Positions 1 to 64,000 of a stretch of 64,000 bases of DNA are shown piece by piece. The DNA is from Pseudomonas phage PhiPA3. The notes beneath the pieces were generated by a model. The model did not search any database. It was not told where the DNA came from and saw only the letters and a list, made by a program, of their open reading frames with translations. How positions within the stretch are numbered: the stretch's first letter is position 1; each line of letters starts with the position of its first letter. The DNA is taken from the sequence record HQ630627.1; one strand, given 5' to 3'. The position numbers and the translations under genes are program-made.

Positions 1-264
1 CGGTAGCGGTCATTACGTGTTGTTCCTTATTGGAATTACGATTGAAAATTTCATCAAGCGCTGCGTTCATACGCGCTTTGTCTTCAGGGGTGGGTGGAGG
101 CAGATGTGCGACATCCATCTCGTTCGCTAAGTGTACTGGAAACATGTCTGCCTCAAGTAAAAGGTATATGCTAACATAGATGTAACAGAACAGGTAGAGT
201 TTCCTTATTCTAAAGCGACTTGCTATACGTAACCCTATGTTAACAATATTCCCTTTTAAGGTAT

Positions 265-1119
265 TTGATCATGCAAGAAATCCTAGACAGTGTCCTCACG
301 CCACTGATTGCAGATGAGCGTAAAGAGGCCATTCTGGACTGTGTTGCATCGTTTGAAGAACTCGACTTTTCTCCAGCTCTAGACGAACTGCACACCGTCT
401 GCATGATTGCTGACGACATGGCTGATACATCTATTCTACTAAGCCGGATCGATGACGTAATCCGAGTGGCACACGACCAGATCCTAAGTGGTTTTGAAAT
501 ACGTGTATCAGACGAAGCTACTCAAGTCGAGCGTCAAGCTATTCTGAAAACGGTCACTGGTATTGCGTACTACATATTACCAGACGATATTCAAGGTATC
601 TTGCAAAGCGAATACGATCACGAAGAAACATTAGCACATCTCGTGCCTTTGTTTGAGAATGTATCCGTCGACGATATCCTTCCTTTGATCACCTATGTTG
701 CTCCCTCGTTTATCGAAGCATTGACTAAACATGTCAATGAGGTCATGCAAGTGCGGGGCGTTGCTCAAGAATACGACCCCCCAGTAGAACGTATCAAATT
801 GATTAACCAACTGTTGCGTACCTTCGGTCATGACAAGTTCCAATTGATGTTAGAACTTTCCAGTTCGGGAATGCGTGTGGGTGGGGCAATCGATCAGTTA
901 ATGTCAGACAGCATGAATGCATTGGATTCACGCAATGCCAAAGAAGCCCTGTATGAAATTGTAGGGCTGGTATTCTTCTCAAACGTAACCCCTGAGATGA
1001 TCTGGAAGACAGCTAACATGTTGACAGATGAATATACCGAGAATCCCATGGAGCGGGCAATTATGCTCGATGAACTCCGCGTTATCCAACGTAGGATGCC
1101 TATCAATGAAACTGCGTGA
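265..1119 (+). CDS. hypothetical acidic protein
   Basis: 284-codon ORF in track (TTG at 265; first ATG at 271); no recognisable motif; overlaps next gene start by 14 nt. Confidence 0.5.
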   Translation: MIMQEILDSVLTPLIADERKEAILDCVASFEELDFSPALDELHTVCMIADDMADTSILLSRIDDVIRVAHDQILSGFEIRVSDEATQVERQAILKTVTGIAYYILPDDIQGILQSEYDHEETLAHLVPLFENVSVDDILPLITYVAPSFIEALTKHVNEVMQVRGVAQEYDPPVERIKLINQLLRTFGHDKFQLMLELSSSGMRVGGAIDQLMSDSMNALDSRNAKEALYEIVGLVFFSNVTPEMIWKTANMLTDEYTENPMERAIMLDELRVIQRRMPINETA

Positions 1120-2446
1120 TTACTTCTTACTGGGTTTGAATAAGGGACTTGGCAAGAAACGCGTATGGATGAACGTCTTATTCAACATCGTCTATAATGC
1201 TAACGAAGGTCCTGAATACACGCTCAAGCCTTATTTCAAAGATGATCAGATGTACTTCTACAAGGAAGGCGATTCGAATGACGTTATCGAGTACATCGAA
1301 GATTATATCCCAAACCGAGCCCCATTGCATTTTCGGGATGAATTCATTTTACAACCAGGGGAGATCGCCAATTACAAAGGCACCGAACCCCTACGCACCA
1401 CCTACGGCAATGTCTTTGCCAACCACCTAATCCTGGTTGAAGCCTTCGGTGATCTGTTCCCCTTCCAAGCGGGTAAGTTCGATCCGGCTAAACTGGAAGA
1501 CCAAATCCTCGAACGCATGATTGATGACCGTGAAGATGGTGATGTCACTACCATGGCTGGTGACGGAAAACTGTATGTTTGGCAGTACCTGAAATTCGCT
1601 GATGCGTGCCTAGCTATCCCCGGCTACGCCGATAGCCTCGTCACATCCGTTACCAAGAAGTCTCTGACCAGCTCTCCAGAGCGTGACGCTGTGCGTGAGA
1701 AATGGGTAAAGGATAACGCACACCGACTACATGATCCTGCGGCTATTGCAGAGCTGGGCGTCCTGATGGGTAAAGTCGATGATGAATACCTAGAAGGCGA
1801 TGAAGCCAACGAGTTCTACAAATCGAAGAAGAAACTGGCCGGCGCTCGCCGTAAAGTACACTACTTCTTTGGTGGTGAATCCCCGTTCTCCGATGGCACT
1901 ACTGTTACGTTCATCAAGAAGTCATTGGAAGAAGGTATTGATACCGACTTCATGCCGGTGATGAACAACTCGCTGCGCTTCGGTTCTTACAACCGAGGTG
2001 CACAGACAGCGATGGGTGGTGAATCCACGAAGACTATTTACCGGATGGTAGGTACTGTTCGAATCATCGAACCCGACTGCAAAACCTGGATCGGTATTCC
2101 CACAATGGTGGATGACTTCAACGCCAAAACGTTGATTGGTTATTCCTACGTTGATAAGGGACGATCTATCCTTATCGAGAAAGATGACCTGGAATCTCTC
2201 AAAGGTCGCATCATTGACATCCGTGGTCCGATGACTTGTAAGTCTGGACGGGGTGAAGGGGATGCATTGGGTAAAGGTAAGAACATCTGTGCCGTGTGTG
2301 CAGGTAAAGCACTTGCCGAAAACCCGAACGGTATCCCCGCAGCCGCAGCAGGAGTCGGTGGTAGGTTCTTGATGATCTTTATGTCAAAGATGCACAGCTC
2401 TGTTCTAAGAACCGTGCACTGGGACATGAGACGCCGTATTACCTAG
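1106..2446 (+). CDS. multisubunit RNA polymerase beta-subunit-like protein, C-terminal segment (split phage RNAP)
   Basis: Track ORF 1028..2446 trimmed to ATG 1106 (MKLRDYF...); KLAGARRKVHYFFGGESPFSDGTTVTFI aligns with the RpoB stretch K-MAGRHGNKGV...DMPYDENGTPVDIV; last ~40 aa are low-complexity (possible frameshift or true divergent tail). Confidence 0.4.
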   Translation: MKLRDYFLLGLNKGLGKKRVWMNVLFNIVYNANEGPEYTLKPYFKDDQMYFYKEGDSNDVIEYIEDYIPNRAPLHFRDEFILQPGEIANYKGTEPLRTTYGNVFANHLILVEAFGDLFPFQAGKFDPAKLEDQILERMIDDREDGDVTTMAGDGKLYVWQYLKFADACLAIPGYADSLVTSVTKKSLTSSPERDAVREKWVKDNAHRLHDPAAIAELGVLMGKVDDEYLEGDEANEFYKSKKKLAGARRKVHYFFGGESPFSDGTTVTFIKKSLEEGIDTDFMPVMNNSLRFGSYNRGAQTAMGGESTKTIYRMVGTVRIIEPDCKTWIGIPTMVDDFNAKTLIGYSYVDKGRSILIEKDDLESLKGRIIDIRGPMTCKSGRGEGDALGKGKNICAVCAGKALAENPNGIPAAAAGVGGRFLMIFMSKMHSSVLRTVHWDMRRRIT

Positions 2447-2548
2447 CTTTCAGCTTGTATTGTTTACCGAGTTAAATATTTAGTGTAGATGTATGTGTAA
2501 TATTATACAGGGTATTTCCCCCATCTACACTAATTCGGAAACATAACA

Positions 2549-3742
2549 ATGCATTATCTAGATATCCCCGCAGTTAACGGTGTCCTTACGATTAGCCACG
2601 TAGCAACAGGTTCGTTTTATATGGTGTGCGCGACGAATATACGCGACGCCGCTATAAATGCTAATGGCCAACTACGCTTGGGTACTTATCAAAGTCCAAA
2701 ACTCCAAGAACTTTATCTACAATCTGACGAACTCGATTTTACGTTTATCGAAACGGCAGATAAGGAAGAGTCACGGAGTATCCGTCAAAAAGTAATGGCG
2801 GAAAACTATGGCAATGATAAGCTACTAAATCAGCAGGACTGGCCTAAGCTTACCGGAGTGTTTAAACTTGAACACTCAGCTACTGGTAAATTGATTATTG
2901 GTACCACTCAGGATATTATAAAACAGCACAGCTATCAAGCCACACTACTTCGAACTGGAAAGCATAAGTGTCCTGAGTTCCAATCTCTCTATGACCCGGA
3001 AGTTGGTACAAGTGCGTTTAAGTTCTCTTTCTCCATTTGCACTGATAAAGAAGAAGCTAAATCGGTTGCACAGGAATGGATCAAAGATGCTGTTAAACGG
3101 GGCGTTTATCTAACTGGTTCTACCGTTAAACCAGCCAAGGTTGAAGAAGTCGGTAAATTGTGCGGGGTTTATCGGATAACCTTCCCGGCTACTGGACATT
3201 TCTATATCGGTAGTAGCGGTCATGTCCGTCAGCGACTAGCTCACCACAAGAGTCGACTTAAGGCTGGGCTACACGCCAGCAGTCAAGTGCAGGAGTGCTA
3301 CAATAACAATGGTGGCGAGTATACTACCGACACCATCTATACGGATACCCGTGATGAGGCTTACGCACTGGAACAGAAGTTAATCGACTTACATCAAGTC
3401 GATCCATTGTTTTTGAACTTTGGTAGTGACGTGAAGTCGGTCGTCAAGGATCTTTGGGCTAATCCGGAATATCGTGATCGCATTATCAATGGTTCAGTTA
3501 AATCGGTTAGAGATCCAGAACGGCGAAAAGCTTACGGCGAAAAGATGAAAGCTTACTGGGCTACGCCAGAGGCTAAAGCTAAGCGCATGGGTGGGGGAAA
3601 TCCATTTGCCCGGAAAGTGAGTGTCTTTGGAATCGTATACGGCTCTATTATGGATGCGGTTCGTGCTAAAGCTTTGCCAGATGCTAAACTTCGCCAACGT
3701 TTAAAAGACCCTGAAGACAAAGAAGTCTTCTATGTTAGCTGA
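2549..3742 (+). CDS. free-standing GIY-YIG homing endonuclease with NUMOD3-like C-terminal repeats
   Basis: GVYRITFPATGHFYIGSSGHVRQRLAHHKS (GIY..YIG, catalytic Arg/His); C-terminal NPEYRDRIINGSVKSVRDPERRKAYGEKMKAYWATPEAKAKRM resembles NUMOD3 repeats; N-terminal GVLTISHVATGSFYMVCA is a second, degenerate GIY-YIG-like stretch. Confidence 0.75.
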   Translation: MHYLDIPAVNGVLTISHVATGSFYMVCATNIRDAAINANGQLRLGTYQSPKLQELYLQSDELDFTFIETADKEESRSIRQKVMAENYGNDKLLNQQDWPKLTGVFKLEHSATGKLIIGTTQDIIKQHSYQATLLRTGKHKCPEFQSLYDPEVGTSAFKFSFSICTDKEEAKSVAQEWIKDAVKRGVYLTGSTVKPAKVEEVGKLCGVYRITFPATGHFYIGSSGHVRQRLAHHKSRLKAGLHASSQVQECYNNNGGEYTTDTIYTDTRDEAYALEQKLIDLHQVDPLFLNFGSDVKSVVKDLWANPEYRDRIINGSVKSVRDPERRKAYGEKMKAYWATPEAKAKRMGGGNPFARKVSVFGIVYGSIMDAVRAKALPDAKLRQRLKDPEDKEVFYVS

Positions 3743-5096
3743 CGGGAGAACTTACGCGTTCTCCCAACTTTCTGAACATTTCCCGATAACGGATAAAATG
3801 ATGAGCAACAAAAATCGCAACAGAACTTTCAACCTGGCTGACGTCCAAAAGGGTGCAGTTACTATACCGGAATCCAAAGTGGGTACTGAAGCCGCTGTAG
3901 AGATCCCGGAAACCACTACCGCTGCGGTTGATCTGGAAGACCCTAGCTCTGAGAGCTACAATGATGACAAAGCGGTCACTCACGAACTGCCCGACGACGA
4001 CAAAAGCGAATCTGACGCTGGCGATCCTGTCGACAGTGATCAAGATGTTTCCGAAGGCACTGAAGAACCGGCATCTGTGGATGTAAGTGATCTCCCGGTA
4101 GAAACTGTCACTGAAGAGTCGCCTCAGGTACGTGATATCAACCAACTGGCTGTTGGCGAATGGACGCTTGAAGAACTCGAATCGTACATTGATGGTTCTT
4201 TCGGTAACATCTATCGTTCGAAGCTGGAAGATGTTCTGGAAGAGCATCGCCGGCGCGTTGAGAAACTCGACCATGCTTGGTCGCTGCAAGAGTGCCGAGA
4301 GTTCCTTACCCAAAATATCATCCCGGAGAAGACCTCCACTGGGGCTTGGAAGAACGACGTTACTCGTGCCCTGCGTCGGCCGGGTAGTTGGACTACTCAA
4401 GAACTCGAAGCGTGGGCGCTGGGTGAGATCAAAGCTGTAGGCCTGTCCACCAATGCCGAACTGGCGATTGAACTGAAAGATCGTTTGGGCCTGCAAGTAA
4501 ACACCGTTGATCCGGATAACGTGATCAAGGCTTACAAGGTCCGTACCGGTAACGGTCTGTCCACTGTAGTTCAAGAACACACTGGATCTGTTCCGACCAT
4601 TGCTACCCAAGCCCTGTCCACCGAAGCGAAAGCTGAAGCGGTCGCTGCCATTACTTACCAAGGACTCACTCCCGTGAACCAGAGCTACATTGAAAACACC
4701 CTGAAAGAATACGCAGCTGCGGTAGCGGTCAACAAGCCGGTTACGCCGGAGAATGGCCTACGTGCTCAGAAAGCACTGGACAACCTGCTGCGTTACGTAA
4801 TCAACCTGCAAGATCCGGCCGGCTTCAAATCTGGTATGGATATCATCCTGAATTTCGTTCGTGCAAACCGTGGTCCGCAAGGCGTGTTCAACGACACTTA
4901 CGCCTTCCGTTTCACTGAGAACCTGACCATGCAAAATGGGATTCAGGAATCTCACATTAACCTGATCACTCTGTTTAACGTCTACGCCAGTGAGAATCGC
5001 GAAGCTCGTGCGCAGGCCGATATCCCGACTCTGATCGCGCTGTTCCCCTCGAACAAGCACTCTCTGCTGCTGCAATATTTCAGCAAAGTCGCCTAA
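3732..5096 (+). CDS. hypothetical protein with acidic N-terminal region
   Basis: 454-codon ORF; alternative in-frame ATG at 3798 (MMSNKN) avoids overlap with upstream gene; D/E-rich N-terminal third. Confidence 0.55.
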   Translation: MLADGRTYAFSQLSEHFPITDKMMSNKNRNRTFNLADVQKGAVTIPESKVGTEAAVEIPETTTAAVDLEDPSSESYNDDKAVTHELPDDDKSESDAGDPVDSDQDVSEGTEEPASVDVSDLPVETVTEESPQVRDINQLAVGEWTLEELESYIDGSFGNIYRSKLEDVLEEHRRRVEKLDHAWSLQECREFLTQNIIPEKTSTGAWKNDVTRALRRPGSWTTQELEAWALGEIKAVGLSTNAELAIELKDRLGLQVNTVDPDNVIKAYKVRTGNGLSTVVQEHTGSVPTIATQALSTEAKAEAVAAITYQGLTPVNQSYIENTLKEYAAAVAVNKPVTPENGLRAQKALDNLLRYVINLQDPAGFKSGMDIILNFVRANRGPQGVFNDTYAFRFTENLTMQNGIQESHINLITLFNVYASENREARAQADIPTLIALFPSNKHSLLLQYFSKVA

Positions 5097-5103
5097 CATA
5101 CTG

Positions 5104-5131
5104 CCCCTCCTTCGGGAGGGGCCTTATGCTG
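5104..5131 (+). terminator. GC hairpin (GCCCCTCC-TTCG-GGAGGGGC) followed by TTATGCTG box; terminator and/or late-promoter unit
   Basis: perfect inverted repeat then conserved TTATGC box about 35 nt upstream of next start codon; motif recurs >=15 times in window. Confidence 0.6.
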
Positions 5132-5164
5132 CAATCCTATGTTACGTAATTGATGGTGAATACC

Positions 5165-6700
5165 ATGTTTGAATTATTGCTAGGTGCTAGATTAGCTAGA
5201 CCTCCATTGGTTGATAACCGCTTTATCGGAGAAGTAAGTCCTTCTTCGTTTATTACCGCAAGCGCTTTGGCTAGTGCAGTCGGCCTATTAGCTGGAGCAA
5301 ACGTTAATGATGCTATCCCATGGTTACAATTTCGTTTTAATGGCAAGGACTATTACACCCCCAAAAAAGCCATTCGACACACAATTAGCTGGGAAGCATT
5401 AAATTCGGCGAGTCTGATCACTGGGAATAAACTAACCAAAATTGCCTCTAAGTTTTATTCGGTTAGGTTGTTTAAAGGAGCTAGCGTTAATCCGGTAACG
5501 GTTACGAGTGGTTATGACCTGGTACAGTTCCAAGGTTCAGAATGGAACAAATTCATGTACCATATCCACGGCCCTAGCTTCGCTAACCCAAGCAACACAA
5601 TGGCATCTGAACCCCTTGCTGGTGAGTGGGCTCAATACAGTGATGCTGACTTGGGTTTAGGGTATCCCGCTGATGGTGGCGCCGCTACATGGACACAAGA
5701 ACTCTACACCAAATCTGGTGATGCTACTAAGTATGCCGTGTGGCGCGGATACAATGGTGTGTCTTACTGTGGTTATGACGTATCTAACCTGGCGAGTCAG
5801 AGTTATGCTGGATGGCGCCCATTGTTGGAGCAAGTGGCCGATACATTCAAACCGACTGTCAAGACCATCGCTAGTGAAGCGATGGGTAATGGTTGCTGGT
5901 TTGTTTGGAACAACGACATTTATTTCGCTGGCGGTAACGGGTCTCAACAAACCGCAAGGATTATAAAAGTAGATAAGACAACCGGTGCCAGGACGGCTGT
6001 TCCTGTTGGCACGGGGTCTACACCGGCAGCGACATGGTACTGGTCATGTGCAGTTATTGGAGATAAGGTATATTTCTTTGGCGGTCAATCAGCTGCTGGT
6101 TCTGCAAACGCAGCTCAAAATGCCTGTGTGTTCGATATGGTGACACAGGTATGGACCACCCTTGCAAATCTTCCTGAAAAATTATACAGGCCCCGTGTAG
6201 CGGCGATTGGTACTAAACTCTACATCTACGGTGGTGGACTGGTTACTCCTCGCGACACACTGTACGAATATGATCCACAAGGTAACACCTACGTCAAGAA
6301 AGCTCATGGCGGTGAAAACGCATCGGATACAGCTGGACTAGCTGTGACCTCAGACGGTACTTACCTGTATGCCTGTGGTGGTTACTATAATGCCATGTCT
6401 AACAAGCTGAAGCGTTATAACCCAACATCTAATACCTGGGATGTCCTCCAAGCAGCACCTGTAGCCAACTACGAGAATGGTATTGGAATAGCTGGTGACA
6501 TTCTGTTGTCGGTAGGTGGTACTGGGACCAATATGGGACAAAAGGTATACATGTACCTGTTCTCTAAAAATGCGTGGGTGGATACAGGTATAACCCTACC
6601 ACTTTCTTATGCGACGGCGTATTCAACTGTTCTGAATATAGACGGAAAATGGTACGCATTCTCCCAGCAGAATGCATCCCTTGGAGAAATTGGTGGCTGA
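5165..6700 (+). CDS. fibre/adhesin-like protein: conserved N-terminal module + Kelch beta-propeller
   Basis: start moved to ATG 5165 (MFELLLG) by paralogy with 8375 gene (identical 15-nt atgtttgaattattg); N-module ends ...YAGWRPLLEQV; C-terminal Kelch blades IYFAGGNG, VYFFGGQS, LYIYGGGL, LYACGGYY, LLSVGGTG. Confidence 0.6.
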   Translation: MFELLLGARLARPPLVDNRFIGEVSPSSFITASALASAVGLLAGANVNDAIPWLQFRFNGKDYYTPKKAIRHTISWEALNSASLITGNKLTKIASKFYSVRLFKGASVNPVTVTSGYDLVQFQGSEWNKFMYHIHGPSFANPSNTMASEPLAGEWAQYSDADLGLGYPADGGAATWTQELYTKSGDATKYAVWRGYNGVSYCGYDVSNLASQSYAGWRPLLEQVADTFKPTVKTIASEAMGNGCWFVWNNDIYFAGGNGSQQTARIIKVDKTTGARTAVPVGTGSTPAATWYWSCAVIGDKVYFFGGQSAAGSANAAQNACVFDMVTQVWTTLANLPEKLYRPRVAAIGTKLYIYGGGLVTPRDTLYEYDPQGNTYVKKAHGGENASDTAGLAVTSDGTYLYACGGYYNAMSNKLKRYNPTSNTWDVLQAAPVANYENGIGIAGDILLSVGGTGTNMGQKVYMYLFSKNAWVDTGITLPLSYATAYSTVLNIDGKWYAFSQQNASLGEIGG

Positions 6701-6701
6701 T

Positions 6702-7337
6702 ATGATGGAATCAATATTGGGGACCATTGCGTCACCAGGTGACAACTTAGTACCAGGTCCCCAAGCTGTCGTAGCTGGCGACACCACCTATGGATATTAC
6801 GGGGAATTCTCTGGTGGCCTTCCGCAACCACAAGCATTGTGTGATCTAGTGAATGCCACTGAAGGCGGCTTACTGGTTACGTCAACGACATGGTTGAAGT
6901 TCTGCGATGGCGGTAAGATCTACTTCATGACCAAGGTTCCGATTAGGAATAACATGCGGTGGTCTGAGCTGGACGCCAAAGGCCTCGTTACCGGTAAACA
7001 AATTACAATCGGCAAGCATACGTACATCTGTCGTATCATGACCGGCATTGCAGATAAGGCCGCTGGCACAGCGGGTGGAGAATGGAACCGCTGGATGTAT
7101 CCATTGTGTACTACCCGACCCAGTGGCCCAGTTTGGGCTAACTTCACAGTAACGCAATTGGGCGTCACATCGACCACTAATGGTGGTGGTGCTAACTGGG
7201 TACAAGAAGAACAAACCTCTGCTCCTGCTTATCACTACTACCGGGGATTTACGGGTATTGCAGTGGTGGGTAAAGAGGTAAGCAATTCGAACATCGGCAA
7301 CTACGGCTGGCGTCCAATATTGGAACTTGTAAACTGA
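6702..7337 (+). CDS. fibre/adhesin-like paralog (N-terminal module only)
   Basis: ATG 6702 overlaps upstream TGA (ctgATATG); MMESILG...PGPQAVVAGD...GWRPILELVN matches N-module of neighbours. Confidence 0.6.
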   Translation: MMESILGTIASPGDNLVPGPQAVVAGDTTYGYYGEFSGGLPQPQALCDLVNATEGGLLVTSTTWLKFCDGGKIYFMTKVPIRNNMRWSELDAKGLVTGKQITIGKHTYICRIMTGIADKAAGTAGGEWNRWMYPLCTTRPSGPVWANFTVTQLGVTSTTNGGGANWVQEEQTSAPAYHYYRGFTGIAVVGKEVSNSNIGNYGWRPILELVN

Positions 7338-7347
7338 GGAGAGAGAA

Positions 7348-8019
7348 ATGTTGGAACTAATGCTCTCTTTGGGCAAACCTATATCTATCGTTGAAGGCGA
7401 CAACGGCCCAGGTCCCACTACTTTAGTCGCTGGTACTTCCCTTGCGGGGTATTTTGGTCTGGTACCCTCCGCCAGTTTAATTGGTGGTGATGCGCTTGCT
7501 ACACTGACTGGCATGACTGCTGGTACTTTACAGAACGACACTACCCCGTGGATGAAATTTGCATACAACAACAAAGCATTGTTCATTGCACAGAAGTCTA
7601 TTCGGTATGGCATGTCGTGGGACAGCTTAAACGCAGCAGCGGTGGCTACACCAGGTAAGACGATCACCATTGGTAACTATCGCTATAAGTGTCGTCTGCT
7701 GTTGATTGCCCCGGCTGACTCAGGTAACTCTAACTCCACGTTACCTGGACGGGAATGGTCTAACCTTATTTACAACGTCTGTACGGCTGGACCCTCTACC
7801 AAGGGTTGGGCCGCATTTACTACTGCCGACCTCGGTATTGGCGGTAGCTTCAATGGTCGATATAACTGGGGTCAAGAATCCGGTACAGCAACGTCAGGTG
7901 CTGGTCGAGCAGGCGTGGGTTACACCACAATTAACAAACTCGACTTCAATGCGTCTGGTAATACCGGTACGCACATGGGATGGAGACCATGCTTGGAACT
8001 GGTTGGTAAAATAGCATAA
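7348..8019 (+). CDS. fibre/adhesin-like paralog (N-terminal module only)
   Basis: RBS GAGGAGAGAGAAATG; MLELMLSLG...GPGPTTLVAGT...HMGWRPCLELVG; paralogous to 5165, 6702 and 8375 genes. Confidence 0.6.
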   Translation: MLELMLSLGKPISIVEGDNGPGPTTLVAGTSLAGYFGLVPSASLIGGDALATLTGMTAGTLQNDTTPWMKFAYNNKALFIAQKSIRYGMSWDSLNAAAVATPGKTITIGNYRYKCRLLLIAPADSGNSNSTLPGREWSNLIYNVCTAGPSTKGWAAFTTADLGIGGSFNGRYNWGQESGTATSGAGRAGVGYTTINKLDFNASGNTGTHMGWRPCLELVGKIA

Positions 8020-8273
8020 CGACATAAAGCCCTCCCCAAAGGGAGGGCCATTATGCTGTCTAGAAGTAACGATCGGTCGTCATGAGTAAATTCAATATTC
8101 ATATTAAGAATCTTAGAGACATCATCACTTAATGATCTAAAATTATTAATATCTATTTTTTGATTATCTAGTTTATCCCGAATTTTTATTAGATGTTCTT
8201 CTATCAATGGACCTAAGTCCCGCTTGACATTAACATCCAATACCTCATTAGAGATTTTTATCGTATGTGGCAT
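7920..8273 (-). CDS. doubtful small ORF in AT-rich island
   Basis: ATG at 8273 inside AT-rich segment, but reading frame runs through the 8028-8057 hairpin and into the 3' end of the 7348 gene; only the first ~65 codons look gene-like. Confidence 0.2.
   Translation of the reverse strand: MPHTIKISNEVLDVNVKRDLGPLIEEHLIKIRDKLDNQKIDINNFRSLSDDVSKILNMNIEFTHDDRSLLLDSIMALPLGRALCRYAILPTSSKHGLHPMCVPVLPDALKSSLLIVV
8028..8057 (+). terminator. hairpin GCCCTCCCC-AAA-GGGAGGGC + ATTATGCTG box
   Basis: same hairpin+TTATGC architecture as 5104. Confidence 0.55.
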
Positions 8274-8374
8274 TTTATATCTCTACTAGTATTAATTTGC
8301 AATCATAAAGATATGGCTGTGTTGTATAGAATTCAATCTTACGCATGACGTATTATAAAAGAGAGGCACACAAA

Positions 8375-9889
8375 ATGTTTGAATTATTGTTGTCTTCTGG
8401 ACTAACAAATACCCCTATATATGCTGATCCTTATCCAGGTCCTAAAACACTAATAGCCGGAACAAGGGAATTGGGTTTATATGGTGAAACGTCGTCATCT
8501 GAATTATTTGGATATGACGATGCTGCTAAATTAGTTAATATGACATTTGGTACAGTTATTAATGAAGGGCAACCATGGTTAAAATTTTCCAATAACCATA
8601 TTACCTGCTACATTCCAAAAATGCCTGTACGTAAATCTATACAGAAATCACGTCTAAATAGTGCTGGTTTACGTAATGGTGATTATGAAGTTAGATTTAT
8701 GGGTAATATCTATAAATTTGGTTTATTAACAATGGTTGGTGCCGCATCTGAATGGCAAAGGTTATTATACAATGTCCATGTGTCTAATCTTAACGGAGCA
8801 AACTGGCCATATAAATTTACTGATAATGAATTAGGTATAAACCAAGCTGTTGCTGGTGGTATAAGTACTGATGGTACAACTAACTGGGGAAGAGATGCGG
8901 GTGCTAACCCATCTATTGACCAAATATATCGCGGCTATTATGCAATTGATGTAACTAGTGCATCTAGTAGTGAAACTGGTGCTGTTACGCAAGGATGGCG
9001 TCCAGTTATTTATGCAAGTGGCACGTATCCATTTGTTAAGAACAATGTTATTAAAATTGCTAATTTTGAAACAGATACCGAAATGGTAGCAGGTGCACAG
9101 ATTGGTAATTTGGTTTATTACTATGGCGGCAAAAATACAGCTAACTCTAACTTACGTATTTTAAATTTAGATACAGGTAAGTTAACAGTATTACAACCTA
9201 ATGGAACCCCTATAGCTGTTAAGCAATGTTCGGCAACAGCATTTAATGGGAAAGTATATTTTTATGGTGGCGAAAGTTCTACCGCTAATGTACTTACTAA
9301 AGACATGCAGTGTTATGACCCAGCTACTAATACATGGGAAATAAAATCACCAGGTACTATCACATGTCGTTATGCACGCTCCACTAGTCTTAACGGTTTA
9401 ATTTATATAATGGGTGCTGCCGATAATAATGCTACTAGTAATCGTGGATTCACATTGATTTATAATCCAGTTACTGATGCATATACCAGTGGAACACCAT
9501 TTAATGATACCGGTACTTATACACAAGACTATTCAGTAGGTGTGTATAATAATAGTGTATGTGTTATAGGTGGTATGGTTGGGACTGGTGTCAACACTGG
9601 CATTATCTCTTATAATCAGACTAACAATAATTGGTCTAAACCAATAACCACGGGTATACCTCTTGGTTCAGCAATTAATATACGACCAACTGGTGAACTG
9701 TATGTGATTGCAGGTGAGAACCAAAATAATGCACCAATTAAGTATTATGAGCCACGTTTATCACGTTGGATAAATTTAGGTAGTTTAGAAAATGGTCTGA
9801 TAGATTCTGGTTTTGCTAATACGTTTAATAACGCTGGTAAGTTATATGTTCTAAATGGTAATCAAGATTCAAAATACCAAGTTAGTTAA
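8375..9889 (+). CDS. fibre/adhesin-like protein with Kelch beta-propeller, AT-rich divergent copy
   Basis: RBS GAGAGG then ATG 8375 (MFELLLSSG); N-module ...AVTQGWRPVIY; Kelch blades VYYYGGKN, VYFYGGES, IYIMGAAD, VCVIGGMV, LYVIAGEN, LYVLNGNQ; codon usage A/T-rich unlike 5165 paralog. Confidence 0.6.
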   Translation: MFELLLSSGLTNTPIYADPYPGPKTLIAGTRELGLYGETSSSELFGYDDAAKLVNMTFGTVINEGQPWLKFSNNHITCYIPKMPVRKSIQKSRLNSAGLRNGDYEVRFMGNIYKFGLLTMVGAASEWQRLLYNVHVSNLNGANWPYKFTDNELGINQAVAGGISTDGTTNWGRDAGANPSIDQIYRGYYAIDVTSASSSETGAVTQGWRPVIYASGTYPFVKNNVIKIANFETDTEMVAGAQIGNLVYYYGGKNTANSNLRILNLDTGKLTVLQPNGTPIAVKQCSATAFNGKVYFYGGESSTANVLTKDMQCYDPATNTWEIKSPGTITCRYARSTSLNGLIYIMGAADNNATSNRGFTLIYNPVTDAYTSGTPFNDTGTYTQDYSVGVYNNSVCVIGGMVGTGVNTGIISYNQTNNNWSKPITTGIPLGSAINIRPTGELYVIAGENQNNAPIKYYEPRLSRWINLGSLENGLIDSGFANTFNNAGKLYVLNGNQDSKYQVS

Positions 9890-9897
9890 CGAAATAA

Positions 9898-9925
9898 ACC
9901 CTCCCATTATGGGAGGGTTTTATGT
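9898..9925 (+). terminator. hairpin ACCCTCCC-ATTA-TGGGAGGGT + TTTATGTC; sits between convergent genes (bidirectional terminator candidate)
   Basis: inverted repeat directly after 9889 stop and 12 nt from stop of minus-strand 9937 gene. Confidence 0.55.
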
Positions 9926-9936
9926 CAATGATTATT

Positions 9937-10305
9937 TTAGTAACCCTCATTCAACAGATCGGATAATGCTCTAGCTTGAGAAATATCAGTGGAAGCAAAT
10001 ACGTCAGAAAGATAATAATCATGATCTTTTGCATTCTGACGTAATTCATTCATTAGTTGTTTATTGGATACAGCCCAAATTCTCCATAAGTCTTTATAGT
10101 CCTCATACTTAGGATTATACCCATCTAATGGAGGTTTACCTTTCCCTGCTTTCCAATTATTGGAATGTATTCTGTATCCTTTACAGTCTAATTGCCAAGC
10201 TTCCTCAATCGTTCGTCCATCCGGTAGCCGAGCAAACAGGGCAGAGAATCGTTTGTCGCCAACGGAGGAACATTCGTATCCTCCGCGACGCTTCCACCGA
10301 TACAT
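9937..10305 (-). CDS. hypothetical 122-aa protein, compositionally chimeric
   Basis: ATG overlaps stop of polymerase exon 2 (TAATG coupling); 5' half GC-normal, 3' half AT-rich. Confidence 0.5.
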   Translation of the reverse strand: MYRWKRRGGYECSSVGDKRFSALFARLPDGRTIEEAWQLDCKGYRIHSNNWKAGKGKPPLDGYNPKYEDYKDLWRIWAVSNKQLMNELRQNAKDHDYYLSDVFASTDISQARALSDLLNEGY

Positions 10306-10541
10306 TACTTTGGGGGTTGAGTTTCCTTGTGTTTTAGGTAAGCTGCCAGCATGTTATCCAGTTTGGCACCTTTCATGATCTTCTGTGCAATTTCGATACC
10401 GTTGACTCGACCCCCTGTCAGGTTCACACCCACTTCACGACGATCATGTTCAGAGATGTCTTTCATTGCCGAGAACTCCATGACGGTAGTCTCACGAGCA
10501 ATGTTCAGAATCTGACTCACGTTCGGATACGTACTTACAAT
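10305..10541 (-). CDS. family-B-like DNA polymerase, exon 2 (78 codons, carries second half of motif A: IVSTYPNVSQILNIARETT)
   Basis: open frame downstream of group I intron; STYPNVSQILNIARETT matches pol-B motif A region SLYPSIIRQVNISPET; ends after only 78 codons. Confidence 0.6.
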   Translation of the reverse strand: MVSTYPNVSQILNIARETTVMEFSAMKDISEHDRREVGVNLTGGRVNGIEIAQKIMKGAKLDNMLAAYLKHKETQPPK

Positions 10542-10885
10542 CCATACCTTCGATAGAGTTCGTTATGCTCTACCCGCGTTTACACGCTGCTCCAGGCTTT
10601 CCCTGGATGTGGAGACTATATCACCATCCTTCTCTTTCGAGGATCGGATGCTTCCTATTTCCACCCACTTGGATGTACTCCCTTACGGGATAGTCGTTGA
10701 ACGTTCTTCTCAGAGAGAAGCTTCGCTGCGGATTGCCCAATACATGTGTCTTTTACCATACCCAGTGAGTTAGACTGGCCATCTAGTATATCGCTATCTA
10801 GACTTGGTGCACATGTCTCTAAGGATTTCCCCGTCAATTAAAGAAGTTTGCATCAAGTGTTCCAACTTGATGGGACTAATATTTA
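10542..10885 (-). mobile_element. group I intron (ORF-less) in DNA polymerase gene
   Basis: minus-strand RNA has R-like GUUCAACGACUAUCC and S-like GAUAUAGUCUCC elements (P7 GACUAU/AUAGUC); exon ends in U, intron ends GGUAUGG (G); exon stop codon UAA is first intron triplet; splicing gives ADLD|IVSTYP. Confidence 0.7.
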
Positions 10886-12709
10886 ATCCAGATCAGCCAC
10901 GTGCGTAAACAAAAGTGTGTTGTAGTCGGGTAAGTCTTTGACACACTTCAGTCCGTTGGGTCCAGCCATGTACGAAGGCAGGGTAACGATCCAGGAATCG
11001 TGGCCAACAACATAGCTATCAAGATCATGAACCATCTGATCAGAGCTTGAACCAATTACACAGGGTTCAGGCCGCTTGAGATACCAGAAGTGCATGTCGT
11101 CGCACAGACGTTTCGGGTTAGAACTAAAGTTCTTGTAGTCCGAAGATTTCGAGAACAGAGTAATAGACGAAGCCAGGTCATTAATCTTTTCATCGAGTTG
11201 TTCCAGTCGAATGGAGTCGATGATGTTGTAAAGACCGTACCGGACTTTGTGGTTCTTCTGCATCTCAATGTGCCATTCGATACCTCCCAAGTAGTCAGTT
11301 TCAGCGAACTTCAGTTTACCAAAGTTCAGGCGCATCCCCACACCAAACCCAGGATGTACGTTGACACCCCAGACCAGCGAATCAACTTCTTCCCAGTGTT
11401 CTTCTCGTTCGACCTTTTCCTCACGGCGGTACTCGACTTGAACCCTCGGATCTTCCGGATCAATACCTTCTTGTAGCAGCTTCTCCTGAGCTGCGGTATA
11501 AACAGGGACATCGTTGTACGTGACGTCTACCTTATCCTTGCTCGGATCGTTGACCGACCAATATGGGTGGGCACCACTACGTTCAGCGATGGCTTTACCC
11601 ATCTTCTTCATCCAGCTGTTGAATTCCTCTTCAGTCTGAACAGTTTCCTGTTCATCCATGGAGAGTTCTTTCTTCAGGATGGCATCGAGGGCATAACTGG
11701 ATTCTTTACCTTTGGCCAATCGAGTTACACGATACGTGGCCATGGAGTCAATGCACTGGAACGACGCAGGTGCAGTAATCCAATGCCATTGGTCTTCTGG
11801 ACCTTTGGACTTGGTTACACCCGATGCCGTAGTGGTCATCGCTTGGTCTTGACGGTAATGGAAATACCGATAGTTCGGAGGAACTTGAGGATCACTGAAT
11901 ACGTTCTTCGGGTCAATGCCGTAGTTTTCCAGTGTGGTCAAGATTCGACTCATGTCGAAGTCGATATTCCAGAACGCGAAGAAGTCAGGCTTCCACTTGT
12001 GCAAACGACGCATGCAGTTGATGATGATATCAGCAGGCGAATTTACTACCTCAATTTCAATATTGAGATTACGTGCTTTTTTCAGAGTCACCAATTCTGG
12101 AATGCGTTCTAATTCGGCGAAGGTTTCGGCAACTGGGTCATCCAGATCTTTCACCCAATGCTTCAGATATGCCAGATACACGTTTTCCTTGTGTGTAACC
12201 GACATGCAGATAATCTGTCCCTCGTTCTCTTCTTCGTACACGTTGGTCTCGATGTCGCCACCGGCTACCGTGTTACGGGAAATAAGTTCCGGGTATTGCT
12301 CCCGGTAGTCGTTTTTGAGACAGCAGACTGAGCTTACGTCCGAACCGTACAGATAAGGGCTACGGCTCAATTGGCGCATACGTGGGTTAGGACCCATTGA
12401 GTAATCGCCTAACAACTTAGCGATCATACGTGGCATCTCCAGTTGAGTACAGGTGTACTTCTGGAGGTTACGTTCAAATTCGTAATCTTTCTTTTCTTTA
12501 TGATTTTGTCTTCCCTTCTGTGTAATCCAGAAGGGACGTTTGTAGTCTTCAACGACCCGAATACGTGGGATACGACGTTTGTCTTTAAGGTGAATGATTT
12601 CTTTGACTACGTGTGCATCATGCCTACGGCCAGTTTGGTCAGTCACATAAGTGATGTGTTTGGCTTCAATACCAACAACATCTTCTTTTGTAAATTGTAG
12701 GTCGGACAT
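10886..12709 (-). CDS. family-B-like DNA polymerase, exon 1 (3'-5' exonuclease domain to first half of motif A)
   Basis: Exo I GGDIETN, Exo II FAFWNIDFDMSRIL, Exo III YGLYNIIDSIRLEQLDEKI (like T4 YNIIDVESVQAIDKI); ends ...HVADLD. Confidence 0.65.
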
Positions 12710-12821
12710 CGAAAACAGCCCCTTTGTTTCGATTTAAAAACACGTATTATGGTGAAGCTAAGTATAAGCTCCCAATCCCAATCTTTATGATTACAATACC
12801 CACATGTCAAGGATGTTCTAG

Positions 12822-14066
12822 ATGAACATGAAACCCACTCTTTCCATGGAAATGCTTGCCATGGGAGCGAAGTCCAAGATCGGTGAGATCACTGAGGACT
12901 TCATTATTAAAGTCCGTGAGAAAGAACGCCTCGGTGTCCGTGTCGACGTCGATACGTTGAAGAAATACTGTGAGGACTTGAAGGCTGAAACTGGGATCAC
13001 TTATAGTTTCAAGCTTATCCTTTCGGATATCCCTGATGCAGGCGTGTACCACAAGGTTATCTTCATGGGTCACGCGGGTACTTGGTACTACACTGACCCC
13101 ATCAACAAAGTCACTGCTACTAGCAAGACTGCCATCGACATGGTCACTGAAATCGACCTGAAAAATGTCAAGGTTAAAGGTGGTGCCGCAGATGATTTGA
13201 TCTTCGAGTTCAACGTCTCCATGGGTATCTTGGGTGAGAAGCTAGGTTTCACTGTGCGTGAAGCTGCCGCTGTCATGATTCACGAAATTGGCCACACGTT
13301 TAACACGTTCATGTACATGGGTGACTACGTTTGGTTGAACTATTACCTGACTGATGGGATCGAGATCCTGCAAGGTAAGAAGGTCAACAAATACAAGTTA
13401 CAGATTCTGGATGAAACCTGGCTACTGGAAAATATTCCTGAAGCCATGCGTGAAGAATTCGTGAACGGTCGCAACGACGACGCCACTGTCCGTAAAGCTA
13501 TTCTATCTGCTTGGAAGAAAGCACCCCGTCACCATCTGACCAACAACCCCACCACGGCTATGCGTCGTGAAGAACAAATGGCTGATATGTTTGCCAGTCG
13601 TCTGGGTTATGGCCGTGATCTGGTTACAGGCCTGCACAAGATGGACAGGTTCTTCGGTGTTACTGGTACCAACTTCTGGCTGGGTCAGACCATCTCCCTG
13701 CTGTTTATGATTACATTTGCTCCACTCACTGCTTTGGCAATCTTGTACGCTGATTCTCCCGATGAGTACAACTTCGCTGCCCGTTACGACAACCCGCTCG
13801 AACGGTTTACCAAGATGCGCCGGGATATCATCGCACAAATGAAACGTGGCGCTTATCCGAAAGCGGAAGTTGAGCGTGATGTTAAAGCGATTGACGAATG
13901 TCTTAAAGACTATTCAAAGAACCGTAGTGTTTTCACAGCTCTGTTAGAATTCTTCCGTCCCCAATTGCGTCGTGAAGCTCAGTATACTCGACATGAGGAA
14001 AACTTAGAAGCTCTCGCGAACAATGATCTGTTCCTTCAAGCCTTCCGCCTCCAATCTAAGGTATAA
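12822..14066 (+). CDS. HExxH zinc-metallopeptidase-like protein
   Basis: VMIHEIGHTFN (HExxH) plus hydrophobic stretch; track start used. Confidence 0.45.
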   Translation: MNMKPTLSMEMLAMGAKSKIGEITEDFIIKVREKERLGVRVDVDTLKKYCEDLKAETGITYSFKLILSDIPDAGVYHKVIFMGHAGTWYYTDPINKVTATSKTAIDMVTEIDLKNVKVKGGAADDLIFEFNVSMGILGEKLGFTVREAAAVMIHEIGHTFNTFMYMGDYVWLNYYLTDGIEILQGKKVNKYKLQILDETWLLENIPEAMREEFVNGRNDDATVRKAILSAWKKAPRHHLTNNPTTAMRREEQMADMFASRLGYGRDLVTGLHKMDRFFGVTGTNFWLGQTISLLFMITFAPLTALAILYADSPDEYNFAARYDNPLERFTKMRRDIIAQMKRGAYPKAEVERDVKAIDECLKDYSKNRSVFTALLEFFRPQLRREAQYTRHEENLEALANNDLFLQAFRLQSKV

Positions 14067-14070
14067 TACC

Positions 14071-14514
14071 ATGCGTCTTGGTTACGAAATCTCCCGACAT
14101 ATCAAAGAACTGAAGTCCCCGACCAACAACGAACGTCAATTGCGCGCTATGATGCTGGCTAATGCCATTGCATTTTACGTGCCGTTTGATCCAAGTCTGT
14201 CTGTAGAACAATTGATCGATACTCACCTACCGACTCTTCGTAAGGTGGTAGGTCAAGTTAACGAAAATATTACCGTGGATTCCAAGCTTGCTCAAGAACT
14301 CTTCAAGCAAGCCATCCGTATCCGCTTCGCTCTGCTTCACGGCGCCGCAGATCCAGCTGTCATCCTAATGGCCATGAAATCCGAAACTGCTGACAGTTTC
14401 CAGACTCCCGATGAAACAGCTGCTGCTGCACTACTGACTTCACGCCTGGACTTTGTTCGCGCACAAAATGGAATCGCTGAAGCTCTGCGTAATCTGGAGA
14501 CTGACGCTCAGTAA
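14071..14514 (+). CDS. hypothetical protein
   Basis: track ORF 14023..14514 trimmed to ATG 14071 (MRLGYEISRH), 4 nt after upstream stop. Confidence 0.5.
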   Translation: MRLGYEISRHIKELKSPTNNERQLRAMMLANAIAFYVPFDPSLSVEQLIDTHLPTLRKVVGQVNENITVDSKLAQELFKQAIRIRFALLHGAADPAVILMAMKSETADSFQTPDETAAAALLTSRLDFVRAQNGIAEALRNLETDAQ

Positions 14515-14529
14515 TACGAGGATGGTTGT

Positions 14530-14841
14530 ATGACCAACCAAACCGAACGGATAGAATTGATCTATCCGCGTATCACAAAGTCTTACGCTAGATCTTTAAT
14601 CATCGAAGAGAAAATTATCTCCGATGAGGATATGTTAGTTACAGTTTGCATCGTTAAACTCAAGAATGGACATCGGATTGTAACCGATGCCATTGTGGCT
14701 AATAAAGCAGCGTTTGATTCGAAGCGTGGTGTGATTGTAGCTAGACGCAAAGCGATCGAGGAGATTATTCGTCTTGAACTATATTTACTACGCCAGAAAA
14801 AATATGAGCGTTCATTAGAAGGTGATACTGATGCAAACTGA
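14530..14841 (+). CDS. hypothetical protein
   Basis: RBS GAGGATGG; 103 codons; stop overlaps next start. Confidence 0.5.
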   Translation: MTNQTERIELIYPRITKSYARSLIIEEKIISDEDMLVTVCIVKLKNGHRIVTDAIVANKAAFDSKRGVIVARRKAIEEIIRLELYLLRQKKYERSLEGDTDAN

Positions 14842-16072
14842 AGAAGAAATCCTTGAGTCTAAGTCGCATGTATTGGACGAAGCTTTGGATGAAGCGGTAA
14901 TCCCGCCGCAAGATATTAAAGTTGACGAAGAAGTGGCACGTCAACTACAAGTCGCCACAGAGCAGATTGGTGTTCTGACCGATCTGTATCACACCATCAA
15001 TGAAGAGGGTGTTTCTCAAGCTGACATCGATGCTCTTAAAGGTGTACGATCTAGTCTTGAGCAACATAATCTTCCATTACCGGCCATTGGTTTGGAAAAC
15101 TACGATGGTTTGTTTACGCCGATGCGGACTTCGGTTAACCTGAAAGTTTCTAACGAATCTATCCTGAAATCCATCACGGATACAATCAAGGAATGGTTCT
15201 ACAAACTGATTGATTGGGTAGCAAAAGTTCTGCAATGGTTCAAAGCACGGAAGTATTCCGATACGCAGATCATGCAGAAGGTCGATAAAGCACAATCCAA
15301 GCTTGATCTGGCCCGTGGATTGTTTGTGGGGATTGTTGCAGCCAACACACTCTCTACCCGTGATCTCCAACCGCAGTACGATGCACTGGCAGGAGAACTG
15401 CTGACTAATGTGCAACTACCGAAGAACGCCATGACATTGGTAGCTTTCGGTAATGGTGAGTACTCCATGGAACTTCGTCGGAAACTGGACAAAGCACAGG
15501 ATCTGTCAAAGAACCTGCTAACCGAGGTCAGTGAACTGCGAGATTTCGTACTGGGGAAATCGCAAGATCTAAACTTCTCCACAGGAACGGGTGATCAACT
15601 GGTTGCTCTGGCTAAAGACATCGCGGACTTTAATACAGAATCAGATGACCCAAACTTCTTCCTCAAGGACAAGGATCTGGGTAACCGTTTCTATGAAAAC
15701 ATCCGGATGATCAAACAACGGCGCACATTCTCTATTGAATTCATCTATAGTACTTACGCTAAAGTTGCTGATGAACTACGTAAAGTGCGTCGCTTTGAAC
15801 TGAAAGATAGTCAGATTCCAGCAGAATATTTCCAAGCCGCTTTCGAGAGTATTCATAAAGCTCTCATTGCGCTGCGTGAAATCATTGATGCATACTACAG
15901 GCTTTCTATTACACAATGGAAAGCCACAGCAACATTCATCAACTTCTATCTGCGAGCTTACGAAATCACTCGTAAAGACCGGATGGATAACCTGGTAGAT
16001 GATGTTGCCCGTGTAACGATCGAGAAACTGAACAAAGGTGTTGATGAACTCAAAGCCTCGCTCGGTATCTGA
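14831..16072 (+). CDS. hypothetical protein
   Basis: ATG 14831 (MQTEEEIL) overlaps upstream TGA; 413 aa. Confidence 0.55.
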   Translation: MQTEEEILESKSHVLDEALDEAVIPPQDIKVDEEVARQLQVATEQIGVLTDLYHTINEEGVSQADIDALKGVRSSLEQHNLPLPAIGLENYDGLFTPMRTSVNLKVSNESILKSITDTIKEWFYKLIDWVAKVLQWFKARKYSDTQIMQKVDKAQSKLDLARGLFVGIVAANTLSTRDLQPQYDALAGELLTNVQLPKNAMTLVAFGNGEYSMELRRKLDKAQDLSKNLLTEVSELRDFVLGKSQDLNFSTGTGDQLVALAKDIADFNTESDDPNFFLKDKDLGNRFYENIRMIKQRRTFSIEFIYSTYAKVADELRKVRRFELKDSQIPAEYFQAAFESIHKALIALREIIDAYYRLSITQWKATATFINFYLRAYEITRKDRMDNLVDDVARVTIEKLNKGVDELKASLGI

Positions 16073-16081
16073 CGACATATT

Positions 16082-16112
16082 GCCCGCCCCGAAAGGAGCG
16101 GGCTTTATGCTG
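16082..16112 (+). terminator. hairpin GCCCGCCCC-GAAA-GGAGCGGGC + TTTATGCTG between convergent genes
   Basis: hairpin+TTATGC motif; no plus-strand gene downstream (next gene is minus strand). Confidence 0.55.
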
Positions 16113-19022
16113 TTAACTCAATACCTCATGCTTGAGGAAGTTGAATTGGATGTCATCTTCCACAGTGAGTTCTTGGTTGGGGAGTACCACTAGTTTCTTA
16201 CGGATAGCTAGACGAACTGCATCATCTTCCACTGTAAGAATGCTGTAGTTAGCCGAACCACCAAGACCACTGAACTCGATTGCCATGACTTGATCCCCAG
16301 AGGTTTCTTCAAGCTTAGCCACAATATCCGATACCGATACAGTTTTGCGAACGATTAGGTCGTTAGTAATGATCTTACCGTTGCTGATATAGCTCGGACG
16401 AATTGCAGAGTTCTTGTACTCGGACGGTGTCAGGTACATAGTGATCGCAAAGGCTTGGTCCACTGGAATGGTTGCCTTTTGACCCTCACGTACTGTAACA
16501 ACCGTATCACCGTAAGTCGTAGTCGGATACAAGAACAACTCACACTTCTCCAGCAATTGCCGGTTCAGTAGATCAATGTCTGTTTGCAACCAACCCACGA
16601 ATTCCATAGGGATCTGAGAACGATAGTTGGAGGCAGCTTGTTCCGTTGCAAAGTAGAACAGCCCATCCACCATTAGCAGTGTGATTTCTCGCAACAGTTT
16701 ACGAGGTGCAACCAGAATGGGGTTACCGTCTTTATCAAGCTTGACATCCCCTTTCTGATGCTTCTTCACTTGGTTTCCTTGGGCATCCAGAACCGGGTCA
16801 CCTTTCTTGTGAAGAATCTCGTAATCATAACCACCACCCGGCAAAGGCGTGATGATAACGTTACCATTACTGTCAGTAGCGTACTCGTTTTCTTCGTAGA
16901 ACGCCATGACATCGTATTCCCAATGCTGATAAGACTCATCTCCCAACACCGTACGACTACGACGCCAGATGCTGGTCATGTCGTAACCCAGTACGGTTTG
17001 CAGTCGTTCACGAGTTACCACCATATACTGCTGAGGCAGCAGATGACTTTGTACTAGGTCATCGAGTTCATTTGGTTGATAACCGGGAGTGATGGTATTC
17101 ACCACTAGGATGGAAACATCGAGGTTGCAATTCAAGGGCGTATAGAACCGATTCTGCGTTACGTCGAACATGGAGAGGTTGGTCGTATGCAGATGATGTA
17201 GTGAATCAATATCGTAGTTCGTATTGATGTCGAAGTAATACACCCTTTCGTTATCTTCCTTACCCATGTAGATGCCATTGACCGAAGCCCAGCGTGATTC
17301 ATTTGGCGGTTGATAACCGATCTGCAAAACGACTTGATCATCGTTTAGCTGCTTGAACTGATCACCAGTTTCCAGTTTGACAGTAATGCGATAACCTGCA
17401 TCAGTGCGAACAATATTGAACGAGTCAATCGTTGCTTGTAGGTTAGCTGTATCGTTCTCACCCACGAAGACCTTTTGTGTGATCGTCGGGTTATCCAAGT
17501 AGTAAGGACGCATCTCAAAGTTATTCGAGCTAGCATCCAGTACGTTGTGGAACGGTGAGTACATATACCGCCCAGCATTAACTTCCCGTGCAATGGTTTC
17601 AGCATTGCTGTTAACCAAACGGTCAATCTCAGCATCAGCTACCGTGGTAACCATCCCATTATAGAACCGGAACAGCATCGACGGTTTGATCGTAATACGG
17701 CTGTCATTATCAGCAACGTGTTCGGAACCCGCCAGTGAATCCATATCCAGTTTTAACTGAGACATGGCAACGCCTGCGCCTGAGACGATATCCAAACCAG
17801 CCGGTACACCCAGTCGACGAGAAGCCAAAAATTGTCGATTGGTAATGTTATCGATGTTTGATACCAGATCGTAACCACGACGAGTCAGTGTGGATTCCAG
17901 CTGCACGTTCGTAATAGGGATTTGGTTGTCGCCAAGTGTATTATTGATGACTTGATCACGCAGAGTAATAAAGTCAATCGACGCTGCACCACCATCTACC
18001 TTCTGTCGACTCATCGACTGAATCAAACCGAACGTATTCAATGGAGCAACGTACGTGGGGTCGTCGTCAATTGAATTGAACGTGTGCTTAAACTGATCAA
18101 TTTTGTACGCGGCCAGATCTCGCTCCAATCGACCCTTGGTTGTGTAGATATCCACACGAATGTCGCCAGTGGCCATCGCCATGTTGGTATAGACCGTTGG
18201 AATACTCACAGAGAGTTTTCCTGGCAGAACTTTGAATACTACAGTCAGGTTCAGTGGGTCATACACCAGATCGCTGTGAGTTGTCCGTACCTCTTCCCAA
18301 ACATCATCTTGGTTACGACTGATGTAAGCCCGCGCGTAATAGAAATTATCGGTGTAGGTGTACGAGGTTTGGAACAGCGAACTGGGGTTGAGCGTATCCG
18401 TGAAAGTTGTGACTTTGAAGTTCTGTACCGGAATATACAACGACATGACTTTACGTCCGTCGATGATCACCATTTCCCAATCAACCACGTTGGTACTCAG
18501 CGTAGCCACTGGTGAGATCGAGTCCTGTACATATTCAGCTGCGACACCACCGTGTCGCATTACCCGCAGTTCGATCGGGTACTGCATGGTAAAGGTAAGG
18601 TCAGCTACTGTGAACTCAGTTAAACGAGGAATAACCAGTTTCTTCAGGCCCTGGTCTCCATACGGGATAGCCTTAGCTAGAACTTCATCGTAAGCCAACA
18701 GTAGTTGCCAAGTAGTCGATGATGGTTCTGAGAATCGACCCAGGTAATCGTCATCCGACATGTGTCGATAGAGTTCGTCATTGGTGATGGCTAACCGGGG
18801 ATAGAGCTGACGCATCAACCCTTCCGTTTCGTTGATCGCCATACAGGTCTCTTGTACACTGCATTCAGCTGCGTATACAAATGGCATAGTTGCATCAGGG
18901 ATATCAAACGCCGCAGTCCCATTTGGATTCAATTGTGAATCCATCTCCTGAAGGACCAGTTGCTGCATCAATGCTGGATTACGACGTACATTGTACAGCC
19001 GTTCTCTGAAAGAAGAAGTCAC
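16113..19022 (-). CDS. large virion structural protein (969 aa), function unknown
   Basis: long ORF with late-gene codon usage inside structural block. Confidence 0.5.
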   Translation of the reverse strand: MTSSFRERLYNVRRNPALMQQLVLQEMDSQLNPNGTAAFDIPDATMPFVYAAECSVQETCMAINETEGLMRQLYPRLAITNDELYRHMSDDDYLGRFSEPSSTTWQLLLAYDEVLAKAIPYGDQGLKKLVIPRLTEFTVADLTFTMQYPIELRVMRHGGVAAEYVQDSISPVATLSTNVVDWEMVIIDGRKVMSLYIPVQNFKVTTFTDTLNPSSLFQTSYTYTDNFYYARAYISRNQDDVWEEVRTTHSDLVYDPLNLTVVFKVLPGKLSVSIPTVYTNMAMATGDIRVDIYTTKGRLERDLAAYKIDQFKHTFNSIDDDPTYVAPLNTFGLIQSMSRQKVDGGAASIDFITLRDQVINNTLGDNQIPITNVQLESTLTRRGYDLVSNIDNITNRQFLASRRLGVPAGLDIVSGAGVAMSQLKLDMDSLAGSEHVADNDSRITIKPSMLFRFYNGMVTTVADAEIDRLVNSNAETIAREVNAGRYMYSPFHNVLDASSNNFEMRPYYLDNPTITQKVFVGENDTANLQATIDSFNIVRTDAGYRITVKLETGDQFKQLNDDQVVLQIGYQPPNESRWASVNGIYMGKEDNERVYYFDINTNYDIDSLHHLHTTNLSMFDVTQNRFYTPLNCNLDVSILVVNTITPGYQPNELDDLVQSHLLPQQYMVVTRERLQTVLGYDMTSIWRRSRTVLGDESYQHWEYDVMAFYEENEYATDSNGNVIITPLPGGGYDYEILHKKGDPVLDAQGNQVKKHQKGDVKLDKDGNPILVAPRKLLREITLLMVDGLFYFATEQAASNYRSQIPMEFVGWLQTDIDLLNRQLLEKCELFLYPTTTYGDTVVTVREGQKATIPVDQAFAITMYLTPSEYKNSAIRPSYISNGKIITNDLIVRKTVSVSDIVAKLEETSGDQVMAIEFSGLGGSANYSILTVEDDAVRLAIRKKLVVLPNQELTVEDDIQFNFLKHEVLS

Positions 19023-19036
19023 AGGTGTTACCTCAA

Positions 19037-20077
19037 TTAAGATTTGTACGGTCTGGTCAGGTTACCACCAACACGCGCGTTATAGACCTCGACTGGCACA
19101 TGCCATTCTAGTTCCATATTGGCAGCATTGATGTAGGGATAAGCTTGGAAGTTGAACCACTGCTTTTCATGGGCTTGCAATTTAACTGTCAGGCGACCAC
19201 GTTTCCCATCTCGCATCAGACCATTGAAAGTTTCAACTAGGTCATTAAACTCATAGATCAAGATGTGATCGTAAATTGTCATACCCATACAACGGAAGCT
19301 GAAGTTCAGCTGATCATTGGCAACCTGGAACGGTGTCTCAGAACCGTCACCGGTGTAGTTCATGATCTGTCCAGTTGGAGAGTTCATAGGCAGTGCAGCA
19401 CCACATGCAGCAATGCGGGTTACGAAAGTTTTCGTTTGGTCCATAACCAGACGATAGATTCGTGTATTGGCATCGTATTCATTCCGCATCAGCAGGTCAG
19501 GATAGGGTAAAATACGACCTTCTCGATTAAGGCCCATATAGACAAGCCAAATGTAGAACATCCATGATATAGGATCGCCAGAAATATTGCGGAATGTCGC
19601 TTGTAGGTCGAAAGTGTTGTACTGGTATGGTACATCATCGACATACGACATTGCATCGCGGTAAACACCAGCGGTCGTCGTCGCAAGGTTTATAGTGAAG
19701 TCTTCCCAACCCGTTAAACTAATTAGGTTGTTAGACAGCAGTGGGATGAATGGATTCAACGGATCTACCCCACCACACCAAGCATCGCCACCGTTCTTAT
19801 GTGCCCTCGGGTCTAAGTATGCCCTGACCATTCGTTCGATACTGAGCGCATTGGGGTTTAGTATCTGAGACAATCGACGGTCTACCATGCAGTTCTGATC
19901 AGATAAATTCAACAATGGTCTGGTAAAGAACGTATAGCCATGGTTCTCGGTGTTTAGTGCGATCGCGTTATTGCGTCCAGTGATGTTTAGACCCTTGAAA
20001 GAGTCATCAACTGACTGGTCGCGCGGCGACATCCCAATGTTCTGGGAAATTTGCTTTAAATAATCTGTTAGTGCCAT
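19037..20077 (-). CDS. hypothetical virion protein
   Basis: 346-codon ORF co-oriented and 15 nt downstream of 969-aa gene. Confidence 0.5.
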   Translation of the reverse strand: MALTDYLKQISQNIGMSPRDQSVDDSFKGLNITGRNNAIALNTENHGYTFFTRPLLNLSDQNCMVDRRLSQILNPNALSIERMVRAYLDPRAHKNGGDAWCGGVDPLNPFIPLLSNNLISLTGWEDFTINLATTTAGVYRDAMSYVDDVPYQYNTFDLQATFRNISGDPISWMFYIWLVYMGLNREGRILPYPDLLMRNEYDANTRIYRLVMDQTKTFVTRIAACGAALPMNSPTGQIMNYTGDGSETPFQVANDQLNFSFRCMGMTIYDHILIYEFNDLVETFNGLMRDGKRGRLTVKLQAHEKQWFNFQAYPYINAANMELEWHVPVEVYNARVGGNLTRPYKS

Positions 20078-20118
20078 TTTTTTAAAACTCTCTGCGGATC
20101 AACAAAGGAAGAGAACAA

Positions 20119-21279
20119 ATGCTACCTATTGGTGCGGCAATTGGCGGAGCCGCAGGTTCCGCCGCTGGCGGCCTCATGGCCACCGTATTTAACCTTGCTA
20201 AGAACGGCATGGAAGTAGGGTCCCTTGCTGACCTGGCTCGCCCGTGTCGTGTTGAGCCGCTGGCTATCATCGATAGTGCATTGGCTGATCAACCTTACAT
20301 GCAAGACCTGATGAAAATGGGTCTGTCGCAGTTCGCTGGTTATTACCTGCAAGCTGTGAACATGGTTCTCGGTGTTGGTAAGATCGACACCCTGAAAGTG
20401 TTCGATTCGCTGAACCCGTATCGTTCAGTCGGCGGCGGTATTGATGTCCGTCAAGCGGCCTTCTCGAAAGAAACTTACTTGGACGGTCTGCCGTCTCTGG
20501 AAAGCTTCAATGAGCGTATGCGTCCTGATACTATCGCGGAATACTCCATGGAGAAATTCCAAGCGGGTCGTGATGACGCTGATACCTCTAAGGATACCGA
20601 CGCTGGTAAGTCGATGAGTTCCGGTGATGGTGGTAAGATTTACGAGACTGAGAATCTGGCAGTGGGTAAACTGCTGAACGTGGAAATCAAAGACGGTGAC
20701 CAGAAAGCAAAGTTGCCTGTTCTGATTCGTCTAATCCCGGCTGCTGTTCCGTCTCAGACTCTGACTCATATCTTTACCGCAGGCGGTCGTGACTCTTGGG
20801 CTCACCGTTACTTCCTGGTGAAGACTGGTCAGCTGCGCTTCTGGCGTGATTTCATTATGGGTCAAGACATGATCGATGCGCATTTCCAAGCATTGATGAA
20901 AGACCAATCGGGTGTCTATAAGACCATTACCGATCGTCGTCGCAATAACATGTCTAAAGCTTTCCAAAGTGGTCGTGTATCCATGGCGGACGCTTCCAAC
21001 ATTGCTATCATCTCTGCTACAACCATGAAGCAGACCGCGAATGCACTGTATGCGAAGATGGATGATTTCAATGTCCGTCAGAAGATCTTTGACAACAGCT
21101 ATCTGCTGATGCTGATGGTTGTAGATGAGCGCTGGCAGCGTGTTACCGTTTACCATCGCGGTGTAGACCTCTCCTCCAGCTATCGTCTGGATGAAGTCAA
21201 GATGGCTGAGAAGTCGAAGGGTCAGGATATCACTGAGATCTTCAAGCTGTTCAGCAAACAAATGCAAACCAATATCTAA
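20119..21279 (+). CDS. hypothetical protein (Gly/Ala-rich N-terminus)
   Basis: RBS AAGGAAGAGAACAAATG; divergent from 19037 gene. Confidence 0.55.
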   Translation: MLPIGAAIGGAAGSAAGGLMATVFNLAKNGMEVGSLADLARPCRVEPLAIIDSALADQPYMQDLMKMGLSQFAGYYLQAVNMVLGVGKIDTLKVFDSLNPYRSVGGGIDVRQAAFSKETYLDGLPSLESFNERMRPDTIAEYSMEKFQAGRDDADTSKDTDAGKSMSSGDGGKIYETENLAVGKLLNVEIKDGDQKAKLPVLIRLIPAAVPSQTLTHIFTAGGRDSWAHRYFLVKTGQLRFWRDFIMGQDMIDAHFQALMKDQSGVYKTITDRRRNNMSKAFQSGRVSMADASNIAIISATTMKQTANALYAKMDDFNVRQKIFDNSYLLMLMVVDERWQRVTVYHRGVDLSSSYRLDEVKMAEKSKGQDITEIFKLFSKQMQTNI

Positions 21280-21294
21280 GTCAAGGACATCGCG

Positions 21295-22188
21295 ATGAGT
21301 CTTCTTACATATGTCCGCTCTCTCGCTCCTGTCATTGAACGTCGGGATCTGATGAACATCATCGACAATCTGGAACTGGAGTATGAAGATACCCTGGCTC
21401 CGATTCTGGCTGATGTGCGAGAAGCTTTTGGTGGTCGCCCTCTGAAGAGCATGTTGGCTCGACGCATGGATGTTGCCATGCGTCGCAACGTGAACTTCAG
21501 TGGTTCGGTGGTTGATGTCATTATCAACTCCCTGACCAATGTTAAATCAGCTTTTGAATTCCTGCGTCGTGAAACGCGTGCTCTGTTCAGTGTTCAGTTT
21601 ACTAACTCAAACCTGACCTTTGACCGAGCTAACCTACTTAAGTTCGTTGAAGCCCTGGCTTTCTACGTTCGTTACGGTCGTAAGTTCCTGCTCTACGTAG
21701 TGGGTCAAGAAGCTGCTACTGTCGGTAAGGCCACGATCTCTCGTTGGACCTCTGCTGAAAACGAATGGATTGAGTCTAACATGTCTCAATTCACCGCATT
21801 GTTCCCGACCATGAACCTGCCGGGTAGCGAACTCAAGTCTCGTATGTCTCGTGCATCTTCGGCTACCATTGACGACAGTACTTTCCAACTGGCTCAAGGT
21901 TTGGGCGCTGCTAAGACTGATCCGCTGAATCTGTCGGGCTTCTCTCCGCGTCAAAACCCCTTCCTGATCATCGGCAAGCTGATTGCCGAAATGCAGGCAG
22001 AGCGTTACAAGAACGCCAAGGAAGAATACTTCGGTCTGCAACTGCGTCTGCAAGAACTGCGCGAGCTAGCCGCTGGCGGTCAAGCTAATCCGCAACTGCA
22101 ACGTGAAATCGAAGCTTACGAACGCCGTGCTTCCAGCTATGAATTCGAGATCGCACAGATCGAAGAGAAAGCTGGCATTGCTAGTTAA
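21295..22188 (+). CDS. hypothetical protein
   Basis: 297-codon ORF, tight packing. Confidence 0.5.
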   Translation: MSLLTYVRSLAPVIERRDLMNIIDNLELEYEDTLAPILADVREAFGGRPLKSMLARRMDVAMRRNVNFSGSVVDVIINSLTNVKSAFEFLRRETRALFSVQFTNSNLTFDRANLLKFVEALAFYVRYGRKFLLYVVGQEAATVGKATISRWTSAENEWIESNMSQFTALFPTMNLPGSELKSRMSRASSATIDDSTFQLAQGLGAAKTDPLNLSGFSPRQNPFLIIGKLIAEMQAERYKNAKEEYFGLQLRLQELRELAAGGQANPQLQREIEAYERRASSYEFEIAQIEEKAGIAS

Positions 22189-22193
22189 GGAGA

Positions 22194-22736
22194 ATGGTCA
22201 TGGGTCAGCCTACTAATTCCGTGAAACCATTCGACGCTAATAAAGAGTACACAGGGGGGCAATACAAAGCCTCCCAGCGTTTCACAATGCGTCAAGGTGA
22301 TCCGCGTGTTCATGACTTGTTCGTGGAATACACCAATTTTCCACAGCGGACTGTTTATTGGGAATTCCGTAAACAAGTAATCGATCTGGCATTGGTTCTG
22401 TTTGGTGGTAACTATAATTGGTTCCTGCGTCAAGACCATAATGCCACTCTGACTGGGGTCAATTACGACTTCCTGCTCGATACTGTACGTTTCATTGCTA
22501 CTGGTAAGCGTCGTGTGAACCTGCATACCTGGCCAGCTCTGCTGACGTATGAACCCACGCAGCCTATCAACGTAGAAGAACGCCGCAATATTGCTGGTCT
22601 CTTCCATGAACTGAATCTCAGTCTGGACACCAAAGCGATTATCCAGAAATGGTGTACGCATAAAGGTGGTTTCGATGACCTCATGTACACCATGAATATG
22701 CTCTTTGGCACAGTACCTGAGAAAGTCAACAAGTAA
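22194..22736 (+). CDS. hypothetical protein
   Basis: RBS AAGGAGAATGG; ATG at 22200 also possible. Confidence 0.5.
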   Translation: MVMGQPTNSVKPFDANKEYTGGQYKASQRFTMRQGDPRVHDLFVEYTNFPQRTVYWEFRKQVIDLALVLFGGNYNWFLRQDHNATLTGVNYDFLLDTVRFIATGKRRVNLHTWPALLTYEPTQPINVEERRNIAGLFHELNLSLDTKAIIQKWCTHKGGFDDLMYTMNMLFGTVPEKVNK

Positions 22737-22746
22737 AGGAGGGTCC

Positions 22747-24063
22747 ATGGTTGACTCTATTGTTAACCAAACCCAACCTGAGCATCTCGACGGGGTAGAA
22801 CCCGTCGATTTGCCCGTCTCGCCCGAAGACCAAACTAAGTTGGAGTCAATTGACATTAGCTTAGAGGCATTTCATGCAGAATTGGATAGACTGGAGAAAC
22901 TAGATCACTTTATCCACAGTGATACGGGTAAACAGTCTCCAGAGATGCTGCGTTATGCCGTGGAGAAGTTCGGATTTGCGGACGCGATCTCGACGGAAGA
23001 CATTACCGATTCCGCCAAGCAGGTATGGGACCGCACTAAGTACAATTTAAAGCGATTCCAGAGCGATTTGTACGGTTACGCTAAGGTTCTCCAGAGTGGG
23101 AACGATCGCATCGTAGAGCGCATTTCTATGCTTTATGACACGGCCTCCAATATCAAGGATAAGCCGTATCAAGAAGAGATTGAAATTCGTAAGAACGCTA
23201 AGTTCGGTATTGACGGTAAGTTTGAACCGCATGACATTCGTCCAGTGATGATTCAAACGCAGAACCTTCTGGACTTCTATGATAAAGTCCTATTGCCGTA
23301 CATGGCCATGATCGATAAGATGATCAACAATTTATCGTTCGATGAAAAATGGACTGAAGACGCTACGATCGACTTTAGTATCTTCTACGCTAAGCGTTGG
23401 CTCAAGGGGGCACTCCCGGTTGAGAATGATCAACGCTTTCGTGTGAATGCTTCAGTGTTTCGGTCAGACTTGACTCAAGGCAATCGTTCTATTTACTTCT
23501 CGGGCCCTACTGAGGCGGAAACGGACAAGATCCAAGACTGGGCTTTTATGGTGAATACAATTCGGGATTTCCGATTTAAGTATTACACTGTACCGGAACA
23601 AAAGCCGGTTAACCCGGAAGACAACAAGATCGAAGTCCCTGCATCAAATCAGATCCGTCAACGTTTAGGTGTATTGATGGGCCTGGCCAAACGTCTACAA
23701 GCTCGGAAGGGTTATGACCAGAAGCTTTCTGCCGCATTACGTAAGCTGGAACAATCAGCTGATCGGGTACGCAGTAAAGCCGGTCAAATAAGGACCATGG
23801 ATAATAATGACCCTAACAGCCCAACTAATCGGCCAACCGAGGCAAAGAACGAAGCTCGCCCTGCCGTATCGAATGTAATCCATGATTTGACGATGATCCT
23901 GAACAACGTGACACGTATGATCACCGATTACAATAATGCCCTGGCTGGGATGATTCGCTTAATTAGTGGATTGGCATTCATTGCTGACCTGGAACTCAAG
24001 GCCTTCCAAGCACCTTTGCGAAAGCCTACTGAGGAAGAACAAAAGCGTCTCGCTCCAAGATGA
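22747..24063 (+). CDS. hypothetical protein
   Basis: track ORF 22705 trimmed to ATG 22747 (MVDSIVNQ) preceded by AAGGAGGG. Confidence 0.55.
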   Translation: MVDSIVNQTQPEHLDGVEPVDLPVSPEDQTKLESIDISLEAFHAELDRLEKLDHFIHSDTGKQSPEMLRYAVEKFGFADAISTEDITDSAKQVWDRTKYNLKRFQSDLYGYAKVLQSGNDRIVERISMLYDTASNIKDKPYQEEIEIRKNAKFGIDGKFEPHDIRPVMIQTQNLLDFYDKVLLPYMAMIDKMINNLSFDEKWTEDATIDFSIFYAKRWLKGALPVENDQRFRVNASVFRSDLTQGNRSIYFSGPTEAETDKIQDWAFMVNTIRDFRFKYYTVPEQKPVNPEDNKIEVPASNQIRQRLGVLMGLAKRLQARKGYDQKLSAALRKLEQSADRVRSKAGQIRTMDNNDPNSPTNRPTEAKNEARPAVSNVIHDLTMILNNVTRMITDYNNALAGMIRLISGLAFIADLELKAFQAPLRKPTEEEQKRLAPR

Positions 24064-24070
24064 CATAAAC

Positions 24071-24099
24071 GGGAACCGTATGGTTCCCTTTATGCTATG
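24071..24099 (+). terminator. hairpin GGGAACC-GTAT-GGTTCCC + TTTATGCTATG
   Basis: hairpin+TTATGC ~30 nt before next start. Confidence 0.55.
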
Positions 24100-24126
24100 T
24101 TATTCAGATACTCATGAGTACTAGAC

Positions 24127-25092
24127 ATGATTCATAACCTCGCATTCCACTTGGGCAACGAAGATTTCGCCGATGCTCATGAACCCCTGTTTGATGGCAC
24201 TGGCGAACCGCCAAGCATCGAAACTCAAAAGAACGACCAAGACTCAGTAGGTACAGGGGAAACTGCCCCAGCTGCCGAAAGTCCGGATACCCCGGAACAG
24301 AAACCCCAGCCGGAAGAAACTGCTGAAGCTGAAACCCCAGAAGACTCGGGTGAAGCTGAATCGGTTAAAGCCTCGGAACTGGAGCACGAGAAAGTAGAAG
24401 ACGTTGAGGCCGAAGAGAAACCTCTGGACGAATCTACTACAGCTCTGGAAAACTATATGCCAAAAGCAGTGCAGTCGGCTATCCTTGGTTTCTCCAAGCG
24501 TGAACGCACTGTACTGGGTAGCCATGTCAAGCGTATCCATCGCCTGGCTGGTACAAAACGCTCTGCTGACGAATCCATCTCTCTGGAATCTCTGGCTGAA
24601 GCTGTAGTCATCGGTAAAGCTCGTCTGATCGACCTGCGGGTACAGAAGGCCCATCATCGCTTTGCTGTATCCAACGAAGCTGTTGCTTCGGTACAAGCTC
24701 TGACCACGACTAAAGATCTCCCCAAACACCCTAAGGAGAATCAAGTATTCCATGTGAATGGTGTTGACTGGGTATTCTCTAAAGGCCAATGGGTAACTCG
24801 CCAAGGCATCTACGGTTTTGAAGACATTGATCCGACCTACTCGGTTCCGAAGACTGAGGCAGATTGCGACAATGCTCCTTTGGCACATGACATGATCCAG
24901 GGCGGTGAATTCGCTGAACCCGTTGATCAAGTTGAAGTGATCCCGGCTCTGGAAGCCTACGACCGTCTGCTAACTAAATACAAGCCTGCCCTGACTGAGC
25001 GTGCTTGTGGCGTAGTGGTAGCAGGTATTGAGCGCGCTGCAAAACTCAGCGGTATGAAAAGCGGCACTGTGTCCGTTGAGGCGTACCGTTAA
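24127..25092 (+). CDS. acidic head-internal (inner-body-like) protein, paralog family member
   Basis: acidic Pro/Glu-rich N-terminus; C-terminal VEVIPALEAYDRLLTKYKPALTERACGVVVAGIERAAKLSG matches the LEAY..LLK..G..G.S.QTAA motif of neighbours. Confidence 0.45.
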   Translation: MIHNLAFHLGNEDFADAHEPLFDGTGEPPSIETQKNDQDSVGTGETAPAAESPDTPEQKPQPEETAEAETPEDSGEAESVKASELEHEKVEDVEAEEKPLDESTTALENYMPKAVQSAILGFSKRERTVLGSHVKRIHRLAGTKRSADESISLESLAEAVVIGKARLIDLRVQKAHHRFAVSNEAVASVQALTTTKDLPKHPKENQVFHVNGVDWVFSKGQWVTRQGIYGFEDIDPTYSVPKTEADCDNAPLAHDMIQGGEFAEPVDQVEVIPALEAYDRLLTKYKPALTERACGVVVAGIERAAKLSGMKSGTVSVEAYR

Positions 25093-25097
25093 AATGA

Positions 25098-25126
25098 AGG
25101 GGGCTTCGGCTCCCTTTATGCTAACA
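25098..25126 (+). terminator. hairpin AGGGGGC-TTCG-GCTCCCT + TTTATGCTAAC
   Basis: hairpin+TTATGC. Confidence 0.55.
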
Positions 25127-25143
25127 CTAATCGAGAAACACCC

Positions 25144-26259
25144 ATGAGCAACTCAGCTTTCGTAGATAAAGCTTTTAAAGAAATTGATCGCTTGGAGCGC
25201 GCCCAAGCTGCCCTAGAGGGTTATTTGGATCTGATTAAGGAAGCAGGGCCCAGAGGTTTGTCGAAACAAGCAGCGGCGATTATGCACACCGGCCTTGAGC
25301 ACATCGACGTTACTTGCGGCTTGACAGTGCGGGCCACTGGTATGGAGTCGTATGACGCTACTCCTCGCTCGGCGATGGAGGCCGTAAACGTTGATACCAA
25401 AGCGATCGCTAACCGCGCTCGTGAAATTGGTGCCAAGATCCTGGAATGGATTAAGAAGATCTTCACTGCGGTACAGCATAAGTTTAACAAGCTGTCAAGT
25501 GGTGTAGCTGCAATGGAGAGTGAGTCCGGTAAAGTTACCGAAGCTCTCAAGGCTATTAAAGGTGACTTGCCTGATAAGATCAACCTGGCTAATAATCCGT
25601 GGATGTACCTGGACAAAGAGTTCGTTGGTTTTGAACTAACCGACGCTGAGGCCAACGTACTCAAAGAACTCAAGCAAGGTTTGGAAATCAGCTACAAGAA
25701 AATTGTAGAGCCGATCATTGCTGGGTTACGGGATCATGGCATTAGTCCCTTTGTAACCGATGTTATCAGAGACACCATGACACGTATTCAAATCCATAAT
25801 CCGCCTGCGGTCGAATTACCAGGTAACTTTAAATTCAGGCGCAATGGCTTCCGTTTCAAGATCAAGATGGATAACGATTTTGCGGACAGGGCAGCAGTCA
25901 GTGCATTGGTTGGCTCCACCGGGACGCATGATGTGGATGTTCCGTCGTTATCTGAACTTCGTAATCAGTGGGAACGTAAGATCGTTCCTCACATTCATGC
26001 CCTTGGTAATCCGCAAAGCTTTGGTCTGATTGAGAAGATCCGTGATGATCTGACTAAGGCATTGGTTGACGTTCGTAAACATAAGAACTTCGATGAAGAT
26101 CAGTTCAAGAAAATTCAGGCAGCCATATCTGAGTTTGTCAAGGAACTGAATCCCGATGATTACTTCACAGTAACTCGACAACTAGTTTTGTGCTTGCGAG
26201 CCAAATTCAAGGCATATCACGCCGTACTCAATGCAGTCAACAAAAGTGGCGAAGAGTAA
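25144..26259 (+). CDS. inner-body-like paralog
   Basis: LEGYLDLIKEAGPRGLSKQAAAIMHTGLEHID...MESYDATPRSA motif shared with 26327, 27676, 28895 genes. Confidence 0.5.
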   Translation: MSNSAFVDKAFKEIDRLERAQAALEGYLDLIKEAGPRGLSKQAAAIMHTGLEHIDVTCGLTVRATGMESYDATPRSAMEAVNVDTKAIANRAREIGAKILEWIKKIFTAVQHKFNKLSSGVAAMESESGKVTEALKAIKGDLPDKINLANNPWMYLDKEFVGFELTDAEANVLKELKQGLEISYKKIVEPIIAGLRDHGISPFVTDVIRDTMTRIQIHNPPAVELPGNFKFRRNGFRFKIKMDNDFADRAAVSALVGSTGTHDVDVPSLSELRNQWERKIVPHIHALGNPQSFGLIEKIRDDLTKALVDVRKHKNFDEDQFKKIQAAISEFVKELNPDDYFTVTRQLVLCLRAKFKAYHAVLNAVNKSGEE

Positions 26260-26267
26260 TCATAAAC

Positions 26268-26296
26268 GGGAACCTTCGGGTTCCCTTTATGCTATG
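26268..26296 (+). terminator. hairpin GGGAACC-TTCG-GGTTCCC + TTTATGCTATG
   Basis: near-identical to 24071 unit. Confidence 0.55.
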
Positions 26297-26326
26297 TTAA
26301 CATACACCTTGCAAGGGTTTAAACAA

Positions 26327-27607
26327 ATGGCACTTGAACAACAACCGCCGTGCAACGTCAATGACGAGCTGGCCGATACTATCATTGAACCCAATGATGA
26401 AATCATCGAAGACTCCAGCGATTTCGTGAATGTGGATCCTGAAGTAGAAGTACTGAACGATGAGGCTGAAGAACTTGCTTCGGTTAATGAAGCTCTGGAA
26501 GCTTATTCGGTACTTCTGAAGCAAGCCGGTGAGAAAGGCATTAACCGACAGACTGCTGCCATCATGGCAGTAGGTATGCGGAACATTGACCGTAAACTGG
26601 GTTTTGATAATCCTGGTTTTGGTTTGGAAGAATTTAACTCAGCTACGCCGCGTGATGGTCGTCAACAGGTAGTTATCTCCATTGAAGACATCAAAGAACG
26701 TGGTAAAGTGCTGTTTGAAAAACTTAAAGAGTTTTTCAACAAGCTCATGGCGGTGGCTAAACAGGTTTGGGAACGGGTTGCAGGTGCACGTGTTAAAACA
26801 GAACGTAAAGCACAATATCTGTTGACTGCTATTCCAAAATTCCCTGGATATCCTGGTGGTAAATTCCGTGGGGAAGTTCCACCTGTACCGGCTGGCGTCC
26901 GTTCTAATCTGCCGAATCTTGCCGATAACAGAAAAGAAGCTACAGACAAAGACAGTTTTGAAGTTGTGATCAATACCCCTGCGCCCGTGTTTGCAGATGG
27001 TAAAAATACCTACGATAACATCGATCGTGAAAAGCGATATATCAAACTGCTGTCTAATGGTCTTCCGCGGTTCTATCGTGATATCTTTGTAAAGGTTCGT
27101 GAAGTTATTCGTAGCGGTAATGACGATTCTGATCTGATGGTCTCCATTCTAGATTACGTTCATCGGGCTGCTGAACTCGTATTGAAGACTGGTCTGGCTG
27201 GCGAATCACTGCCGGGTAATCGGCAGTTAGTCTGGGATAAAGAAGCCCTGAGTTTTGCACTGGTAGAATCTGACGGGACTGTTCCAGAAAGCATTACTCT
27301 TGACCTGCGTCCGAATACCCGCCTTAAAGCACTGGCGAAAGATATTCACAGTTTCAGCGGTGAGCCATGGACAGCAGATCGTGAGAAAGCCATGAAAGAA
27401 GTTTCTGGTGATTATCAAGCCGTGGTTTCTGATCTCAACCGTGTCTTTGCAGATGATGTTGAACGTGCACAGAGACTGGCTGGGGCGATCATGACACTGA
27501 TGCAGAAAGTTTATAAGCCTGGGCTGTTTGCTAATGTTGAGGTCGCTGTCGTTCGCGCACTTTCCGCCAAGTTGGAAATTGTTGAAGCAGAACTTGCGAG
27601 CTACTAA
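26327..27607 (+). CDS. inner-body-like paralog
   Basis: track ORF 26231 trimmed to ATG 26327 (MALEQQPP) downstream of TTATGC box; LEAYSVLLKQAGEKGINRQTAAIMAVG...FNSATPR; C-terminal LSAKLEIVEAELASY. Confidence 0.5.
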   Translation: MALEQQPPCNVNDELADTIIEPNDEIIEDSSDFVNVDPEVEVLNDEAEELASVNEALEAYSVLLKQAGEKGINRQTAAIMAVGMRNIDRKLGFDNPGFGLEEFNSATPRDGRQQVVISIEDIKERGKVLFEKLKEFFNKLMAVAKQVWERVAGARVKTERKAQYLLTAIPKFPGYPGGKFRGEVPPVPAGVRSNLPNLADNRKEATDKDSFEVVINTPAPVFADGKNTYDNIDREKRYIKLLSNGLPRFYRDIFVKVREVIRSGNDDSDLMVSILDYVHRAAELVLKTGLAGESLPGNRQLVWDKEALSFALVESDGTVPESITLDLRPNTRLKALAKDIHSFSGEPWTADREKAMKEVSGDYQAVVSDLNRVFADDVERAQRLAGAIMTLMQKVYKPGLFANVEVAVVRALSAKLEIVEAELASY

Positions 27608-27614
27608 ACATATT

Positions 27615-27643
27615 GCCTCCCTTCGGGGAGGCTTTATGCCGTC
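27615..27643 (+). terminator. hairpin GCCTCCC-TTCG-GGGAGGC + TTTATGCCGTC
   Basis: hairpin+TTATGC. Confidence 0.55.
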
Positions 27644-27675
27644 AATCCTATGTTTAACACAATAGAGTCTTACTC

Positions 27676-28830
27676 ATGGATACTCGCCAAGACCCTCATA
27701 ACCGGCCAGATCTCAAGGATGCGCCGGACGAATTTGAACAACCAGATACGATCACTGATGACCATCTTGAACAGATCGACGAACTGGTTGCTATGCATCA
27801 TTCACTGGAGAACTATCTTAGCCACCTGGAAGCAGCTGGTCCTGATGGGTTATCTCGTCATGCAAAACGTGCCATGCAAATGGGGTTGAATCACATCGAC
27901 TCCAAACTTAATCGAATGACGTGTTCTCTGGAAGACAGTGAATCCACTGAAACCGATAACAGCAGTCTTGGTAACCGTATTAAAGAAATTGCTAAGCGGA
28001 TTTATCAGTTCATTCTAAAACTGATCGATCAAGCTAAGCAATATGCCAAGAAAGTTATTGGTGGTTCTGAACGCGTTAAGTCGAAAGCTGAAGAACTCCT
28101 GAAACAGATCCGTGATCGGACCAAACCAAAACCAGCTAATGAACTTCATAATGAAGCTTCTCATGTAACGGTCAATAGCCCAGGTATTTTGTTTGCAGAT
28201 GGTCATTTCTGTTTGGCTGAATGCCGTACTGAACAGGAAATTATTAAGTTCTTCCTACAAACGTATCCTCAATACACCAAAGACCAAATCAACAAACTCA
28301 CTAAGGCTGTCAAGTCTTACGATGTTGAATCAGGGGATGTTCGCGAATATGAGTCTATCAGTGAATTTGTAGGCAAGCATGTCAGTCTGGTAGCGAGTAT
28401 TGCAGACAAAATTCTACCCGGTAATAAGAAGGTCGAATTCAGGTATACCGCGTTAGGTCCATATTTGGGTGATGCAGATGCCAAAGATGCTCCAAGTGAA
28501 TATTCATTTGAAGCACGTCATCGGGCAGCTATCGAAGACACTTTGAAGCAAAACATTGCTACAATGAATGCCGTCGCTAAACTGTTAAAAGCTGAAGCTA
28601 GTATTCTGGATGAGATGCGTGAGCTTAGTCAACAGCTCATGGGTCTGCAAAATCGTCGTGGTGAAACAGTGTGGCGATCTGCACGGGAAGCACTGGATAA
28701 AGTCTGTACGGATAGCATGGAGCTGTTCCAGCGTATTCGTCCTGATTACGGCCCTATCTCCGCTCATCTAACTCGGATTGGGAAAGCGCGTAACGACGTC
28801 TGCGAGCTCGAACTGAAAGCACACCAGTAA
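27676..28830 (+). CDS. inner-body-like paralog
   Basis: LENYLSHLEAAGPDGLSRHAKRAMQMGLNHID; C-terminal CELELKAHQ. Confidence 0.5.
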   Translation: MDTRQDPHNRPDLKDAPDEFEQPDTITDDHLEQIDELVAMHHSLENYLSHLEAAGPDGLSRHAKRAMQMGLNHIDSKLNRMTCSLEDSESTETDNSSLGNRIKEIAKRIYQFILKLIDQAKQYAKKVIGGSERVKSKAEELLKQIRDRTKPKPANELHNEASHVTVNSPGILFADGHFCLAECRTEQEIIKFFLQTYPQYTKDQINKLTKAVKSYDVESGDVREYESISEFVGKHVSLVASIADKILPGNKKVEFRYTALGPYLGDADAKDAPSEYSFEARHRAAIEDTLKQNIATMNAVAKLLKAEASILDEMRELSQQLMGLQNRRGETVWRSAREALDKVCTDSMELFQRIRPDYGPISAHLTRIGKARNDVCELELKAHQ

Positions 28831-28894
28831 CCAATTCTATGGTTATTTACGAAGTCATCATCGCGCGATGATCTAACCTCTAGAGGAATTAATA

Positions 28895-30403
28895 ATGTCC
28901 AGTGCATTGCAACGCTACCTGAGTCAGGAAGAGTACGACGAAGCTCCCGTACCGACTGATGTGGTAGTTGAAGGCGGCGATTCTGCTATCGACGCCCAAG
29001 AAGTAGAAGTAATTGCCGGTCCGACGCCGGCAGTTGTAGAGGGAGCTATCGAGCCGACGCCGATCACTGAAGTTCTCCCCGAACCGACTCCGGCTCCACT
29101 ACCTGAAACACCTGCTGTTGTGACTAACACCGAAATGACCCCTGTTGCTGAAGTTACCACTGACATCCCTGCTGGGGCCGAACAAGAAGTCGATATCGCT
29201 GTCGATCAAGGTCTACCGCCGACTGGCGAAGAGATCCTCGACGTTGAAGCTGCTGTTGATAATGACAGTACTTTGCCGATGATGGACCACAGTCAGATTG
29301 AACAAACCATCATCGCCAACCAAGTTGACGATATGATCGAAGTTCAGCAATCGATGGAAGCTTATGCTGCTCTGCTGAAACAAACCGGTCTGGAAGGTAT
29401 CTCTCAGCAAACCGCAGCATTCCTGCGGGTGGGTCTGAAAGATGCTGAACGCAAATTGGGTGTTACGGGCCTGGTTGCCGGTCTGGAATCTTACGACGCT
29501 ACACCGCGCTCAGCTATTCAGAAAGCTACTGTATCCACAGAAGACCTGAAGGCATATGCCAAGCAGGCATTCGAGAAAGTGATGGAGCTTATCCGTAAAC
29601 TACTCGCTGCTATCGCCTCTGGTTTTGAAAGCCTTATGTCAGGTATTGTTGAAACTGAACACAAGCTTAATCTGCTGGAACAAGCAGCTGAGCAACTGCG
29701 TGGTAAAGAAGCACCGAATGCTGTTGTTCCACTGAATGATCCACTGTTGTTCGCCGGCACTAAGCTGAAATTCAAAGATACCAAATCTCTTTCGGGTCTG
29801 GCACATTTCAGTTCGTACGCCTATCCTGCCGCTGTGAAGAAATATTACGAAGGCCTGGGTACTCTGGTTAAGGGCTGGGATCCGATCAAGGGTAATGCCG
29901 ATGATCTGGTCGAGAAGCTGACTAGCGCCACCGCACCTCTGGACGATCTGTACAGCGATAATGAAATCCTGCCAGGTAATATGGTAATCGATATCGCTGC
30001 CGATGGCATTGTCTATGGCCTACGTAAAGATGAAACACAAGACGATCAGGTCAGTGGTAAGCTTACGGTTCGATCTGTTCCTGAGATCAAACAACACCTG
30101 AAGAAACTCTCGGACATCATCAAGATTAACAAAGCTGCTAAAGCGGAGCATGAGAAGATTGCTGAAGGTGCTAAGACCCTGACCGATGCAGGCAAAGCAC
30201 TGGAAGCAAAACTGGGTAGCGCTGAACTGGATCCGAGTTCCAAGGCTGAGATTCAGAAAGTACTTAACACTATCGCTGATCTGGTTCGTACTTCTAACCC
30301 GCGTAGCAAACAGATCACCCACTACGTCATCCGTGTAGTGAGTGCACATCTGAAAGTGATCAAAGCTGAACTGTCCAGCTACACCAAGAAAACTGGTGAA
30401 TAA
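28895..30403 (+). CDS. inner-body-like paralog with long acidic Pro/Thr/Glu-rich N-terminal propeptide-like region
   Basis: RBS AGAGGAATTAATAATG; MEAYAALLKQTGLEGISQQTAAFLRVG...LESYDATPRSA; C-terminal SAHLKVIKAELSSY. Confidence 0.5.
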   Translation: MSSALQRYLSQEEYDEAPVPTDVVVEGGDSAIDAQEVEVIAGPTPAVVEGAIEPTPITEVLPEPTPAPLPETPAVVTNTEMTPVAEVTTDIPAGAEQEVDIAVDQGLPPTGEEILDVEAAVDNDSTLPMMDHSQIEQTIIANQVDDMIEVQQSMEAYAALLKQTGLEGISQQTAAFLRVGLKDAERKLGVTGLVAGLESYDATPRSAIQKATVSTEDLKAYAKQAFEKVMELIRKLLAAIASGFESLMSGIVETEHKLNLLEQAAEQLRGKEAPNAVVPLNDPLLFAGTKLKFKDTKSLSGLAHFSSYAYPAAVKKYYEGLGTLVKGWDPIKGNADDLVEKLTSATAPLDDLYSDNEILPGNMVIDIAADGIVYGLRKDETQDDQVSGKLTVRSVPEIKQHLKKLSDIIKINKAAKAEHEKIAEGAKTLTDAGKALEAKLGSAELDPSSKAEIQKVLNTIADLVRTSNPRSKQITHYVIRVVSAHLKVIKAELSSYTKKTGE

Positions 30404-30411
30404 TCATAACG

Positions 30412-30444
30412 ACGGGGCTCTTCGGAGTCCCGTCTTATGCTAGG
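30412..30444 (+). terminator. hairpin ACGGGGCTC-TTCG-GAGTCCCGT + CTTATGCTAGG
   Basis: hairpin+TTATGC. Confidence 0.55.
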
Positions 30445-30451
30445 AGTTGTT

Positions 30452-31582
30452 ATGTCGATTGAACTCGATCTGGATACACCGATTATTAAACAACCGATCG
30501 CTGAACCAGACTACAATAATGTTACTGCTGAAAAGCTGTCTGAACTCATGGAGACCTCTCCGGAGATTGCCGCTAAGATCATCGAACTGATGGGCAGTAA
30601 TGAGGCGTATGCTGAATACAAACACGCACTAAGACAAACTTTAAGCCTCGATGTGAGTACTGAGGATTTCAAAGAAGAGTTCGCCAAACTACTCGACCGA
30701 ATTCTGGCCTTCTTAAAAGCGATGGCTAAGGATCTGTTCGACGGTACCGCCGGGATGGCGTTGACCATGGAACGTATTATGTTGCGTGCTGATCGGCTGC
30801 AAACAGATGCGCGTTCGGTAGCACGTCGTGATAAAGCAACTACGTTCAAGATCAATACTCGAATACAGAACCTGTGTGTGCGTTATCGTCCTATCACTGA
30901 AGTGCAGGGATTGTTCTCCGCACTGCGTAATCTGGACATTGTGGCTCGTACCTACTACGAATTCCAGAACAGTCAAATGCTTTCGGCTAGCCTCCGTATT
31001 CCCAACGTTATTAACAACGAAGGAGAACTAGCAAATGTCATTGAAACAATTATGTCCGTTAATCCTGTCGGGATGGCTGCCAATAATCAGTTGTTCCGTC
31101 ATAGCGGATACCGTCATGAAAGTATCCACCTCCTTGGTAACCGCCAATTGGTCGTGGTTGACAAACGCCCTGACGGCGGTCAAGTCGATCGTCTCTTAGG
31201 GATTGAAGTAAAGCTGGATGATTCTGAACGAGATCCCCTACCATTACCAGAAGAGATCACGTTCCAACGATTCTCCACTTCCATTGAAGTATCTTTGCTG
31301 CGTCAGGTAGTAAAGACTGCTGAGATGCTTAACCGAGCTAATAACCTTTCCACTCGTCATCGCCGCCGCGATCGTATTAATCAATTGACTGCGATTGTGA
31401 ACAAAGTGCGCGATAATCTCCAGACTGATCAACTAAGGGATGTGAGTGAGGATAGCTATAGGCTCTTCGTTCGGGTAATTGAAGCTTATATTGACTGGCT
31501 AGCGAATCCATACCTGGGGTTCATGGCGTTGTGTGCACGCGATCTCACGGCCATTTTGAATGTCTGTGAAGCCAATATTTAG
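30452..31582 (+). CDS. hypothetical virion protein
   Basis: track ORF 30437 trimmed to ATG 30452 (MSIELD) after GGAG. Confidence 0.5.
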   Translation: MSIELDLDTPIIKQPIAEPDYNNVTAEKLSELMETSPEIAAKIIELMGSNEAYAEYKHALRQTLSLDVSTEDFKEEFAKLLDRILAFLKAMAKDLFDGTAGMALTMERIMLRADRLQTDARSVARRDKATTFKINTRIQNLCVRYRPITEVQGLFSALRNLDIVARTYYEFQNSQMLSASLRIPNVINNEGELANVIETIMSVNPVGMAANNQLFRHSGYRHESIHLLGNRQLVVVDKRPDGGQVDRLLGIEVKLDDSERDPLPLPEEITFQRFSTSIEVSLLRQVVKTAEMLNRANNLSTRHRRRDRINQLTAIVNKVRDNLQTDQLRDVSEDSYRLFVRVIEAYIDWLANPYLGFMALCARDLTAILNVCEANI

Positions 31583-31629
31583 ACCAATTATCTGAAACAC
31601 CGATTTAACCTGTACAGAAGGTATTCAAC

Positions 31630-34191
31630 ATGTTGAAAAGTCTGCACAAATACCTCGCCTCTGTCGAAGAATTCGACGAGACTGAAGGTACTCCGGCAGA
31701 GCCGCCCATGGCGGAAGAAGTGGATGCGACTGCGGTCACTACGTCTGCTGAACCGGAGGTTGATGTACAAGAGGCTGGGGACGATGTAGGTCAAGCTACC
31801 CCCACCGAAGAGATCGCTCCCGATGGCGATCTGGAAGTCGTAGAAGAGAAGCCTGTGGTTCCGGAGCCCATGGCTACTACAAACGAATCCACCGCCGTAG
31901 CAGAAGCTACTGCAATCGGAGAACAAAAACAGGCTGACGTCCAGAGTCTGGTAGACCAAGCTGAACAACTACAAGCCACATCCGCTGATATTGTCAGTGA
32001 GGCTGCTGCTGAAGTTGAAGAAGGCGCTACCGACATTAATGGCAATGGCATCACGGAAGATCAAGCCGAATCCAATTCCAACGCAGAGGCCCTGACAGCA
32101 GAAGCTGAAGCCGAAGCGGTACAGGCCGAGGAGACCCCGGTCGAAGTCGAAGGTGCTGATGATGCAGAAAGCGGCAACACTGAAGCCGAGGCCAGTGGAG
32201 ATGACGACGCCCCTACAACTGACGAAAATACAGATAGTGGGAGCGATGATCTCAGCGGTGATACTGATGTTGACCTTGGTGGGTCTGGCGACAATGTTGC
32301 CGCTACTGATGATACCGGTATTACTGAAACGGGGCCCGAAACTGAAGTGGGGGAACTGGGTGCAGGTGAAGGTGAATCCGACGACACTGATGTAGTCGAA
32401 GAAGCCGAAACAGAGCTAGAGAGCAACGATGAGTCTGATCTCTCTGAAGAAATCCCCGCTACCGACAGTGAACCTGTGGTAGAAGAAGTCGTAGAAGAAA
32501 ATGCTCCGACTGAAACCGAAGCACTCGTCAATAACGAGGGGGAAACCGAAGAAGAGGTAAATATTCCTCCAGAAGCCGAAGAGATTCCGGCTGAGGAACT
32601 CCCCGAGGGTGGTGATGTTGTTGAGACACCTGAAGAAATTGAGGAAGCTGCTGAAACAGCTGAAGATGTTTCTGATGATGTCGAAGAAGTTGAAGCTGCC
32701 AAAGCCGAAGCTGAAACCAATGCCCCCACCGAGATCGTTGATGAAATCGCTGAAGCGGCTGAGACAGTAGAAGAAGAGACTGGCGTTGACCCGCTGGATA
32801 CTCAAGCTTCTTTCGACGCAGTCGACGAAGCTGCTGCTGCTGAAAACAAAGATGAACCGGTCGTCGAGGAAGTCGAAGAACCGGCCATCGACGTAGAGGC
32901 TGGTGAAATCGAAGAGACTGATGAAGAAGCAGATCTCGATGAAGGCGAACTGGACATTCCAGACGTTGACACTGACACCACCGAAGAAGACGTGGCTGAG
33001 GCAGAAGCGGAAGCTGATGACATCGAACTGGAAGCAGATGAAGACGAGGCAAAAGCTATTGATGCGTCTCGCACTATTGCTGATCTGCAAAAGGAACAAA
33101 CTACGGTAGAAGAGTTCATCGAGCTTCTGAAGTTCGGTCTGGAAAGCGAGCAGTTCTCTATCCAAACTGTGATCCTTGCTCAAGATAAGCTTGACAAACT
33201 ACATGACGCCTTCGGTAAATATTCTCCGGGTATTCCTTCCATGGAAGACTATGGTAAGGATGATCTGGATAAGTATTACATGACGTCTCTGGAAAGCTTC
33301 CGAGGTTTCATCTCCAAGATCAATAACCTGCAACGGTCACTGCATGAGAAGGTTGAGCGTTGGTGGCATGGCGGCATCGTCACTAAAATCGATGCCCGTT
33401 CTAAAGCCATCAACAAAGATATCGACCTGGTTCTAACCAAACTCTCGGGTGCGTCTATCCAGGGTAAGGTATCGCTCAGCGGTTTGAACTCTGACCTGGC
33501 CACCCGTGACGGTGATCTGGTTAAAGCTGTCGCTGGCGATCTGCGTGTTATTTCGGAGATTGCTATCAAGGGTCTGAAAGACTCCGAACGGCTGCAAGCC
33601 AATATCATCGATATCCTGAACAAGACCGTTACTGAGGGTGGTGGTGATAAAACTACTAATCTGCTGCAACGTGCTCTGGCTATCAAACCTGCTCAGTTCC
33701 TGCCGATCGCATTCACGGCTGGTTCCATGTTGGGGGGCTGGGTTCTGGAATCGCGTGGGGTTATTGAAGGTGATTCCACAGGCAAGAAACTGCGTTCACT
33801 GGGTGATGTTGGTGTACCGGCCGTCAAGCGTACCAAAGTAGCTGACAAGGTTACTAAAGTAGAGCTTAGCAAAGCTGAACTGGCGCGCCTGCTGACTCTG
33901 GCTAAAGCATACGCTGCACTAGCTCAGAAACTGGCAGCCAGCGCTGGTATGAAGGCGGTTGATAGCTTTACCGAGAACCGCATCGTTCGTAACCGTGCAT
34001 TGGATACTGGCGCGCACGGTGGTGACGTAGTTACTCGTGCTTCGACTTGGAGTGACATCGGTGATATCGACGAACTTGCTGGAGCTCTGCTGAAGGTTTG
34101 TGCGTCGCACATTGAGGTCTACAAGTTCATTACGCAGCACTCTCTTGACGTAGCCTCCGGCATTGTCAAGCTGGCTCGTAAGGCCCTGTAA
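31630..34191 (+). CDS. 853-aa protein with ~450-aa poly-acidic (E/D/A/T) low-complexity region; C-terminal part related to inner-body-like family
   Basis: RBS AGAAGG; extreme Glu/Asp bias 31700-33050 causing several antisense shadow ORFs; C-terminal ...ASGIVKLARKAL resembles paralog C-termini. Confidence 0.55.
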   Translation: MLKSLHKYLASVEEFDETEGTPAEPPMAEEVDATAVTTSAEPEVDVQEAGDDVGQATPTEEIAPDGDLEVVEEKPVVPEPMATTNESTAVAEATAIGEQKQADVQSLVDQAEQLQATSADIVSEAAAEVEEGATDINGNGITEDQAESNSNAEALTAEAEAEAVQAEETPVEVEGADDAESGNTEAEASGDDDAPTTDENTDSGSDDLSGDTDVDLGGSGDNVAATDDTGITETGPETEVGELGAGEGESDDTDVVEEAETELESNDESDLSEEIPATDSEPVVEEVVEENAPTETEALVNNEGETEEEVNIPPEAEEIPAEELPEGGDVVETPEEIEEAAETAEDVSDDVEEVEAAKAEAETNAPTEIVDEIAEAAETVEEETGVDPLDTQASFDAVDEAAAAENKDEPVVEEVEEPAIDVEAGEIEETDEEADLDEGELDIPDVDTDTTEEDVAEAEAEADDIELEADEDEAKAIDASRTIADLQKEQTTVEEFIELLKFGLESEQFSIQTVILAQDKLDKLHDAFGKYSPGIPSMEDYGKDDLDKYYMTSLESFRGFISKINNLQRSLHEKVERWWHGGIVTKIDARSKAINKDIDLVLTKLSGASIQGKVSLSGLNSDLATRDGDLVKAVAGDLRVISEIAIKGLKDSERLQANIIDILNKTVTEGGGDKTTNLLQRALAIKPAQFLPIAFTAGSMLGGWVLESRGVIEGDSTGKKLRSLGDVGVPAVKRTKVADKVTKVELSKAELARLLTLAKAYAALAQKLAASAGMKAVDSFTENRIVRNRALDTGAHGGDVVTRASTWSDIGDIDELAGALLKVCASHIEVYKFITQHSLDVASGIVKLARKAL

Positions 34192-34202
34192 GACAACATA
34201 AT

Positions 34203-34234
34203 AGCCTCTCCGTAATGGAGAGGCTATTATGCCG
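34203..34234 (+). terminator. hairpin AGCCTCTCC-GTAA-TGGAGAGGCT + ATTATGCCGG
   Basis: hairpin+TTATGC; ATG of the box equals track start 34229 and is probably not a real start. Confidence 0.55.
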
Positions 34235-34267
34235 GATCTTATGATCTTAGAACTTGAGGTATATCTC

Positions 34268-35911
34268 ATGCCCTCAGCAACAGTCCCATTGCCGGACGTA
34301 TATGAAACAATTACCCGTAAGGTGGCTGTTGACGTCGTAAGGCAAGTCGCGCAGTACATGACCTTGCCGGAACAGACTGAAGTCTATTTACCGGGTCGCT
34401 CGGATACCGTTCCTATGAACGATGGCATGTTTGGTAATTGCTGTGATACAGCTAACGCCGTGCATTTCGATCCAGAGGAACGAGTTACTATTACTTACGA
34501 TGAAGTCGCTGAAGAGAACTTTACACTTTCTACAGCTGTAATGAACAACGAGAATTTCCCGGTGTTCTACGACGAAACTCGTGATGTTATTATGCGTCCA
34601 ATTCGTCGCTTCGTTGACTTTCGTATTGACTTTGAATATCAAGCTCCAAACGTAGTATTGGCTCAACGCTGGTTAGACGATCAACGCATTCGTTTAAGTT
34701 CGGGTGTGGGAGATCTGACGATGTCGTTGACCTACCATTACAACGTACCACCCGCTTTATTGGGATTGATGAAGGGTCTGTACGACACCATGCAGAACTC
34801 CTGCTGGCCGACAGAGTGGACCTTCCGCGAATGGATGGAAAAATATTGGGCCCAACCCCAAACCGAGATGACCACTTTGATCGGTACGCACCCCACTCTG
34901 ACCATTTATGAGCGTCAAGTGGATGTAGTGGGTCACTTTGACTTTATCAACTCTCCTGAGACTCCTCAGCAATCTAGTGATAAAGCTGGTGGCTACACAG
35001 TTAACTTCAGTTACATCTGTCGTTACGAGCGTCCAACGCATATTCGGGTTACTTACCCGATGATTATGCATCAATGTCCGATTCCGAAAGTCTTCCGTCC
35101 TAAACCGATTTATGAAAACTACCAGCAAGCTGATCGCAAGGTAACCAATCTACGGGGTTCACTGGAGAAAGCTCTGATTTTGATGCGCAGCCGCGGCGTG
35201 GATTACATCCAACATCCAGATACTGACGATTGGCATACCGATGATAAACCCATTCAACGCTTTACATTTTTTAATGGATTGCTTTGTTTGGATAAAGATG
35301 ATCCCACACAGCTACTGGATCTTTCTAAGCTAGGACGATTCACATTTACTGGTTGGTGGTTAGAGTTCTTCAAACAAGAAGGGGCACACGCAATCGCCGA
35401 TGGTTCGTTCTTTGAGTTTAGACTCTACCAGAACAACCAGAGAATTCGTGTACCTCTAACTATTGATCCGGGTACGTTGATTGTGCGTTCGACAATGCCT
35501 CTGGATCCACATCGGTATTATCACATACAGATCTCATTGGTGAAGAACCTCTACGCTATCAACGATAGATATTGGCGTTGTATTTCTCGTTACCCAACTT
35601 GCTGTTGGCAACTCTTCCATCTCTTTAACCTAGGGATTGGTAAGAGACCAATTGAGCAGATGGAACTTCTTGGTTTGTCTGGTCCTCGTCCTCCCGAAGG
35701 GGATTGTGGTGAGGAAGGTAAGACAGAATACGTGAAGGACATACCACATTTCCCACGCGGGATTGTGAAATGGGGCGATATCGCAGAGGCTCGTGATGAG
35801 CAGGATAAGAACATCATCGGTGGTCCTGGTGAATCGGGTTATGTAAACCAGAACACCTTTGGTCCAACTAATGTTCTATTTGCAAATATCATCTCTGAGC
35901 GTAAAAGTTAA
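34268..35911 (+). CDS. hypothetical virion protein
   Basis: ATG 34268 (MPSATVPL) in frame with track ORF 34229. Confidence 0.5.
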   Translation: MPSATVPLPDVYETITRKVAVDVVRQVAQYMTLPEQTEVYLPGRSDTVPMNDGMFGNCCDTANAVHFDPEERVTITYDEVAEENFTLSTAVMNNENFPVFYDETRDVIMRPIRRFVDFRIDFEYQAPNVVLAQRWLDDQRIRLSSGVGDLTMSLTYHYNVPPALLGLMKGLYDTMQNSCWPTEWTFREWMEKYWAQPQTEMTTLIGTHPTLTIYERQVDVVGHFDFINSPETPQQSSDKAGGYTVNFSYICRYERPTHIRVTYPMIMHQCPIPKVFRPKPIYENYQQADRKVTNLRGSLEKALILMRSRGVDYIQHPDTDDWHTDDKPIQRFTFFNGLLCLDKDDPTQLLDLSKLGRFTFTGWWLEFFKQEGAHAIADGSFFEFRLYQNNQRIRVPLTIDPGTLIVRSTMPLDPHRYYHIQISLVKNLYAINDRYWRCISRYPTCCWQLFHLFNLGIGKRPIEQMELLGLSGPRPPEGDCGEEGKTEYVKDIPHFPRGIVKWGDIAEARDEQDKNIIGGPGESGYVNQNTFGPTNVLFANIISERKS

Positions 35912-35929
35912 TAAGGAATAGGTGATTCA

Positions 35930-37348
35930 ATGTCACTCTTTGTTGAAGAGGAAGAACCACTTCCTAAGAACCCCGAAGTTGATCCGGTGGTACCTAAAGC
36001 CAGGCCAGATACTTTCCGTGGTATTGCGGTTGATACCAAGTTTATTCCACGCAGCTCTATGCTCAGGTGGATTAACGGTGCGAACTGGACCGGTACGTAC
36101 TTTGCACAGAAGCTTGACGAAACACAAGAGCCAACTCCATTGGCTCTACATCGTCAGCCTCCATACCAACAGTACATTCGAATCAACGGCATCAACATCA
36201 AGGTCAACCAGACGCTGGATATTTCCCAAGACGAGCGCATTCGCACATTCTCCGTTACGGCCACTGGTCACACCTATCCTGGTCTGACTGCTAACTACGG
36301 GGATATGTGGGTAGCCGATGTGGGAGATGGTCGGATTGGTTTATTCACTGTTACTTCTGCTCGTCGAGAAACATTCCTACGAGATTCAACTTACGCCATT
36401 GAACTGAAGATGGTCAGTTTCCTGACTCCACAACAAATGGAGGATTTGGAAAGGAAAACCATTCTAACGTATTACTGGTCGGCAAGTGCCCTAGGGGCCG
36501 GTTGTAATCCCTATGTAACTGAGCAGCAACAAGAAGACAGTAAGAACTTTGCCGCACTGCGTTCCGAAATCATTCGTCGATATATCACTGATTTCTACTC
36601 CAAGGAACACAGTACATTTCTGGTGCCCGATCAACTAGCTAAAACCTACGATCACTTTGTCACCAAGGCCATGCTAATGATGGTTGATACGCAGACTGAT
36701 GGTCGCATGCGTTTGGTGAAACTGTTGAACGTAATGTCGGAACCGGTGATGTCGCAACCTACTGTTTGGGATGCACTGGTGCGTCAGGATTCTGGTCGCT
36801 TCTGTGATAATACCGAACGTGCACATCTTGTGAATACGCGTATTTCCAGATGGCGTCCTGAATTACAGGCAATTGGTTTCTCGGGGATTGCTCGATTTGT
36901 ATTCCCAATTGATGCTCCGACAGATGTAGATTCGCAATACGACGGTGAAGACCGTGCACGACCAGAAGGTATTCCTTTCCATGAAGGACGTCCTCGTAGA
37001 CCTGAACCAGGTCCATGGCGTTCTCAGGAAGAACGTGATCTAGAATGGTTCAAACGTAAGCCACAACAATTGGTTGACGTAGCAACTGCCTGGAAGACAC
37101 CCTCCGACATTAAGCCTGTCGTAGTGGATGACTACTATGTATTCTCGCAATCATTCTACTACCAAACTCCAGTTACCCAATCTAAATTGGAACAGCTGGC
37201 TTGGCAGATGATCAACAATGAGCCTTTAAACGTTGACTCGCTTCGTGCAGTCACTAAATGTTGTTTGGGTTGGGATAACCTTGAAAGGTTCTATTACCAC
37301 CCGGTTTTGATTGCATTGCTGAAATACGCAGTGAGGATTGGTACATGA
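35930..37348 (+). CDS. hypothetical virion protein
   Basis: RBS AAGGAATAGG; 472 codons. Confidence 0.5.
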   Translation: MSLFVEEEEPLPKNPEVDPVVPKARPDTFRGIAVDTKFIPRSSMLRWINGANWTGTYFAQKLDETQEPTPLALHRQPPYQQYIRINGINIKVNQTLDISQDERIRTFSVTATGHTYPGLTANYGDMWVADVGDGRIGLFTVTSARRETFLRDSTYAIELKMVSFLTPQQMEDLERKTILTYYWSASALGAGCNPYVTEQQQEDSKNFAALRSEIIRRYITDFYSKEHSTFLVPDQLAKTYDHFVTKAMLMMVDTQTDGRMRLVKLLNVMSEPVMSQPTVWDALVRQDSGRFCDNTERAHLVNTRISRWRPELQAIGFSGIARFVFPIDAPTDVDSQYDGEDRARPEGIPFHEGRPRRPEPGPWRSQEERDLEWFKRKPQQLVDVATAWKTPSDIKPVVVDDYYVFSQSFYYQTPVTQSKLEQLAWQMINNEPLNVDSLRAVTKCCLGWDNLERFYYHPVLIALLKYAVRIGT

Positions 37349-37932
37349 ATATCAAGCTCTGTGATCGCCGAACTGCTGCATGGCGTCTATTTCATCTACA
37401 GTTTCCTGCCGTGGCTCCGTACATGGCAGGATTCTCAGCTGAGTACCTGCGTGACAACGCTATCAACGGTACGGGTGATAAATATGTAGACCGAGATAGG
37501 CAGAACGAACTCGTTCGTACAAGCCTAACAGCCGCGGCTATGGCCATGTTGATGGGTCAAGGTTACACCATTGGTTTGTTGAATTTCCAGGATTGCGTAC
37601 AAATTTACCATGACATCCAGCAGCACTTCGCTGACTGGCGTGATCAATGTGTATTTGGTGCGCATCCCAGTGGATTCCCGCCGATTGAAGACCTCCGTCT
37701 ATTTGAAGATCTGGCTTTAGAGGTCCATGGCCTGGCCAAAAAACTCGAACCAGCAGGGCGTAATTCCAGTCATGTCTTCGATAGCCTTTTGATGATGGCT
37801 CGCAAACGAAACCTCACTGCAACCAACCGATACTTCGATGGACTCCAAAAGAACGATGGGCAACTCAAGCCATACGTTTCTATAGTGGACGATATTGAAC
37901 GGTACGTAGTGGAGTCGCAAGATGTCCGTTGA
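37345..37932 (+). CDS. hypothetical protein
   Basis: ATGA overlap with upstream gene. Confidence 0.5.
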   Translation: MNIKLCDRRTAAWRLFHLQFPAVAPYMAGFSAEYLRDNAINGTGDKYVDRDRQNELVRTSLTAAAMAMLMGQGYTIGLLNFQDCVQIYHDIQQHFADWRDQCVFGAHPSGFPPIEDLRLFEDLALEVHGLAKKLEPAGRNSSHVFDSLLMMARKRNLTATNRYFDGLQKNDGQLKPYVSIVDDIERYVVESQDVR

Positions 37933-39307
37933 TAAAACGCTACTCATGCGTGAAGTGAATAATGTTATTCAGTCTGGTGATGGACATTACAACTTCCGCA
38001 TGGAGATAAAGATCCTTGCTAATAAGAAATGGATCACTCCAGTTCGGTTGGATCATTATCGCCTAGTGCGTGACTATTCATCTGGACAAGTGGGTGATGA
38101 TCGTACAGTAGAGTTCCTGATGAACTACGGGGACTTTGCCTACGACATCCTACCTTATCGTGATAACCTCATTGTGGAGTACACTGAAGTTCCGTTACGG
38201 GAAGTAAATTCTGCGCGGGACTGGGACAAGCGTTCGACTACGAAACGCTATCGGGGTATCCTCAACATGAGTGGTCAATCAAACCCTGCGTTATCTTCTA
38301 AGAACTCATTGCTGCAATCACGTGAAGCATTGAATCAGATCTCGATGATCCCCATTCAGATGCAGCTCGTAGATGAATTGACTTACCGTGTTATGATGGC
38401 GTCGTATGGCAACACATTTGTGAACATGACGACTAAAGACATGGTAATCGCATCACATCACGAGGTCTTTGCGGCATTGGGTGGCACGGATGATCAACGT
38501 TTATTGGGTTGGGATATTGCCGATGGCTGGAATCCAGATGTTCATTACCAGATCGGTTTGCCAGATGGTATCCGCTTAGCTGATATCCCTCGATTTCTAC
38601 AGAACGATGAAGGTGGAATTTACCCCACTGGGATGGGTCGATATATTCAGAATCAGATCTTCTACATGTATCCGTTGTTTGATACAACTAGATTCAATAA
38701 GAAGACTAGGGTTCTGAACCTGATCAATATTCCCAGTGACCGTTACGAAGGCGCTGAGAAGACGTATAAGAGCACTGACCGACATGTGACGGTGATAGCC
38801 ACCGGTAATGCATCTTCGCTCGATGACGGGCTTGCTACGGTCTTACAACAGGGTAATGGTGTTCGCTTTGGTAATGCTAACAACCTGTTGACAGATCAAG
38901 CTGTCACCAAAGACAACAAGATGTTAATGGACCGGGCATCTAACTTGTATGAAGTCAATATTGGAAATCTCCAAACTGGCTTTAACAACACCCGATGGGC
39001 AAATGAGCGGGTAACCGCCAACCCTTATAAACAGTATTCGATTATGGCACAACGCCAAGGCCAGCAATTGGATCTGGAATGGGTTAACGGTAATCCCGAT
39101 GAATTGTACCCTGGAATGCCAGTGAAGTTTTTTACCATATCTGGCGACACTGTAAAAATTTACCACGGTACCCTATTAGGTGTAGGTGAACAACGAACCG
39201 CTTCTGATGCGTCTCCAGTAGTCAATCGGCATGTCAGTAAGTGTCAGTTGTCCGTCTTTGTCAACCGGTTTGAAATCGTAGATGACACTATAAGCCCCAC
39301 CCCTTAA
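37922..39307 (+). CDS. hypothetical virion protein
   Basis: 461-codon ORF overlapping upstream stop. Confidence 0.5.
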   Translation: MSVDKTLLMREVNNVIQSGDGHYNFRMEIKILANKKWITPVRLDHYRLVRDYSSGQVGDDRTVEFLMNYGDFAYDILPYRDNLIVEYTEVPLREVNSARDWDKRSTTKRYRGILNMSGQSNPALSSKNSLLQSREALNQISMIPIQMQLVDELTYRVMMASYGNTFVNMTTKDMVIASHHEVFAALGGTDDQRLLGWDIADGWNPDVHYQIGLPDGIRLADIPRFLQNDEGGIYPTGMGRYIQNQIFYMYPLFDTTRFNKKTRVLNLINIPSDRYEGAEKTYKSTDRHVTVIATGNASSLDDGLATVLQQGNGVRFGNANNLLTDQAVTKDNKMLMDRASNLYEVNIGNLQTGFNNTRWANERVTANPYKQYSIMAQRQGQQLDLEWVNGNPDELYPGMPVKFFTISGDTVKIYHGTLLGVGEQRTASDASPVVNRHVSKCQLSVFVNRFEIVDDTISPTP

Positions 39308-39330
39308 GTGGGGTGGGTTTATACCAGGTG
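39293..39330 (+). terminator. hairpin CCCACCCC-TTAAGT-GGGGTGGG + TTTATACC (variant box)
   Basis: hairpin+box; box has TTATAC instead of TTATGC. Confidence 0.5.
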
Positions 39331-39336
39331 ACCACA

Positions 39337-39768
39337 ATGACAAACATTTATATAGCAATCGACCCGGCGTGGTCCTATGGGTTCCTAAGCGCGATATCTA
39401 ATCACATTACGTTAGATTTTAGCACGCAGAGCCGTCTCTACGAGCACGCGATGGATTTCATTCGTCTACGCCATAACTTCAACTGGAATCATGACGCTAT
39501 TGCTTTTAATACTGGTTATAACAGTATCATGATGGCGTTGCAAGAATATCCAATTGCTACGTCGTTCTTTGAGGGCATGTATCGGCAACTCTTCAATAAT
39601 TACCATCTTGCATTAAATAGCTTGGGTGGAGAGATTGCAAAGATAACAACCATTACCGATAGTGAAGGGCTGATTACCGGCATCGTCTGTCAGGTAGTGG
39701 AAACAATTCCACATATTCAAAGTGTTTTTAACCCTATATCACAGATGGGAATTAACTCCACCTGTTGA
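39337..39768 (+). CDS. hypothetical protein
   Basis: track ORF 39313 (GTG, inside hairpin) trimmed to ATG 39337 (MTNIYIAID). Confidence 0.5.
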   Translation: MTNIYIAIDPAWSYGFLSAISNHITLDFSTQSRLYEHAMDFIRLRHNFNWNHDAIAFNTGYNSIMMALQEYPIATSFFEGMYRQLFNNYHLALNSLGGEIAKITTITDSEGLITGIVCQVVETIPHIQSVFNPISQMGINSTC

Positions 39769-39778
39769 GGTATAAGGG

Positions 39779-39919
39779 ATGCAAAAGGTACAGCAAACTG
39801 AAGAACTGCTTCCTCGTGAACAGAAGCCTCAGGTGCCCAAGAGCCTCATCGACTTACCGCACCTGGTTGTAATCTTCGTGGTGGCTCTTGCGGTCACTAT
39901 CTATCACAACGGCTTTTGA
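39779..39919 (+). CDS. small single-TM protein (46 aa)
   Basis: hand-called: MQKVQQTEELLPREQKPQVPKSLIDLPHLVVIFVVALAVTIYHNGF; below track size cut-off. Confidence 0.4.
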   Translation: MQKVQQTEELLPREQKPQVPKSLIDLPHLVVIFVVALAVTIYHNGF

Positions 39920-39928
39920 GGTAGCAAT

Positions 39929-40099
39929 ATGTTCAACTTCTGGGATGATTCCAAAACCGAAGCAGAAAACGATCAGGCATCGAAGAAAGCTCGACATAAT
40001 AAGGATATCCTTCAGTTCCTGACCGCAGGCGTGGCGCTGGTGACAGGCGTTATTACCTGTGCTGTAGCGAGCAAAAAGTTGTTTGATGAAATGACTTAA
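39929..40099 (+). CDS. small single-TM protein (56 aa)
   Basis: hand-called: MFNFWDDSKTEAENDQASKKARHNKDILQFLTAGVALVTGVITCAVASKKLFDEMT; RBS GAGGTAGCAATATG. Confidence 0.4.
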   Translation: MFNFWDDSKTEAENDQASKKARHNKDILQFLTAGVALVTGVITCAVASKKLFDEMT

Positions 40100-40112
40100 T
40101 TTGGCGCTCAAT

Positions 40113-40145
40113 CTAATGAGTGGGTGATGTCCGCTCACTCATTAG
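40113..40145 (+). promoter_or_regulatory. 10-bp inverted repeat CTAATGAGTG...CACTCATTAG upstream of macro-domain gene
   Basis: perfect palindrome arms 22 nt before AGGAG RBS of 40168 gene. Confidence 0.35.
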
Positions 40146-40167
40146 ACAAGTTTAAGGAGCCATTTAA

Positions 40168-40650
40168 ATGGCTGAATTCATAATCGGTAAGGATATCTTC
40201 CAGGAGCCCGGAGATCTTTACGTCATAACCGTCAACACCGTTGGCGTGATGGGTGCCGGCGTTGCCAAAGCCTTTAGAGAGCGTCACCCTGACCTCTTTC
40301 AAAGGTACAAACATGATTGCAAGATGAAGATCATCCAGATCGGTCATCCTGTCATCTACAAAGGAGATGACAATAAACATTACATGATGTTCCCCACTAA
40401 GGAACGATGGCAAGATCCGTCTCTACCTTCTTACATATCTGCTGGTTTACAGTGGATGGTCGACAATATCGACGAGAATGCAGACGATGATTTCATCGAT
40501 TCCAAGTGGAAGATCGTCATGCCACCCTTAGGGTGTGGACATGGAAAACTACACTTCCCAGATGTCAGGGCAATGATTGAAGAGTTCTCTCAACACATTC
40601 CTAATCAACTGGTTGTGGTCTATCCTCCCTGGATGGAGTCCGTTGAGTAA
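40168..40650 (+). CDS. macro-domain protein (ADP-ribose binding/processing)
   Basis: GDLYVITVNTVGVMGAGVAKAF aligns with macro N-x-A-N-x-x-L-x-GGGV-x-x-AI motif; IVMPPLGCGHGKLHFP aligns with VAFPAISTGVYGYP motif. Confidence 0.6.
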   Translation: MAEFIIGKDIFQEPGDLYVITVNTVGVMGAGVAKAFRERHPDLFQRYKHDCKMKIIQIGHPVIYKGDDNKHYMMFPTKERWQDPSLPSYISAGLQWMVDNIDENADDDFIDSKWKIVMPPLGCGHGKLHFPDVRAMIEEFSQHIPNQLVVVYPPWMESVE

Positions 40651-40661
40651 TGCAACATAAT

Positions 40662-40693
40662 GCCCCACCTAACGGGTGGGGATTATGCCGCTA
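40662..40693 (+). terminator. hairpin GCCCCACC-TAAC-GGGTGGGG + ATTATGCCGCT
   Basis: last plus-strand hairpin+TTATGC unit before the early cluster. Confidence 0.55.
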
Positions 40694-40732
40694 TTGGCTG
40701 AGCAGATTCGTATATTCAAAACATTTTAAACA

Positions 40733-40756
40733 CTATATTACAAATGTGATATTAGC
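40733..40756 (+). promoter_or_regulatory. early-promoter-like box CTATATTACAAATGTGATATTAGCC
   Basis: near-identical copies at 41893 and 58681; about 25 nt upstream of first small gene; TATATTAC resembles early promoter consensus reported for phiKZ. Confidence 0.5.
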
Positions 40757-40781
40757 CTAGTTAATCAACGGAGTAATCCCC

Positions 40782-40889
40782 ATGGGCATTGCTAAGTTCT
40801 GCTTTAAACTCGGTCTGGCAGTCGTGATCATTAACGCAGCCTGGTGGGCCGTTGATACCATCTTCGAAGAGGAAACCACAGATGTCTGA
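40782..40889 (+). CDS. small TM protein (35 aa)
   Basis: hand-called MGIAKFCFKLGLAVVIINAAWWAVDTIFEEETTDV. Confidence 0.35.
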   Translation: MGIAKFCFKLGLAVVIINAAWWAVDTIFEEETTDV

Positions 40890-40986
40890 CTACATCAAGT
40901 TCAACCTGAAAGTAGTACTGGGCATAGTAGCCTGTTACTATGCTTTGAAAACCACCAACTTCATCGTAGAAGAAATCATCGGTTAA
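40882..40986 (+). CDS. small TM protein (34 aa)
   Basis: hand-called MSDYIKFNLKVVLGIVACYYALKTTNFIVEEIIG; overlaps previous by 8 nt. Confidence 0.35.
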   Translation: MSDYIKFNLKVVLGIVACYYALKTTNFIVEEIIG

Positions 40987-40991
40987 GTGTC

Positions 40992-41321
40992 ATGAACTGG
41001 TACTTCAAATCAGTTCTGGCACTTACAGGGGTTATGACCGTTTTGGGTGCAGGCATAGGCCTTCTCGCCTGGCGACATATCTCTACGATCAACAAATTGT
41101 ATTCCCAAGGTTGGGAGTACCTCAACAAGATCCATGACCAACTTCTGAGTGATGGGTACTACCATCATTCGCACTGGCAACGCCGCAAGAGTCTCTTGTG
41201 GCAAGAAGCAGCAGCTGGAATCGAAGAGATTTTAGCTGCGTACCCCGCGAGCATAAAAGACCATGTTCGCGAACACCTACGCTACGATTCACGTCGGATC
41301 GTTAACTGTGATACTCACTGA
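40992..41321 (+). CDS. small membrane protein
   Basis: track ORF; N-terminal TM VLALTGVMTVLGAGIGLLAW. Confidence 0.5.
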   Translation: MNWYFKSVLALTGVMTVLGAGIGLLAWRHISTINKLYSQGWEYLNKIHDQLLSDGYYHHSHWQRRKSLLWQEAAAGIEEILAAYPASIKDHVREHLRYDSRRIVNCDTH

Positions 41322-41336
41322 AAAGGAAACTGCACC

Positions 41337-41492
41337 ATGAAACAAGCTCTCATCATCGCTGGTATCGTTACCTCCATCGGCGCTGCTGCCTTCGCCGGCT
41401 ACAAGTACTTCACCGGCAACGACGCCGACTCGGCGGGCGACACCCCGGCAGCTCCCGAAGCCGCCACTGAAGAAACCCCCGCTACTGAATAA
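41337..41492 (+). CDS. small TM protein (51 aa)
   Basis: hand-called MKQALIIAGIVTSIGAAAFAGYKYF...; RBS AAAAGGAAAC. Confidence 0.4.
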   Translation: MKQALIIAGIVTSIGAAAFAGYKYFTGNDADSAGDTPAAPEAATEETPATE

Positions 41493-41535
41493 GTAGCGGT
41501 TCACCTTCCACACCATTTCAAGTAAGGAAAGCAAT

Positions 41536-41838
41536 ATGTTCGGTTCTCTCGTAAAAGGTGCTCTGCTGATGGTCGTCGGAGCGGCTGGTCTGACTGCCAT
41601 GATGGTGTGGTCGGATGACGCTATCTCGAATGAGCTCCTGCGTGAGTTCAACGATTACGTCAAGTCTCTACCCGAAGATCTCGTCGGTGAAGAGCGTAAC
41701 AAAACCATCCATAGCTATGTCGAGCGTCGCATGAAAGAAATCCGCAGCGCTCTCAGCATGGCTCGTAACCTGTGTGAATTGGAGGAAAAGGTACAAGCCT
41801 TCCTCCAGAAGAACATCACTCCGGTTCCGGCAGAGTAA
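41536..41838 (+). CDS. small membrane protein
   Basis: track ORF; RBS AGGAAAGCAATATG; TM LLMVVGAAGLTAMMVW. Confidence 0.5.
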   Translation: MFGSLVKGALLMVVGAAGLTAMMVWSDDAISNELLREFNDYVKSLPEDLVGEERNKTIHSYVERRMKEIRSALSMARNLCELEEKVQAFLQKNITPVPAE

Positions 41839-41844
41839 CCCCTA

Positions 41845-41862
41845 GGGGGCCTTCGGGCCCCC
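41845..41862 (+). terminator. hairpin GGGGGCC-TTCG-GGCCCCC (no TTATGC box)
   Basis: GC hairpin directly after stop, followed by second early box. Confidence 0.5.
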
Positions 41863-41892
41863 ATCTCCTTTGTAATGTATCTTTTCTGAAGG

Positions 41893-41916
41893 CTATATTA
41901 CAAAAGTGATATTACC
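41893..41916 (+). promoter_or_regulatory. early-promoter-like box CTATATTACAAAAGTGATATTACCC
   Basis: second copy of box; 23 nt upstream of RBS of 41939 gene. Confidence 0.5.
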
Positions 41917-41938
41917 CAATTCAATCGAGGATTTAATC

Positions 41939-42091
41939 ATGAAAGCAATTGCCCTGGTATTCGTAGGTATGGTTCTTGGCGGCCTGTTCGTTAACGCTAA
42001 GTACGATACCCCCAAAGCATCTGAAGAGCAAGTTGTACTCGGTACCCGGATCGGTTCTCTGGGTCAAGAGATCTTGGTTGTTAAGAACTAA
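41939..42091 (+). CDS. small TM protein (50 aa)
   Basis: track ORF 41906 trimmed to ATG after GAGGA; MKAIALVFVGMVLGGLFV. Confidence 0.45.
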   Translation: MKAIALVFVGMVLGGLFVNAKYDTPKASEEQVVLGTRIGSLGQEILVVKN

Positions 42092-42130
42092 GTAATACCC
42101 CCTTCAAATAAACAATAGGAAAATACAATC

Positions 42131-42487
42131 ATGGCTCGCTCCCTCTCTGACTACGTCGTAGAAGAAATCGTTTATCCGACCGTCATCGGTCTGTCTATCG
42201 CCGGCGTTCTGATCGGCATCAATGAGGCTGTCAAATGGTGGAACCGTCCCACCGATAAGGACATCGTCGAAGAATACTGTATCAAGATCGATGAGATCGT
42301 TCAGCGCCACAAGAACCGTGTCGTCGCTCGCGAGGGGGATCGCATCATCGCCGTCAACACCGCTTACCGTGCCCTGATGCTTCGCCTCGCCGTGGAATAC
42401 CAGGGTAACGAACTGGAAGAAGTTCGTAAGACCATCCGTGCACATTACGAAATGCGTGCGAAAGAAAACGGTTGGGAAATCAACTAA
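42131..42487 (+). CDS. small membrane protein
   Basis: track ORF; TM VIGLSIAGVLIGI. Confidence 0.5.
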   Translation: MARSLSDYVVEEIVYPTVIGLSIAGVLIGINEAVKWWNRPTDKDIVEEYCIKIDEIVQRHKNRVVAREGDRIIAVNTAYRALMLRLAVEYQGNELEEVRKTIRAHYEMRAKENGWEIN

Positions 42488-42552
42488 GCGCGATGGGGTA
42501 GGCGAAAGCTTACCCCCTGTTATACCTTCAATTTTTAATAGGAATCTTCAAA

Positions 42553-42933
42553 ATGAAAACAGTCTCGATCGTGGCCATCACTATTTCAGCTGTAGTCGCT
42601 GTTGGTTTCACCGCAGCGGCTATCTATACCCACAACCGTAACGAAGCTCGCATCGAAAAACGCGATGCATTCATCGACAGCATTTGCGGCGATCTCGCCG
42701 AAGCAGTTGCTAAGTACAAGCGTACCGCTGACTACGACAAACTCGTGGACAGTCTGCGTGAAGACGGTCTCTCTCCGGAAGACCTCGTCAATCGCGTGCG
42801 CTTTGCTGTAGCCGCCAAACTGCTTCCGCGGTTCGAGAAGCGTTTGGAAAAGAACAAGGATGAATACTCCGAAGAAGACTTCGGTATCATCCTGTCCCGT
42901 CTCCACACCTTCACCAAGCGAGTTATCTACTAA
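42553..42933 (+). CDS. small membrane protein
   Basis: track ORF; N-terminal TM IVAITISAVVAVGFTAAAIY. Confidence 0.5.
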   Translation: MKTVSIVAITISAVVAVGFTAAAIYTHNRNEARIEKRDAFIDSICGDLAEAVAKYKRTADYDKLVDSLREDGLSPEDLVNRVRFAVAAKLLPRFEKRLEKNKDEYSEEDFGIILSRLHTFTKRVIY

Positions 42934-43115
42934 TGAAATACCTCACTCAAGCCCTCGTTGTAATCTTCCTCGGTGCCAGCGTTGCTGTGGGTAACGCTTA
43001 CGTCGATCTGACCAAGCCGGAAGGCAAAGTCAGTAAAGAAACCCAAGCACTCTGCGACAAGCGTGACCAGAAGTGTCAGCAGTTTGTGATCGTCTTCCAG
43101 GAGAAGTTCAAGTGA
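42933..43115 (+). CDS. small secreted/TM protein
   Basis: track ORF; signal-like ALVVIFLGASVAVGNA; four Cys. Confidence 0.45.
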   Translation: MKYLTQALVVIFLGASVAVGNAYVDLTKPEGKVSKETQALCDKRDQKCQQFVIVFQEKFK

Positions 43116-43531
43116 TCCAACAACCTTACCGTCGCACAGCGGCCGAGTTCTCCATCAATCAAGGAACTGAACAGAAACAAGCTGCCGGTTTCACCAGCGC
43201 CTATTATGTCTTCGCTGACATTAAAGGCGACACCATGCTGGACTGGATCGAATACCAGATGAACCGTCTGATGCCTCTGGAGGTCCGTAACCATAACCAC
43301 AGCTACAAGGACATGTTCTGGATGTTCCATGACCAGGGCTTGTTCAAAGAGCCGGTAAACGCTGAGTTCTTCTATCGGATCATCCCGATCCACAAGCGCC
43401 GTTTCCGCAAGCTGCTGCGCCGCGTAGCCGGCGCCTGTCGTATCAAGGGTGGCGGTTACAAGGGCGTGGATTGCATGGTGGTTCCTGATGCAGTGGTCGA
43501 CACCATGAACGCCTGGGTCAATGAAGGCTAA
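43073..43531 (+). CDS. hypothetical early protein
   Basis: track ORF; GTG at 43112 overlapping upstream stop is an alternative start. Confidence 0.45.
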   Translation: MSAVCDRLPGEVQVIQQPYRRTAAEFSINQGTEQKQAAGFTSAYYVFADIKGDTMLDWIEYQMNRLMPLEVRNHNHSYKDMFWMFHDQGLFKEPVNAEFFYRIIPIHKRRFRKLLRRVAGACRIKGGGYKGVDCMVVPDAVVDTMNAWVNEG

Positions 43532-43859
43532 ACGTCCGCAGATCTACCGAAGGAAATCCGTAACAATGACCGATAAATACGAATCTCCGGTTAGCACACC
43601 GGATAAGCTTTACATCAACGGCTACAACGTCACCGCCCTGACGGACCTGATCGAACAAATACGCGATCACTTCGGGGATGAAACGTTCCTGGAACAGATC
43701 TCCATCGATACCGAGCAGGTTCAAGTCGCCGGTTGCAGCTGTTGCCCTGGTGGTGCTGTCTACAACACCTACTACGTTATCACCCGTGAGCCTGTGGGGG
43801 ATAACGTACGTAACTCGGCTACCATGCTGGGTGGTATCCTTCAGGAAACTGACGGATGA
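43521..43859 (+). CDS. hypothetical early protein (Cys-rich CSCCPGG)
   Basis: track ORF; internal ATG 43566 possible. Confidence 0.45.
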   Translation: MKAKRPQIYRRKSVTMTDKYESPVSTPDKLYINGYNVTALTDLIEQIRDHFGDETFLEQISIDTEQVQVAGCSCCPGGAVYNTYYVITREPVGDNVRNSATMLGGILQETDG

Positions 43860-44083
43860 GTTACCGTTTCCGTCAGATAACCTCGACAGAGGCACGTGAG
43901 CTCCCTAACGGTGAGTATGACACGTGCCCACTACATGGCCCTCAGGTGTACATGCCTGAGCGTCGTGTACGGGTGAAGAATGGTTCTGTGCGGTTACTGG
44001 CGTACATCGATGATGACATGCTGGCATTCAGTGCACCGTTCTTCTTTGAAGTCAACGTTTTAGTGGAGAAGCAAGATGGGTAA
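43856..44083 (+). CDS. hypothetical early protein
   Basis: track ORF; ATGA overlap. Confidence 0.45.
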   Translation: MSYRFRQITSTEARELPNGEYDTCPLHGPQVYMPERRVRVKNGSVRLLAYIDDDMLAFSAPFFFEVNVLVEKQDG

Positions 44084-44243
44084 GAAATTATTCGACCATG
44101 TCCGCAGTCAATGGTTAATGGCCACCTGCTTCGCTGTAGCTGATTCGGTTCTGTATGGTGATGCTTTCGCACGGAATAGCATCAAAGAAGCAGAAGACAA
44201 CCTTCGGGAAACGGCGGCTAAGATCATTGCAGGTGACTACTGA
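44076..44243 (+). CDS. small protein (55 aa)
   Basis: hand-called MGKKLFDHVRSQWLMATCFAVADSVLYGDAF...; stop overlaps next ATG (TGATG). Confidence 0.35.
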   Translation: MGKKLFDHVRSQWLMATCFAVADSVLYGDAFARNSIKEAEDNLRETAAKIIAGDY

Positions 44244-44428
44244 TGGCTTCGCGTATTTCCAAAGGTAAACGTCGGTACCTGATGCAGTTGGTTAAGTCGG
44301 GTGCTATGCGTTATAAAAGTATCTGGCAGGCTGCTTGCGGTATGTACGGCCTCAATATGCATCTCGAAGGCACGTCAGAATCGCGTGAAGCCATCTACCG
44401 TCGATTCCTGGAAGAGGAAGAGCAATGA
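44243..44428 (+). CDS. hypothetical early protein
   Basis: track ORF. Confidence 0.45.
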   Translation: MASRISKGKRRYLMQLVKSGAMRYKSIWQAACGMYGLNMHLEGTSESREAIYRRFLEEEEQ

Positions 44429-44658
44429 GCCTCAACTACAGCGGCTACAGCGTTACCTTTAACGTTACGCACAACGGTGTCCAAAAAGCGTTCACTGGGT
44501 TCACTGAACCGACTGGTGATGCTGAGGAGGACAAGAAGATCGCTACTCGTAAAGCCATGGAGCAATTCATGGCCTCCGAGCAGTTCGGTCAGATGACCTA
44601 TGGCTTGATGGACGAGTTCAACATCAAGGTCACCACGCTGGTACACACCAGCATGTAA
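44425..44658 (+). CDS. hypothetical early protein
   Basis: track ORF; ATGA overlap. Confidence 0.45.
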   Translation: MSLNYSGYSVTFNVTHNGVQKAFTGFTEPTGDAEEDKKIATRKAMEQFMASEQFGQMTYGLMDEFNIKVTTLVHTSM

Positions 44659-44725
44659 AGAGTAATATACGTGTACTCGTATCCTAAACAGATACGAGTG
44701 CATTATTTTATTCCGTGAGGTAGGT

Positions 44726-44962
44726 ATGTTTATTAATGTGATCGCTCAAATCCAGGGTCAGAGTAGAACGGTGGATGTAATCGTCAGTGAGCCTAATAGC
44801 CTCGTTGAACTATTGACGATTTATCAGAAGTCGGATAAGGTTAAAGCTTATCGGGTTATTCCACAAGACTGCCCACCAGTAAAGAACTTCTATACCGATT
44901 TCGGTTGGGGTAACGCGTATTTTGATAAGAACCAACCTGATAAATTTGATTGGACCGATTAA
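44726..44962 (+). CDS. hypothetical early protein
   Basis: track ORF; RBS GTGAGGTAGG. Confidence 0.45.
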   Translation: MFINVIAQIQGQSRTVDVIVSEPNSLVELLTIYQKSDKVKAYRVIPQDCPPVKNFYTDFGWGNAYFDKNQPDKFDWTD

Positions 44963-45006
44963 CATGTCTAAAGAGGAAGGGCTGACCTACGTCGTCCCGC
45001 CGTACG

Positions 45007-45240
45007 ATGAACTCTGACAAGCTACGGGGAATACTGGCTAACCACGGTATACTCCCTACACTGTTCGTTGAGAGTTCAGATATACGTATTGCCAACTTCC
45101 GGTTCCAACGGCATAAAACTCAGGTTCTCAAACCTGGTGGACCTGGTTATCGGAAATGGATTGACGTGGATTCACTGGACTGGGTAGAAGTCGAGTTCCA
45201 CCTCAACAAATTCCTCAAGGAGAATGGTCTCGATGGATGA
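45007..45240 (+). CDS. hypothetical early protein
   Basis: track ORF. Confidence 0.4.
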   Translation: MNSDKLRGILANHGILPTLFVESSDIRIANFRFQRHKTQVLKPGGPGYRKWIDVDSLDWVEVEFHLNKFLKENGLDG

Positions 45241-45688
45241 CCTCATGATCAACCACAACTACGGAAAACCCATGAACGAAACGCCAGCTATACGGATCTC
45301 GGATCTGCCAGTACTGGACGATCGCCAGATCAATCAGGCGATTGCCAATCTGGATACATTGGCCATTCCGTCTGCTGAACAGGTCATTAAAACGATCGAT
45401 GAGCAGGAGCGTATCCGTCAGACACCGCTGTTTGACACCTTCGTCAAGGACATGGTAGCCAAGCTCAATGATCCGGTGTTTCTACATCGTGAGAAACACC
45501 ATTTCTCCTCGGGTAAGGGCTACGTCTTCGAGTACAAGGATAACATGCCCGCCCCGTTGTTCGAATACCTTTGCAGTCAGTTTGGCAAAGCCGGCTGGGC
45601 GGCGGTTACCAGGACCAATGGTAACGAGCGCGCGGCAACTGGCCGAACGACTTCCATCTACGTCATCTACGATGATTGCGACGAGTAA
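45224..45688 (+). CDS. hypothetical early protein
   Basis: track ORF; ATG 45233 alternative. Confidence 0.45.
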   Translation: MVSMDDLMINHNYGKPMNETPAIRISDLPVLDDRQINQAIANLDTLAIPSAEQVIKTIDEQERIRQTPLFDTFVKDMVAKLNDPVFLHREKHHFSSGKGYVFEYKDNMPAPLFEYLCSQFGKAGWAAVTRTNGNERAATGRTTSIYVIYDDCDE

Positions 45689-45909
45689 GTGCAACCATGA
45701 TTGATAAAGAAGCGGTTTTCAAGACCGAGGAAGAAATCCTCATGAAAGGCGATCTCGTGATGTGCCGCGAGTATGGCCTGTCACCCAACGGCAATCCCCT
45801 CAATGGGGTCTGGGTGATCCGCAACCGCAAGACTGGTCAGTACATCGACCATGACCGCTACAGCAATGACCTCAAAGAGCGTCACGACTTCCACCCCAAC
45901 GTGAGTTAA
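45676..45909 (+). CDS. hypothetical early protein
   Basis: track ORF; ATG 45697 (MIDKEAVF) alternative. Confidence 0.4.
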   Translation: MRRVSATMIDKEAVFKTEEEILMKGDLVMCREYGLSPNGNPLNGVWVIRNRKTGQYIDHDRYSNDLKERHDFHPNVS

Positions 45910-45920
45910 AGGAGTAATAC

Positions 45921-46181
45921 ATGGGTACTCATATTTCCGGTGACTACACCGAAATCAATTTCCTGGAGTTCCACAACCGTAAAAAGCAACTCCCCAGTGG
46001 CATCTACCTCGTGGTTGAACACGATGGTAGTCACAACGTCGCTCGTGTTACCAGCAACGGTCTCTGGAATGAGATCGACTGGTTCTCGGTACAAGAGTGG
46101 GAAGATCTGCAACAACGTGAGCATCAAGCACGTATGGATGATGCTGCGCTCGACGCCATCATGCGTTTCGATCCCCTTTAA
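45921..46181 (+). CDS. hypothetical early protein
   Basis: track ORF; RBS AAAGGAGTAATACATG. Confidence 0.5.
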   Translation: MGTHISGDYTEINFLEFHNRKKQLPSGIYLVVEHDGSHNVARVTSNGLWNEIDWFSVQEWEDLQQREHQARMDDAALDAIMRFDPL

Positions 46182-46217
46182 CAACCGTCATTCAATTAGT
46201 AATAGGAAAATTTAATC

Positions 46218-47033
46218 ATGACTCATCGTCCGACTCAAGAACAACTGCAACATTTTCGTAGCATGCGTGAAGCTCGTCGTGTTCGCTTCAATCCGGCTCA
46301 CCTCCCCCAGGGCACCGTAGTCGAAGCTGAGCTCCCCACCCTGAAGAACTACGACAACCCGGAACAAATGGTGATCCTGCCGGGTGACGTATACCCACGC
46401 GGTCAGTTCACCGTGGATTACTGCGGTCGTAACGGCGCTGACAGCTGGTACGTCGTGTGCTTCGAAGAAGATGAAGGCCTGGGCATCAAGCGTGGGTTCA
46501 ACATCTCCTGGGTGCGCAAGATCATCTCCCGTGGTACTGGTCCGGTTCTGACCGATGACCCGAACCGCGATACCACTTACCGACCCAACATGCACCCGCC
46601 GCGTTACCGCAGCTTCCCCAAGCCCAAGAACGCGTACTACATGGAAAGCCTGCGCATGGGTGTACATGGTATCCTGCAAAGCCATCCAGCGTTCAAAGAT
46701 CGTTGCCGCGATCACCTCTACGATCTGGAGAAGATCACCGCATGGCTCGAAAATCACCCGACCATTCAGGCCGGTGCTCATAAGACCACCTACATTCACT
46801 TCTACGTCATCAATAAGCGTAAGTTCCTCAAGCTACTGGAGCAAGCCATGACTTACGCCAAGACCAGCCGCCGCAAGGAACAAGAACGCAACAACCGTCT
46901 GGACTACGAGGCCAGCATGCGTGACCTCGATTCGTGCTTCGACGATGATGACGACATCCCGGTAGTTACCGATGAGGATACCACCTGGGAAACCCACTAT
47001 GATCCATCCGCTGAGGATTGGGTTGGTAATTAA
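46218..47033 (+). CDS. hypothetical early protein (271 aa)
   Basis: track ORF; RBS TAGGAAAATTTAATCATG; its minus-strand overlap 46212..46799 judged shadow. Confidence 0.55.
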   Translation: MTHRPTQEQLQHFRSMREARRVRFNPAHLPQGTVVEAELPTLKNYDNPEQMVILPGDVYPRGQFTVDYCGRNGADSWYVVCFEEDEGLGIKRGFNISWVRKIISRGTGPVLTDDPNRDTTYRPNMHPPRYRSFPKPKNAYYMESLRMGVHGILQSHPAFKDRCRDHLYDLEKITAWLENHPTIQAGAHKTTYIHFYVINKRKFLKLLEQAMTYAKTSRRKEQERNNRLDYEASMRDLDSCFDDDDDIPVVTDEDTTWETHYDPSAEDWVGN

Positions 47034-47054
47034 TTCGTTGGTAACAACGCTTAT

Positions 47055-47090
47055 ACCCAGGGGCTCTTTGGAGCCCCATCTTTTTTTATT
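47055..47090 (+). terminator. canonical intrinsic terminator CCCAGGGGCTC-TTTG-GAGCCCCATC + T7
   Basis: GC hairpin then TTTTTTTATTT; no TTATGC box. Confidence 0.65.
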
Positions 47091-47150
47091 TCCACAAACG
47101 GCAGTACTTTTTATAACTAGACTTGCGTGTCGTTTTAGAGGGACTGAGAA

Positions 47151-47495
47151 ATGCCTGTACATCAACTCAATAGCCAATTGCTGATTAAGCACTCCCCTCA
47201 GTTCACCTATGACGATTCTGGTGTCCTGTTCAGTGCACGTAGCTACAAAGACCAGAATGACCAACCGAAGATCCATTGGGACGTATACAAGGGTAATGAT
47301 TACCACGGAGCTTTCGTACGCGTGGGTCATCCGAGTCTTCCGAACAAACTCCACTTCATCCAGTTGGAAATCTTCAAACGGTATTCACAATACACTAATC
47401 TGTGCAATCTGTACCAACTCGAACCAGTGATCAAGGAAGAGTACGATCTCCTGATCGCTAAACTCAACAAGCTGTATCACCTCAACATCGTCTAA
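47151..47495 (+). CDS. hypothetical early protein
   Basis: track ORF; RBS GGGACTGAGAAATG. Confidence 0.5.
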   Translation: MPVHQLNSQLLIKHSPQFTYDDSGVLFSARSYKDQNDQPKIHWDVYKGNDYHGAFVRVGHPSLPNKLHFIQLEIFKRYSQYTNLCNLYQLEPVIKEEYDLLIAKLNKLYHLNIV

Positions 47496-47509
47496 AAGGA
47501 AACTACAAG

Positions 47510-48580
47510 ATGATTCGTCTCCCTTCCACCGTTACCAACGTGTTCAGCCGTTCCGTCAACAACATCAACCAGTGGATGGACAAGAATGTAGGTTCAGTTT
47601 ACGCTGGTTTCCCCACGGCTGTCCTGGAATCCCCGGAAGCTGGTCACTGGCGTGAACTCGAAGCCGCTCCCCAGAACCATGTCTACATGGACATGCTCTG
47701 GGCTGAGGTAGCTCGTATCGGTCTGCGCATCTGCAACACCATTGATCGGGTCGACGTACGTCTGTACGTTGGTCTGTGTCGTCGGGATTGGTTCGACAAC
47801 GGTAACAGCGAACTGATCGAGATCTTTACCGAGCTCTATGACGGCGATCAGTGGTTCCGTACCGGTGAGCAGTACCTGCCGGTTGAGAAAGCCAATCAGA
47901 TCCCGGTGGTGCTGAACGCGCGGATCGCCTGTGGTTACTGGGACACCATCTGTCAACATGAAGTATACCTCGGGGGGTTGTATGATCCCAGTCGTATCGA
48001 CTGGCATTGGGACAATCCCTTCGTTACCCTGGCTAATCTCGAAATCCGCAGTACCTTCGTAGTACCCACCCTACTGCGTATGGTGAAACGCCTCGGCGTT
48101 ACTTCGCAGTTCCGTGGTATTGCTGACGACGCAAGTGTTGTGTTGGCGATCGACGGTATCGACGAAGCCGCCGCAATGCATGCCTCTGAACGCACCCGTG
48201 AGCACGAGGACATGGTAGTCCTCAAGCTGCGTGATGCGATCATGCGTTACATTCTCACCAGTGGCGGCTTCCAGGTACACTACCCGAACGGTAATCGCCT
48301 GCACTGCGGGCTGACCACTGGTAAATACTGGATCGATAATGACGAACGGAAATTGACTCACGTTACCATGACTCTCTACACGCCGGAACATGTTCACGGT
48401 ATCAATGGCGACCAACTGGAAGAGGTCTACTACTCCAACATGTCGGAAAACTTCGCTCCCGAAGACTACGACACCATCCTGAAAGCCCTCGATAAACGAC
48501 TGCGGGAACAGAACGATGTATCTGGTCTGGGTAGCCGTGTGGTCGACCTGTGGCGTGCAACTCAGATGTTCCCGGTATGA
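47510..48580 (+). CDS. hypothetical early protein (356 aa)
   Basis: track ORF; RBS AAAGGAAACTACAAGATG. Confidence 0.55.
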   Translation: MIRLPSTVTNVFSRSVNNINQWMDKNVGSVYAGFPTAVLESPEAGHWRELEAAPQNHVYMDMLWAEVARIGLRICNTIDRVDVRLYVGLCRRDWFDNGNSELIEIFTELYDGDQWFRTGEQYLPVEKANQIPVVLNARIACGYWDTICQHEVYLGGLYDPSRIDWHWDNPFVTLANLEIRSTFVVPTLLRMVKRLGVTSQFRGIADDASVVLAIDGIDEAAAMHASERTREHEDMVVLKLRDAIMRYILTSGGFQVHYPNGNRLHCGLTTGKYWIDNDERKLTHVTMTLYTPEHVHGINGDQLEEVYYSNMSENFAPEDYDTILKALDKRLREQNDVSGLGSRVVDLWRATQMFPV

Positions 48581-48810
48581 ATTGCGGTGTAACGGATTTC
48601 GATGTCTACTTGACCATCGTGTTCTTTTTCATTGCAGGTGCGATGTGGCTCTGGTATATTCTTGGAATGTACCTACCTACTGAGGTCTACAAGAACGAAC
48701 CCGACCACAAGAAGGATGAGTACTTCCAGAAAATGCTGTACGTAGCCTTGGGTGCCTCAGGCCTGGCTGTCGCTCAATACCTCTTCCTAAAAGGACTTTC
48801 CAATGTCTAA
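48577..48810 (+). CDS. small membrane protein
   Basis: track ORF 48550 trimmed to ATG 48577 (ATGA overlap); TM LTIVFFFIAGAMWLWYILGMY. Confidence 0.5.
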   Translation: MNCGVTDFDVYLTIVFFFIAGAMWLWYILGMYLPTEVYKNEPDHKKDEYFQKMLYVALGASGLAVAQYLFLKGLSNV

Positions 48811-49072
48811 CAAGCTTGGTAAGAAACACCCGAACTACAGCAATCAAAGTGAAGCCATGGCTAAGCTGATCGCCCGTAAGGATAAATTCGGGCGCCCCAT
48901 GGTTCGTCGTTATACCCCACACATCCTGGATGCGTGGTCGAAACTGCGTGACAAGCTCATGCATCCCTTCCAGGACCAGTACGAGGAGTCCCGCATCTCT
49001 CCGGCGAAACGGGCATACTACCTCAAGCTGGACAAGTACTACAACCGCTCCATTAACGGTAAGGACATCTGA
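48803..49072 (+). CDS. hypothetical basic protein
   Basis: track ORF. Confidence 0.45.
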   Translation: MSNKLGKKHPNYSNQSEAMAKLIARKDKFGRPMVRRYTPHILDAWSKLRDKLMHPFQDQYEESRISPAKRAYYLKLDKYYNRSINGKDI

Positions 49073-49209
49073 TGGACGAGCGCTACCAGGAATACCGCAC
49101 CATGTTCACCGACCCGTTCGCGGGTCAAACTCGTAACCAACGGAGGGTTGCCAAGAAGCTTGCCGAGAAGGAAACGCGCAAGCTCCTCCAGCGCACCCGC
49201 CAGAAGTAA
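49072..49209 (+). CDS. small basic protein (45 aa)
   Basis: hand-called MDERYQEYRTMFTDPFAGQTRNQRRVAKKLAEKETRKLLQRTRQK; ATG overlaps upstream TGA. Confidence 0.35.
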   Translation: MDERYQEYRTMFTDPFAGQTRNQRRVAKKLAEKETRKLLQRTRQK

Positions 49210-49213
49210 TGAC

Positions 49214-49240
49214 ATAAAGCCCCTCCCTTCGGGGAGGGGT
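49214..49240 (+). terminator. hairpin AGCCCCTCCC-TTCG-GGGAGGGGT (no TTATGC box)
   Basis: GC hairpin after stop followed by TTCTATTTAATTTTT. Confidence 0.55.
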
Positions 49241-49270
49241 GTTCTATTTAATTTTTAACAGGGAAATCCA

Positions 49271-49600
49271 ATGGAAGACTTCTACGAAATCAATCTGTTC
49301 CAGGTCGAACGTGTAAAGACCACTATCGGTGACGAGATGGTTGTCGTCGTTCAGGTTGTTACCATGGACAAACGCAAAGCATATGGCGTGCTGGCCGTTG
49401 AAGGTGCTCTGTCCGCTAATGGGGTGATCAAGTTCACTGAGGACCGCCAGTATGCGCGTTACTTCTTCACCGGGTCAGTGGCTAAGGTTTACGCTGAAGC
49501 CTATGCCAATTACCTGCGCTACAACATGGACGAACAAGATTACCTCGACATGAACAGCGGTTACAACTATTCCGAATTCATGAATCTGGTAACCCGCTGA
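49271..49600 (+). CDS. hypothetical early protein
   Basis: track ORF. Confidence 0.5.
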   Translation: MEDFYEINLFQVERVKTTIGDEMVVVVQVVTMDKRKAYGVLAVEGALSANGVIKFTEDRQYARYFFTGSVAKVYAEAYANYLRYNMDEQDYLDMNSGYNYSEFMNLVTR

Positions 49601-49607
49601 GGTAGCT

Positions 49608-50027
49608 ATGGAAAAGATGTTAGAATCGTTCAAGTTCCACAACAAGCATGTTGTGGTGAACTTCGAATATGATGTAAAGAACGACATCTGGCGCCGTGTT
49701 AAGCCCATCGTTCCTATTGGCACTGGTACCGGTAGCATTCCCATTGAAGATCCTGTCGGTGAGCTACTGAACATTCGCTGGGTAGACTGGCAGAAAGCGT
49801 GGCGCGGTGGCGAACAAAAACAATTGTTGGAAGATCGGGTTATCGAACTGAATCCCGAACTAGTCGAAGCTATCCTCGACACTGAATATCTCCAGGAGGA
49901 CTACAATCGCGATGAAGGTCTGGTACAAGTTCGTTACCAGATCTCGAACGATTATCATAATCGTGAGTTCGCTCGCGATTCCGTTAAACGTATCATCGAA
50001 GCCTACAACAAACTCAAGGTGTACTAA
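49608..50027 (+). CDS. hypothetical early protein
   Basis: track ORF; RBS TGAGGTAGCTATG. Confidence 0.5.
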   Translation: MEKMLESFKFHNKHVVVNFEYDVKNDIWRRVKPIVPIGTGTGSIPIEDPVGELLNIRWVDWQKAWRGGEQKQLLEDRVIELNPELVEAILDTEYLQEDYNRDEGLVQVRYQISNDYHNREFARDSVKRIIEAYNKLKVY

Positions 50028-50452
50028 TGAGTCTGGAAAAAAGAGATGAAGCGGTAATTTACACCCATGTTGAAACCGGTGGATTGTACTACCGTAACGG
50101 TATTGCCGAAGGTGGTCATGGAAGACAAGTGGTGTTCACCAGCTACTTCGGCGGTAATGTGATGTACATGAGCGAGGCTGATTTCCAAACGGTAATGAAA
50201 CCAGCTAAAACATACGGCTTACGATTCGCTCGGACCTGGGCACCAGCCAAGTGGATAATGGTTATGTTCGCTGGTCTCATCGTTAGTCTTACCTACTATT
50301 CGATTTCTGGTAAGGTGGTCAGTGTCAATAAGTACGCAGAAGCGCTGACACTCATCATCGTAATTTCCAGTATCATGCGTTATCCGATCACATGGCTGTA
50401 TTTCTGGAAATACAATGGGCGTGAGAAAGGTATCGCTTTCTTCAAAGACTAG
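50027..50452 (+). CDS. membrane protein (2 TM)
   Basis: track ORF; ATGA overlap; TM WIMVMFAGLIVSLTYYSI and ALTLIIVISSIM. Confidence 0.5.
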   Translation: MSLEKRDEAVIYTHVETGGLYYRNGIAEGGHGRQVVFTSYFGGNVMYMSEADFQTVMKPAKTYGLRFARTWAPAKWIMVMFAGLIVSLTYYSISGKVVSVNKYAEALTLIIVISSIMRYPITWLYFWKYNGREKGIAFFKD

Positions 50453-50537
50453 GGGAATTCGACGCTGATGGTTCTCGCGTTATTCATGGACGTCCTGCGT
50501 TAATTCGGTCCGGTTTCACCGGGTCTGTAACCTCCAA

Positions 50538-50582
50538 CTGGGAGCCCTTCGGGGCTCCCTTTTATTTCCTTCTTTTTTTTTT
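50538..50582 (+). terminator. intrinsic terminator GGGAGCCC-TTCG-GGGCTCCC + T-rich tract
   Basis: GC hairpin followed by TTTTATTTCCTTCTTTTTTTTTT. Confidence 0.65.
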
Positions 50583-50606
50583 GTTTTAGGCTAAGACGAC
50601 ATAAAG

Positions 50607-50645
50607 GATAGGGAGAAGCGGTACGTCATGTCCGCTTCTCCCTAT
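50607..50645. repeat. perfect 14-bp inverted repeat ATAGGGAGAAGCGG-(11 nt)-CCGCTTCTCCCTAT in non-coding region
   Basis: read directly; lies in 0.8-kb gene-free zone. Confidence 0.6.
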
Positions 50646-51227
50646 TGCAGCTCCCACGGCCTGATAGGAACCACATAATAACCGGCATCAGATATCTTGA
50701 GCTTCATTTGTGGATGCTCCTCTTGAGCTTAGCATTTTTCACTTCCAGATCTCCAATAACCACAATTGTTCGGCTTACAGGTTTCCAGTCAGGTAGATTA
50801 CCAGCAGTAGGGTATCTAACTTAAAGGAAATCGCAGCTTTGTCTTCACGTAGTATTACTACAGCTGAGTATATTTTTTAATCAATGTCTATTGAGTATTG
50901 TTTTAATAGAGGTTTTTGAAGATTATACTGGGGTTAGTTATGATTCTGTAGACGAAGGAAAAGGATCCTCCGGAGGAGGGGGGTTTTATTTAATAATAAA
51001 CAGAGTTACGTTAGTAACTCATTCCTTATTCTTCTCTTATAAAGTCCTTAGTCTGTTAAACTAAAATCCTTATTCCTAAGCGTAAGCTAAATATACTACA
51101 AGCCTCCCCTCAAAGGGAGGCGTTTATGTTGTATTATATTTTTGTTTAAGTTATTATAAATGTCGACGCTAAGGCCTCTATTTTGCGTTTCTATGCATTA
51201 TCTCCATTAAAGGGTACCGATGGCCAT

Positions 51228-51258
51228 TACGGCATAAAGCTCCCCGTAGGGAGCCGTA
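51228..51258 (-). terminator. minus-strand hairpin GGCTCCC-TACG-GGGAGC + TTTATGCCGTAA
   Basis: reverse complement of 51225-51260; directly downstream of minus-strand 51261 gene. Confidence 0.5.
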
Positions 51259-51260
51259 TG

Positions 51261-51671
51261 TTAAACTACACCAAATACTAGGTCGTAACCACGTTTAGCA
51301 CCATTGCTGGTAATAGCACGGGCATCACTGAGGGTGTAGGACTGTGGAGTGGTAGCGTCTTCGTTAGTAGCGAAGTCGATAATGTAGCCAGCTTGGAACG
51401 CATGTCCCCAACCACTACGAACTTCACCGTTTATTGCAGTACCGAAAACTTTCTGCCATTCTTCACTGGTAACGCGCATGACGTCCAGTAGAACCCATTG
51501 ACGAGCTACTACGAGAATATTGATCGGCTCAGCCTTAATGAACGCTTTGGCAATAACGGTACGCAGTTCTTCCAGCATCGCTTTAACACGATCACGGTAT
51601 TGTTGACGTTCTTTATCTACTTTAGCCATCTGGTCCAGTTCATCAACACTGGGGTATACGTCACAGAGCAT
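51261..51671 (-). CDS. hypothetical protein
   Basis: track ORF, co-oriented with replication module. Confidence 0.5.
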   Translation of the reverse strand: MLCDVYPSVDELDQMAKVDKERQQYRDRVKAMLEELRTVIAKAFIKAEPINILVVARQWVLLDVMRVTSEEWQKVFGTAINGEVRSGWGHAFQAGYIIDFATNEDATTPQSYTLSDARAITSNGAKRGYDLVFGVV

Positions 51672-51746
51672 CTTGAGACCTCCTTTTCTCTTGTTCTACC
51701 ATGACCATTACAGCACGACATAGCGCCTGCATGTCTCTTACTTGAC

Positions 51747-52130
51747 TCATACATCCCCCAACGCTAAACGAACTAGGTCGTCGACGTCTAAATCCCAAAA
51801 GATACGGTTAAACCCAACACAGTCACACCACGCATAATCTCCATCGGGCATTGGCCAAGGTTTCTGGAAGACTTCAACCAGTACATTGTAACGCAGGTAC
51901 AGTTCATGAATCAGACCTTCACGACGCTCATTAACTTCAGCTTCAGAGATCTGATCGATTGGCCACGGGAATCCATTAGAGAGTTCAAACGAAACACTAG
52001 CAATCAGATTACGGATTGCAATAAGGTTCTGACTCGTTGAGTAAATCCGGATGGCCGTAGGACGCCTTTCCCTGGCGTTAAAAAGAATGTAGTTCTTGAT
52101 GCCTGACATCAAGCTGTCGATTGCCGCCAT
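51747..52130 (-). CDS. hypothetical protein
   Basis: track ORF. Confidence 0.5.
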   Translation of the reverse strand: MAAIDSLMSGIKNYILFNARERRPTAIRIYSTSQNLIAIRNLIASVSFELSNGFPWPIDQISEAEVNERREGLIHELYLRYNVLVEVFQKPWPMPDGDYAWCDCVGFNRIFWDLDVDDLVRLALGDV

Positions 52131-52147
52131 TTATTCTTACCTTGTAA

Positions 52148-52180
52148 GGGATTGAATAAAGCCTCCCCGAAGGGAGGCCC
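52148..52180 (-). terminator. minus-strand hairpin GGGCCTCCC-TTCG-GGGAGGC + TTTATTC
   Basis: reverse complement of 52150-52180; directly after helicase exon-2 stop. Confidence 0.5.
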
Positions 52181-52185
52181 TACTA

Positions 52186-52542
52186 TTAATTAGACCAAGC
52201 GTCATCGTCCATACCACCGATAATGCTACCCGGAACAATTTTGAGCGAGTAGTCTTCTTCTTTATCGATGTCCCATGGGATAATGCCACACGAACTGAAC
52301 GGCAGAAGAACATATTGGTCTTCTTCAGACGTCACAGTGTTCCGGTGCTTACCCCGTTGGATGGCGAGATACGATTTGCCTTTCACTTTGATGATGTGGT
52401 GGAACAGTTCTAGGTCAGGTTCCTGACCCAGTCGACGGCAACCGTCATAATAGCCTTTGTTGGCTACAACCTTCACGAAGTCTTCGGTGTTCTCCCGCAT
52501 GAGCTGGAGGGCATCAGAGCCGAGCTGGTGAGGACTGATAAA
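52186..52542 (-). CDS. DnaB-family replicative helicase, exon 2 (C-terminal 118 aa)
   Basis: FISPHQLGS aligns with DnaB VVALSQLNR (H3); EPDLELFHHII...LAIQRGKHRNTVT aligns with EQDADLIMFIYRDE...IIGKQRNGPIGTV (H4). Confidence 0.6.
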   Translation of the reverse strand, partial: FISPHQLGSDALQLMRENTEDFVKVVANKGYYDGCRRLGQEPDLELFHHIIKVKGKSYLAIQRGKHRNTVTSEEDQYVLLPFSSCGIIPWDIDKEEDYSLKIVPGSIIGGMDDDAWSN

Positions 52543-54344
52543 CGTGATACCTCTCGATGTGTTCAGTAAGGTTCGTTACACCTTACCCGCGCCATTATGC
52601 GCAGCTCCAGGCTTTCCCTGGATGTCCAGACTATATCTTCACCCTCGGTTTCCCGATAGGGTGCTTCCCACTTCGAGTTCACTTGAACTCTACTCCCCAC
52701 TACGGGATAGTCGTTGAACCTTCTCCGTGCCTTTCGGTTTAGGAGCTTGGCTGCTGATTGTCCAATTTCTACACTTGTTAAACCTTCATAGACTCCTTTC
52801 GGGTCTATTGTGGTAGTAGAACTCTGAAGGAGTTTCCAGCAATTCAGGAAGTACTCGTAAAGCATTACGGCTTTACGGCCCTAAATAAGTAACCCTTAGT
52901 TTCCTTATTAGTGCTCAGATTTAATCGAATTGTTTTCTCGTTTAGACCGGTTAGACGAGCTGCTTCTTTAATAGAAGCAACCTCAGTTATAACACCGGTA
53001 TTCACGCAGGTAACCAGAATGGCTTTAGCTTGTATTGGCTTGTCGATATACGCCGAATTATCGTACTTATTCGAATCCGTGCGGATTATCCAACGCTTAG
53101 CGTAGATGTATTTCAATCCACGACTTAGGTCGACTTGCAACTCCGCTTTAGATCTCCCACAGTGATTCGCTATCTCCTGTAAAGTAGCGAAGACATGGAG
53201 AGTATTCGTTTCTAGATCACTTACGTAGTAAGGTCCAGACAGATTATTCCTACTGTAATGAATTTCACAGTGCGGAACATGCTCTTTAAAACGAATGACG
53301 AAGTTGTCGATGGTTTCGAACCGATATGGTATTCCATACGCTGTCGCAATCTGTTTTACACGATTGAACTTCCGGCTCTGTCCAGTCCGCGTATCGAAAA
53401 CCGTTATGGTGAATATCGATTTACCAACTTTAAAATCGTTTATATCAACTGTTTCGTAATGCCATGGTGTTAAGTCATCCATGGTTTTTATTTCATACCG
53501 CTTGCCCCAAAGATAACCAGGCAGTTTAGTTTGAAAACTTACAGTTGAGTTACCTACACCAATACCGAGACTTCTGTTCATCTCGCTAATGGACCTGTAC
53601 GCAGTAACTTCTCCAGTTAGGACATCCCTAACCTTCGTACCAATAGGTGTTCCATTAAGACCGACTTCCAATGCATGCTGTGCATTTTCCGAAGCATCAC
53701 ACCATTCTAGGTTAGATACGTCGTTATTGGTCTTAACTCCATCAATATGGTTAACGAGCGGTCTTTTTACGAAACATTCGTTTGGAACCCATGCCAAAGC
53801 TACTAACCGATGAAATTTTACGGTACGATTGCAATTTCGATCGGGTACTCTGATATAACACGTGTAGTAACCTTTATCATCGAGTTTCACATCCGTGATA
53901 ATCGAATTCGTTTTGGTATCTAGCACATGCCCATTGGTATCAATAGCGTATCTTGGGTAGTTTGGTATATGCCTGAACCCATCGCAGTAGTAAATCGGTT
54001 CTGCGAATGTCATTATCTTTCCGCACCTTATTCTCAAAAGCGTGTTGTCCACGTCTTTGAAAATTATTTTGTCAAGGTGTTGGGATAGATTGGGAATGTC
54101 TTCACATTCGTACCAAGCAAGTAGACTGAGCCACTCGACTGTGACTGTATACTTTTTACCAAATAGAACGATATTAACTAATCCATTCTCTTCCGGTAGG
54201 GAAACATGTTTCCCCAATCGGTCAAATATTTGACCGTTTAAATCAATTCGGTATTCTGAACTACCAGGAATCTTTTTAATCACAGCCACACCCCAAGTTA
54301 AAAAATCAACTATAGGATATCTGTAATTAAAGGTAGGTAATTTA
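52543..54344 (-). mobile_element. group I intron in DnaB-like helicase gene, carrying HNH homing-endonuclease ORF
   Basis: core 52543-52870 homologous to intron at 10542-10885 (GUUCAACGACUAUCCCGUA, GAUAUAGUCU, CAGGGAAAGCCUGGAGC, GUAACGAAC); 5' exon ends CCU| with UAA as first intron triplet (same as intron 1); 3' end ...GGUAUCACG|; spliced protein ...NYTTP|FISPHQLGS aligns with DnaB ELNVPVVALSQLNR. Confidence 0.65.
52865..54289 (-). CDS. intron-encoded HNH homing endonuclease
   Basis: HRLVALAWVPN...VNHIDGVKTNNDVSNLEWCDASENAQHA (HNH H-N-H); GTG start in track; lies 5' of intron core. Confidence 0.7.
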   Translation of the reverse strand: MAVIKKIPGSSEYRIDLNGQIFDRLGKHVSLPEENGLVNIVLFGKKYTVTVEWLSLLAWYECEDIPNLSQHLDKIIFKDVDNTLLRIRCGKIMTFAEPIYYCDGFRHIPNYPRYAIDTNGHVLDTKTNSIITDVKLDDKGYYTCYIRVPDRNCNRTVKFHRLVALAWVPNECFVKRPLVNHIDGVKTNNDVSNLEWCDASENAQHALEVGLNGTPIGTKVRDVLTGEVTAYRSISEMNRSLGIGVGNSTVSFQTKLPGYLWGKRYEIKTMDDLTPWHYETVDINDFKVGKSIFTITVFDTRTGQSRKFNRVKQIATAYGIPYRFETIDNFVIRFKEHVPHCEIHYSRNNLSGPYYVSDLETNTLHVFATLQEIANHCGRSKAELQVDLSRGLKYIYAKRWIIRTDSNKYDNSAYIDKPIQAKAILVTCVNTGVITEVASIKEAARLTGLNEKTIRLNLSTNKETKGYLFRAVKP

Positions 54345-55511
54345 AGGAGTGGTATAGTTCCTCATGCGACGGAACAGCAGACGAATATCATCACCTGCTA
54401 CTTTCGCATCCAGACCAGTCTTTGGTAGCATGTTCAGGTAGTCAACCATCAGCATCTGGATTTCGTAACCCTGGGACTGGAGACCATCAAGGTAGTTGGT
54501 GAAACCACCAATGGTAAATTCAGTCGGGTCAAAACGGATCATCTTAACGTTGAAACCGTTCTCTTGCAGACGTGCACAGACATAAGCCGCAGCTTCTCGT
54601 TTGTCGATGTCAGCAACAATGATCTCTTCACCCGTTTCATTCTCACGGATATACTTGTAAATAGTTAGCAAGTTATCAGAGATTTCGTTTTCCAACGTAA
54701 CAAACAGCAACAGAGGCTTCTTCGTCTTGTCACGCATGAACGGACGGTTAAACAGAGCGATGTGCGAGAACAGCAACATTAGCATGTATGACTTGAAGTT
54801 GTGTTGCAGAGCCGCAGTGGTGATAAACTCGCCTCGACGAAATGCCCCCAAGCTACCCAGGATACGGTTAAATCCTTTCCAACCTGTTTTGAATGCACCG
54901 TCAGCAGACAGAGTAGTCTGTACCTGCTCAAAGAAATCTTCTACTGCTTCAGGCTCACTGAAGTCCAAGCAACCCATTTCAGCTGGGTGTCTACTTTCAG
55001 CACGCGCTTTGACATACGGATCGAGCTTAGCGCCCATCTCGTTAATAGCACCAGCGATATCGCCACTACCGCCACGGTTGAAAAGAAGCTTCTGCGAATA
55101 CTCTCGAACGATCTGCTTGATCTTTTCATCATTGAGGTGTGCGTTCAGCGCACTGCGACGAGAGTTGATAGCCCGCATAATGGACATCCCGTCAGGGAAA
55201 TCCTCTTTTACGCCATTGACTACCGCTTCGTACAGATAGTTTTCTTCCCGGCAACTCACTTGTACGGCTTGTAGAACTTCCGCCAAACTCGGGAAATCGT
55301 GCTTTGCTTTACTGTTCAGATCACCGACGAGCTTACGTAGTTCTAAGAACGTTTGCCGACCATGGTCGTGGTCAACAGTGGTATCACGGACTTCCAGTGT
55401 ATTGATGATTTCCGATATCAGTTCAGTTGATGGTGCAGCAGGAGAATCTTCACGGTGTTCCAAGCACAGCAGGGTAACACACTGTACGAGCAGTTGTTTC
55501 GGGGAGGACAT
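54345..55511 (-). CDS. DnaB-family replicative helicase, exon 1
   Basis: Walker B/H2 YEIQMLMVDYLNMLP (DnaB IDYLQLM); Walker A region reads AALQHNFKS (atypical); ends ...RMRNYTTP immediately before intron. Confidence 0.6.
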
Positions 55512-55645
55512 TTACAGCATCCTTGAGTGTGAATTTTTTAATGATGTACCGTGTACCATTTTGTTTCTAGGTAATTTGTCGCTAAAAATAATGCATATTC
55601 CTATGTAGACTGTTTTTAAGCCTTGGTCCACTATAGGTCTTACCG

Positions 55646-56188
55646 ATGATCAAGTTACTCGTTATCCCTGAAGCTGTCTTCGATCAGTATAAAGCTGATG
55701 GCGTGGACTTTAGCAAATTGCTGTGTCCCAACTATATAGCTTCCGTAAGTTCGGTAAACGACCTTGCGGAGATTGATGCGGTTATCAACGAATTTCAGTT
55801 CCCGTTCTGCTCTGCCACTCCGATCGAGAAGGCAGAGAGTCCGGTGGTTGGGATTGCCATTAAGGCGAACTCAGATTGTGATGAACAATTCAAGATGCAA
55901 GAATTGCACAATCGTTTAGAGGAACGAATTGCCACCTTGGCACTCCGGAAAGGTAATGAACCACCTTTTGTAGGCGTTTATTACCTTTATCCTGTAGATG
56001 AGAATCTTTGGGTTGCGGTGCAGAAGAGTCTGCATACAAACAATGTCGATCCTAACCGGCTCTCTCTTAAGGCTAACCATAGCTTCTTCGATAGTATGGT
56101 TAATGAGCTGACGGCGCTACCTGGTTTCAAGTTTGAGCAGGCCGCCAACACCAATCTCTTCACTTATTATCTGGAATCACAAGGCTAA
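55646..56188 (+). CDS. hypothetical protein upstream of capsid gene
   Basis: track ORF; divergent from helicase across AT-rich 130-nt spacer. Confidence 0.5.
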   Translation: MIKLLVIPEAVFDQYKADGVDFSKLLCPNYIASVSSVNDLAEIDAVINEFQFPFCSATPIEKAESPVVGIAIKANSDCDEQFKMQELHNRLEERIATLALRKGNEPPFVGVYYLYPVDENLWVAVQKSLHTNNVDPNRLSLKANHSFFDSMVNELTALPGFKFEQAANTNLFTYYLESQG

Positions 56189-56265
56189 CATCCGGATCAT
56201 TCCTAGCCTTGTAATTGAAAGATATTTGCTAAACCAATACCCATCCTGCGTAGGAAACAACAGAA

Positions 56266-58509
56266 ATGAAACAACTCAAAGACCTGTTCAAGGTTAATGG
56301 TGATTCCAGCCGTACTACCTTTGGCCTGGAAGAATTCGTTGGTCACCTGACCAAAGAAGTAGACTTCGCTGACAGCATCTTCGACGCTGGCACTGGCCTG
56401 GTCAAGTCGATCGGTAACGAAGCTTTCGGTGAAAATGCTGAAGAGCAATCCGCTGCTTCTAGCCTCTACAAGCGCCTGCAAAGCATGGCCAGCAACTACG
56501 GCTTCGAAGCCTTCCAAGCTGACCCGAGTCTGAGCCAAGCTCAGATCCGCGAACAAATCCGTGTTACTGGCAACCAGCTCGCTGCCGGTACCCTCGCTGC
56601 CATCGCTTGCACCGACCAGACCGCTTACATCAAAGCTCTGCGTAAGGTCTCGGTTGAAAGCGTTTCCAACGACAAGAACGTCGTTAACGTTCAACATCGC
56701 TTCGACGGTCCTGCTGGTTCCCTGCAAGTCTTCGAAAACGGCGTTGGCCTGGAAAACTACAACGAGAAATCTCAGCGCGACTTCCGCGTTGTGACCGTTG
56801 GCTACAACCTGGCTGCTTCCCGTCAGGACGAGTTCGCTGAGCGCATCTACCCGACCACCGTTATCAACCCGATCGAGGGTGGCGTGGTTCAGGTTCTGCC
56901 GTACATCGCCGTGATGAAAGACGTTTATCACGCTGTATCGGGCCAGAAGCTTCAGAACGAAGAAGTCAACATGGTAGAAGCCTACCGTGATCCGTCCATC
57001 CTGGACGACGAGTGCACCGCTCTGATCCCGTCGATCGATCCGGCCGGCACCAACCTGAAGTTCTTCATCGACCCGACTCTGGTTGCTCCGACCACCGTCG
57101 TTAACGAACAGAACATGTCCGTCGAGACTGCTCCGCTGAAGCCGGGCATCAAGATCGATCTGATCGGTAACTCCAACGCTAGCCTGCTGATCAACAAAGG
57201 CATGCTGGACATTTCCGACACCATCGACCCCGCTGGTCGTCTGAAAGCTCTGTACGTTAAGTTCCAGGGCAAAGTGATCAAGTTCGCTGTGGATCGCCTG
57301 CCGCGTGCTGTGTTCCAACCGGATCTGGTTGGTGATACCCGTGGTGCCAAGATCGACTTCTGGTCTGACGACCTGACTGTTAGCGCCATCACCCGTACCG
57401 TTGACCAAACTCAAACCGCAGCAATGCAAGAGCTGGAACAGCGTAAGTGGGTTCTGCGTCTGAGCATGCAGTTCAGCGGTCACATCTCCACCAGCCGTGG
57501 CGACAGCCGCTTCACCGTTGGCGAAGTTTCTGTTGATCGCATCACCGACGAAGACCGTCGCAATGTTTCCCTGGAAACTGGCGCTGGTAAGACTCTGGTT
57601 GACAGCATCACTGATCTGGAGATCGTAGGTTTCGACCTGGATACTCGCTTCACCAACACCAACCGTCGTCAGCGTGGCCACCTGCTGCAAACTCGTGCCC
57701 TGCAATTCCGTCACCCGATCCCCATGCACGCTCCGGTTACTCTGCCGCTGAGCACCATGGACGAAGAAGGTCCGGGCGAAGTTGTGAAGGCACTGACCGT
57801 CAACACCAACATCCGTAACAGCAACAACGCTGTTAAACGTCTGCTGAACTACCTGGCTCAGCTGAAAGAAGTTACTGCCAATGGTTTCGACCGTCCGCAG
57901 TTCGGTGCTGTTGAAGGCGCTCTGTCGGCCGTAATGCGTCCGACCTATCGTTACAAAGAGCTGCACTTGCCCGACGTGATCGACACCCTGAAGTCGCAAG
58001 ACCGCTGGGAAGACGTCTGCTCGGCAATCCTGAACGCTGTTAAAGGTGAACTGTTCCCGGCTTACCGTGAATCGAACATCGAAGCTGCGTTCCGCGTGAT
58101 CTCGGGTAACCAAGACGAGCGTCCGATGTTCCTGTTCTGCTCGGACAAAGAGATCGCCAACTACCTGATGACCAAAGGTGATGACCGTACCCTCGGTGCT
58201 TACCTGGAATACGATCTGGTATCGACCAACAACGAACTGTTCGACAGCAAGCTGGTGGTGATCCCGACTCGTAAGAACCCGCAAGAGAACGATATCCTCT
58301 CCTTCGGTCAGTTCTTCTACGTTTCCACCGTCATCGCTGACCTGCCGATCACCCGTGGTGGTCAGCAAGTTACTCGCGAAATCGCGGCCATCCCGTTCAA
58401 CCTGCACGTGAACAACATTCCGTTCGCACTTGAGTTCAAGATCACTGGCTTCCAAGAAGTGATGGGCGAATCTCAGTGGAACAAGACTGTTGCTAGCCTG
58501 AAGCCTTGA
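56266..58509 (+). CDS. putative major capsid protein (747 aa)
   Basis: RBS GGAAACAACAGAAATG; strongest codon bias in window (CTG/GGT/CGT/AAC) suggesting very high expression; length equals the 747 aa recalled for the phiKZ capsid protein; minus-strand 750-aa ORF is its shadow. Confidence 0.55.
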   Translation: MKQLKDLFKVNGDSSRTTFGLEEFVGHLTKEVDFADSIFDAGTGLVKSIGNEAFGENAEEQSAASSLYKRLQSMASNYGFEAFQADPSLSQAQIREQIRVTGNQLAAGTLAAIACTDQTAYIKALRKVSVESVSNDKNVVNVQHRFDGPAGSLQVFENGVGLENYNEKSQRDFRVVTVGYNLAASRQDEFAERIYPTTVINPIEGGVVQVLPYIAVMKDVYHAVSGQKLQNEEVNMVEAYRDPSILDDECTALIPSIDPAGTNLKFFIDPTLVAPTTVVNEQNMSVETAPLKPGIKIDLIGNSNASLLINKGMLDISDTIDPAGRLKALYVKFQGKVIKFAVDRLPRAVFQPDLVGDTRGAKIDFWSDDLTVSAITRTVDQTQTAAMQELEQRKWVLRLSMQFSGHISTSRGDSRFTVGEVSVDRITDEDRRNVSLETGAGKTLVDSITDLEIVGFDLDTRFTNTNRRQRGHLLQTRALQFRHPIPMHAPVTLPLSTMDEEGPGEVVKALTVNTNIRNSNNAVKRLLNYLAQLKEVTANGFDRPQFGAVEGALSAVMRPTYRYKELHLPDVIDTLKSQDRWEDVCSAILNAVKGELFPAYRESNIEAAFRVISGNQDERPMFLFCSDKEIANYLMTKGDDRTLGAYLEYDLVSTNNELFDSKLVVIPTRKNPQENDILSFGQFFYVSTVIADLPITRGGQQVTREIAAIPFNLHVNNIPFALEFKITGFQEVMGESQWNKTVASLKP

Positions 58510-58622
58510 GCTGGAAAGGGAACACTCCGATACATGGAGAATGGCAACGTCCGTTATCTTGAAGACGGAGTGGCCCGCCGCTTAGACACTCCCGTGATCT
58601 AACGCGGTAAAAGAACGCATAG

Positions 58623-58655
58623 GCCCGCCCCGAAAGGAGCGGGCTTTATGCCGTC
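58623..58655 (+). terminator. hairpin GCCCGCCCC-GAAA-GGAGCGGGC + TTTATGCCGTC
   Basis: same hairpin as 16082 unit. Confidence 0.55.
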
Positions 58656-58680
58656 AAGGCCAGTGTAAAAAATCTCACAT

Positions 58681-58702
58681 CTATATTACGTTGGTGATAA
58701 GC
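58681..58702 (+). promoter_or_regulatory. third early-promoter-like box CTATATTACGTTGGTGATAAGC
   Basis: matches 40733/41893 boxes at CTATATTAC and GTGATA. Confidence 0.4.
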
Positions 58703-58732
58703 GTTTTAAATATTTAAATACGGAGTTAAATC

Positions 58733-59266
58733 ATGGGCTTCTTTAGCCGATACGGTCAATGCGTAGAACGGGCTTTGCATGAGGCCCAGTGTAACCCAGG
58801 TGATATCATTATTAAATTACCTGAAACTGAAATGGAGGATGCCATTAAGAACCTGATAGACCAATCACAGAAAGAAACTACTGAGGCGTGTAATGGGATG
58901 CAAGCCCAAAAACCCCAACCTCAACAAGCACACAACCATCCACCGAAGGGTGGGTATATGCCCCCTAAAACAGATCCGTTTGAGTTGCAGATGATAGCTG
59001 CATTCGGCGGTCGTTTTCAAGAGGAGTACCCTCATGGAAAACAGCCAAAGCGCAGCCCCGGACAAAAAGTACGTGGAGCTGCGCGTGATGGGGAAGAGTA
59101 TCGGAACGTTCGAGGTCCGAGCAAAAAAGAAAAGAAATCCCAACGTCGAACCGCCAAAAGAAACTGCGAGTCCAACTCAGCAGTAACAAATAAAGGACGA
59201 GTTGTTGGGATGGTTCTGGAAGGGGTAGTATTCAATGGTGAGTATCAACCGTTCGAACGCCGCTAG
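58733..59266 (+). CDS. hypothetical basic (Lys/Arg/Gln-rich) protein
   Basis: track ORF; RBS ACGGAGTTAAATCATG. Confidence 0.5.
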   Translation: MGFFSRYGQCVERALHEAQCNPGDIIIKLPETEMEDAIKNLIDQSQKETTEACNGMQAQKPQPQQAHNHPPKGGYMPPKTDPFELQMIAAFGGRFQEEYPHGKQPKRSPGQKVRGAARDGEEYRNVRGPSKKEKKSQRRTAKRNCESNSAVTNKGRVVGMVLEGVVFNGEYQPFERR

Positions 59267-60275
59267 ACTGGCAGAGAACGCTAGTACTGATAGCCCATTT
59301 GACCAGAGTTATTTTAGTTATGGTCAGACTAATCCTAACCAAAGCTTCCGTTTCGGCGAAGGTGAGGTTGAACGTAAGGTGCGGTTTATCAATGAGTCGT
59401 TCCATGATCTTAGTATTATTGACGGAACTGGTATGACTCTAGATTTGCCCGCTTCGCGTACAGCCGGATCTCGCCTGGTTGTATGCGTTTCTTACCGATG
59501 GGGCCATCAGGTACAGTTTAATCCAGCCGCCATGCTGAAGCATGCTCCACAGGCAGATGAATTGTACGTTCGTAAAATCACCAGTCTAATCCGTAATACA
59601 GATAACAATAGCCCTAGAGAGCTGGATCTGTATTACGTGGTCGACCTGGGGAGTCTTGATAAGGATCCTTATGGGATCTGGATTGAGCCGTTAAACGTTC
59701 AGGTCGTTATGACCCGTTATTCCAAAACCACGACGTTCTTCACTCAGGATTGTTTCTTCAATCGGAATGATGAACTCTACGAGATGGAAGAACGCGTGTG
59801 GGCAACGACGGTTACTCTAGCTTACTTTGTGGATGACGCTAAGATTGTAGAGAAGGCATATGTGCCTATCGGATCGGACTTGCTCGAAGTCTCTCCAGTC
59901 TATCGTCCGGATGTTCCTCGTGGAATCTATATCAACCTTCGGGGAGATGTAAGTTTTGCGGCAAGCAAAAGTAATCGCCGTTGTCTGCACGTTAAACCAG
60001 AAGAGTTTCAAAAGTACGGCATTTATCGCACGTGCCGGGATTGGGAAGAAGCAGTGAAAGCCAGTGCGAAGGGGCTTAGTAAAGATGGCGTTAAGGCAAT
60101 CATGGATGTCTTCCAGGAAGTCCACGGAATCAAACCTGAGGAAGATAAACCGAAGGCTGCGAGTATCCGTGACATTGTGATCGTCGGGGAATACACGATT
60201 GGTAGTGTACTAGACTTCATGGGCGAATTGGCCAAAGCAGACTCCATACTCGAAAAGCTATTTAAGAAAAGGTAG
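59235..60275 (+). CDS. hypothetical virion protein
   Basis: track ORF; overlaps upstream gene by 32 nt (different frame). Confidence 0.5.
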   Translation: MVSINRSNAARLAENASTDSPFDQSYFSYGQTNPNQSFRFGEGEVERKVRFINESFHDLSIIDGTGMTLDLPASRTAGSRLVVCVSYRWGHQVQFNPAAMLKHAPQADELYVRKITSLIRNTDNNSPRELDLYYVVDLGSLDKDPYGIWIEPLNVQVVMTRYSKTTTFFTQDCFFNRNDELYEMEERVWATTVTLAYFVDDAKIVEKAYVPIGSDLLEVSPVYRPDVPRGIYINLRGDVSFAASKSNRRCLHVKPEEFQKYGIYRTCRDWEEAVKASAKGLSKDGVKAIMDVFQEVHGIKPEEDKPKAASIRDIVIVGEYTIGSVLDFMGELAKADSILEKLFKKR

Positions 60276-60286
60276 GTAGGACCAAG

Positions 60287-61909
60287 ATGGATCCGTTTCT
60301 CAACCAGAGAATCAAAGAAAGGACCCCAGAGTTCAATAAGACCCTTGCCAACGGTCTTGCGATTGAGCACATGATGGGCCTCAATGAGGCTGGGATCAAC
60401 AACACCCGAGCGCTGATTGATAACCTGTTCCAGATCAACTCCGCGCTCTTTCCGGAGGGTTTTAAGTATCACGGTAACGTTGTTGTACGGGCTGAGAAAC
60501 ACTTCGAAGAGATCACACGGGAATACGGTTCGCGGCGCGTTGCCAACATCGCGCCATCGAATCTGTACATGATCGCTTTGAAGACCAGCTTTAAGGGCGA
60601 AGAACTCTTCGATCGCCACATGTTGATACCTTTCGTTGAACAAGGTGGTACGACTGTATTGAACGGGGCGCGTTACGGGATCGCCCCTGTTCTAACTGAT
60701 GTGGGTTACTCAGTTCTGAACAACAGCATCTTCATTCCGTTCCGGCGGGCGAAGTTGACATTCAAACAGAAAGACCACCATTATTTGTGCAACGGTGATT
60801 TGCAGATCATGTACGTGATCTGGTCACAGATCCACAACGAGATGTCGAAGCGAACCAAGCGAGATCTGGACAATCGCCAATACATCGAGTCGTGCCTGGC
60901 ACATTACTTCTTCTGTGAATTCGGTCTGATTGAGACCTTCAAACGTTGGGGTAATGCAGATCTGCAAATCGGGTATCTCAAGGATTTCCCTGAGAGCCAA
61001 TACCCACGTGACCAATGGTGCGTCTACGAGTCAGCGTTCCTGACGGGTAAACATCCCACTGGTGACATGGTTCTGGTTATCCCACGTCATCAGGAAACTG
61101 ATTTCGTGAAACGCTTGGTAGCTGGTTTCTGGTATGTGGTCGACACGTTCCCCAGTCGGTTCTATGAGCCGAGCTATCTGGATAACAAATCGATCTGGCG
61201 TATCATCCTCGGCTTGATGATCTTTGGTGACTTTGAACACCAGGGTAAACTGGCTGAGAACATTGATAACCATCTGGATAGTTTTAACAACTCACTGGAT
61301 GAGATGACCATCGAGGAGCTTCGCTCGGTGGATGTCAATGTCAGCACTATCTGGGAACTGTTGTATGCCATCATGACGCACTTGGCACATCACCTGTATG
61401 CCACGGATATCGATGAAACCAGTATGTACAACAAGCGGTTGAGCATCCTGCGTTACGTAATGGATGAGTTCAACTATGCCGTAACCATGTTTGGTTTTAC
61501 GTTCCAAGCCAGACGTGATAAGGATTGGACTGCCCAGGAAATCAACGATGCCCTGAAACGTTCGTTCAAACTCAATACCTGTATTCGCAAACTCACCAGC
61601 GAACACGGGGAGATGGAGACGATCAGTATGCCTGGCGACAATAAGGCTATTAAGATCACCTCTATCTTGGTACCGCAAGATCGTGCTAAGACCAGCAAGG
61701 CGCACAATAAGTCTCTTATTGGCGACTCTACCAGGCTGATCCACGCATCGATTGCGGAGGTCGGCCAATATAAGAACCAACCGAAGAACAACCCGGATGG
61801 TCGTGGCCGACTCAATCTCTTCGTAGGTGTACGATACGATGGGATGATTGAACGGCGCGATGACGATCGGGAATTATTGGACGCCACCCAAAAGCGTTTC
61901 GCCCGTTAA
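60287..61909 (+). CDS. hypothetical virion protein (540 aa)
   Basis: track ORF; RBS AGGTAGGACCAAGATG. Confidence 0.55.
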   Translation: MDPFLNQRIKERTPEFNKTLANGLAIEHMMGLNEAGINNTRALIDNLFQINSALFPEGFKYHGNVVVRAEKHFEEITREYGSRRVANIAPSNLYMIALKTSFKGEELFDRHMLIPFVEQGGTTVLNGARYGIAPVLTDVGYSVLNNSIFIPFRRAKLTFKQKDHHYLCNGDLQIMYVIWSQIHNEMSKRTKRDLDNRQYIESCLAHYFFCEFGLIETFKRWGNADLQIGYLKDFPESQYPRDQWCVYESAFLTGKHPTGDMVLVIPRHQETDFVKRLVAGFWYVVDTFPSRFYEPSYLDNKSIWRIILGLMIFGDFEHQGKLAENIDNHLDSFNNSLDEMTIEELRSVDVNVSTIWELLYAIMTHLAHHLYATDIDETSMYNKRLSILRYVMDEFNYAVTMFGFTFQARRDKDWTAQEINDALKRSFKLNTCIRKLTSEHGEMETISMPGDNKAIKITSILVPQDRAKTSKAHNKSLIGDSTRLIHASIAEVGQYKNQPKNNPDGRGRLNLFVGVRYDGMIERRDDDRELLDATQKRFAR

Positions 61910-61934
61910 CAATTAAGCAATAGGAATACACCAG

Positions 61935-62720
61935 ATGCAAAACATGAACCTTCCCCATTTCTCCCAACTCGGTCTGCCGGTACCATTTCACGGCGTCGAC
62001 CAGAATACCTTCAATGGTAATCTGCCAGCAATGAATGATAAGGTTCCTCCGGTACAACTGTCGCAGTTGATGATGCAGAATCAACAGGCAGTTTATCAAG
62101 TCATTGCGAAGTTTCGCCTCAACGCGCAGATGGCTGTAAACAAAGGCTATCTGCAAATGTTCTGCTACAACCTGTTGTCGCAGAATGGTTTTCAGAATCC
62201 GGTGTATCAACAATGGGCTCAAACTGCGGTGGACTTCTTTGAGTTCCTCGTAGTGGGTAAAGGGTATCAGCCTCAACAAGCGATTGATATGGCTGCACAA
62301 CGTGTCATGGAAGCTTTCATTGGCATGGCGTTCGCTACCTATCAACAGGGTCTGTCGCAGCTGGTGGAACCCTCCCGTATCCCCAGTCTGCAAACAGCAG
62401 TCCAAATCTATCATCAGATCACTGCGGATATCCAACGTTTCAAATCGGGTGGTGGCATGGCAATGAACATGGGGGGTGCTCCCATGGGTGGTGTCAGCAT
62501 GGGTACTCAGCTCCCCCCGATCAGCACTGTCGGCGGCACTCCGATGGGTGGTCTTAGCAATTTCGCTACCAGCAGCGCCCCTGCGTTCAGCAGTCCGCTC
62601 CACTCCATGTCCAACAACACGCCCGCCGCAACCAACACCAATAACACTGGTAGTGCCTTCTACGATGATCCTCCCCCCAGCGAAACCTCTTCAACCTGTA
62701 GAGGAATGGGGTTCTGGTAA
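61935..62720 (+). CDS. hypothetical protein with Gln-rich core and Gly/Met-rich C-terminal tail
   Basis: track ORF; GGGMAMNMGGAPMGGVSMGTQLPPISTVGGTPMGGLSNF low-complexity tail. Confidence 0.5.
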   Translation: MQNMNLPHFSQLGLPVPFHGVDQNTFNGNLPAMNDKVPPVQLSQLMMQNQQAVYQVIAKFRLNAQMAVNKGYLQMFCYNLLSQNGFQNPVYQQWAQTAVDFFEFLVVGKGYQPQQAIDMAAQRVMEAFIGMAFATYQQGLSQLVEPSRIPSLQTAVQIYHQITADIQRFKSGGGMAMNMGGAPMGGVSMGTQLPPISTVGGTPMGGLSNFATSSAPAFSSPLHSMSNNTPAATNTNNTGSAFYDDPPPSETSSTCRGMGFW

Positions 62721-62766
62721 TCAAGCAGGTAACAACCAATACGGCACTTATTCGGAGCCCGCCACA

Positions 62767-64000
62767 ATGCAAAATCAACCCCCGCAACAACCGAATGCAC
62801 CTGTGGTAGAAGAAACGAACCTCCCGATCCCAACGACTGTGAAGGAAGTTCAAATCGATCCGTCGTATTACCAGCCCGCAGGTTCCAAACCGAACTTCGA
62901 GCGTCCGTACGATCTGATCTGGAATCCGGGTGGTATCGAAATTCGTCCGGCCCATCAGACCGATTGGGAACGCACCGTGGGTGATGATACTCCGTACTCG
63001 GAGCTGCATGACCCAGCTAAGTGGTGCCTGTTCTATGTGAAGTTCCCTGATGGCGCCATCAAAGAAGCTTTCAAAGAATGGAATCCTCAGATGGAATACC
63101 TGCGTCACGAACTGAACGATGATCTGCGTCGTCAAACCTATCGTCCCTCCGGCGTGGTCTATGCGAACGATACTCCGGTATCCACCGTTGGTGGTAACCC
63201 CAACAACATGGCAGAAGTTGAGTCCATGGTAAAAGATGGTACCCTGCCGGAAACGGGCGCACGTTCTCCTCTGATCCTTGATCGGAAGCTCTATTTGGGA
63301 GCAACTGAACTGGAAGTGGAGGCCATGGTACGAGCTGATGTTCGTGAAATCCTGGAAGTGGAAGATGTTAATGCTGAACTGCCTGCTTATGAGTACACCA
63401 CTCTGAACATGCACAGCATGGATATTTCTGACGAGCTGTACAATGAACTCGTTGGTATCCTGTCTTCCACTGACATGATTGAGGTGGCTACTCGTCTGAA
63501 GGAACTGGTGCTGCGTGGTAGCCTGTCTATCCGCTACTTCCGTTTCCTGAATGAGCGCCTGACCAAGTGCATCAACGACTACATGGCTGATTCCATGTCC
63601 ATGTCTATCGATATCACTGATTTCTGCCAAGACATCGGTGAGCTGCTCGATTACATCGCCCAGAAGAAAGGTCAGCAGATGCTGAAAATTCTGAAGGATG
63701 GTGGCGCAGCCATTATCGGTAAAGCAGCTACTATGGTTGAAGTCGATGGTGATCGTGGTGTTGCTGATCAACTCGTTACTTTCCAAACGGGCTGGACTCT
63801 GGAACAACTGTCCACTCTGAACATCCTGACTGAGAAAGCGGTGCTGGTTTCTGGCGGTACTCATCCGACCGTTCTGGAAATCCTGCGTGGTATGATCAGT
63901 CGTTCTACTCAACAAGAACGTCTGCTCACCCATCGTCTGCGCATTGCTACTCTGGATGGCGTGTATCTGGAAGTGATCAAAGGTCAGCTGGCTGAACGTG
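62767..64000 (+). CDS. hypothetical virion protein (5' partial in window, runs off end)
   Basis: ATG 62767 (MQNQPPQQPN); open to window end with strong codon bias; minus-strand track ORF 62587..63933 is its shadow. Confidence 0.55.
   Translation, partial: MQNQPPQQPNAPVVEETNLPIPTTVKEVQIDPSYYQPAGSKPNFERPYDLIWNPGGIEIRPAHQTDWERTVGDDTPYSELHDPAKWCLFYVKFPDGAIKEAFKEWNPQMEYLRHELNDDLRRQTYRPSGVVYANDTPVSTVGGNPNNMAEVESMVKDGTLPETGARSPLILDRKLYLGATELEVEAMVRADVREILEVEDVNAELPAYEYTTLNMHSMDISDELYNELVGILSSTDMIEVATRLKELVLRGSLSIRYFRFLNERLTKCINDYMADSMSMSIDITDFCQDIGELLDYIAQKKGQQMLKILKDGGAAIIGKAATMVEVDGDRGVADQLVTFQTGWTLEQLSTLNILTEKAVLVSGGTHPTVLEILRGMISRSTQQERLLTHRLRIATLDGVYLEVIKGQLAER

Follow-up and report, generated by a model that had tools for sequence, protein, structure and literature searches.

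The DNA polymerase introns of phages SPO1, SP82 and Bastille encode I-HmuI, I-HmuII and I-BasI. The T4 td, nrdB and sunY introns, which belong to subgroup IA2, have P7.1 and P7.2, bring the reading frame to an early stop and encode a homing endonuclease; their ORFs are looped from P6 or P9 and specify GIY-YIG or His-Cys-type enzymes. [quoted passage not shown] A putative group I intron with an HNH homing endonuclease has been described in the virion RNA polymerase beta-subunit gene (PhiPA3 gp210, phiKZ gp179) (Birkholz et al., 2024; PMC11620839).

Here we describe an interval within a DnaB-like helicase gene of PhiPA3, found in a window of 64,000 nucleotides (HQ630627.1). From its sequence and predicted structure this interval is a subgroup-IA-like group I intron, predicted to be self-splicing (Table 1). 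Given exon continuity, the family membership of both ribozyme and HNH protein, covariation in the structure and in P1, and recurrence at the same site in divergent phages, we put the probability that the helicase gene is interrupted by a mobile group I intron with an HNH gene at about nine in ten. Such an intron is an ordinary, conventional mobile element. For its site in the helicase no description was found: a literature search whose coverage excluded the original PhiPA3 genome paper returned no paper that reports a group I intron within a DnaB-like helicase gene of a phage or treats gp131 and gp134 as exons.

The locus shares with the gp210/gp179 intron the phage (gp210), the phage family and insertion at a conserved motif within an essential core gene, and in phiKZ the HNH gene (gp179) likewise lies 5' of the ribozyme core. 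It differs in occupying a replicative helicase gene, between Walker B and H3. As in SPO1, SP82 and Bastille, a phage group I intron in a replication gene is combined with an I-HmuI-family HNH enzyme, here a second candidate endonuclease beside gp210. P7.1 and P7.2 are shared with the T4 introns, whereas the ORF here occupies L1 and runs into the guide sequence and P2.

Table 1. Features of the interrupted helicase locus of PhiPA3 (positions in the window; a slash marks the splice site)
Feature	Position	Strand	Remarks
Helicase exon 1	54345..55511	-	389 codons; PhiPA3 gp134, YP_009217213.1 (exact NCBI protein match)
P1 5' strand, CCU/UAAAU	54340..54347	-	last 3 exon nt and first 5 intron nt
Group I intron	52555..54344	-	1790 nt; boundaries set by aligning protein and DNA with alleles lacking the intron, plus Rfam
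Shine-Dalgarno-like GGGGUG	54289..54294	-	5 nt 5' of HNH start; read from sequence
I-HmuI-like HNH homing endonuclease gene (putative activity)	52865..54283	-	472 codons from GTG 54283; in P1 loop
Internal guide sequence / P1 3' strand, AUUUAGGG	52879..52886	-	wobble G 52881
Ribozyme core P2-P9	52607..52900	-	RF00028 match, covariation
P2	52876-52857	-	core helix
P3	52851-52846/52669-52664	-	core helix
P4	52841-52836/52757-52752	-	core helix
P6	52750-52719	-	core helix
P7	52712-52708/52633-52629	-	core helix
P7.1	52707-52694	-	core helix
P7.2	52690-52675	-	core helix
P8	52663-52640	-	core helix
P9	52622-52606	-	core helix
P9.1	52604-52587	-	3' peripheral hairpin within 52555..52606; covariation (helices 11-13)
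P9.2	52586-52566	-	3' peripheral hairpin within 52555..52606; covariation (helices 11-13)
Intron tail, UGAACACAUCG		-	after P9.2; terminal G 52555
Helicase exon 2	52186..52554	-	122 codons and stop 52188..52186; Pfam match, alignment to intact helicases
Annotated gp131 (YP_009217211.1)	52186..52500	-	last 104 codons of exon 2; exact NCBI protein match
Terminator-like hairpin	52155..52178	-	read from sequence

The helicase gene and its intron boundaries

Exon 1 is contained in an ORF on the minus strand (55511..54342) whose product has the C-terminus ...RRMRNYTTP, followed by TAA, as an earlier note on this DNA had read it. It includes the N-terminal domain, a divergent P-loop (LQHNFKS) and Walker B (..MLMVDY). 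Exon 2 starts with RGITFISPHQL (H3), with EPDLELFHH (H4-like) and QRGKHR further in. Pfam divDNAB (PF20307) matches the two exons in consecutive segments, at profile positions 1-239 of 356 in exon 1 (E 7e-98) and 244-350 of 356 in exon 2 (E 1.4e-45). When joined, the exons encode a 511-aa protein that is colinear with the uninterrupted helicases of PA1C, 201phi2-1 and phiKZ (gp118), and that aligns end to end, in one unbroken tblastn piece each, with the 60 best cultured-phage matches listed, all of them uninterrupted. The region of the splice junction agrees with PA1C in 22/22 residues and 54/66 nt, and with phiKZ gp118 in 19/22 residues and 44/66 nt; the peptide crossing the predicted exon junction reads ..NYTTPR / GITFISPHQLGSDALQLMR. 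By these alignments gp134 and gp131 are two exons of a single DnaB-like replicative helicase gene, an orthologue of phiKZ gp118, which corrects the annotation on which proteomics and localisation work has relied.

Searched against the PDB by sequence alone, the helicase profile matched DnaB marginally (E 0.08), and structure prediction was therefore used to assess the fold. The AF2 model of the spliced helicase (pLDDT 86.6) returned DnaB, G40P and T4 gp41 as its top 50 Foldseek matches (E down to 6e-16, ~490 columns); it matches full-length DnaB (E 6e-16) and has the DnaB fold, with an N-terminal helical domain and a RecA-like C-terminal domain. The helicase has no canonical Walker A motif (GxxxxGK[ST]). 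Its P-loop, AALQHNFKS, is divergent and has no GK, so the protein is classed as DnaB-like rather than as a canonical DnaB. In the account of Iyer et al. (PMC7824862), the family is a divergent DnaB whose ATP-binding motif, there termed Walker B, is modified. The exon junction falls between residues 389 and 390, after the Walker B strand (349-357, ..MVDY) and before the H3 strand (393-400, ..SPHQ). Both the DnaB-like host and the split between Walker B and H3 had been proposed in the earlier note and are borne out.

The intron opens with UAA, an in-frame stop codon for exon 1, and the 5' exon ends in U. At the 3' end, uninterrupted homologues read NYTTP-RGIT-FISPHQL, and PhiPA3 encodes RGIT in frame as AGA GGT ATC ACG (52554..52543). 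Because this motif is conserved in homologues and encoded in frame, exon 2 is taken to start at 52554 and the intron to end with G 52555. The 3' junction first suggested, between 52543 and 52542, lies 12 nt too far downstream and deletes RGIT. Removal of the intron as defined here restores the conserved, unbroken helicase reading frame. In every homologous intron a U precedes the 5' splice site and a G the 3' splice site, and each of the five complete helicase-intron homologues ends in G. Pairing with the 3' exon in P10 is weak (2-4 pairs) and offset by one nucleotide.

Beyond the gene, a terminator-like hairpin (GCCUCCC-UUCG-GGGAGGC, then UUUAUU) lies 8 nt past the helicase stop codon; it was not among the results of a consensus scan.

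Ribozyme core and guide sequence

Rfam Intron_gpI (RF00028) matches 52900..52607 over the whole model (1-253 of 253) with 83.1 bits (E 1.3e-19), against a gathering threshold of 50 bits. Homologous loci score 64.7-105.8 bits directly 3' of their HNH genes, and an Rfam Intron_gpI scan of intron-less loci gave no match. The core has an MFE z-score of -3.2. Over seven to 8 related introns, 54 pairs were 94.1% paired, and both sides had changed at 29 of them; slid alignments were 36-44% paired, and none of 500 shuffles reached as high a value. The covariation score was 0.474, compared with 0.126 or less in slid controls. In P7.1 all 4 pairs covary, while P7 is invariant and thus uninformative. Register shifts in the MAFFT alignment left P5a, P5b, P7.2, P8a and P9 unscored, and these were omitted from the formal count. 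A subgroup IA trait is present in the form of a 44-nt insert after GACUA, which forms two hairpins (P7.1 and P7.2). An ORF of 100 aa within the core (52563..52865) was dismissed as spurious, with no Pfam match and an overlap with conserved RNA helices.

The window holds a related intron in the PhiPA3 DNA polymerase gene (10885..10548; Rfam Intron_gpI 10895..10590, 71.7 bits). The two cores are 73% identical over aligned columns, with long identical blocks in P7-P9, and have in common the U/UAA 5' junction, a guide just 5' of P2, P7.1, P9.1 and P9.2. The polymerase intron is ORF-less, with a P1 loop of a few nt where that of the helicase intron is ~1.45 kb, and its guide, UUAGUCC, fits another exon (GGAU). 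The closest core among cultured phages is that of the phiKZ-group non-virion RNA polymerase introns (phiKZ gp71-73; KTN4 51.6-53.4 kb), at 75% DNA identity across 72% of the query. Of the two tandem introns at that locus, the second (L172) has an HNH ORF (2936-3940) and then the core (3903-4224); the host gene is a different one, and the HNH protein is 22.7% identical (fnug).

In the predicted P1, CCU/UAAAU pairs with AUUUAGGG over 8 bp, and U 54345 provides the splice-site U.G wobble. The exon contributes just 3 paired nt, and the strands of P1 are far apart. The guide lies just 5' of P2 within the final HNH codons (..L F R A..), which thus double as guide sequence and P2 5' strand, and the HNH stop codon (UAA, 52867..52865) sits in the P2 loop. 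The position of the guide is homologous to that of the polymerase intron guide, and Rfam model positions 1-26 are placed here. Exon and guide covary: GCU is matched by GGC in L087, GGAU by GUCC in the polymerase intron and, by eye, AAU by GUU in the RNA polymerase intron of L091. The U, the wobble G and the terminal G coincide exactly with the points that restore the reading frame.

With the Rfam score, the covariation, the 5' U and the terminal G, the earlier note's call of a group I intron is upheld, as are the proposed homology with the polymerase intron and the same 5' junction, which is U/UAA in both. The note had also placed a complete HNH ORF ahead of the core; the ORF is complete, but it does not merely precede the core: it sits in the P1 loop and shares sequence with the guide and P2.

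The endonuclease and the recurrence of the element

The mechanical ORF begins at GTG 54289 (54289..52865, 474 aa). The start is most likely GTG 54283, which would give a protein beginning MIKKIPG..., of 472 aa, as in the closest homologues; at the Shine-Dalgarno position, homologues have AAGGA or similar. The protein matches Pfam HNH_3 (26.0 bits, cut-off 24.8), NUMOD1 in its middle part (E 6e-10) and PHROG 59 HNH endonuclease (E 7e-36), and at its C-terminus I-HmuI_NUMOD-like with 21.5 bits, below the 27-bit cut-off. These domains, together with a family profile that matches I-HmuI (PDB 1U3E) at residues 12-104 (E 5.5e-15), confirm the HNH endonuclease predicted in the intron. By family the ORF is an I-HmuI-like HNH homing endonuclease of putative activity.

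The profile match covers the N-terminal DNA-binding and catalytic region of I-HmuI and, weakly, its C-terminal helix-turn-helix (residues 112-169). The protein is 2.7 times larger than I-HmuI (472 vs 174 aa), has a NUMOD1-containing middle part and carries Asn in place of the metal-ligand Asp before the catalytic His (NH vs DH). In our own reading, an extra N-terminal module of the protein resembles a second copy of the N-terminal DNA-binding module of I-HmuI. The 57 homologues cover 92-100% of the query at 28-68% identity, and in an alignment of 41 homologues H160, R161, N180, H181, N193, N202 and H205 do not vary. An IMG/VR scan with the HNH alignment gave generic HNH relatives only (34% identity or less over part of the protein).

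Six metagenomic phiKZ-like phages have the same intron and endonuclease at the same codon boundary of the helicase gene. The HNH homologues P0001, P0002, P0016, P0009, P0028 and P0039 are each flanked by divDNAB exon 1 and exon 2, and their loci adjoin PhiKZ_MCP. Besides PhiPA3, helicase clusters ending ..RN(Y/F)xxP number 5 or 6 of 120 listed. The closest helicase relatives (79-86% identity) are uninterrupted. A metagenome scan with the helicase alignment, of which the 80 best loci were kept, is no measure of occupancy frequency: the complete genes among these loci are all uninterrupted because split genes score lower. One metagenomic phage (L091) has an RNA polymerase beta gene split by an HNH protein homologous, at 32% identity, to that of the helicase intron.

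Proposed mechanism and alternative readings

From these features we infer splicing, the activity and specificity of the endonuclease, and mobility. On folding of the pre-mRNA, CCU/UAAAU would pair with AUUUAGGG 1.46 kb downstream, looping out the entire HNH gene in L1. The P3-P9 core would then carry out guanosine-initiated cleavage after U 54345 and ligate the exons after G 52555, giving an mRNA for the 511-aa helicase that reads ..NYTTP-RGITFISPHQL. On unspliced RNA, the UAA at intron positions 1-3 would halt ribosomes. By analogy with I-HmuI and I-BasI, the HNH enzyme may nick or cut helicase alleles lacking the intron close to its insertion site, single-strand nicking being our assumption, and repair from intron-carrying genomes would copy the intron in (homing).

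An ORF in the P1 loop that overlaps the guide makes this lineage suited to asking at what stage such introns are spliced, whether in nucleus or cytoplasm, and by what route their ORFs get translated. Antisense or transposon effects in the "HNH genes" of such phages may reflect blocked splicing of an essential host gene. It is possible, although we think it unlikely, that the HNH enzyme is a second inter-phage weapon like gp210 and that a conflict between splicing and translation is resolved spatially in nucleus-forming phages. Here the last HNH codons being both the guide and half of P2 would make translation and splicing mutually exclusive on one RNA. If this were true, the endonuclease would cut intron-less helicase genes of co-infecting PA1C-like phages and phiKZ; splicing would take place in the ribosome-free phage nucleus, and the endonuclease would be translated after export.

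The helicase might instead be truly split, with gp134 (389 aa) and gp131 (104 aa) assembling non-covalently and a dead intron relic lying beside a free-standing HNH gene. RefSeq does list them as two separate 'DnaB-like replicative helicase' CDSs, and both were tagged and localised as separate proteins, with separate proteomics entries (PMC10643120), although such entries would follow from the annotation used in the search and not from real protein ends. Long-read transcriptomics of phiKZ, in the conditions of that study, also failed to detect splicing of its predicted introns, so that activity of the helicase-intron lineage is not to be presumed (PMC10914365). Against this, annotated gp131 begins at an internal Met (ATG 52500) and is missing the SPHQ strand (H3), which is invariant; from 52554 to that Met the frame offers neither ATG nor GTG. 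The complete core, above the Rfam threshold, is preserved through compensatory changes among phages with helicases that are only 30-37% identical, which is not expected of a relic, and the U, wobble G and terminal G fall exactly where the frame is restored. We regard a split helicase as exceedingly improbable. A different P1 would be formed with the G-rich GGGGUGUGG (54294..54286, ~50 nt into the intron), which would put the HNH gene between P1 and P2 and let P1 sequester the ribosome-binding site. GGGUGUGG can form 7/8 pairs with exon CCACUCCU, including a splice-site U.G wobble, and its distance from the 5' splice site is typical; yet this complementarity is as expected of a purine-rich Shine-Dalgarno against a CUCC-containing exon. 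The candidate was rejected, as it is unconserved and the region is the HNH ribosome-binding site in homologues: L003, L004, L005, L087, L089 and L090 have an ordinary AAGGA/GGAG-type site, which does not track the exon. The pre-P2 guide, by contrast, keeps its position, changes together with the exon in three host genes and can be aligned with the guide of the polymerase intron, which has no ORF; pairing with GGGGUGUGG is accordingly very improbable.

The intron could also splice but be fixed and immobile, its HNH protein a decayed, inactive passenger. The Asn before the catalytic His would fit this, as would the lack of a close copy in cultured phages, where the nearest match is 29% identical; ORF and host-gene identities are also roughly parallel across loci, which fits vertical inheritance. 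The ORF is, however, intact at 461-480 aa in ~50 homologue clusters, with the HNH core residues invariant. Between distant phages the HNH protein is more conserved than host exon 1 (42-47% vs 30-37% identity), and between L003 and L004 it is 85% identical where the host gene is 74% identical. A decayed passenger is therefore improbable. The mobile intron we favour is also consistent with the patchy occupancy of the site among close relatives, as expected of an active homing element.

The helicase gene and its splice boundaries

With a probability of about 0.9, the PhiPA3 replicative helicase gene contains a mobile group I intron carrying an I-HmuI-like HNH endonuclease gene, bounded as listed in the table. 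The helicase intron belongs to a well-known kind of element. The earlier note had described such an interruption in a DnaB-like helicase, and its observation is correct, and well above chance. It also read the end of exon 1 (RMRNYTTP, then UAA) as we do. The HNH ORF is followed by ~310 nt without credible coding potential and then by a frame that stays open up to the stop codon at 52188..52186. Exon 1 matches positions 1-239 of the Pfam profile PF20307 (divergent DnaB-like ATPase; E 7e-98) and the downstream frame positions 244-350 (E 1.4e-45). As these segments are consecutive, both exons are parts of one domain and of one gene. In the Pseudomonas phages HPP-Temi and RVTF4 the locus has the same order (major capsid protein, gp119-like virion protein, helicase), and the helicase is uninterrupted (510-512 aa).

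Features of the helicase locus and of the polymerase intron (a slash marks a splice junction)
Feature	Position or sequence	Strand	Remarks
Exon 1 ATG ORF	55511..54342	-	ends ...RRMRNYTTP then TAA
HNH ORF, 474 aa	54289..52865	-	downstream of the exon 1 ORF
Group I intron, 1790 nt	54344..52555	-	ends at G 52555
Intron_gpI match (Rfam)	52900..52607	-	83.1 bits (gathering score 50), E 1.3e-19, full model
Exon 2	52554..52186	-	begins RGIT
Predicted ligated-exon junction	...ACTCCT/AGAGGTATC	-	corrected boundaries
Predicted tryptic peptide	GITFISPHQLGSDALQLMR		from the 511-aa (~57-kDa) spliced helicase; gp131 as annotated cannot yield it
Polymerase intron, 338 nt	10548..10885	-	ORF-less; splits the DNA polymerase gene
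Intron_gpI match (Rfam), polymerase gene	10895..10590		71.7 bits

The 3' junction had to be moved. The earlier note started exon 2 at 52542, and its splice product leaves a four-residue gap against the HPP-Temi and RVTF4 helicases, where homologues read NYTTP-RGIT-FISPHQL. The missing residues are encoded in frame (AGA GGT ATC ACG, directly 5' of TTT ATC AGT and preceded by ...ACAUCG), and therefore the 3' splice site is placed after G 52555. A site after G 52543 was rejected, as it would drop RGIT.

Residues 1-510 of the corrected product align as one tblastn piece with each of the 60 best cultured-phage matches listed, among them PA1C, PS119XW and phiHQ (86% identity), Phabio (76%), 201phi2-1 (73%) and phiKZ gp118 (62%). 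An AlphaFold2 model of the spliced protein, built from 44 sequences (mean pLDDT 86.6), has full-length DnaB, G40P and T4 gp41 helicases as its best PDB matches (E down to 6e-16, ~490 aligned columns). In the model, the junction between residues 389 and 390 lies at the end of a helix (374-390) between the Walker B strand (349-357, EIQMLMVDY, with invariant D357) and the strand at the H3 position (393-400, TFISPHQL, with invariant H398 and Q399), bearing out the split proposed in the earlier note, with Walker B on one side and H3/H4 on the other; further on come the motifs EPDLELFHH and QRGKHR. The P-loop is non-canonical (LQHNFKS), which agrees with the description of the divDNAB family as divergent DnaB (PMC7824862).

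These boundaries correct the annotation of a model phage. Two proteins of the 309,208-bp record, each with the annotation "DnaB-like replicative helicase [Pseudomonas phage PhiPA3]", match exactly: YP_009217213.1 the product of exon 1, and YP_009217211.1 a 104-aa ORF (52186..52500). [quoted passage not shown] Known PhiPA3 introns are those of gp65-66 in the non-virion RNA polymerase (PMC10643120, PMC10449902) and of gp210 in the virion RNA polymerase (PMC11620839); no mention of an intron in the helicase gene was found in the literature searched. In long-read transcriptomics of phiKZ, splicing of predicted introns was undetected under the conditions used (PMC10914365), and splicing of the helicase intron is therefore to be shown rather than assumed.

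Ribozyme core and embedded endonuclease gene

The Rfam scan proposed in the earlier note returned the two Intron_gpI matches in the table and no others in the window. The helicase and polymerase cores are homologous, as the note had claimed, with 73% column identity and identical blocks of 10-22 nt in J6/7-P7, J8/7-P7, P9 and P9.2. Covariation was scored over 54 pairs (P2, P3, P4, P5, P6, P6a, P7, P7.1, P8, P9.1 and P9.2) in an alignment of eight introns: five from helicase genes, a partial one, the intron of the polymerase gene and one from an RNA-polymerase gene. Standard pairs fill 94.1% of cells, a percentage inflated by taking the structure from one aligned sequence; changes on both sides occur in 29 of the 54 pairs, and the covariation score is 0.474. 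None of 500 shuffles did as well, and when the 3' partners are shifted 1-3 columns, pairing falls to 36-44% and the score to 0.126 or less. The double changes (for example 5/7 pairs in P2, 4/6 in P3, 4/4 in P7.1) are not explained by the structure coming from one sequence. Judged by these comparisons, the ribozyme of the intron has been maintained. P7.1 and P7.2 are formed by 44 nt inserted between the 5' strand of P7 and the 3' strand of P3, and on this feature the intron is assigned to subgroup IA. A 100-aa ATG ORF wholly inside the core (52563..52865, minus strand) lacks a Pfam match, overlaps covarying helices and is almost certainly not a gene.

Two candidates for the P1 guide were compared. 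The G-rich GGGGUGUGG (54294..54286), which lies ~50 nt inside the intron, is able to pair with the exon, but it is unconserved, and homologues have the ribosome-binding site of the HNH gene there; it was rejected. The other, AUUUAGGG (52886..52879), lies directly 5' of P2, forms 8 bp with CCU/UAAAU, including a U.G wobble at the splice site, and is homologous in position to the guide in the polymerase intron, which has no ORF (GGAU/UAA with UUAGUCC). Exon and guide covary: the introns at L087/L088 have exon GCU with guide GGC, and the RNA-polymerase intron L091, compared by eye, has AAU with GUU. With the P1 3' strand just 5' of P2, the whole HNH gene lies inside the P1 loop. The ORF-then-core order of the earlier note thus stands, but the two overlap: both the guide and the P2 5' strand are encoded by the last ten codons of the gene (..G Y L F R A V K P stop), with the stop codon in the P2 loop. 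This order is shared with phiKZ gp179, the phiKZ-group gp72 intron, Klebsiella phage phiKp_32 and L091, and is apparently characteristic of a lineage of introns in jumbo phages. An ORF embedded in L1 and overlapping the guide is an interesting architecture for a phage whose transcription is separated from translation.

The HNH ORF is complete, as had been claimed, and contains HNH_3 (26.0 bits against a cut-off of 24.8) and NUMOD1 (E 6e-10); an I-HmuI_NUMOD-like match scores 21.5 bits, below its cut-off of 27. Translation likely starts at GTG 54283 (MIKKIPG...), 5 nt after GGGGUG; the resulting protein of 472 aa is as long as its closest homologues. A profile built from 41 homologues aligns with the I-HmuI structure 1U3E (E 5.5e-15) over the N-terminal DNA-binding sheet and the HNH motif, with the C-terminal helix-turn-helix matched weakly, and PHROG 59 (HNH endonuclease) matches the protein at E 7e-36. 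Invariant residues are H160, R161, N180, H181, G184, N193, E195, W196, N202 and H205. By analogy, the enzyme would act as I-HmuI and I-BasI do. It is a second candidate for intron-endonuclease-mediated phage competition.

P10 is weak in the helicase intron. Of five alleles with the intron (PhiPA3, L005, L087, L089, L090), four begin exon 2 with the codon AGA or AAA (52552..52554 in PhiPA3), against CGT in all four intron-less alleles compared (L001, L002, L175, L176; 201phi2-1, where the pattern is unmatched, is left out). P10 pairing or endonuclease resistance may account for the difference.

Distribution of the helicase intron

The 57 homologues of the HNH protein (92-100% of the query, 28-68% identity) are all metagenomic, and the best cultured-phage match has 29% identity. 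At all six homologous loci fetched with their context (HNH identity 41-68%), the HNH gene follows a divDNAB exon 1 product of 386-415 aa; an exon 2 product (112-131 aa) lies downstream where the contig goes on, and a PhiKZ-type capsid gene adjoins. Rfam matches of 64.7-105.8 bits begin within the last ~30 nt of each homologous HNH gene; the scan gave no match at L001 and L002, which lack the intron. The insertion point is the same, in phase 0 (NFCAP/RKILFITPHQ, NFTSA/KGITTYTPHQ, NFCGP/RKITCITPHQ, NFTAP/RKITFITPHQ), and all homologous helicase introns begin with UAA and end with G.

Among the best 120 helicase clusters, five or six besides PhiPA3 (54-67% identical) end in ..RN(Y/F)xxP and a few read-through residues. 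Relatives at 69-86% identity are uninterrupted, as are the best 80 metagenomic loci wherever complete, in a ranking biased against split genes. The nearest DNA matches, in a phage BLAST collection without the PhiPA3 genome, are 78-79% identical over ~10% (9-11%) of the query region. In distant hosts the HNH proteins are 42-47% identical, against 30-37% for helicase exon 1, and in one pair the values are 85% and 74%. Patchy occupancy of a specific site is expected of a homing element; taken alone, the pattern does not tell ancient presence followed by loss from repeated invasion.

The helicase protein P0185 (372 aa) ends in ..DYLNMLSKSG and DRKSTR, before the common ..RNYxxP truncation. It could point to a different interruption site, ~20 codons upstream, or be an artefact of the contig or of a frameshift. 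At L087 (JGI contig Ga0246235_100570, an uncultivated phiKZ-like phage), an IS605 OrfB/TnpB (Cas12f-like) gene (6472-7677) lies directly 3' of helicase exon 2.

Related introns

Exon 1 of the polymerase gene ends ..THVADLD and U/UAA at 10886/10885; alignment with the helicase intron predicts a 3' splice site after G 10548, giving ..ADLD/VWIVSTYPNVSQ.. In L091 (2720-6719 of a 240-kb metagenomic contig), a group I intron (72.8 bits) with a 32%-identical HNH homologue splits an RNA polymerase beta-subunit gene; the downstream exon carries an Rpb2_6 domain, and the exon end and guide differ compensatorily from those of the helicase introns. The best cultured-phage HNH match (29% over 93% of the query) is in phiKp_32 (LC768500 28759-30469; L174 2417-4127). 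The group I intron core that follows it scores 51.3 bits, just above the Rfam threshold, and the flanking 'hypothetical proteins' of 417 and 300 aa have no Pfam matches; this is probably another unannotated split gene.

The non-virion RNA polymerase region of the phiKZ-group phage KTN4 (49125-54411; L172) holds two tandem Rfam group I introns (2451-2746 and 3903-4224; 87.5 and 74.7 bits), and in the second a gp72-type HNH gene (2936-3940) precedes the core, as in the helicase intron. An antisense screen found a strong phenotype for phiKZ072 (PMC12571901). If that ORF is looped out of P1 in an intron that interrupts an essential RNA polymerase gene, the oligomer might disturb splicing rather than remove a nuclease.

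Follow-up and report, generated by a model that had tools for sequence, protein, structure and literature searches.

Two genuine group I introns lie on the minus strand of the window analysed here (64,000 nucleotides of Pseudomonas phage PhiPA3, sequence record HQ630627.1), intron A within the gene for a family B DNA polymerase and intron B within that for a DnaB-like helicase (Table 1). The source is a jumbo phage with relatives among the Pawinskivirus phages of Pseudomonas. With a probability of about 85%, we consider them to be two separate mobile introns of one structural family, independent and old arrivals at their respective sites, with splicing and homing as proposed below; family ancestry would be all that the two have in common. 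An earlier, sequence-only reading had taken the two cores for near-copies generated by intragenomic spread, with loss of the endonuclease from one copy.

Splice sites and ribozyme architecture

Both introns match the Rfam model RF00028 at full length (model positions 1–253, not truncated), with scores of 83.1 bits for intron B and 71.7 bits for intron A against a gathering score of 50. Once intron A is removed, the polymerase aligns without gaps to the intron-less PA1C polymerase across HVADLD/IVSTYPNV (slashes mark splice junctions), which sets the boundaries of the intron and bears out as exact the interval 10542–10885 proposed earlier. Removal of intron B restores TTP/RGITFISPHQL in an uninterrupted frame, and the resulting helicase shares 85% protein identity with the intron-less helicase of Pseudomonas phage HPP-Temi; the spliced junction in the window reads ACTCCT/AGAGGTATCAC, and the intron-less HPP-Temi site ACTCCT/CGTGGTATTAC. 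The interval first assigned to this intron, 52543–52870, covers the core region, but neither of its ends holds: the 3′ end lies at 52555, with RGIT encoded by 52554–52543, and the 5′ end at 54344. Placement of the terminal G at 52543 was rejected, as a four-residue gap (RGIT) then opens against the HPP-Temi helicase. Position 52870 merely marks where the HNH open reading frame (ORF) ends.

Table 1. Coordinates of exons, introns and intron elements in the window; slashes mark splice sites.
Feature	Position	Strand	Description
DNA polymerase (family B) exon 1	10886..12709	−	Ends ...HVADLD, codon GAU; last U at 5′ splice site
Group I intron A	10542..10885	−	344 nt, without ORF; inside polymerase motif A (DLD/IVSTYPN); terminal G 10542
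DNA polymerase exon 2	10305..10541	−	IVSTYPNVSQ... through stop codon
P1 of intron A	10889-10883 with 10879-10873	−	GGAU/UAA with UUAGUCC; 7-bp stem, 3-nt loop AUA
P9 hairpin of intron A	10610-10589	−	ACAUCCAGGGAAAGCCUGGAGC; sole long block identical to intron B
DnaB-like helicase exon 1	54345..55511	−	Ends ...RNYTTP, codon CCU
Group I intron B	52555..54344	−	1790 nt; 5′ splice site after U54345, terminal G 52555
Helicase exon 2	52186..52554	−	RGITFISPHQL... through stop codon; first codon AGA
P1 of intron B	54347-54341 with 52885-52879	−	CCU/UAAA with internal guide UUUAGGG; predicted pairing
Predicted HNH/NUMOD endonuclease ORF	52865..54289	−	474 aa; in P1 loop of intron B, 5′ of core; GUG start
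Ribozyme core of intron B	52555..52885	−	Internal guide, P2–P9, P9.1, P9.2, terminal G
P9 hairpin of intron B	52625-52604	−	ACAUCCAGGGAAAGCCUGGAGC; identical to intron A P9 hairpin

As read from the sequence, the final U of the 5′ exon is paired with a G of the internal guide in both introns, and both end in a terminal G; in intron B a U·G wobble is thereby seen at the splice site in P1. The P1 layout of intron B is that of intron A and of the HPP-Temi polymerase intron.

Subgroup IA is defined by extra hairpins, P7.1 and P7.2, between P7 and the 3′ strand of P3. Two such hairpins follow GUUCAACGACUA in both introns (P7.2 being placed by eye only), giving each a subgroup-IA-type architecture with P7.1 and P7.2 included. 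RNAalifold analysis of the 3′ halves of the family introns found compensatory changes in 19 of 31 predicted pairs, with P7.1, P8, P9.1 and P9.2 as the covarying helices; within P7.1, compensatory changes occur in 4–5 of 10 sequences per pair.

Kinship of the two introns

All of the blocks that had been quoted as common to 10542–10885 and 52543–52870 were located in both introns. Their minus-strand positions are 10738–10719 for GGGCAAUCCGCAGCGAAGCU in intron A and 52763–52744 for GGACAAUCAGCAGCCAAGCU in intron B; GAUAUAGUCU occupies 10622–10613 and 52637–52628, respectively; and GUUCAACGACUAUCCCGUA, starting at 10702 and at 52719, matches at 19 of 19 positions. These blocks, every one of which was also located in unrelated introns, belong to the conserved parts of a large intron family that reaches phiKZ-like, Serratia and Bacillus phages as well as metagenomes: GTTCAACGACTA and GATATAGTCT show little or no variation across 22 of 22 introns checked; the J6/7–P7 block is one substitution away from introns of other phages and three substitutions different between introns A and B; and the exact 22-nt P9 hairpin recurs in HPP-Temi, in L009 and L010, and in six metagenomic introns. 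The hairpin was accordingly rejected as a specific link between A and B, the exact 22-mer being present in IMG/VR and metagenome introns of other genes.

For each intron, an orthologue exists in a different phage at the same insertion site. The only close relative of intron A is the polymerase intron of HPP-Temi (PP968062, CDS0345–0348), about 85% identical (core 82.6–87%), which shares the DLD/IVSTYPN site and the flanking synonymous codons and differs in a 444-aa HNH ORF, situated in the P1 loop where intron A has three nucleotides, and in a different P7.1–P7.2 module, both absent from intron A. This intron is annotated merely as split CDSs. A search of viral contigs with TAACGAACTCTATCGAAG for further orthologues at the polymerase site gave just two chance, non-intron matches. 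For intron B the orthologue is that of L009, which shares the helicase insertion site; amino acid identity is 59% in the helicase and 54% in the HNH protein. Because same-site orthologues exist for both, the split between A and B predates the divergences of these phages.

Homology between A and B is clear from a global alignment score of 69 (2.2 ± 1.4 for shuffles), but their identity of 59–60% in a MAFFT alignment of 16 introns, itself uncertain in peripheral domains, falls within a family-wide range of 52–68%. Near-copies they are not: identity no higher than background outside the generic consensus, the outcome that the sequence-only reading had named as contrary to its claim, is essentially what alignment of the two intervals returned. 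A gap-permissive pairwise alignment does give 76–78% identity, a figure that carries no information because shuffled sequence reaches 73% with the same scoring; the comparison rests on scores, a stricter scoring scheme and the multiple alignment.

A recent ectopic transposition within the genome, copying one intron to the second site with later loss of the endonuclease from one copy, is thus extremely unlikely. The common architecture, the identical P9 hairpin and the perfect match in GUUCAACGACUAUCCCGUA would suit such an event, as would the rank of intron B near the top of the non-orthologous partners of intron A (L048 72, intron B 69, L009 50 by score), although an intron of the metagenomic contig L048 is just as close to intron A. 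Against it, identity does not rise above the family background, the P9 hairpin is found in at least nine other introns, and P2, the P5 extension, P6 and P8 are unrelated in sequence between the two. Intron A ranks only 9th of 20 among the partners of intron B, behind KTN4_1, OMKO1_1, Ser2050HW, L048 and L009, and a phiKZ-group intron adjoining an RNA-polymerase subunit gene is closer to intron B than intron A is. The own-site orthologues in diverged phages also speak against recent copying, as does the comparison of endonucleases: the intron B HNH protein and that of the HPP-Temi polymerase intron are just 34% identical over 181 aa, a level like that seen with phiKZ gp179, and their treatment as a close pair or shared unit was rejected. 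Introns A and B are therefore neither mutual nearest relatives nor more alike outside the core than the family background, and their greater proximity to introns of other phages than to each other argues for independent, old arrivals without a recent copy within the genome. The placement of both in one intron family within one genome survives from the earlier reading; the spread within that genome does not, with no A-plus-B clade in a neighbour-joining bootstrap tree (deep-node support low, 9–55%) and separate orthologues at the two sites.

A resemblance of the intron A 3′ end, AUCGAAGGUAUGG, to a fossil helicase exon 2 (AUCG/AGAGGUAU), which would have implied transposition from helicase to polymerase, was rejected; the likeness is attributed to chance because the family 3′ tail consensus, ACUGAAxAxxxCG/, aligns both introns end to end.

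Introns A and B share the same exact P9 hairpin and the same UCCCGUA start of P7.1, and may for this reason belong to one sub-lineage. Local gene conversion between them, evening out P9 and the start of P7.1 and leaving the remainder divergent, would account for a P9 that matches at all 20 positions between adjacent segments at background level, and for the departure of intron A from HPP-Temi in P7.1–P7.2, where its first 7 nt resemble intron B. This is nonetheless very unlikely, as the same P9 hairpin is carried by HPP-Temi, which has no helicase intron, and by the L009, L010 and metagenomic introns listed above; the P7.1–P7.2 of intron A is moreover the common family form (Bacillus LY2, 201phi2-1, FBPa1), and it is on the HPP-Temi side that an OMKO1_2-like module has been substituted.

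The endonuclease gene and homing

Only the helicase copy carries an HNH ORF, on the 5′ side of its core, as had been stated from the start. The ORF contains a Pfam HNH_3 match (26.0 bits against a cut-off of 24.8; residues 179–204, NHIDG...NLEW...EN..H), the motif being kept in the L009 orthologue, and a NUMOD1 match C-terminal to it (39.5 bits against 22.8); an I-HmuI NUMOD-like domain scores 21.5 bits, under its cut-off of 27, and the I-HmuI structure 1U3E is a weak PDB match (E=0.006). On these similarities, intron B is predicted to encode an I-HmuI-type HNH/NUMOD endonuclease. Conservation in L009 makes the second GUG, at 54283, the better candidate for the start codon. The final codons of the ORF cross the internal guide, and the ORF terminates within the P2 loop.

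Intron-less alleles, for which the sequence-only reading had proposed a survey, predominate at both insertion sites: all seven full helicase loci in IMG/VR lack the intron, as does HPP-Temi, and the polymerase site is uninterrupted in 15 of 15 IMG/VR loci and in PA1C, PS119XW, phiLBG22, BRkr, phiHQ and HHBS36_1. At the helicase site the flanking arginine codon is AGA in both intron-bearing alleles and CGN in the seven intron-less alleles read; at the polymerase site both intron-bearing alleles have GAT/ATTGT.AGT, with serine AGT, where the 16 intron-less alleles read have TCN. These unusual flanking codons common to intron-bearing alleles are interpreted as a signature of homing, for which the sporadic distribution of the introns is further indirect evidence. 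In the mechanism proposed, the intron B endonuclease would introduce a nick into helicase alleles that lack the intron, in relatives infecting the same cell, and repair of the nick would copy intron B together with adjacent exon bases into the recipient allele; after transcription, each ribozyme would excise itself and the exons would be joined in frame. Predicted introns of phiKZ yielded no spliced reads in a transcriptome study under its conditions (PMC10914365).

The HNH ORF in the same loop of the HPP-Temi orthologue implies that intron A is either an ORF-deleted derivative or an ORF-free ancestor, and the former is favoured. The endonuclease loss put forward earlier is borne out in part by that orthologue, which was not available to the sequence-only reading, and stands as one of two readings, loss or gain. 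Were the ORF-free polymerase intron ancestral, the HPP-Temi lineage would have gained its HNH gene by an independent invasion of the P1 loop, with no loss in the window, a tentative possibility that agrees with the clean P1 of intron A, in which the stem and short loop hold no ORF remnant, and with the high divergence of HNH proteins among family members. Independent invasion of introns by endonuclease genes is also on record (Bell-Pedersen 1990; Goodrich-Blair & Shub 1994, as cited in PMC11620839). However, many family members carry a P1-loop HNH ORF (intron B, L009, HPP-Temi, Serratia 2050HW, KTN4 intron 2 and phiKZ gp179), so the ORF-bearing layout is probably old; KTN4 and SL2 carry one intron with and without its ORF at 99% core identity, indicating quick ORF turnover; and ORF decay after fixation is expected from the standard homing cycle.

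Known phage introns and interference competition

HNH-bearing group I introns are established in nucleus-forming jumbo phages (PhiPA3 gp210, PMC11620839; review PMC12908238), the gp210 intron, with an HNH nicking homing endonuclease, interrupting a virion RNA-polymerase gene (Birkholz et al. 2024, PMC11620839). Like it, the introns described here are group I introns, with an HNH endonuclease encoded in intron B; they reside in the phiKZ-like jumbo phage group, occupy a conserved catalytic-site position in an essential gene and have intron-less alleles in relatives; they differ in their host genes, DNA polymerase and DnaB-like helicase, and in the much larger HNH protein of intron B (474 aa), which is ~35% identical to phiKZ gp179 over ~175 aa. 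Introns of the phiKZ group (KTN4_1, phiKZ gp179 region) align over their whole length with A and B. By analogy, the intron B endonuclease might also serve as a weapon, nicking the helicase gene of related phages that lack the intron and infect the same cell, and so impairing their replication, with endonucleases of relatives acting in trans to mobilise intron A; this is doubtful, and if true, interference competition mediated by introns would reach replication genes as well. Pawinskivirus phages such as HPP-Temi would be example targets, on the model of PhiPA3 gp210 acting on phiKZ.

The introns of Bacillus phages SPO1, SP82 and Bastille (I-HmuI, I-HmuII, I-BasI) are likewise group I introns of phage DNA-polymerase genes with I-HmuI-type HNH nicking endonucleases, and are described, as cited in PMC11620839, as similar introns with highly divergent ORFs. 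They lie in another polymerase family and at another insertion site, with weak protein similarity (E=0.006).

The td, nrdB and sunY genes of T4, all of DNA metabolism, hold several related subgroup-IA introns in one genome, some with and some without a functional endonuclease ORF; these introns are sporadic among relatives, and their ORFs, of the GIY-YIG type or decayed HNH, lie in other loops. Introns A and B resemble this system in the presence of multiple same-subgroup introns per phage genome, although no close sequence relationship of either to the T4 introns is detectable. The co-occurrence in one phage of several family-related mobile introns, with and without endonuclease genes, has been familiar since T4, and no concept is changed.

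The TTP/RGIT helicase site and the polymerase motif-A site add two probable homing sites to those of nucleus-forming jumbo phages, and the common flanking codons provide predictions for the endonuclease target and for immunity to it. For annotation, both genes are intact after predicted splicing; yet GenBank entries of relatives show hypothetical proteins or split ‘DNA polymerase’ CDSs in their place.

Relationship of the two introns

Rfam (gathering score 50) gives exactly two matches in the 64-kb window, each a full-length group I intron on the minus strand, and both elements are bona fide introns: intron A, without an ORF, in a family-B DNA polymerase gene, and intron B, with an HNH/NUMOD ORF, in a DnaB-like helicase gene. 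Their membership of a single family, as proposed in a sequence-only reading, is borne out by an alignment score of 69 against 2.2 ± 1.4 for shuffles, and every block quoted there is found in the window introns. That reading further took the two cores for near-copies produced by intragenomic spread. Comparison by MAFFT alignment drew on 14 other introns: those of the HPP-Temi polymerase and of an IMG/VR helicase (L009); those adjoining RNA-polymerase subunit genes in KTN4, SL2, OMKO1 and phiKZ (phiKZ group); those in RNA-polymerase genes of 201phi2-1, Serratia 2050HW and IMG/VR contig L010; and introns carried by a Bacillus phage and by an N4-like Pseudomonas phage. Six metagenomic introns joined later.

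Identity between A and B (59–60%) falls within the family background of 52–68%. Intron B is nearer to the KTN4 intron KTN4_1 (67–68%) and to L009 and Serratia 2050HW (~65–67% each) than to A, which ranks ninth of its 20 partners under strict global scoring. Intron A is 85–86% identical to the HPP-Temi polymerase intron and about equidistant from its remaining partners (201phi2-1, 64%; Bacillus LY2, 61%; B), an intron of metagenomic contig L048 scoring as high (72) as B (69) under strict global scoring. NJ bootstrapping unites A with HPP-Temi at 100% and yields no A+B clade. A and B are thus not near-copies, and recent intragenomic spread is not supported. A gap-rich pairwise alignment giving 76–78% ‘identity’ is an artefact, shuffles reaching 73%.

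A comparison by segment singles out the P9 hairpin alone (20/20), with P1–P3, the P5 extension, P6, P7.1–7.2, P8 and the 3′ tail all at background; identity outside the generic consensus is essentially no higher than background, an outcome named beforehand as refuting the near-copy reading. An identical P9 22-mer is present in HPP-Temi, L009 and L010 and in six unrelated introns from metagenomes, and covariation seen by eye across the family (CCAGG/CCUGG, CUAG/CUAG, CUGAG/CUCAG, GCAUG/CAUGC) thus makes the A/B P9 one state of a variable helix, yet a widespread one. GTTCAACGACTA and GATATAGTCT are invariant or near-invariant in 22/22 introns examined, and in the J6/7-P7 block each window intron is nearer to introns found in other phages (one substitution) than to its partner (three substitutions). 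Chance copies of the P9 sequence lie in protein-coding genes of unrelated metagenomic contigs (L046, 1813-1834; L049, 6664-6685), and the 22-mer alone is therefore not diagnostic of an intron.

Intron boundaries and host genes

Coordinates of introns and ORFs in the window
Feature	Coordinates	Strand	Remarks
Intron A, Rfam match	10895..10590	-	71.7 bits
Intron B, Rfam match	52900..52607	-	83.1 bits
Intron B, whole	54344..52555	-	1790 nt
Polymerase exon 1 ORF	10883..12709	-	exonuclease motifs present; C-terminal HVADLD
Polymerase ORF	10305..12709	-	
Helicase exon 1 ORF	54342..55511	-	ends ...RNYTTP with CCU, then UAAAUU
Intron B HNH ORF	54289..52865	-	474 aa
ORF 3′ of polymerase	9937..10305	-	122 aa; 1-base overlap with polymerase stop codon
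Spurious ORF, intron A core	10655..10837	-	60 aa
Spurious ORF, intron B core	52563..52865	-	100 aa

At the 5′ junction of intron A, the exon ends in GGAU and the intron starts with UAAAUA, P1 being formed by GGAU|UAA and UUAGUCC, which enclose a 3-nt loop and form a U.G wobble pair where the exon ends. The predicted splice (10886|10541) gives HVADLD|IVSTYPNV, which aligns without gaps to the intron-less PA1C polymerase, so the previously proposed interval (10542-10885, 344 nt) needs no correction. Insertion is within polymerase motif A (DxxSxYP). The polymerase ORF stops ~75 aa past this motif, as it does in every relative, and the coding sequence for motifs B and C must therefore lie elsewhere; is this a split family-B polymerase? 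Relative to that of PA1C, the window polymerase has a ~44-aa insertion near residues 385–430, and the 122-aa ORF, for which Pfam gave no match, is kept at the same place in HPP-Temi.

For intron B, the 3′ end first proposed, 52543, leaves the helicase four residues short (TTP----FISPHQL against TTPRGITFISPHQL in the intron-less HPP-Temi helicase); the missing RGIT (AGA GGU AUC ACG) is encoded directly upstream of that end, which therefore moves the terminal G to 52555, with exon 2 beginning at 52554. The 5′ exon end CCU|UAAA is able to pair with UUUAGGG (52885-52879), once more placing a U.G pair at the splice site, so that the 474-aa ORF lies within the P1 loop; the ORF reads through the internal guide in its last codons and terminates in the P2 loop. 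HNH_3 and NUMOD1 exceed Pfam cut-offs, a C-terminal I-HmuI NUMOD-like domain is sub-threshold, and the match to I-HmuI (PDB 1U3E) is weak. In both spurious ORFs the conserved J6/7-P7 block reads IGQSAAKLL, and gene miscalls are possible.

Endonuclease content and site occupancy

Pawinskivirus jumbo phages of Pseudomonas (including HPP-Temi, PA1C and PS119XW) are ~78–80% identical to the window in nucleotide sequence. The orthologous polymerase intron of HPP-Temi runs GGAU|UAAAUAU-[~1.4 kb containing a 444-aa HNH ORF]-UAGUCCC and window intron A GGAU|UAAAUAU-UAGUCCC, thus an exact presence/absence difference in the P1 loop. P1-loop HNH ORFs also occur in window intron B, L009, Serratia 2050HW, KTN4 intron 2 and phiKZ gp179, and one intron with 99% core identity has an HNH/NUMOD ORF in KTN4 (L003, 3436-4760) and none in SL2 (L004, 3512-3870), a recent gain or loss within the same intron family. 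Because such ORFs are common in the family and KTN4 and SL2 differ in theirs, loss in the window lineage is favoured, at a probability of roughly 0.6–0.7, over the less likely gain of the HNH ORF in HPP-Temi; the suggested endonuclease loss from one copy is plausible on the separate evidence of this ORF-bearing orthologue. The window helicase HNH shares 34% identity over 181 aa with the HPP-Temi polymerase HNH, no more than with phiKZ gp179, so the similarity is no mark of a shared recent intron-plus-endonuclease unit.

Intron-less alleles, for which a survey had been suggested, exist at both sites: at the helicase site in HPP-Temi and 7/7 full-length IMG/VR relatives, and at the polymerase site in PA1C, PS119XW, phiLBG22, BRkr, phiHQ, HHBS36_1 and 15/15 IMG/VR relatives. 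L009 has an intron at the identical helicase site, with an orthologous HNH (54% aa), a helicase only 59% identical and an intron core ~65–75% identical to B. Same-site orthologous introns in such diverged phages therefore make the A/B split older than the divergence of the window phage from HPP-Temi, and probably also from L009. L009 helicase exon 1 has an in-frame TAG (6648-6650) in place of the window's Glu; the gene may be a pseudogene or may recode this stop, or the sequence may contain an error.

Flanking codons were compared across the window and loci L002, L007, L008, L009 and L011-L033. The helicase flank (window 52552-52554) is Arg AGA in 2/2 intron-bearing alleles and CGN in the seven intron-less alleles read; the polymerase flank (window 10533-10541) is GAT|ATTGT.AGT, with Ser AGT, in 2/2 intron-bearing alleles, against Ser TCN, mostly as GAC|ATY GTN TCN, in the 16 alleles read that lack the intron. 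These unusual synonymous codons, shared by intron-bearing alleles, look like a classical signature of homing co-conversion, target-site immunity, or both; the terminal U of GAU at the end of polymerase exon 1 is also required for the P1 wobble pair.

Known systems and family structure

T4 shows the pattern of one phage genome with several introns of a family, of which some lack functional ORFs. From a relative of Pawinskivirus, the present introns add two insertion sites: TTP|RGIT of the helicase and motif A of the polymerase. HNH-bearing group I introns have been predicted in phiKZ from its genome paper onward (as cited in PMC10914365), and PhiPA3 gp210 has been demonstrated experimentally to nick the phiKZ RNA-polymerase gene, conferring a competitive advantage (PMC11620839; reviewed in PMC12908238). 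Predicted phiKZ introns showed no splicing in a long-read transcriptome under that study's conditions (PMC10914365); for introns A and B, we infer splicing.

RNAalifold, applied to ten 3′ halves, recovered P7, P7.1, P8, P9.1 and P9.2, with compensatory changes in 19/31 predicted pairs and an invariant pairing of GUUCA (5′ of P7) with UGAA just before the terminal G. The orthologous polymerase introns of HPP-Temi (L001, ~1960-2040, minus strand) and the window (10662-10690) differ in the whole P7.1–P7.2 module, that of HPP-Temi matching the module of an intron in the phiKZ-like OMKO1; sequence comparison suggests that peripheral domains may be exchanged as modules between introns. Within the portal-gene intron region of Bacillus phage vB_BceH_LY2 (L037, 2950-3013), a RAGATH-18 RNA (70.9 bits) adjoins transposase-annotated ORFs.
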